The notes: generated by a model not told the origin, from the sequence alone. A stretch of 23,631 nt of DNA from Candidatus Latescibacterota bacterium (GCA_963662665.2 CAXXJS010000003.1:1-23631); one strand, 5' to 3'; positions 1 through 23,631 are shown, counted from the first letter of the stretch. Numbers and translations: made by a program.

Positions 1-1
1 C

Positions 2-868
2 CGCGGGCACGTCCGCGTCCAGGGTGAGGGCGCGGCACGTCACCCGGTCGGACAACCCTTCCAGGTGCAGACGATAGCGCTTTTCATCGGCGGTTTCAGC
101 GAGGGCAGTGACTGTCGTATGGCGTCGGGTGAGATGGTAGAAGATGGCTTCCTCGGGCACGGCGCACCACACGTCTTCCCCACCTTCCTCGACGACGGCA
201 TCAAATCGGCGACGAAGCTGGTCGGCGGTGCAGTCCTTGTTACGATGGACCACCTCATCGAGCGGGCAGTGGCAATAGTCGATAATCCATCCGCTGTCCG
301 CCTGTGCATGGCGTATGTTCCGGTACGGATCGAATTCGCTGTAGAACGGTTCGTAAAACTGGTCGTGCAGCGCCGTGCGGTTCAGCCAGAAGAGTTCGTT
401 TCCGGGACGGTTGAGCGCGTCCGTCAGGCTCATCGCGCCCAGGTAACCGTACTCGCGGCAGGCATTCAGGACGTGGTCAGCCATATTCGTATTGTTCCCC
501 GGCGAGCAGTAAAGGTCCACCGGACCGTCAATAGCCTCTTCCAGCACCTCCTTCGCTTCCCGCAACTCCTTATCCACCATATCCGGCTGTATCACCTCGT
601 GGCTCCATGAGTGGTTACCCACGCCCCAACCGCGGTCGACCATCTCCTTCATTTCCTCACCGGTCATATGCCGGAAACCGTTATAGCTGGAAGCGCCGAG
701 TTGCCGGATTTCACCAATGTGGCCCGCAACCGCCTCCATGTGTCCCGGGATACCGAATGCTTCATGGATCGGCACGGCGCGTTCGTGCAGTTCGATCAGC
801 GCTTCGTCGTACGTAATGGAGTAGACCCATTTCTTTCCGTGTTTCCAGTCACATTTTCTGAGAGCCAT
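2..868 (-). CDS. Polysaccharide deacetylase (NodB/CE4) family protein, 3' end runs off the window
   Basis: Manually translated, not in the ORF track: MALRKCDWKHGKKWVYSITYDEALIELH...GWGVGNHSWSHE...ELREAKEVLEE. TYDE resembles CE4 motif 1 (TFDD) and HSWSH is the metal-binding HxxxH. ATG at 868 follows AAAGGGA. Confidence 0.8.
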   Translation of the reverse strand, partial: MALRKCDWKHGKKWVYSITYDEALIELHERAVPIHEAFGIPGHMEAVAGHIGEIRQLGASSYNGFRHMTGEEMKEMVDRGWGVGNHSWSHEVIQPDMVDKELREAKEVLEEAIDGPVDLYCSPGNNTNMADHVLNACREYGYLGAMSLTDALNRPGNELFWLNRTALHDQFYEPFYSEFDPYRNIRHAQADSGWIIDYCHCPLDEVVHRNKDCTADQLRRRFDAVVEEGGEDVWCAVPEEAIFYHLTRRHTTVTALAETADEKRYRLHLEGLSDRVTCRALTLDADVPA

Positions 869-987
869 TGAATTTCCCTTTCTCGGGCTTTTATCTGACG
901 ACATGCGCGCCCCTGATCCGTTCACGCTGCGATACAGGGATTCTTCATCGCTTTCTCCATCCTGCAACCACGCCGACGTCGAGCCTA

Positions 988-1761
988 TCAATTGCGTTCC
1001 GGTTTCACGGCCTTCATGAACGCCTCGAACGTGGTGCTGTACCCAATTTTCCACTCGAAAATATGGATCCCGTAGCGCGTGGCAAGGCGTTCGTCGAAGG
1101 TATCGGGACGTTCCACGCCAACCGTACCGTTTCGCATCAGAATACAGCGGTACCCGCGGGAAAGCATCGCCTGTCCGCCGCCTTCCGAGCCCAGAACGCA
1201 CATATCGGCGGCGAATCCGGTGTAGATCAGGGTATCGATGTCATTGGCTTGCAGATATGCGTGCAGGGTGTCTGTGTAGAAAACCATGGGCTCATCACCG
1301 ACGGGAGACACGATTTCGGACCGTCGCATCTTCGCGAGCGGGGAGTGCTTCATATAGTCGGGGCCGTGGGCGCGGTCCAGCATTTCCTTCTGTCGGCCGG
1401 TGGGCTTCCAGACGTTCGTCTTGTCCCGCCTGGACGGAATGTGCGGGTATTGTTCGTCCATCCAGTCGGCTTCAACGTGTACCACGGGAAGACCGATCGC
1501 CCGTGACGCGTCCATGGCCGGGCGCATCACCTCGCACATAATGCGGTACCCCTCGGCTGTGGCCTCCGGCCAGCCCAGGTCCACGCAATATTCCATGTTC
1601 AGGGGTGGGCCATCGGGGCAGCCGATATTCCAGCAATGCATGCCGATTAAAACCGTTCGCCGGATGGGTAACTCGAACGTGACCGACTCGTAACCGGGGT
1701 TGTCAATCGGCAGAGCACGGTAATAGCGCGCGTCCAGTTGGATGGTTGCGGAGTCGGACAT
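988..1761 (-). CDS. Isochorismatase-like cysteine hydrolase
   Basis: IDTLIYTGFAADMCVLG catalytic-Cys motif, followed by GYRCILMRNGT. Start trimmed to ATG 1761 (MSDSATIQL) so it does not overlap the upstream gene. Confidence 0.75.
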   Translation of the reverse strand: MSDSATIQLDARYYRALPIDNPGYESVTFELPIRRTVLIGMHCWNIGCPDGPPLNMEYCVDLGWPEATAEGYRIMCEVMRPAMDASRAIGLPVVHVEADWMDEQYPHIPSRRDKTNVWKPTGRQKEMLDRAHGPDYMKHSPLAKMRRSEIVSPVGDEPMVFYTDTLHAYLQANDIDTLIYTGFAADMCVLGSEGGGQAMLSRGYRCILMRNGTVGVERPDTFDERLATRYGIHIFEWKIGYSTTFEAFMKAVKPERN

Positions 1762-1817
1762 TGCAAGTGCCTCACGGAAACGAGGACCAGGGAGGAGGAT
1801 CGAACGGGATGCGCCGC

Positions 1818-3689
1818 TCAACGCATCGGTCCGCGGCCCTCGATAATGATGTCTACGGGGTGGGAGAGCAGGACCAGGTCTTCGATATCAAACTGCTCGA
1901 GCAGGCCGAAACAGAACGGGACGGGCTCCTGCGTGTAGTCCACGCTCCAGTCGATAAGCCGGCGCAGCGTATCGGGAAGGTTGGCGCTCAGTGCGTCGAT
2001 GCCACGGGGCCGCAAAGCCGCCGCGCAGAGCGCAATCATGCCGGTGGAGAGGCCCTGAGCGGTAATATTCAGGGAATTCTTGCCGGTTGTCGACACTATC
2101 CAGCGCCTGAGGGCCTGCAACTGAGCGGTACAGATGCCCAGGGGGCGGTCGCCGGCCGCGGAGATGCACTCCATAAACAGGTAATGGTAGGCGCCGTCCG
2201 CGATAACCTGTTCGCCGAAAGCCAGCAGGTCGGCTACGAATACGCGTCTGTTCGCATCAAGCGCTCTTTCAACAGCCCAGGCAGCGCCGGCCCGGCCGCT
2301 TTCCGGGAGAATGAGAAGAACGCCGTTCGAACCCTGCGGGCGGAATTCCGTGACTGGCACGTTCCAGCGGTCCATCTCCAGGAGATGGTGCGAGATCTGG
2401 ACTCCGGCAAGCGTTCGGGCCTTGCGCACGGATCGCGCGGCGACGGCGTACGCAGACGGAAGCCGTAACACGCCGGCGAGGCGTCGTCGATCCTGTTGCC
2501 TTGTATCCGTGGTCGATCGTTTCACGGGCAGGCGCCCGGCGAGGTCGCCGGCGATCGTGAGGAAGGTGGGGTTGTCCGGCGGCATCCCCACGTTGAGTTC
2601 CCATTCCGAGCGTATTTCGTCGTCGCACGGGATATCCTCGGTGGAGACGTCGAGGTCCCAGACGGACTTGAGGAATTGGTAAAGTTGCTCGCGGATGTCT
2701 CTTTCGTAGTTGTGGGTGCCCGGGTCCCTGTTGGCGTAAAAGCCGATGCGGTCGTGTACGCCGAGTTTCTCATAGACCTTTCGAGCGGGGGTAAACAGGG
2801 CCGGCCGCATGAATTCCGGGCGGAAGATGCCGTCGTTGACGCTGTGCACAAGCAGCGCCGGGCGGGGCGCAAACATGGCGGTGAGGGTGTCGTAGTCGGC
2901 CACGGTGCAGAGATCCACCGGCGTCTGCTCCAGGTCGCCGTGGTCCTGCCACCGTCTGGTCGCCCGGTGCCAGATCGGGGAATGCCCGGAAACCGGCACC
3001 GAAACGCCGATTCGTTCGTCCATTGCGGTGAGCACGGCGGTCTGCCACCCGCCGCCCGAAAGACCGGTCATAGCCACCCGGTCAGGGTCGGCGTGTTCGT
3101 GGGCCAGCAGGAGGTCCAGGCCCCGTTTCATGGCCAGGTACATGGCGCTGACGCCGGCTACGCCGCACAGGTCAACGTGGGCCTGGTGCATGTGGTTTAG
3201 CGAGCCCTGAAGTTCGCCCATGCCGATGAATTCGAAGTTCAGGGCGAGCATGCCGCGTTTAGCCAGATTGATGCATCTCGCCTGCTTGTAGTCCATGGCC
3301 TTGCCGCCGCGATGGTGGCCATTGGGATTGAGCACGACCGGAACCCTGCCTTTGAGACTCTCGGGCTCGTAGAGCAGCGCGGGTATCCGCATTCCAGGAT
3401 ACCCTTCGTAGTGCAGCTTCCGGATGCGATAGCCGTTTCCCTCAAGGACCCCCTTCCAGCGGACGTCCGGCGGGCGATCGTTGACGTCCGGGTCCAGGCC
3501 GGTCAGGTAGACTTTCTTGAGGAGTTCCCGGCGGATCCTGGCGGTTCGCTTTTTCCACTCCGTCGTGGATTCAGGCGTTTCGAGACGCGGCAGTTTATCC
3601 GTAAAGTATTCCATCATGATACGGGTATGCCGCTTGCGCAGGAGTTTTCGCGAAAGCGCGTGCGCGATCTGGCTCGACGTGAGAGACAT
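1818..3689 (-). CDS. Alpha/beta-hydrolase, acetylxylan-esterase/dienelactone-hydrolase-like, with a degenerate second alpha/beta domain
   Basis: IPALLYEP, PVVLNPNGH, nucleophile elbow VAMTGLSGGG, FAPRPALLVHSVNDGIF (Asp) and GTHNY (His). Confidence 0.8.
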   Translation of the reverse strand: MSLTSSQIAHALSRKLLRKRHTRIMMEYFTDKLPRLETPESTTEWKKRTARIRRELLKKVYLTGLDPDVNDRPPDVRWKGVLEGNGYRIRKLHYEGYPGMRIPALLYEPESLKGRVPVVLNPNGHHRGGKAMDYKQARCINLAKRGMLALNFEFIGMGELQGSLNHMHQAHVDLCGVAGVSAMYLAMKRGLDLLLAHEHADPDRVAMTGLSGGGWQTAVLTAMDERIGVSVPVSGHSPIWHRATRRWQDHGDLEQTPVDLCTVADYDTLTAMFAPRPALLVHSVNDGIFRPEFMRPALFTPARKVYEKLGVHDRIGFYANRDPGTHNYERDIREQLYQFLKSVWDLDVSTEDIPCDDEIRSEWELNVGMPPDNPTFLTIAGDLAGRLPVKRSTTDTRQQDRRRLAGVLRLPSAYAVAARSVRKARTLAGVQISHHLLEMDRWNVPVTEFRPQGSNGVLLILPESGRAGAAWAVERALDANRRVFVADLLAFGEQVIADGAYHYLFMECISAAGDRPLGICTAQLQALRRWIVSTTGKNSLNITAQGLSTGMIALCAAALRPRGIDALSANLPDTLRRLIDWSVDYTQEPVPFCFGLLEQFDIEDLVLLSHPVDIIIEGRGPMR

Positions 3690-3740
3690 GGAGACGGTTC
3701 CCGATAGGCCGGTTGCAAGACGTTTAGGCCTGCGTGCCTG

Positions 3741-4796
3741 TCAGTTCAGCGCATAGGTTTCGAACGGGTTCTGGCAGGGGTTGTTCTTGCTCACGTGCAT
3801 GCGGCCTGCATCGGTTTCGATGATCACGGAGAACGCCGTAGCCCAGTATCCGGTCGTGGGATCATCGTTGGGATGGCGGCAAATGGAAGTGGGGTGATCT
3901 TCATGATCGCTCAGGGCGGCTTTCATGCTCTCGATCGCAAGAGGACGTTCCATTTCGTCGAATAGCTTCTGGATACGGATTTTCCGGCCGCCCGACTGGA
4001 TGAGTTCGGGGTAGACGTCGTTGTTATGCACCAGTTCCGGGTGCTCGCAGTGGTTGGTATGGGTTACCAGCCCAACGCCGTCGTCCCGGATCACGTGTAC
4101 GTTCTCCAGGGTGACTTCCAGATCCGCCGGTCCCTGGGGCGTGGACAGGATAATGTTGGCGGGGATGGCGCGCCTCGCCCGCCGCACCGCCTGCACGGCG
4201 TCTTCCAGAGTGCCGGTTTCGTAAATGCCGCGAACCGTGAAGTAGTGGGGGACGCCTACGGCCCGGCTGGGCGCCGGAAGGGTATTCAGGCATAGTCCGA
4301 TACCCTCGCTGTTCAGGCCGATGTACGCGATGATACCGGCCTGCGTGACGTTCAGGACCGCGGGTCTTCCCTTCGGGCGGCGCGTGAGGACAATTGTAAA
4401 GGGGTTGAGTCCCGGGTCGTTATCCCAGTTCTGACCCACAATGTTGCCCCTTCCGGCCGGCGCGGTGACCGAAAAGGACGTGCATCCCGCATCGGCCTCA
4501 GCCTGAAGCTGATTTCGGACCTGTAACATCATGAGATCGTCGATCGGGACGCCGGAGGATTCGGCCATGCCTCGCATCTCGTCGAGCATGTGGGGTGCGT
4601 ATACCTCCACGCAGGGAATGCAGTCGCGGGCTACGGCCATTGCCCTTTCAACGGGGACCGTAACGCTCTTGTTCACCCGTTCAAGTGCGATATCCGTAAA
4701 ACCCCTTATTTCCTCGCGGGCGGCCTCGCCGATCTGTCGTCCCATCTCAAACGGCGAACCGGCGACTTCGATTTCCCGATAGCGGGTATCTGACAT
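3741..4796 (-). CDS. Peptidase C45 family Ntn-hydrolase (acyl-CoA:6-APA acyltransferase-like)
   Basis: GSPFEMGRQIG, autoproteolysis site G|CTS, GQNWD, GLNSEG and HTNH motifs. Confidence 0.88.
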   Translation of the reverse strand: MSDTRYREIEVAGSPFEMGRQIGEAAREEIRGFTDIALERVNKSVTVPVERAMAVARDCIPCVEVYAPHMLDEMRGMAESSGVPIDDLMMLQVRNQLQAEADAGCTSFSVTAPAGRGNIVGQNWDNDPGLNPFTIVLTRRPKGRPAVLNVTQAGIIAYIGLNSEGIGLCLNTLPAPSRAVGVPHYFTVRGIYETGTLEDAVQAVRRARRAIPANIILSTPQGPADLEVTLENVHVIRDDGVGLVTHTNHCEHPELVHNNDVYPELIQSGGRKIRIQKLFDEMERPLAIESMKAALSDHEDHPTSICRHPNDDPTTGYWATAFSVIIETDAGRMHVSKNNPCQNPFETYALN

Positions 4797-4819
4797 CCGG
4801 ACCTCCTCATCTACGACAC

Positions 4820-6061
4820 CTATGCGCGATTTCGATCGGCCACTTCCCGTACGATTTGTGCGGCGAGTTGGCAGTGTTCAGGTTCATAGCGTTCGCAAAA
4901 CGACGACCAGCGAACGAAGGATTCCAGGAAGCTTTGTGCATTGGGACAGGTATCCCCATTGTACGAGTAGTTCCTGGAAGCCGGTGGCATCGAAAAGGGA
5001 TACAGCTTCTTTTCCGCTTTTTCCTGAAGGAAAGGCAGGGCCGGCGGCATAAGGTAATAACGACCCGTACCCGCGCCGGGGATACCCCCGTCGGCGACCT
5101 GTTGCGCAAACGTGTCCGGGGTACAGGTGAACGCCTCCGGATCGACGCTGAAACCTGCCATCCAGCAAGAGTAGACGTTCAAATAATCAGGAATCGGAAG
5201 TGGGGTGATTCCCGGTATCTCTTCCAGTTTTCCGGTGAGCAGGCGGATCATCCGGTCGCGCTGTTCCACGTTCGGACGGATGATCTCAAGCTGTGCCAGG
5301 GAGACGGCGGCGGTGCATTGGGGCATACGGTGCGCGAATCCGGGCACAACGTGCTGCCGCCCGAACCCCGCGAGCATCTGACCGCCCCGGCTGTGGCCTA
5401 TGAAGCGCATGCGCTCGGCGAGGTCTTCGTCGTCTGTAACCACACAGCCGCCGATATCCGAACCCATGGTTTTTTCCGCGTCGAACGAGAAGGCGCCGGC
5501 ATTGGATAGCGAGCCGGCGAGCCGCCCCTTATATTCACCGAAGACGGCCTGACAGGTGTCCTCATAGACGATGAGACCGTGTTTGTCCGCGAGTTCGACG
5601 ATGGGATCCATATCGCAGATTGTCCCGGTCATGTGCACAACGAGGATGGCGCGCGTTCGGTCCGTGATGCACGGCGCGATGGTTTCCGCACTAATGGCGA
5701 GCGTACCCGCGTCCGTATCCGCGAAGACGGGAATATAGTTCTCTCTGATGAGACCCTGTACGGTGCCGTAGTCTGTCACCGAACTGACGATGATCTCATC
5801 CCCCGGATCGAAGTCCAGCGCGCTGGCCAGAACGGCCAGGGCGGGCGTGCAGCCGGGCGTGGCAATGCAGTGTTTCACACCCATTTCTTCGGCGAACGCG
5901 TCTTCAAAACGCCCGATCATGTTGCACGTCAGACCCGAGTCGACCACCTCCTGCAGATACGTCATCGCGTTGGGTCCGATGGTGCGCGGAAAGGGCTGGG
6001 GCAGCGTTCCGGCAAGCCCCGCGGCGGCATCCGCACCGTATCTTGCGCGTTCGACGGTCAT
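4820..6061 (-). CDS. DegT/DnrJ/EryC1/StrS family PLP-dependent aminotransferase
   Basis: FEDAFA, PGDEII, TRAILVVHMTG, EDTCQA, and FSFDAEKTMG with the PLP lysine. Confidence 0.88.
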   Translation of the reverse strand: MTVERARYGADAAAGLAGTLPQPFPRTIGPNAMTYLQEVVDSGLTCNMIGRFEDAFAEEMGVKHCIATPGCTPALAVLASALDFDPGDEIIVSSVTDYGTVQGLIRENYIPVFADTDAGTLAISAETIAPCITDRTRAILVVHMTGTICDMDPIVELADKHGLIVYEDTCQAVFGEYKGRLAGSLSNAGAFSFDAEKTMGSDIGGCVVTDDEDLAERMRFIGHSRGGQMLAGFGRQHVVPGFAHRMPQCTAAVSLAQLEIIRPNVEQRDRMIRLLTGKLEEIPGITPLPIPDYLNVYSCWMAGFSVDPEAFTCTPDTFAQQVADGGIPGAGTGRYYLMPPALPFLQEKAEKKLYPFSMPPASRNYSYNGDTCPNAQSFLESFVRWSSFCERYEPEHCQLAAQIVREVADRNRA

Positions 6062-6085
6062 CGCTAATCCTTTCTGGCTTGAAGA

Positions 6086-6838
6086 CTATTTCTTATCCTG
6101 TGCGGCGTACATTTCCTTCGAAAAGACGTGGGGCTGTATCTCGCTGTTCGCGGCGTCAATCATACCCTGGAGGTATTCCACGGTTTTCTGAACCGCGGCA
6201 TCAACCAGAATCCGGCCCAATTCTTCAGTGGCTTTCAAGGGCTCCTGGTTCTCCTGGTCCGACATGGCATCCTGCCGGATGTTCTCAGGACAGATAACCA
6301 TGGCCATGGCGGTTTCGTACTCGCCCGCGTGTCCGGGCACCCTGCTCGTGCAGTGCTGCTCGGCGATTTCACGACTCAGGTTCCAGTACGAGTGGAACTG
6401 CACATTGGCTTCCGGCGCCGTCATCTGAAAGTAGAGTTGCCACTGCCGGAGGATGCCCATCATCGGGGCTTCATTTCCACCGTGTCCATTGAGAATCAAC
6501 ACGTTGTTGACGCCGTGGCGCACCAGGCTCTCCACGGCGTCGAAGAGTACCGAGAGCCAGCTTCCGGGTTTTGCGGTGACGGTTCCCTTATGGATCATGT
6601 GGTGTTCGGAGATACCGACCGCCATGGGCACGTTCACGGCAACATTGGGGTAGAGCCTTCCGGCGGCTTCGGTGGCCACGTGGGTCGCTGCGCGGATATC
6701 GTACTCCATGGCCAGGTGCTCGAGGTGCTGTTCATTGCTCCCCGTTGGAATGATCGCCGTTCCGAATCGGCCGGCTTCCAGGGCTTCCCGGAATTCCCTG
6801 CGTGTGAATTTGGCAACAGCGACTTCCTGGTTGGGCAT
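6086..6838 (-). CDS. Creatininase / creatinine amidohydrolase family protein
   Basis: PTGSNEQH, GISEHH, NGHGGN and GHAGEYET metal-binding motifs. ATG 6838 (MPNQEV) follows an AAGGAG RBS. Confidence 0.88.
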   Translation of the reverse strand: MPNQEVAVAKFTRREFREALEAGRFGTAIIPTGSNEQHLEHLAMEYDIRAATHVATEAAGRLYPNVAVNVPMAVGISEHHMIHKGTVTAKPGSWLSVLFDAVESLVRHGVNNVLILNGHGGNEAPMMGILRQWQLYFQMTAPEANVQFHSYWNLSREIAEQHCTSRVPGHAGEYETAMAMVICPENIRQDAMSDQENQEPLKATEELGRILVDAAVQKTVEYLQGMIDAANSEIQPHVFSKEMYAAQDKK

Positions 6839-6980
6839 AACAAATCTCCTTTTAGGACCTGGTCTGTTTTTCACTCTTCGGTGTACCGCCGCGTGCGCAA
6901 CGCAATAAAACGTCTATGGAAAACGGTTCCGCGTAGAAACGAGATGGGGCGTATGCGCCATGCGGAAAGTGAAACCGGGT

Positions 6981-8276
6981 TCAAACCCGTGTCTTGAGCC
7001 GGGCAAAATGGATGGTGTCGTCCAGTACAATGAGACCGAGATAGGTTGTGACATCTGTGCGGGATGGATCCAGACTCGAGATAACTCCCCGGAACCAGGC
7101 GCGCCGTTTCTCGTTCCAGGGCTCGATCGTACCGATATCGCGGTTGAAATCGCTGATCTCGGAACTGGATTTGCCGTGGTTCTTTTCGAGCCACGCGAGT
7201 ATCTCTTCATCGGTACGGCCCGCCTTGATGAGACCGGTAAGGTCGCCGATGGAAAACCCGAAAAACTCCGCGATCTTCTTGTCCAGTCCGGAATTCTCCG
7301 CGTACTTATATTGGCCCAGCAAATCGTGGATCGCCGCCCTGCCCTTGTCGATCATCCGAGCCAGGCCGAAGAGACCGCCCGCGGACGCGTCGTAAGGGCT
7401 TCTCGGCGGGTGGCGAGTCAGGTCCACAACGCCGAACGATTTCTCGTCATCCACGTCGAGCAGGTCGAACCACGTGGTGATGTCGGTGCGGTTTGGCGCG
7501 GCGTTCGCGAGCGCAGCCTTGAAGATCGCGCACTCCTTGATGTCCTCCGGACCCTTATTGGAGATTCGATGGTTGAATTCGGAAACTTCACCGGAATGTA
7601 CGCTGGTGTGATCCCGAACCCAGTCGCCGAGTTCCAGGTCGTTCGGATTCATGTACGCGGCTTCCTTGAAGTCCTCAGCCGAAAAACCGAGAAAGTCGGT
7701 GATCGCCTGGTCGATCGGGCAATTGTAGACATACTCGCCCAGCAGGCCTGCCTTATCTGCGCGGGCCTTGTCCGCCATGCGGGCGAGTCCGAAGGTCCCC
7801 GCGACGTCTCTGCGGTAGGGTGACCGGGGAGCTCTTTGCGAGAGGTCCACGTCTCTGAAGCCGGCCCAGTCGTCCAGTTCGATAGATTGGAATACCGTGA
7901 CGATGTCGGTTCGACCGGGCGCGTATTTCTCGATGCGGTCCTTAAGACGCTGTTTACCGGCTTCATCGTCCGGCTCGCGCTGGAGATGATGCCGATTGAA
8001 GGTGTCGATCTCAGCGTCCGTCCGGTCGGAAACCTCCCGTATCCAGCGCCCCAGGTCCTCGTCACCGTAGCGTCCGGCGGCGTCGGCAAAACCGTCGTGT
8101 GAAACGCCCAGGAATTCCAGCAGAATCTTGTCCAGACCCGAGTCGTCGCCGTACAGAAATTCACCGAGCGTCCGCAGGTTGTAGGCGCGGGCCTTGTCCG
8201 TCATACGGGCGAGGTTGACGATTCCGGCAATTGAGACGTTTGACGGGCGGCGTGGAGGCTGGCGTCTCAGATCCAC
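6981..8276 (-). CDS. Protein of three tandem DUF5069-like domains
   Basis: Three ~142-aa repeats with DL...PR.P...G...LARM.DK.RA....LG(E/Q)(F/Y).Y and a C-terminal RTD(I/V).T......DD. GTG start after an AAAGGA RBS. Confidence 0.8.
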   Translation of the reverse strand: MDLRRQPPRRPSNVSIAGIVNLARMTDKARAYNLRTLGEFLYGDDSGLDKILLEFLGVSHDGFADAAGRYGDEDLGRWIREVSDRTDAEIDTFNRHHLQREPDDEAGKQRLKDRIEKYAPGRTDIVTVFQSIELDDWAGFRDVDLSQRAPRSPYRRDVAGTFGLARMADKARADKAGLLGEYVYNCPIDQAITDFLGFSAEDFKEAAYMNPNDLELGDWVRDHTSVHSGEVSEFNHRISNKGPEDIKECAIFKAALANAAPNRTDITTWFDLLDVDDEKSFGVVDLTRHPPRSPYDASAGGLFGLARMIDKGRAAIHDLLGQYKYAENSGLDKKIAEFFGFSIGDLTGLIKAGRTDEEILAWLEKNHGKSSSEISDFNRDIGTIEPWNEKRRAWFRGVISSLDPSRTDVTTYLGLIVLDDTIHFARLKTRV

Positions 8277-8341
8277 AGGCGATTCCTTTCTGTGCTACAA
8301 ACGAGTTTTCCAGTTCTACCAACTTGTGAGAATTATGGGAT

Positions 8342-8581
8342 CTATCTCATATGTCGTTCACTATGACCCACACGTTCGCAACCATTCTCAATCGCACGAG
8401 CGATCTCGCTCAGGTCGTCCCTGTCGATTTTTCCTGCAAACCTTAGCAGGTGTTTCCCCGGCAGGCCCGTCAGTTGGTCATTCGCCAATGAACGTGCGAA
8501 TGCCAGCACGCGTTCCTGTTTCGGCGTATCCAGCTTATGTGCCTCTTCAAGGATTTCCTCTAATATAGATGTATCTGCCAT
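8342..8581 (-). CDS. Small antitoxin-like protein (DUF2281-like N-terminus)
   Basis: EEILEEAHKL...QERVLAFARSL...GKHLLRFAGKI...IARAIENGCE resembles small proteins usually found just upstream of PIN toxins. It lies downstream of a TA pair. Confidence 0.55.
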   Translation of the reverse strand: MADTSILEEILEEAHKLDTPKQERVLAFARSLANDQLTGLPGKHLLRFAGKIDRDDLSEIARAIENGCERVGHSERHMR

Positions 8582-8679
8582 GGGTTCACTCCAACTTCAA
8601 GATGCCGAGATTCAACGTACGTTGACGGCGCAACTTGGGTTTGCAATGGAGGCAGGCGAAGAATATCCCTTGAATGGAT

Positions 8680-9042
8680 TTACCTGGTGCGAATCCGTAC
8701 TCGCCCTGACTCTACAATCGCTAACTTCCCACGAAGTAAAGGAAAGTTCTGCAATTGTACAAGGAACGAAGATAAAAGGCGCTCGATGAATGACGACGTC
8801 GCGTGCCGAGGCAAACGCATGATGACGATGCCATGATACTTCGACGGTAGATAGCGGCGAACGTCGGCAAACCCAAGGTCGCCACTCAACAAGCAGAGTC
8901 TCTCATCGCGTGCGTATTGGACGATCTCCTCATCGCTCGCGCTCATCATGCCAATATCACGCACATCCACGGCTTCGTGGCCGTACTGGGCAATCACTTG
9001 AGAAACAGATCGCGGAAGATCCGCATCAACAATAAATCGCAC
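8680..9042 (-). CDS. DUF5615 PIN-like toxin (VapC45-like)
   Basis: MRFIVDADLP...GHEAVDVRD...SDEEI...ARDERLCLLSGDLGF...HGIVIMR. Starts 5 bp after the DUF433 gene. Confidence 0.82.
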   Translation of the reverse strand: MRFIVDADLPRSVSQVIAQYGHEAVDVRDIGMMSASDEEIVQYARDERLCLLSGDLGFADVRRYLPSKYHGIVIMRLPRHATSSFIERLLSSFLVQLQNFPLLRGKLAIVESGRVRIRTR

Positions 9043-9047
9043 GTCGA

Positions 9048-9272
9048 TCAGGACCGTGGTAGAGAATGTGTCTCTTCGTGCTCGATCAACTCCTCGGCAT
9101 ATGCAAGCGCCGCTCTCAGGTCTTCGTCTGTGATAGCATATTCCTCACAGACCTCGTCCGGATCAGACCCGCCCGCGAGACTCCCGATTATCCTATGCAC
9201 AGGTACTCTCGTTCCCCTGATCACCGGTTTTCCATGACGAATTGACGGATCAATAACAATGCGATCGTTCAT
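9048..9272 (-). CDS. DUF433 antitoxin (VapB45-like)
   Basis: RIVIDPSIRHGKPVIRGTRVPV...EEYAITDEDLRAALAYA is a typical DUF433 sequence. ATG 9272 follows GGAGGAGG. Confidence 0.9.
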   Translation of the reverse strand: MNDRIVIDPSIRHGKPVIRGTRVPVHRIIGSLAGGSDPDEVCEEYAITDEDLRAALAYAEELIEHEETHSLPRS

Positions 9273-9465
9273 TTTACGGCCTCCTCCAACTCCCGGATAC
9301 ATCCGACAATCGCGCCGGCACCCGTAATTATCGTCGATTGGTATCGCTGCCCGTGAGGAACGACCAAACGGAACGGATGGGCTCACAGGCTTAGTATCCC
9401 GGCTCGGTTCTCATTTCCTTAGGTTAAACTTCAGCCGACTGCGGGGCCGGACCACGCACGGGTCA

Positions 9466-9494
9466 ATAGTACGCAAACCCCCATGCAGTGTCAA
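9466..9494 (-). promoter_or_regulatory. Sigma70-type promoter upstream of the DUF433/DUF5615 pair
   Basis: TTGACA (9494-9489), 17-bp spacer, TACTAT (9471-9466). Confidence 0.6.
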
Positions 9495-9552
9495 GGAATC
9501 CGGAAAGTCGCGACCCGACCTGCGCCGACCCCATAGCTGCGAATGATTGCCG

Positions 9553-10179
9553 CTAAGTATTCATCCGGGTAAGCATATCGCGGTCGTTGAGGTAGGGGAC
9601 GGACCCGTCCAGAAACGCCTGGAGGAGGCCTTCCGGCGTGAGGTCGGACGTGTCGATTTCAAACTTGCGCATGATCCAGCAGGCCCTGAACTCCGCCTGG
9701 AATTCGTCAAGGATCTCCTGGACGTCCTCCTTAGGGACGATGTGATAGGTGTGGCGGTTTTCCTCAATACGTTTTTCGATGACGTCGGCGCGGGCTTTGA
9801 GATGGACCAGAATAGTGTCCTTCGGCATTTCGGCTTCCCATGACCTTGGCGTTTCGGAGAGGCGGCCTATGGCGGGGTAGTAGTAACGGGGGCCATAGAT
9901 GTCTTCCTCGATGTGAAATCCGCCCAGCAGAATGTGTTCGTACTTGTTGATCAGCCGGACGTGGTACGCAAGCTGAAAGCGCTGGTATCGTTCCTTGATG
10001 GCTTCGGGCAGACCCAGCATGATCCGCTGGTCGCCTTCCGTATTGAGCATCTGGCAGTCGGGAATGCTGAAGTGGTCGTCCAGGTGATGGACGATGCCCC
10101 GATCCCGACCCCACTGCATCAGGCCGTCAAAGAGCGTTGTTTTACCGGTGTACTCACAACCGATTGCGATGATGCGCAT
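9553..10179 (-). CDS. P-loop NTPase, nucleoside/nucleotide kinase-like fold
   Basis: N-terminal IIAIGCEYTGKTT Walker A, and ILVHLKARADVIEKR resembling the NMP-kinase lid entry. ATG 10179 follows GAGGAG. Confidence 0.7.
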   Translation of the reverse strand: MRIIAIGCEYTGKTTLFDGLMQWGRDRGIVHHLDDHFSIPDCQMLNTEGDQRIMLGLPEAIKERYQRFQLAYHVRLINKYEHILLGGFHIEEDIYGPRYYYPAIGRLSETPRSWEAEMPKDTILVHLKARADVIEKRIEENRHTYHIVPKEDVQEILDEFQAEFRACWIMRKFEIDTSDLTPEGLLQAFLDGSVPYLNDRDMLTRMNT

Positions 10180-10322
10180 GGTAAGTTCTCCTCGATTAGG
10201 TGAACGTCCGCGGGCGATCCGTGGACTGTCCCGAGAGACGGAATGTCGACGCTTGTTGATTTTCAACGATTGCTTTCAGCTGTACGCTGAAATCTAACGG
10301 CTCATTGCTGCTTTCTCCTCGG

Positions 10323-10414
10323 CAAGACTGTAGACGCAAGACGTCAGAGAACCCGATCCGACCCCAATAGTCTTTCGCGTTTTTCCTCTTCTAACGTCTC
10401 ACTTCTCCCGTCTT
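10323..10414. repeat. Imperfect palindromic element with 7-bp-periodic arms
   Basis: AGA at 10325/10332/10339/10346 and TCT at 10390/10397/10404/10411. Related to the element at 19111-19230. Confidence 0.55.
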
Positions 10415-11182
10415 CCCACGGTTGGGCTGGATGGGCGTGGTGACGGCTTGAATGAATGCTTTGACGCGGTTGACATCGGTAACGTCGTGTGAGAATTCAG
10501 GCGGGCGTAACTCGCCGCCCATAAAGGCGTTCGGGTTGCGGTACGTCATCCGGCCGGGAACGCTGCTCGCGGCGGCAACGTGGATTTCGCGGGCGCCTGT
10601 GCCGGCGACGACCTTCGCGACGTTGCGTTCGGTAATTCCGCCGCCGGGCATGACCACGATCCGACCGGCGGCCTTCTCGATCAACCCGGCGATAAGATCG
10701 ATCCCTTCCAGCGCAGATACTTCCCGGCCCGAAGTGAGTACCCTGTCCACGCCCAGTGAAATCAGGTCTTCCAGCGCGCGGTGTGGATCGGCGGTCATGT
10801 CGAACGCGCGGTGGAACGTTACCGGAAGCGGGCGGATTCGTTCGATGAGGGCGCCCGTACGCTCCACGTCGATCGATCCGTTCGGATTCAGGATGCCGAT
10901 CACTATCCCGTCAACGCCCGATTCGGCGGCAATTTCAACGTCCCTCAACATCGTTTCGAACTCCACGTTGGAATAACAGAAGTCTCCTCCTCGCGGCCGG
11001 ACGATGACGTTGAGACCGATGTCAATATGCTGGCGGGCAACCTGAACGGCCCCCGCGCTGGGGGTTGTGCCGCCTTCTATCAGGTTGTCGCACAACTCTA
11101 CGCGATTTGCGCCGGCCTCCTGCGCGGAGATGGCGCCCTGTGCGGATCCCACGCAGATTTCAAACAACAATGGCGTATTCAA
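10391..11182 (-). CDS. cutC: CutC family TIM-barrel protein
   Basis: FEICV, GANRVELC, GGTTPS, RPRGGDF, TFHRAFD, VLTSG and MPGGGI. TTG start at 11182 follows GGAGG. Confidence 0.92.
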   Translation of the reverse strand: MNTPLLFEICVGSAQGAISAQEAGANRVELCDNLIEGGTTPSAGAVQVARQHIDIGLNVIVRPRGGDFCYSNVEFETMLRDVEIAAESGVDGIVIGILNPNGSIDVERTGALIERIRPLPVTFHRAFDMTADPHRALEDLISLGVDRVLTSGREVSALEGIDLIAGLIEKAAGRIVVMPGGGITERNVAKVVAGTGAREIHVAAASSVPGRMTYRNPNAFMGGELRPPEFSHDVTDVNRVKAFIQAVTTPIQPNRGKTGEVRR

Positions 11183-11258
11183 TTTGCACCTCCGTCCGTG
11201 ACGTGGTCGATCCGCCGCAGTCCGGGCCGAGACCTGTTGGTTGGGACGGGACAAGGCC

Positions 11259-14200
11259 CTACCCGATATATCCGAACTCCATATCGTCCACCCACAGGAC
11301 CTGGTCGGGTTCTCCCCCACCATTGAACGCGATGGACACGGTTGTGTAGCCCGGTTGGACGTCCAGTTCCGCCCGGTATTCCGTCCATGCCTCGCCGGAT
11401 TGGATGGGGACGACGAGGTGGGTGTCCTGCTGGCCGGACACGCAAACCCGGGCATGGGTGGCGGAACCCCTGGCTTTGAACCGAAGGTGGTAGCGTCCGG
11501 CGGTGCGAAGACGCATCGGGCGGCTCTTCAGCGACATGGGGTCCCCGGGCCTCGTAAACTTGAGACACGCGCCGCCTTCATCGGCATCCTCCGTACTCCA
11601 CGCCGGCCAGCCAAGATCATGGGTACGGGGGTGTTGGACGTTCCAGTGACGGGGCGGGTAATCCACAATACCGGCTTCAAAACCGCCGTTGCAAAGCAGG
11701 TTGACAAGCCGGCCCTCGTGGCTCTCTACAAGGGTTGCACTCAGACGCGGTCGAGCCGCCCGCGGATAGCGAACGAAGATTTCCGTGCCTTCTCTCAGGC
11801 AGCCGGTGGCGCGCCCTTTCCCGCGTACGCTCACGTCCGGGTCCCACCGGTCCTGAACGAGCAATTCCGCGCCTTCCGCGACGACTTTATAGACGCCGGG
11901 CTCGCGCGGCGAAAATTCGGCAAAGGCGATGATGTCCCCATTATCCGCGACGGCAGTCTGCAAATCCAACGTCTGCCGGCCATCACCGTCCACAAGCGTC
12001 AAATGAAGCGGTTCCGGGATTGTCGCAAAATCTGCGACAGGGTCAATCCAAAGGACGGCCTCGCCTGCGCCGCTCAACTCGATTCTTACTTTCCGTTCAC
12101 GCCACGTAAAATCGACCGGTTCCGCCTTGTCAGGACGGTCCGGCGGCGAAATAAACACGGATTTCGGTTCTTCGGGCAAGTGGATGGAGAGGCTCACTGG
12201 CGTCTGATGCCGGACGTGGATTTGCGCTGCAACGCTGCGCGAGTCGTAATTCGCCGCCGCGTCGCAATCCGCGTTTGCTGCCAGAAGAATCTCCCCATCC
12301 AGGCTTAGCCGGGAGCCCCCTTGCAGCAGCCAGCGTTGAAGTCCGTCTCCGCCGTGACTGACATTGACCACCCTGGCGTCCGACTGGATACCCGCGCCTT
12401 CGATCGCGCCGCCCCACCGGGTCCGGAACAGGACGCACTCGGATCCGTTTCCGGACTGAAAACAGACGCCTTCTGCGCCATCCGCCTCCACGCGGCGGAC
12501 ATGATCAACTCGCGGTCCGTCCGTATCCCTGTACGTATGCAACACCGCCATGAGTTGCGCACTGGCGCGCTGTTCAGTTGTAACCCGGATATGCCACTGC
12601 TGGGGGAAGGCTTCGGTAACGCGGCACCAGTCCCGCGTTTTCAGGGGAAAGGGCCGGTCGTTGTTCTGCGAGTACTTCAACTTACCGTTTGCCAGGTGGC
12701 GGACCAGAAGGCGCTGGTCCCGCTGCCGGACAGTCATGGATTGATTGCTTTCGTCAATATCCGCGCTTTCGAACGTGTTGAGCGTCCAGGTGTATTCCCG
12801 CGGTTCAGGCGCATCCAGGTCGTCACAGATGACGAAAACGTCCGGCCGGATGAAGAGGACGTGGCGGTGAAACCCTTCGAGCAGTTCCCCGTACGCGCCT
12901 GAAGCGTCTCCGGTGAAGAAACAGACGTCGGGCGTATTGAAAAAGGCCGTTATCTCTCCTTTGTGGGCGATCCCCCGGCGCTGGTTTTCGCCGTCCACGA
13001 GGATGGTATTGTGCGCCTGTGTGGTCCGGGTCCATTGGGCGTGGTACGTGTCTCCGTAATAGGTGTAATACCCCGCGTCGCAGCAGAGGATCTCACCTCC
13101 CGCGTGGATGACGAATCCGTTCTGGTCCTGGTGTGCGTGGCTGTGATCGCCCCAGGGGCTGCTGCGGAAGAAGATGCGGCTGCTTCCGTGATCGTAGAAC
13201 CGGTTGTAAGCTGCGAGTTGGCCGACGTCGGGAAACAGGCGGGCCTGCGCGATATCCACCGGCGGCCTGGGCTTTACGCCGCTGCCGGAGAGATACTGGA
13301 GCGGAAGGTGGACCGGGTTGCAGATCCGTGTATCGCTCCACCACTTGACGCAGGGGTTGTCCGTCATCGACGCAAGAAACGCAGAGACGTACGTATCGGC
13401 GTCGCTGCCGAAATTGGGGTCGAACAGGGAATAGCAGTCACCCCAGTGGTTCCACCAGTAATTGAGGGACATGCAGTAGAGCCAGAACGCGCCGGTATTC
13501 TGCCACCGGGGTTCCCTGAAGACGTCCAGACCCGTTGCGGTCTTGAGGGCAGCCAGGGCCTCCAGGATGAATTGCACTTTGTGCCCGTACTTCTGGCCTT
13601 CGGTGTACCCGCCATCGCTGCTTCCCCAGGCGACCCTGTTCACGTACTGGCGGATGAGGTAGTCGGCACATTCCCGGGTCCGGGCGGATTCGGTCGCGAT
13701 GGCCAGAACCGTGGGCAGAAGCGCGTGCATGCACTGTTGACCGTGGGAATTCTGATAATTCAGGTGGATCTGAAGTCCTTCGCGGATCCACTTGTAGGCC
13801 GCTTCGCAATGAAACTCGATGTGTTCCATTACTCTTGAACGTTCCCGGGGCGTAAGCAGACCGTAGAGTCGATCGTACGCGAGAGCCATGCCCTTCAGTC
13901 CGTATTCGTAGCAGTAGACGACGGTGTCGTGCTGCCCCCGGTCTTCCTGGTGGACGTCGACGCGGAAGTTCGAGATGAAGGTCATCCAACGCCGCGCGGC
14001 CTCGGCGTACTGTCTCTCGCCCGAAATCAGATAAGCAAACGAGAGCGCGTTGACGTTATCGGCGCATCGCTTGAGGTCGCCGATCCGGAAGTTTGCCGGG
14101 AACGTGATACGGCCGTCTTTCAGATGAAAGACCTGACCGCGCCGTTCCGACAGGTTCGCCGGCACGGATTGCAGGTTCAACTCGGGCAGTTTGCCATGAA

Positions 14201-14681
14201 CCGTGGCATCCGCCCGTTGTCTGAGGTGACGCCAGGCTTCACGGCCGGCGCCATGCCTGCGGGCGCGGAAGTCTTCAAGGGTGTCTGGTGTTACAAAGAT
14301 GCGGGGGTGGTCCGGCATTGTGTCGAGAATACGCTCCGTCGGGGGTACGGGAAGCGGGACCGATTCGGGCGTGATGCGAAAGCTGCGGACGGGTCCGGGT
14401 CGGGACTCCTCGCCTTCGGAGGTGACCGCGAAGTAACGCCAGTACCACGTTCCGTAGGCCAGTTCGATCGACGGATTGTAAAATGGCATGTCGATTCCCG
14501 TGCAGCGGATGACCTTCTTCCGGAATCGGGGATTCCTGCAGAACTCCGCGATGTACGTGGCGGCCCTGTCATCTGCGCGCCAGATCAGGGAAGGGGGATT
14601 CTGGACCACGACGGCGTCGTCGTCGGGTGTGATCGGCGGGTGGCGGTCCGGCGGGGGCGACGTATCGACGTTAAAAGCCAT
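11259..14681 (-). CDS. DUF4962 + heparinase II/III-like polysaccharide lyase with C-terminal CBM-like domain
   Basis: N-terminal QNPPSLIW...GTWYWRY, NSH and GGYTEGQKY, FPDVG, HAHQDQNGF, AHNTILVDG, and C-terminal NLLCNGGFE...LWVDDMEF. No signal peptide is visible. Confidence 0.8.
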   Translation of the reverse strand: MAFNVDTSPPPDRHPPITPDDDAVVVQNPPSLIWRADDRAATYIAEFCRNPRFRKKVIRCTGIDMPFYNPSIELAYGTWYWRYFAVTSEGEESRPGPVRSFRITPESVPLPVPPTERILDTMPDHPRIFVTPDTLEDFRARRHGAGREAWRHLRQRADATVHGKLPELNLQSVPANLSERRGQVFHLKDGRITFPANFRIGDLKRCADNVNALSFAYLISGERQYAEAARRWMTFISNFRVDVHQEDRGQHDTVVYCYEYGLKGMALAYDRLYGLLTPRERSRVMEHIEFHCEAAYKWIREGLQIHLNYQNSHGQQCMHALLPTVLAIATESARTRECADYLIRQYVNRVAWGSSDGGYTEGQKYGHKVQFILEALAALKTATGLDVFREPRWQNTGAFWLYCMSLNYWWNHWGDCYSLFDPNFGSDADTYVSAFLASMTDNPCVKWWSDTRICNPVHLPLQYLSGSGVKPRPPVDIAQARLFPDVGQLAAYNRFYDHGSSRIFFRSSPWGDHSHAHQDQNGFVIHAGGEILCCDAGYYTYYGDTYHAQWTRTTQAHNTILVDGENQRRGIAHKGEITAFFNTPDVCFFTGDASGAYGELLEGFHRHVLFIRPDVFVICDDLDAPEPREYTWTLNTFESADIDESNQSMTVRQRDQRLLVRHLANGKLKYSQNNDRPFPLKTRDWCRVTEAFPQQWHIRVTTEQRASAQLMAVLHTYRDTDGPRVDHVRRVEADGAEGVCFQSGNGSECVLFRTRWGGAIEGAGIQSDARVVNVSHGGDGLQRWLLQGGSRLSLDGEILLAANADCDAAANYDSRSVAAQIHVRHQTPVSLSIHLPEEPKSVFISPPDRPDKAEPVDFTWRERKVRIELSGAGEAVLWIDPVADFATIPEPLHLTLVDGDGRQTLDLQTAVADNGDIIAFAEFSPREPGVYKVVAEGAELLVQDRWDPDVSVRGKGRATGCLREGTEIFVRYPRAARPRLSATLVESHEGRLVNLLCNGGFEAGIVDYPPRHWNVQHPRTHDLGWPAWSTEDADEGGACLKFTRPGDPMSLKSRPMRLRTAGRYHLRFKARGSATHARVCVSGQQDTHLVVPIQSGEAWTEYRAELDVQPGYTTVSIAFNGGGEPDQVLWVDDMEFGYIG

Positions 14682-14736
14682 GTGCTGAACTCAATTGAAT
14701 ATTGGAATTTTCCTGCGCTCACGTTGTTCCCGGCAC

Positions 14737-14766
14737 AATATAGCAACCCCTCCGGCCAACAGGCAA
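14737..14766 (-). promoter_or_regulatory. Putative sigma70 promoter for the lyase gene
   Basis: TTGCCT, 18-bp spacer, TATATT preceded by TG (extended -10). Confidence 0.45.
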
Positions 14767-14771
14767 GCACC

Positions 14772-14800
14772 TTGACATGCCGATGGCGCAGGAGTATCTT
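14772..14800 (+). promoter_or_regulatory. Sigma70-type promoter for the lipoprotein-DUF350-SDR-aminopropyltransferase operon
   Basis: TTGACA (14772-14777), 17-bp spacer, TATCTT (14795-14800). Confidence 0.6.
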
Positions 14801-14937
14801 TGTACTGAAGTCGAACTTGCGAAATGCGCACTTCACGCTGATGGTATCCCAACCACAAGAACAGACTCTTGATATCTTTTAGTATCCGCGTCTTCGGGCA
14901 AGCCGCGTTTCTCTGGAGTTGCGATAAGGAGATGCTT

Positions 14938-15618
14938 ATGCGACAGTTGCGATGGCCGGCAATTGCATTCGTCACACTCTGCGTTGCCGGGTGCGGCACA
15001 CGGGACCCCGTTCAGGAAATGCGGAAAAGCCTGGCAAACGCGCCCGAGTATATGATCATACTGGACGATATGAGAGAAACAGGCACGTTCTCCACGGACT
15101 ACTACCATAAGTATACGGTGGTACAGGGGGAGCGGCAGCGCACGACGGATTGGATCGAGGTGTCCTACGAGGTCTATCGGAAATACCAACCGTTTCTTGG
15201 CATGGCCATTGTGGCCAAGTCGGACAAAGGGGTGAACGATACGCCCCATCCGCCCGGATACCACTACGTCGGAAACTCGCATTACGGGCATTGGGGCGGC
15301 GGCGGAAGTTTCTGGGTGTTCTACGGTCAATACGCGATGATGCGGAGTTTAATGGGCGGGGGCTACGGGGGGCAGATCTACAGAAACGACTACAACGACT
15401 ATCGCAACAACCGGGACCGGCGGCGGCCGTACTATGGTCGCAACCGCGAGTACGGTACCGCGGGGTCGGTCACGAAAAGGCAAAGGCCGGGGTTTTACAA
15501 GCGCCGGCAACAGGCGATGGCAAACAGGCAGCGGTCCTTCTCCCAGAGGGTCAGGGACCGGTCCGGTCGCAGCAGGTCGGGCTTTGGCAGCCGCAGCAGA
15601 GGGAGGTTCGGAAAATGA
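14938..15618 (+). CDS. Lipoprotein with Arg/Gly/Ser/Tyr-rich low-complexity tail ending RGRFGK
   Basis: ATG 14938 lies 6 nt after TAAGGAG. Signal MRQLRWPAIAFVTLC followed by lipobox VAG|C. The tail SRSGFGSRSRGRFGK recalls the GFG tails of lipoproteins next to DUF350 genes. Confidence 0.8.
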   Translation: MRQLRWPAIAFVTLCVAGCGTRDPVQEMRKSLANAPEYMIILDDMRETGTFSTDYYHKYTVVQGERQRTTDWIEVSYEVYRKYQPFLGMAIVAKSDKGVNDTPHPPGYHYVGNSHYGHWGGGGSFWVFYGQYAMMRSLMGGGYGGQIYRNDYNDYRNNRDRRRPYYGRNREYGTAGSVTKRQRPGFYKRRQQAMANRQRSFSQRVRDRSGRSRSGFGSRSRGRFGK

Positions 15619-16460
15619 TGTGGGACAGTTTGCTGGAATCGGGGATTTACCTGGTCTGCGCGTACGTGTTGTTCTGGATTGGCAAGTTGGTTTACGACTG
15701 GACCACGCCGAGCTACCGCGTGAAGGAAGAGCTTGTGGAAAAGGACAACTCGGCATTGTCAGTGGCAATGGCCGGGTACTTCTTCGGACTGGTGATGGCC
15801 ATCGGAGGGGTGATTTCAGGCCCGTCGCATGGGCTGGAGCTCGACCTGATCGACGTACTCATTTACGGACCGCTGTCGATCGTGCTGATGAATCTGGCCC
15901 GGATTATCAACGACCGGTTGATCCTGCACCAGTTCTCGATTCGGGATGAAATCATCCGGGATCAGAACGCCGGCACGGGCGCCGTGGTATGCGCCTCATA
16001 CATCGCCACCGGTCTGGTAATTTTCGGCGCCGTGTCCGGCGAACTGGGCGGCTTGGGCATAACGGTCGCGTTCTGGGTGCTGGGGCAGGCGGCGCTGGTG
16101 CTGGCGGGCATCGTCTACAACTGGACGACGCCCTACGATCTGCATTCGGAAATCGAACGGGACAACGTGGCGGCGGGTGTGGCCTTTGCGGGCGCGCTGG
16201 TAGGTATCGGCATTGTGGTGCGGCACGCGGTCTCCGGAGACTTTATCTCCTGGACGGCGAGCCTGCAGGACTTCGCGCTTGAGGTGGTTCTGGGTCTGGT
16301 TCTGTTGCTCGTGGTTCGGGTTGCCACGGACAAGATCCTGCTGCCGGGCCTGAACCTGTCGGCGGAAATCTCGGATCCCGAGAACCCTCACCTGGGCGCA
16401 GGATTCATCGAAGCGTTTTCGTACGTGGGTGCGTCGCTGCTGATTGTGTGGGCCCTTTAG
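15615..16460 (+). CDS. DUF350 membrane protein (duplicated domain, YjfL-like)
   Basis: ATGA overlap with the upstream stop. Repeats TTPSYRVKEELVEKDNSAL, IRDEIIRDQNAG and TTPYDLHSEIERDNVAAG separate the hydrophobic helices. Confidence 0.88.
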   Translation: MMWDSLLESGIYLVCAYVLFWIGKLVYDWTTPSYRVKEELVEKDNSALSVAMAGYFFGLVMAIGGVISGPSHGLELDLIDVLIYGPLSIVLMNLARIINDRLILHQFSIRDEIIRDQNAGTGAVVCASYIATGLVIFGAVSGELGGLGITVAFWVLGQAALVLAGIVYNWTTPYDLHSEIERDNVAAGVAFAGALVGIGIVVRHAVSGDFISWTASLQDFALEVVLGLVLLLVVRVATDKILLPGLNLSAEISDPENPHLGAGFIEAFSYVGASLLIVWAL

Positions 16461-16472
16461 GAAGTCGCAATA

Positions 16473-17273
16473 ATGGGAAATCGCCTCAAAGATAAGATCG
16501 CGATCGTGACGGGAGCCGGTTCGGTCGGGCCCGGATGGGGTAACGGAAAGGCGGCGGCCGTTCTCTTTGCGCGAGAAGGCGCCCGTATATTCGCCGTGGA
16601 CCTCAATCCGGAGGCGGCGGACGAGACCCGTGAGATAATCATGCGCGAAGGCGGTGAATGTACGGCTCACACGGCGGATGTGTCCCGGTCCGAAGACGTG
16701 GCAGCCATGGTCGCGCGGTGCCTCCGTACGTACGACCGTATTGACATTCTGCACAATAATGTCGGCATTCTGCATGTCGGGGGATGCGTTGAACTGAGTG
16801 AGGAAACCTGGGACCGCGTGGTAGACGTGAACCTCAAGAGTATGTTCCTGACCTGCAAGCACGTGCTTCCCGGGATGGAACGCCAGGGCGGCGGGGCGAT
16901 TGTGAATATTTCTTCAATTACCTCGATCCGCTGGTTGGGCGTGCCCTATGTTTCCTATAGCGCAACCAAGGGCGGGGTGAATCAACTCACCCAGAGTATT
17001 GCCATGCAGTATGCAAAGAAGAACATCCGTGCCAACTCCATATTGCCCGGATTCATGAACACGCCCATGGTGGCTAAATCACTTGCCGAATTCTACGCGA
17101 AGGGCGACGTGGAGAAAATGATTGAAATCCGCGACAACCAGTGTCCCATGGGCCGGATGGGCGATGCCTGGGACGTGGCTTACGCTGCCCTGTATCTGGC
17201 TTCGGACGAAGCGAAATACGTCACCGGGGCCGAACTCGTCGTGGATGGCGGGTTGACGTGTAAGGTTGTATAG
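16473..17273 (+). CDS. Short-chain dehydrogenase/reductase (classical SDR)
   Basis: IVTGAGSVGPGWGNG, NNVG, IVNISS, YSATK (YxxxK), IRANSILPG and VTGAELVVDGG. Confidence 0.93.
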   Translation: MGNRLKDKIAIVTGAGSVGPGWGNGKAAAVLFAREGARIFAVDLNPEAADETREIIMREGGECTAHTADVSRSEDVAAMVARCLRTYDRIDILHNNVGILHVGGCVELSEETWDRVVDVNLKSMFLTCKHVLPGMERQGGGAIVNISSITSIRWLGVPYVSYSATKGGVNQLTQSIAMQYAKKNIRANSILPGFMNTPMVAKSLAEFYAKGDVEKMIEIRDNQCPMGRMGDAWDVAYAALYLASDEAKYVTGAELVVDGGLTCKVV

Positions 17274-17294
17274 CGGGGGATAGAAGAAGAGGGT

Positions 17295-18899
17295 ATGGCG
17301 CCAATAAACAGCGTCCCCGAGGACCGCGGAGCCAGTGAAGCAACCCACACGTTAACGCCGGGCGGTTCCGGAAGCGGCCGGCTGTTGAAGGTGTGTCTGT
17401 TCGCGACCGGCCTGGCGGGAATTGTCGCGGAATTCGTGCTGTCCACCCTGGCCAGCTATCTGCATGGAAACACGACGTTGCAGTGGACGCTGGTCATGTC
17501 GTTGATGTTCTTTACGATGGGGCTTGGAAGCCGGCTGAGCCGGTACCTGTCGGAGCGGTTGCTGGACCGGTTTATTGCAATTGAGTTCATCCTTTCGGCG
17601 CTGTGCGCAACATCAGCCGCAGCGGCCTATTGGGGTACGGCGTTCGTCGGAGAGGCGAGCGCCGTTATTTATGGTTACGCTGGAGCGATAGGATTTCTGA
17701 TCGGACTGGAGATTCCCCTTGTAACGCGCATGAACGACGCGTACGAGGTACTGCGAGTCAATATCGCGTCCGTCATGGAGAAAGATTATTACGGCGCACT
17801 GGTGGGTGGGTTGCTGTTCGCGTTTTTCTTGTTGCCGAAGCTGGGTTTAACGTATACGCCCATCGCGTTGGGAGCGGTGAATTTCGCGGTTGCGTCTGCG
17901 CTTCTGTGGCGATATCGAGGCCTGCTGGTACGGCGCGGCGCGTTGATTGCCGCGTTCTGGATTACCGCGGCGGGACTGGTCGCGCTGGGCGTTTATATGA
18001 AGCCCATCGTGCGGTTCGGCGAGCAGAGCCGGTATCGGGACCGGGTGATTTATGAGACGCAGACCCCCTACCAGCGGATTGTGATAACGGAGTGGAAAGG
18101 GTATCACTGGCTGTATCTTAACGGAGGAATGCAGTTCAGTACCTATGACGAGGAGCGGTACCACGAGCCGCTGGTGCATCCGGCTATGGGACTGGCGGCA
18201 TCCAGGGAACGGGTGCTGATTCTGGGTGGGGGCGATGGATTGGCGTTGCGGAACGTATTGAAATACCCGGACGTGAAACGGGTGACGCTGGTGGACCTGG
18301 ATCCGGAGATGGTCCGGCTGGCGCGAAACCATCCGGTGTTCGTGGAAGCGAACGAAGGGGCGCTGGACGATGAACGGGTGGACGTCGTGACCCGGGACGC
18401 GGGCCGGTTTCTGGCAGACGACGCCGGGATTTACGATGTAATCCTGGTAGATTTGCCGGACCCCAAGGGGCCGGACCTTGCGCGGTTGTATTCAGTGGAA
18501 TTCTATTCCGCATGCAAACAGCATCTCTCACAGTATGGAATTCTCGTGACGCAGAGTTCAAGTCCTCTCCACGCCAGAAAGGCGTTTTTATGCGTGTTGC
18601 GGACGCTGAAAGCTGCGGGGTTCCATGTTATACCATATCACAATGCGATTCCAACCATGGGTGATTGGGGGTGGCACCTGGGCATGAAGGCTGAGGTGAT
18701 TTCCGAACCGGATCTGAAACAGAGAGCGTTGGCGATGCGCTTTTCGGACGTCGAAACGGTATTCCTTAACCGCGAGGCGATGGCGGGTATGCTGCATTTC
18801 TGGAAGGGGATGTTCAACGGTGTCGAAGACGTGGAAGTGAATACGGAACTGGCGCCGGTGGTGGACAGTTATTACCGGGAAGGAGAGTGGGGATGGTGA
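17295..18899 (+). CDS. speE: Polyamine aminopropyltransferase (spermidine-synthase family) with N-terminal multi-TM domain
   Basis: About 7 hydrophobic helices, then TPYQRI, QFSTYDEERYHE, LILGGGDG, VDLD, DA and DLPDP. Confidence 0.88.
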   Translation: MAPINSVPEDRGASEATHTLTPGGSGSGRLLKVCLFATGLAGIVAEFVLSTLASYLHGNTTLQWTLVMSLMFFTMGLGSRLSRYLSERLLDRFIAIEFILSALCATSAAAAYWGTAFVGEASAVIYGYAGAIGFLIGLEIPLVTRMNDAYEVLRVNIASVMEKDYYGALVGGLLFAFFLLPKLGLTYTPIALGAVNFAVASALLWRYRGLLVRRGALIAAFWITAAGLVALGVYMKPIVRFGEQSRYRDRVIYETQTPYQRIVITEWKGYHWLYLNGGMQFSTYDEERYHEPLVHPAMGLAASRERVLILGGGDGLALRNVLKYPDVKRVTLVDLDPEMVRLARNHPVFVEANEGALDDERVDVVTRDAGRFLADDAGIYDVILVDLPDPKGPDLARLYSVEFYSACKQHLSQYGILVTQSSSPLHARKAFLCVLRTLKAAGFHVIPYHNAIPTMGDWGWHLGMKAEVISEPDLKQRALAMRFSDVETVFLNREAMAGMLHFWKGMFNGVEDVEVNTELAPVVDSYYREGEWGW

Positions 18900-18999
18900 A
18901 TCTAACCTTGATTCGCAATTCTTCGGGGAAGTAAAACCGAATATATGCAAGTAGATAAAGGCGATTTAACTTCTGATTACCAGGATACACCAGGTCACT

Positions 19000-19027
19000 G
19001 GACGTGGACTGAAAGAACGTCCTTTTT
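19000..19027 (+). terminator. Possible weak intrinsic terminator after the aminopropyltransferase
   Basis: GGACGT-N11-ACGTCC followed by TTTTT. Confidence 0.35.
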
Positions 19028-19110
19028 AACGACCGTTATTGCCCGTTTCAGGGGTTTTCGTCGCGTTGCCGAGTTGCTGTTTTTTTCACATTGAATCTAA
19101 GAGCGGGCGG

Positions 19111-19230
19111 TAAGACGTGAGACGGGAGAAGACGTACTTGCCCAATTGGTTCTTCCTTTTATACCGCCAGCAAGAAATGAAACCGTAGTGGGCAGGCAAT
19201 CTCTCACGTGTTCCGTCTACCCTCTCACCG
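19111..19230. repeat. Imperfect palindromic element with 7-bp-periodic arms
   Basis: AGA at 19113/19120/19127 and TCT (once TGT) at 19202/19209/19216/19223. Shares AGACGGGAGAAG with the reverse complement of 10402-10413. Confidence 0.5.
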
Positions 19231-19248
19231 TTTTTAAGGGTTCATACA

Positions 19249-19920
19249 ATGGAATTCGACGAAATCAGACGCCGGCTTTCACGATTGGATACGGCGTGTG
19301 TCTGCGATGGGTATAAGGCGCTTGAAAGACCCGTCAGGGCCGTTGACCCGGCCATCCGTCCCGTCACACCCGGCCTCAGGCTCATCGGACGCGCGCACAC
19401 GCTGACCTGCCACGAGGACTTCCTGACCGTGATCGTCGCCCTTCGCGATGCCTTGCCCGGGGAAGTCCTGGTGATAGACTCTCAGGGAAGCCGGAAGGCG
19501 CTCACCGGGGAACTGTTTCCAACTGAGGCGAGACGAAAGGGGCTGGCGGGCATCGTGAACGACGGGCCCTGCAGGGATACGGCCGCGATCCGCCAACAAC
19601 AGCTGCCCTATTACGCCCGGTCCGTCAACCCCGTTGCGGGCGCGACGGACAGGATCTTCGAGACGCAGGTCCCCGTTTCCTGCGGCGGCGTTACGGTGCA
19701 CCCGGGCGAGATCGTCTTCGGAGACGACGACGGGTTGATCGTAGCTGCCGAGGATGAGATTGCGGAGGTGATTCCCGTCGCGGAAGAGGTACAGAGGAAA
19801 GAGGCGCGCCTGCTTGCGGAGATGGATAAAGGCGTGAGCCTTGTCGAGATGCTGAATCTCGACGAACACTGCGGAAAGATACGCGCCGGCCAGGAGAGCA
19901 AATTGAAGTTTCTGGTATGA
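19249..19920 (+). CDS. RraA / HMG-CHA aldolase family protein
   Basis: DTACVCD, GRAHT, PGEVLVID, TGEL, GIVNDGPCRD and GGVTVHPGEIVFGDDDG. Confidence 0.9.
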   Translation: MEFDEIRRRLSRLDTACVCDGYKALERPVRAVDPAIRPVTPGLRLIGRAHTLTCHEDFLTVIVALRDALPGEVLVIDSQGSRKALTGELFPTEARRKGLAGIVNDGPCRDTAAIRQQQLPYYARSVNPVAGATDRIFETQVPVSCGGVTVHPGEIVFGDDDGLIVAAEDEIAEVIPVAEEVQRKEARLLAEMDKGVSLVEMLNLDEHCGKIRAGQESKLKFLV

Positions 19921-19939
19921 CGAGAGTGTATGACACCAA

Positions 19940-19983
19940 AACAGGGCGGCCGACATTTCGTCGGCCGCCCTGTTGTTTCCTTT
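19940..19983. terminator. Bidirectional intrinsic terminator between convergent genes
   Basis: Perfect 15-bp stem AACAGGGCGGCCGAC / GTCGGCCGCCCTGTT with a 5-nt loop and T-rich runs on both strands. Confidence 0.88.
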
Positions 19984-19994
19984 AAAAAAAACGT

Positions 19995-20528
19995 CTATCC
20001 CGTGGGCAGGATGTCGCTGAACTGGTATTCTTCGACAATTTCTCCGAGCGAGGCTTCGAAGTCGTCCTCGCCCCACTGTTCAATTGAAAGGGTTTTTCGT
20101 TCGGTATCGTCGAGGTACTCCCACGTGATCAATTCCCGCGGGGGTTCCTCGCCGTTCTTGTAGAATTCACCCGCATCGGAAGATTCCGCGTAATAGGTCA
20201 CGCCGTTGCAGGTTACCTCTTCGGGAGGGTCTTCGTGTTCAACGACGTGGGACGTTGGATCGCCGTCGATCTGAGAGACGCGGACCTTGCGTGAAACGGT
20301 CCAGCAAATGGCGTCGTCCTCCTCACGTTCCAGGTACAAGACGTCATCGGCGCAGGTCAATTCCCATTCGTCCACGCGTTCTCCATCGAAATCGTAGTGG
20401 TTCTGTGCCGTGACCTTCCAGGTTTTGAGGTCATAGTCGACCACGTAACCGGGCTTGAGATCAGACAGTGAGAAGTCGACCACGGGGTCGACTTCATCGG
20501 TCTTTTTCTTGAAGGGATTCCAGTTCAC
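19995..20528 (-). CDS. DUF4178 domain protein
   Basis: LKPGYVVDYDLKTWKV...EWEL...YLEREED, PPEEVTCNGVTY, WEY...LSIEQWGEDDFEASLG. Directly downstream of pspA. Confidence 0.8.
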   Translation of the reverse strand: MNWNPFKKKTDEVDPVVDFSLSDLKPGYVVDYDLKTWKVTAQNHYDFDGERVDEWELTCADDVLYLEREEDDAICWTVSRKVRVSQIDGDPTSHVVEHEDPPEEVTCNGVTYYAESSDAGEFYKNGEEPPRELITWEYLDDTERKTLSIEQWGEDDFEASLGEIVEEYQFSDILPTG

Positions 20529-20582
20529 AGGATCGCCCCTACCGCGCCAGGAACCTGAATTCCCGGCGGCGAAGTGCCGGAT

Positions 20583-21284
20583 TTACGCCTGAATTCCCAT
20601 TTTGCTCTTGAGTTCGGCCAGTTTGTCCGCGCCAGGGTTCTTTTCCTGGAGCGCGGCGTCGATCTCTTCGTCCACGCTCTTGGACGCGTCGGCCACCTCG
20701 CCGTAGGCCTGCGACAGGGACTCGTCTTCTTCCACCCGCTCCTTCATACGTTCGAGCATGGCAAGCGTGCCGTTAGAGTCCACTTTCGCGAGTTGTTTGT
20801 TGATCTTCTTCGTTGCCGCGGCCGTTCGCGCCCGGGCGCGCAGCGTTACCAGGTCGTTTTCGTAACCGGCAATGGAAGACTTGAGCTTGTCCACCTGGGT
20901 CTGCAGCTGAGCGGCCATTTCCTCCTGCTGTTTCGCGTTCTGGCTCAGCGTGGCCGCCCGGTCCACGTTCTCCTCCTTGCGCGCCAGCGCTTCGCCGGCG
21001 AGTCGGTCGGCTTCGGCGGGGTCGATGTTGTTCTTCTGGGCCCTCTGAAGCAGCGCCATGGCTTTCCGTTCGTAGTCCTCCGCCGCCTTCTTGCTGTCGG
21101 ATGCCTGTTTGCGCAGCCGGATGCCCTGCCCCTTGACCTCGGCGAGGCTGGTCATGGCGTTGCTCAGATCTTTCTTGAGATCCCGTATACCCTGTTCCGT
21201 CAGGCGGATCGGATCTTCGAGTTTGTCGATGGCAGAGTGAACTTCGGCCTGGCCCACGCGAAAGATGCGTTGAAAGACGCCCAT
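20583..21284 (-). CDS. pspA: PspA/IM30 (Vipp1, bacterial ESCRT-III) family protein
   Basis: MGVFQRIFR amphipathic N-terminus, AIDKLEDP, long coiled coil, LRARARTA, LERMKERV and C-terminal LAELKSKMG. Confidence 0.93.
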   Translation of the reverse strand: MGVFQRIFRVGQAEVHSAIDKLEDPIRLTEQGIRDLKKDLSNAMTSLAEVKGQGIRLRKQASDSKKAAEDYERKAMALLQRAQKNNIDPAEADRLAGEALARKEENVDRAATLSQNAKQQEEMAAQLQTQVDKLKSSIAGYENDLVTLRARARTAAATKKINKQLAKVDSNGTLAMLERMKERVEEDESLSQAYGEVADASKSVDEEIDAALQEKNPGADKLAELKSKMGIQA

Positions 21285-21371
21285 GGCATACTCCTATTTG
21301 AGTCGGGATTCGATGTCTGGAGATCGGGACACGCAACGGCCTGATTTTCGGGGTTCCGACCCCTGCTCTGA

Positions 21372-21767
21372 CTATTGTCTGCTGTAACTTAACAGTTCTT
21401 CGGCGTTTTCGCCCAGTGCAAAGCCCAGGGCGTTGACAGTGCCTTCGATTTCCGCCCTGTCCAGCGTATCCAGGCGAAGGGTATCGCGGAAAAGAATGGT
21501 TCCGGTCTCTTCGTCGAGCGCAAAAGCGCCATGGATCAGCGTCCGGTTTATCTCCAGCAGGCGCTTGTAGAGATCGCCCGGATTTTTCGGGACGGGCATG
21601 ATGGCCTGTTCCAGGATGAGGATGGGATCTTCACAGTCGACAATAAGCCTGTGGATCCCCCGGTCTTCGTCGGTGACGACCGCCAGTTCCTCGCCGGAAT
21701 CCTCTTCTTCAATGACCAGTTCGAGGTCCTGAAGATAAGCTTTGACGGTTTCAAAGTGCCGCGACAT
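21372..21767 (-). CDS. YbjN / CesT-Tir chaperone-fold protein
   Basis: Small and acidic, with LIVDCEDPILILEQ, LYKRLLEINRTLIHGAFALDE and FRDTL. AAAGGAG RBS, immediately upstream of pspA. Confidence 0.78.
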   Translation of the reverse strand: MSRHFETVKAYLQDLELVIEEEDSGEELAVVTDEDRGIHRLIVDCEDPILILEQAIMPVPKNPGDLYKRLLEINRTLIHGAFALDEETGTILFRDTLRLDTLDRAEIEGTVNALGFALGENAEELLSYSRQ

Positions 21768-21858
21768 GAAAACTCCTTTGAAATTGCGCTGACAGGAACT
21801 GCCTGCGTGTTCGTGAATATATGATTCTCAAGGGTGTATTTTGTTTCAAAAAAGCTTC

Positions 21859-22230
21859 TCAGATATTCAGCATCTTCCCTACACGGGCAGCGAGGGATTC
21901 CGGCGGCGCCGGTTTTTCCAGGATATTTTCCTGGCGGATACCCAGACCGGCAAGTTCCTCCAGGCGTTCCGGACCCGGGCTTTGGACGAGAACCAGCAGT
22001 GGAAGACGGGAGAGCATTTTCCGGATGAAACGAATGCAATCGGGCCCGCTGATTTCCGGTAGATCGTATGCGAGAATGACGAGGGCGTAGCCCCTGGGAT
22101 TTTCAGCGAGGGTTTCCAGGGCGCTGCGGCCGTCGGTGACCACGTCCAGTTCGACGTTCCGATGATCGAACAAACCGCCGGCGAGGGCCATGGCTGTCGG
22201 ACCGTCTTCCGCAAGCAGAATTCTTGGCAA
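21859..22230 (-). CDS. Stand-alone atypical (pseudo) receiver domain
   Basis: RILLAED, DGRSALE, LVILAYDLPEISG and LEKP follow the CheY pattern, but Ala replaces the phospho-Asp. TTG start. Confidence 0.75.
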   Translation of the reverse strand: MPRILLAEDGPTAMALAGGLFDHRNVELDVVTDGRSALETLAENPRGYALVILAYDLPEISGPDCIRFIRKMLSRLPLLVLVQSPGPERLEELAGLGIRQENILEKPAPPESLAARVGKMLNI

Positions 22231-22283
22231 ACCGGGGTCCGTTTCAATTTCACGTTTACTCCAGGTCGGTTATCCGAATCTCA

Positions 22284-22311
22284 AATATACCGAATTCGCC
22301 CAAGGCGCCAA
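22284..22311 (-). promoter_or_regulatory. Possible promoter for the receiver-ybjN-pspA-DUF4178 run
   Basis: TTGGCG, 16-bp spacer, TATATT. Confidence 0.3.
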
Positions 22312-22396
22312 CAATTTTATTTTAGTTAAAGGCACTACATCCGCCCGGATCCGAATATTGCATCTTGATCTCGGCAGGCCATCGCACGGTTTTGCT

Positions 22397-22433
22397 CCCC
22401 CTCTCCCTTGGGAGAGGGGGCCGGGGGGAGAGG
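22397..22433. repeat. REP-like GC-rich palindrome
   Basis: CCCCCTCTCC-CTTG-GGAGAGGGGG followed by CCGGGGGGAGAGG, in a divergent intergenic region where a terminator is not expected. Confidence 0.6.
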
Positions 22434-22549
22434 TCCCCACGGACGTCGTCGATTGATATCGCCTGGCCGTATCGTCTACCGGGTGTAGCTGAAAGCTGAC
22501 AGCTCTGTCTGAAGGGCCGCCTGTCTTTGCGCTATCCTTCAGATGTATT

Positions 22550-22578
22550 TTGTCCGACGTGGAGGATCATGATATATT
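22550..22578 (+). promoter_or_regulatory. Putative sigma70 promoter for recJ
   Basis: TTGTCC, 17-bp spacer, TATATT with an extended -10 TG. Confidence 0.45.
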
Positions 22579-22622
22579 GATCGTCACTCCCATGGGCAGA
22601 CCAATTCCTTCTTGAGGCACTA

Positions 22623-23631
22623 ATGCAGAAATACCCGATCTGGACGATCAGGAATACGAGGGGTACCGACTCCGGTGCGGACGGTCCGGTCGCGCCGCTG
22701 GTGGACGTGGTGCTGGCAAACCGCGGTCTGACGGCCGGCGATATCGCGGATTCTCCCGGGATACTTCAGGACCCTTTCTCCATGAAGGACATGGACCGCC
22801 TCGCTGAGCGGATTGTAGAGGCTGTTCGTTCCGGCGAGCGCATCGTTGTATTCGGCGACTACGACGTGGACGGGGTGACGAGTACGGCCGTCCTGATGGA
22901 TTTTCTGGACAGAGTCGGCGCCGACGTCGTTTCCATCCTGCCGGACCGCTACCGGGACGGCTACGGGATGAAACCGCCCGGTGTCCGGCGAGCGATCGAA
23001 GCGGGCGCTCAATTGATCGTAACGGCGGACAACGGCATCTCCTCGTTCGAAGCGGTTGACGCGGCGAACGCGGCCGGCATCGACGTTCTGGTGACCGATC
23101 ATCATCAGCCTCAAGGCCGGCTGCCGGACGCGCTGGCCGTCGTCAATCCCAACCGTCCGGACTGTAACTACGTTTTCAAGGGGCTCGCGGCGGTGGGTGT
23201 GGCATTCAAAGCGGTGCAGGCGCTTTCAGACTCGCTCATCGAAGCATCTGAACGCCGGGCTTATCTGAATTCGCTTCTGGATCTGGTTGCTCTGGGCACT
23301 GTGGCGGATATCGCGCCCATGCTGGGTGAGAACCGGTTGCTGACCCGCAGGGGAATGCAGATCCTGGATCGGACGCAGCGTCCCGGGCTGCAGGCCTTGA
23401 AAGCCGTAGCCGGCGCCGACACCCGGCCCGTGGATACAACCGCGATCGGGTTCTTCCTGGGGCCGCGTATCAACAGCGCCGGGCGGCTGGCCTCCGCCGA
23501 CCTGGCGCTGGACCTGCTGCGTTCATCTGAAGCGGGCGACGCGGCCCGCCTCGCCGAGCGGTTGAACGCACTCAACCGGCAGCGGCGGGAACTCGAACTT
23601 GCGGGTGTGAAACAGGCCGGAGAACAGGTTG
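22623..23631 (+). CDS. recJ: Single-stranded-DNA-specific exonuclease RecJ, 3' end runs off the window
   Basis: Manually translated, not in the ORF track: DPFSMKDM, FGDYDVDGVTSTA, PDRYRDGYG, VTADNGI, VTDHH, VNPNR, LGTVADIAPMLGENR and GPRINSAGRL. Confidence 0.95.
   Translation, partial: MQKYPIWTIRNTRGTDSGADGPVAPLVDVVLANRGLTAGDIADSPGILQDPFSMKDMDRLAERIVEAVRSGERIVVFGDYDVDGVTSTAVLMDFLDRVGADVVSILPDRYRDGYGMKPPGVRRAIEAGAQLIVTADNGISSFEAVDAANAAGIDVLVTDHHQPQGRLPDALAVVNPNRPDCNYVFKGLAAVGVAFKAVQALSDSLIEASERRAYLNSLLDLVALGTVADIAPMLGENRLLTRRGMQILDRTQRPGLQALKAVAGADTRPVDTTAIGFFLGPRINSAGRLASADLALDLLRSSEAGDAARLAERLNALNRQRRELELAGVKQAGEQV

Follow-up and report, generated by a model that had tools for sequence, protein, structure and literature searches.

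Gene content and layout of the locus

All six genes expected at this locus are present in the window (the whole stretch of 23,631 nucleotides that was analyzed), arranged as two convergent three-gene units that encode a lipoprotein, a DUF350 protein and a membrane aminopropyltransferase on one side and a CesT/Tir-like, a PspA/IM30 and a DUF4178 protein on the other (Table 1). Each family was confirmed by Pfam/NCBIfam profile searches except the lipoprotein, which had no Pfam match in the profile search and was recognized by its lipobox. The six families named in the original prediction are present and clustered, but as these two units and not as one operon. Genes for a short-chain dehydrogenase (SDR) and an RraA-like protein are inserted, and the span it proposed (14938..22230) is slightly too long, its final 370 bases being a receiver-domain gene outside the conserved set.

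Table 1. Features of the locus, with positions counted from the first letter of the window.
Feature	Position	Strand	Basis or remarks
Sigma70-like promoter candidate of the lipoprotein unit, TTGACA-17-TATCTT	14772..14800	+	consensus scan 10/12
Lipoprotein, 226 aa	14938..15618	+	lipobox Cys19, folded body, Arg/Ser/Gly-rich tail ending Gly-Lys
Gly-Lys C-terminal codons of the lipoprotein	15610..15615	+	sequence
Tandem DUF350 (YjfL-type, 8TM) membrane protein	15615..16460	+	PF03994, two stretches, E 2e-61
Short-chain dehydrogenase (SDR)	16473..17273	+	inside lipoprotein unit; Pfam/NCBIfam
7TM aminopropyltransferase (PRK03612)	17295..18899	+	573.5 bits vs cut-off 472
RraA-like gene	19249..19920	+	genus-specific insertion between the halves; PF03737
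15-pair hairpin	19940..19974		between the converging units
DUF4178 protein, 177 aa, without signal peptide	19995..20528	-	PF13785, E 4e-22
PspA/IM30 (ESCRT-III superfamily) protein, 233 aa	20583..21284	-	PspA_IM30 PF04012, E 9e-45
CesT/Tir-like (YbjN-like) protein, 131 aa	21372..21767	-	CesT_Tir_1/YbjN PF22550, E 6e-46
TGAAAC-N15-G(A/T)ATC element, ECF-sigma-like promoter candidate	21823..21848	-	upstream of the cesT-pspA-DUF4178 unit

The SDR gene occurs at 19/20 same-family loci and 0/18 sister-family loci and is a lineage-specific insertion, probably unrelated to the module, and the RraA-like gene was found at 13 of 38 relative loci, all of the same genus. Comparison of the relative loci led us to drop the SDR, RraA and receiver genes as core parts. 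The hairpin between the two units is likely a terminator. The two halves are adjacent and convergent in 33/38 relatives, and the six genes are kept together in several phyla; at loci L108-L111 the arrangement is co-directional, and at L109-L111 all six genes lie within one operon. The adjacency in the relatives and the existence of these operons argue that the clustering is not due to chance, and the expectation that the two halves co-occur across genomes was borne out. The halves are far apart in three complete chromosomes. We are nearly certain that the locus represents the CesT/Tir-PspA-DUF4178-lipoprotein-DUF350-7TM spermine-synthase class described by Ravi et al. (2024), here with its genes rearranged into two convergent units.

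The membrane aminopropyltransferase

In its structural model the enzyme is built of one MFS half (TM1-6; Z 18.4, rmsd 3.0, 184 residues aligned), a seventh transmembrane helix and an intact SpeE-fold domain. In 100/100 and 97/97 sequences the positive-inside bias puts the N-terminus on the inner side of the membrane and the catalytic domain on the outer side, and the SpeE-fold domain is predicted from these sequences to face the periplasm. The motifs GGG(D/E)G (G311-G315, with D314) and YHE (Y289-H290-E291), together with D386 (the catalytic aspartate, human D173) and D389 (the equivalent of human Asp176), are kept in 100/100 diverse homologs. Enzymes that use dcSAM are marked by an acidic residue within the GxG(D/E)G motif (PMC10349129), and human Asp176 is the residue to which the distal amine of putrescine binds (PMC13619349). 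The structures closest to the enzyme are those of ordinary SpeE. HMMER matches to soluble SpeE begin past the first two strands of the latter (human residue 40). Where soluble SpeE have these strands, a helix is found in the model, suggesting that the lid of the diamine pocket in soluble SpeE, which we take to be human Trp28, is without a counterpart here.

Against TIGR00417 (cytoplasmic spermidine synthase) the enzyme scored below equivalog level, with 149 bits relative to a cut-off of 250, and at E 0.01 it did not match the N-terminal tetramerisation domain PF17284, which was matched in a separate soluble SpeD-SpeE fusion encoded on another contig of the genome. The only AdoMet decarboxylase found in the genome is the SpeD part of that fusion. 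Given this fusion and the predicted outward position of the catalytic domain, bulk spermidine synthesis is unlikely for the enzyme, in agreement with the original prediction. For membrane aminopropyltransferases 7247 relatives were listed, with other SpeE types counted among them. The start codon of the DUF350 gene overlaps the stop codon of the lipoprotein gene (ATGA); across loci DUF350 lies near the enzyme at 45/51, and in one case (P0183) the two are fused.

The lipoprotein and its C-terminal lysine

The signal peptide of the lipoprotein ends LCVAGC, and Cys19, G225 and K226 are invariant in 55/55 aligned homologs. An internal lysine, Lys94, is invariant as well. A terminal -GK is present in 105 of the 108 homologs collected (identity down to 33%) and in 38/38 relatives; one of the three exceptions is a record named partial and two are apparently frameshifted. 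The model of the protein (pLDDT 82) has its final 17 residues disordered. The original prediction had overlooked the terminal lysine, the most informative feature of the locus. A complex prediction that combined enzyme residues 26-534, SAH and the C-terminal 32 residues of the lipoprotein yielded no answer (score 0.12, mark 0.32) and is given no weight here.

A fold search with the lipoprotein model returned nothing at Z ≥ 5, and an Atlas search returned unnamed clusters only, plus a lead to UPF0323 at 0.85. A weak Pfam match to DUF1190 in 2/55 members and a similar 22-residue segment were noted; we did not accept homology to DUF1190, for which profile comparisons gave probabilities of 1.6% and 0.5%. 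The lipoprotein may be of the Ctha_1186 type of Ravi et al., which it fits in position and architecture (lipobox, low-complexity tail). Inspection by eye showed spacing like that of the sigma70-like promoter candidate upstream of the unit in several relatives.

The last residue of partner proteins across loci

To survey partner proteins we used a filter for anchored, polar-tailed neighbors that is blind to the last residue. Under this filter, the thresholds of which were chosen after examples were seen, 42/49 such neighbors of the enzyme, at 42/51 dereplicated loci, end in K, compared with a K-ended partner at 0/51 on the opposite strand and in 1/400 random own-genome windows. With the thresholds frozen, K-ended partners were found at 18/22 held-out PRK03612 loci, drawn from one phylum sample, and at 0/20 soluble SpeE loci and 0/16 long TM-fused SpeE-like loci (0/36 together). 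The survey, which covered partners other than the DUF4247-type actinobacterial ones, found none ending in K at 9/51 and 4/22 enzyme loci. Some of these loci hold the enzyme alone.

By BLAST the K-ended partners form two families, with 22 and 5 members, and 15 unlinked proteins mostly 50-120 aa in length, which argues that the lysine tracks the enzyme and not one protein family. Many are single-TM inner-membrane microproteins. A translational-overlap artefact was ruled out as the source of the lysine, since 33/42 have no start overlap and both AAA and AAG are used. At 18 loci for ATP-grasp peptide-spermidine ligases the partner ends in GG (12), GS (3) or SS (2), or was not found (1). A K-ended 61-aa ORF inside aidB at the E. 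coli yjfC locus passed the filter and is probably spurious. A gene for SpeD (AdoMet decarboxylase) adjoins 28/51 of the related enzyme loci.

The CesT-PspA-DUF4178 unit and its control

The CesT/Tir-like protein is the sole PF22550 match in the genome, and its gene is adjacent to, and on the same strand as, that of the PF04012 protein, forming a CesT/Tir-PspA dyad. The latter, one of three PspA-family proteins encoded in the genome, belongs to the PspA/ESCRT-III family by PF04012, scored 53 relative to a cut-off of 243 for the TIGR02977 pspA equivalog, and has a putative role as a membrane-remodelling polymer. The DUF4178 gene was found in 39/40 relatives. As had been predicted, pspB, pspC and pspF are missing from the window (none among the 22 window proteins scanned); PspC was also not found in the 92% complete genome and none of its sigma54 activators reaches the PspF cut-off. 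The proposed coupling of the enzyme to PspA polymer activity fared less well: among the enzyme loci, only 14/51 and 8/22 have PspA in the flanks fetched, whereas DUF350 (45/51) and a K-ended anchored partner (42/51) are close to constant, so that any such coupling would be optional.

The two halves carry different upstream elements here. The TGAAAC-N15-G(A/T)ATC element, which we take to resemble sigmaW-type promoters, was found in 24/32 relatives, 0/21 distant loci and 0/38 lipoprotein upstream regions. It has 12 sites in the genome, none listed ahead of the other two pspA genes, and we therefore do not claim a regulon. The upstream regions of the halves have no motif in common except sigma70-like and RBS words, and no sigma54-like pattern.

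Proposed function

The explanation we favor, at about even confidence, is that the system carries out an extracytoplasmic protein modification in which the enzyme aminopropylates the terminal lysine of the lipoprotein. Cytoplasmic AdoMet decarboxylase would make dcSAM and supply the enzyme; the half-MFS domain, made whole either through dimerisation or with the help of DUF350, may, judging from the model, move dcSAM across the inner membrane; and the periplasmic SpeE domain would add an aminopropyl group to the lysine epsilon-amine at the C-terminus of the flexible tail, a step we propose on the strength of the catalytic residues, the topology and the conservation of the lysine. In the yjf/ygi version a similar product would result from an ATP-grasp ligase that couples spermidine to the C-terminal carboxyl of tails ending in Gly. 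More speculatively, the amine-capped, strongly basic tail might bind anionic components of the envelope or become cross-linked to them, and the CesT-PspA-DUF4178 unit, which would have a promoter of its own, might work on the cytoplasmic side of the membrane during stress, PspA being an exchangeable partner of the system. Speaking for this reading are the K-ended partners that recur beside the enzyme, the Gly/Ser-ended ones beside the ATP-grasp ligase, the fungal NHMT as a precedent for modification of a protein terminus, and the reported failure of such fusions to make spermidine. Against a terminal-lysine acceptor, the invariant D389 suits a free diamine better than a lysine with a terminal carboxylate, and the invariant Lys94 offers an internal lysine. 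The fusion of the only AdoMet decarboxylase found in the genome to another SpeE, the enzyme loci that gave no K-ended partner and the scarcity of PspA near the enzyme also count against the favored reading.

A C-terminal lysine is otherwise used in the cross-linking of Braun's lipoprotein to peptidoglycan, and it is conceivable, albeit unlikely, that the lysine here is an Lpp-like anchor joined to peptidoglycan by an L,D-transpeptidase, or a docking signal, with the enzyme aminopropylating another envelope target (a lipid head group, LPS or a wall amine). The invariant C-terminal lysine on a lipoprotein, as in Braun's lipoprotein, the one YkuD-family gene in the genome and the outward prediction for the catalytic domain all agree with this; yet it leaves unexplained why partners end in Gly/Ser beside the ATP-grasp ligase (17/18) and in Lys beside the aminopropyltransferase, and the many inner-membrane microproteins among the K-ended partners do not fit it. 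An anchor of this kind would be compatible with aminopropylation, as the added amine could serve as a cross-linking handle.

Somewhat less likely again is that the product is a free polyamine (spermidine, aminopropylcadaverine or longer), made by the enzyme on the outward side of the membrane to shield the envelope, with the Lys-tailed protein regulating or positioning the enzyme as a substrate mimic and DUF350 moving the diamine. All diamine-site acids are kept, D389 included, the closest structures are ordinary SpeE, and surface spermidine reportedly protects the Pseudomonas outer membrane. Counting against it are the failure of such fusions to yield spermidine, reported by Li et al. in 2019, the apparent loss in the model of the presumed Trp28 lid, and the lack of K-tailed neighbors at the 20 soluble SpeE loci.

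We regard as improbable a sensing or signaling role, in which the SpeE domain binds the lysine tail or polyamines outside and signals via DUF350 and DUF4178/CesT to PspA assembly. This is close to the proposals of Ravi et al. and of the original prediction. Such a link was put forward by Ravi et al. 2024 (PMC11237479) and accords with the conservation of the six genes together in 33/38 relatives and several phyla; Cpx induces the analogous ygiB, without which Citrobacter becomes more sensitive to peroxide (bioRxiv 2021.12.13.472529). Fully conserved catalytic residues and the linkage of SpeD at 28/51 loci nevertheless point to enzymatic turnover, most enzyme loci are without PspA, and the halves have different upstream elements here and are far apart in three complete chromosomes. 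Least probable is that the enzyme simply serves the cytoplasmic pool as a spermidine synthase tethered to the membrane, its neighbors being there by chance, which fits the NCBIfam name (polyamine aminopropyltransferase) but neither the predicted topology, the separate SpeD-SpeE fusion nor the constant DUF350 linkage, fusion included.

Extending the preferred reading, we tentatively suggest, at slightly less than even confidence, that polyamine capping of the C-terminus of an exported anchored protein is widespread, unrecognized and achieved twice with different chemistry, by a periplasm-facing aminopropyltransferase onto Lys and by ATP-grasp ligase onto Gly, such that the enzyme type could be foretold from the partner's final residue; dcSAM would arrive via the half-MFS channel and the capped tail would be an envelope-stabilizing or cross-linking handle that operates alongside scaffolds of PspA or band-7 type. 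For both enzyme types the Lys/Gly swap singles out one residue and one mass shift, and it bears on the acceptor of membrane aminopropyltransferases and on the natural substrate of E. coli YgiC/YjfC. If true, protein aminopropylation outside the cytoplasm would be added to known chemistry, dcSAM export would be implied and many "spermidine synthase" annotations would be corrected.

Comparison with known systems

The original prediction treated the system as uncharacterized, and while its function is indeed unsolved, the gene set is already published and not new: Ravi et al. 2024 (PMC11237479) list it exactly as their second group, with the Shewanella oneidensis SO_3765 region as archetype. All six components are present at our locus, the lipoprotein as a putative Ctha_1186 type, and the triplet orders (lipoprotein-DUF350-enzyme; CesT-PspA-DUF4178) are those of the archetype, but the triplets are convergent here and co-directional there, so that our locus is not the single co-directional operon of that group; it also has the SDR and RraA insertions, no RHH gene, and a CesT gene of PF22550 instead of DUF2170. 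Ravi et al. mark the lipoprotein tail as low-complexity only, and the word "lysine" occurs 0 times in the main text and one supplement (PMC11237479).

The proposed analogy to the E. coli cluster yjfI-yjfJ-yjfK-yjfL-yjfM-yjfC, with an aminopropyltransferase in place of the ligase, agrees with the layout. PF03738 (GSP_synth ATP-grasp ligase) was not found in the 92% complete genome. Like our locus, the yjf and ygiB-ygiC clusters have a CesT-like protein, PspA, DUF350, a Gly/Ser/Arg-tailed lipoprotein and a polyamine enzyme. The parallel does not extend to every gene, as profile comparisons gave no significant match between YjfK and DUF4178, and YjfC, which had been called glutathionylspermidine-synthase-like, is annotated instead as a peptide-spermidine ligase. 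The yjf/ygi enzyme is a soluble ATP-grasp ligase, its DUF1190 partner ends GG and its DUF350 has 4TM, whereas here the enzyme is a 7TM aminopropyltransferase, the lipoprotein ends GK and DUF350 has 8TM; DUF1190 and DUF2491 had no match among the window proteins. The physiological substrate of YgiC/YjfC is stated to be unknown (PMC11762307).

With the canonical enterobacterial pspF-pspABC system the locus shares a PspA/IM30 family protein, and differs from it in the PspC, PspF and sigma54 results given above. Clusters of AdoMetDC, an MFS-SpdSyn fusion and DUF350 were reportedly described by Li et al. in 2019, and such fusions are said to have produced no spermidine. These clusters have the same enzyme architecture and DUF350 link as ours, but our locus has no AdoMetDC beside it and has the PspA triplet attached. 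Ravi et al. 2024 cite Li et al. 2019 for aminopropylation of other substrates (PMC11237479). By architecture the enzyme may also be likened to fungal NHMT, an N-terminal histidine methyltransferase in which a 7TM domain is likewise followed by a SpdS-like domain and which modifies the terminus of secreted proteins (PMC10349129); NHMT transfers methyl groups and its GxG(D/E)G motif lacks the acidic residue, whereas the enzyme here has D314.

Gene content of the locus

The six genes claimed in the original prediction were all recovered from the ORF list, the sequence and profile scans of the window, and are arranged as two convergent halves. Profile searches of the source genome (G000, 92% complete) found neither a PspC nor an ATP-grasp GSP_synth gene, and no match to PspF in this genome reached the cut-off. 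The genome has two further PspA genes beyond the copy in the locus. Downstream of a second pspA, on contig C10, inspection by eye places a probable ECF sigma factor and ORFs of YuaF-like and flotillin-like type, a neighborhood that resembles the band-7 group described by Ravi et al. (2024); about 8 kb from this region there is a match to a sigma54 activator. The sole AdoMet decarboxylase found is fused to a soluble SpeE on a different contig from the locus; the SpeE part has DVANP instead of the typical DxxDP, and its product may therefore not be spermidine.

Features of the window, followed by three regions from elsewhere in G000 or from another genome
Feature	Position	Strand	Remarks
Protein with three DUF5069 repeats	6981-8276	-	431 aa
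DUF433 and DUF5615 (PIN-like) pair	8680-9386	-	probable toxin-antitoxin module
DUF4962/heparinase II/III-like protein (1140 aa) and CutC	10391-14681	-	divergent from lipoprotein; retained in only part of the family
Lipoprotein	14938-15618	+	226 aa; without Pfam family
Tandem DUF350 protein		+	start codon overlaps lipoprotein stop
SDR		+	between DUF350 and enzyme genes
PRK03612 aminopropyltransferase		+	534 aa; 573.5 bits (cut-off 472)
RraA-like gene and 15-pair hairpin			between the two convergent units
CesT_Tir_1/YbjN, PspA, DUF4178		-	convergent with the plus-strand unit
TGAAAC-N15-G(A/T)ATC element	21823-21848	-	upstream of cesT in the PspA triplet
DHH-family (RecJ-like) gene	22644-23631	+	cut by window end; adjoins the cesT side across the order
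Second pspA region, G000:C10	292698-298000
SpeD-SpeE fusion, L001 (G000:C14)	1486-2802
Ensifer plasmid locus, L115	5759-9536		speD, 8TM DUF350, membrane protein, 78-aa single-TM protein ending GK, 7TM enzyme; without PspA

Conservation and rearrangement of the two halves

The supposed co-occurrence of the two halves in other genomes was borne out, as they are adjacent and convergent in 33 of 38 regions fetched from relatives; they lie about 33 kb, 205 kb, and 2.7 Mb apart in three complete chromosomes, and in two regions the contig ends before the second half could appear. Among 40 relatives, DUF350 was detected in 38 and DUF4178 in 39. In seven sister-family loci, nothing intervenes between the enzyme and DUF4178 matches, whose ends are 18 bases apart; the SDR is present in 19/20 same-family vs. 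0/18 sister-family loci, and RraA in 13 loci, every one from the same genus. All six genes form a single operon in Ignavibacteria/Bacteroidetes loci (L109-L111), with a speD-like gene divergent upstream, and four distant genomes without the enzyme at the DUF4178 locus have it elsewhere. From the adjacent convergent halves, the single operon and the lineage-limited inserts, we infer that an originally single operon was split by an old rearrangement and received its insertions later. In other genera of the family (L044-L049), the stretch from DUF350 to the enzyme holds extra genes, which by eye are thiolase-like and acyl-CoA-ligase-like, along with the SDR, and inserts at this junction also vary among sister-family loci, identifying it as an insertion hot spot.

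Fold, active site, and topology of the enzyme

The predicted model of the enzyme (pLDDT 85) matched T. thermophilus SpeE best (Z 35.7, rmsd 2.8, 282 aligned), and the segment spanning residues about 20-213 matched half of the MFS transporter fold (Z 18.4 against OxlT). The dcSAM motif GGG(D/E)G, YHE, D386, and D389 are retained in 100/100 diverse homologs, the two aspartates being counterparts, by motif, of human D173/D176 (PMC13619349). Lys+Arg loop counts placed the N-terminus and loops 2, 4, and 6 inside in all sequences of two sets (97 and 100), with a mean excess inside of 10.1 and 8.7, respectively, the inside segments also being longer (62 vs. 40 columns). As the N-terminus is inside and seven helices follow, the catalytic domain is predicted to be outside, on the lipoprotein's side of the membrane, an orientation consistent with that of MFS transporters. 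DUF350 and the enzyme are fused in one relative (P0183).

Terminal residue of the enzyme's partner

The lipoprotein ends Gly-Lys, as do 105 of 108 homologs. Of 2874 long ORFs in the genome, only 95 end in Lys. We inspected 106 enzyme loci and excluded 41 with <3 kb upstream; a same-strand ORF ending GK was present at 44 of the remaining 65, compared to 8 on the opposite strand and 31/300 random windows, and small genes with a single TM segment and an HK, VK, or TK end occur at several other enzyme loci. A filter that ignores the last residue (hydrophobic stretch and polar Gly/Ser/Arg tail, thresholds chosen after examples had been seen) identified a K-ended partner at 42/51 loci (dereplicated at 70%), 0/51 on the opposite strand and 1/400 random windows. 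The frozen filter identified one at 18 of 22 new PRK03612 loci (every over-cut-off match in a 251-genome phylum sample minus one previously used) and at 0/20 soluble SpeE and 0/16 long TM-fused SpeE-like control loci, hand-picked from the same table. Start-stop overlap does not account for the terminal Lys of the partners. The partners at the compared loci belong to unrelated families.

The set beside the ATP-grasp ligase comprised 18 loci (two E. coli, four viral, and 12 plasmid rows chosen from 40 listed; L235, with upstream DNA missing, was excluded). Partners ended GG at 12 (two being the annotated upstream gene, below the filter), GS at three and SS at two near-identical loci, and none was found at one; because kin among loci are not independent, neither these nor the K-end counts are a statistical test. 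One K-ended ORF passed the filter at the yjfC locus and is probably spurious. Four large viral contigs (L236, L237, L238, L239) encode a YgiC-like ligase near a GG- or SS-ended anchored protein, and a 2026 preprint describes 10 huge phages with DUF350 adjoining PspA.

Proposed reaction

The chemistry of an aminopropyltransferase requires a primary amine, that of an ATP-grasp ligase a carboxylate, and the partner's last residue gives each enzyme its required group. Most simply, the tail would be the substrate in both systems, each of which would add a polyamine-like cap to it, a reading for which we consider the chances about even: the aminopropyltransferase would act on the terminal Lys amine and the ligase on the tail's carboxylate. 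A precedent for protein acceptors is the fungal 7TM-SpdS-like enzyme whose methylation target is a protein terminus (PMC10349129). Counting against the tail as substrate are the retention of D389 in the enzyme and the likewise invariant Lys94 of the lipoprotein, as well as some enzyme loci that have no partner and the fused enzyme that is the dcSAM source in this genome. A further point against it is that a terminal Lys can be used for an Lpp-type wall cross-link, and the genome has one YkuD gene. An amine-oxidase-like gene lies directly 3' of the enzyme at PspA-less loci L137-L140, L151, L153, and L202; we speculate that cross-linking would become possible if an added aminopropyl arm were oxidized to an aldehyde.

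Association with PspA

The original prediction coupled PspA to the polyamine enzyme; what the genomes show is an association of genes within the sub-type but not for the enzyme at large, with PspA near only 14 of the 51 loci (DUF350 45, SpeD 28, DUF4178 22; own profiles, flanks uneven) and 8 of the 22 held-out loci. This genomic link to PspA is ancient in the sub-type but not required by the enzyme family. The TGAAAC-N15-G(A/T)ATC element, kept in 24/32 relatives, looks like a candidate ECF-sigma promoter.

Relation to known systems

The literature searched, with most subscription papers and preprint supplements outside its reach, described the operon but nowhere stated the Lys/Gly rule. The E. 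coli yjf genes are laid out as originally described, YjfC and YgiC are peptide-spermidine ligases (PMC11762307; PMC12568646), and ygiB is reported to be Cpx-induced in Citrobacter. Exactly the present six-gene set was described by Ravi et al. (2024; PMC11237479), who proposed a role in monitoring polyamines or in aminopropylating other substrates. In their archetype these two triplets lie in tandem, whereas here they are convergent, and the locus is a genuine, rearranged member of this already published operon class.
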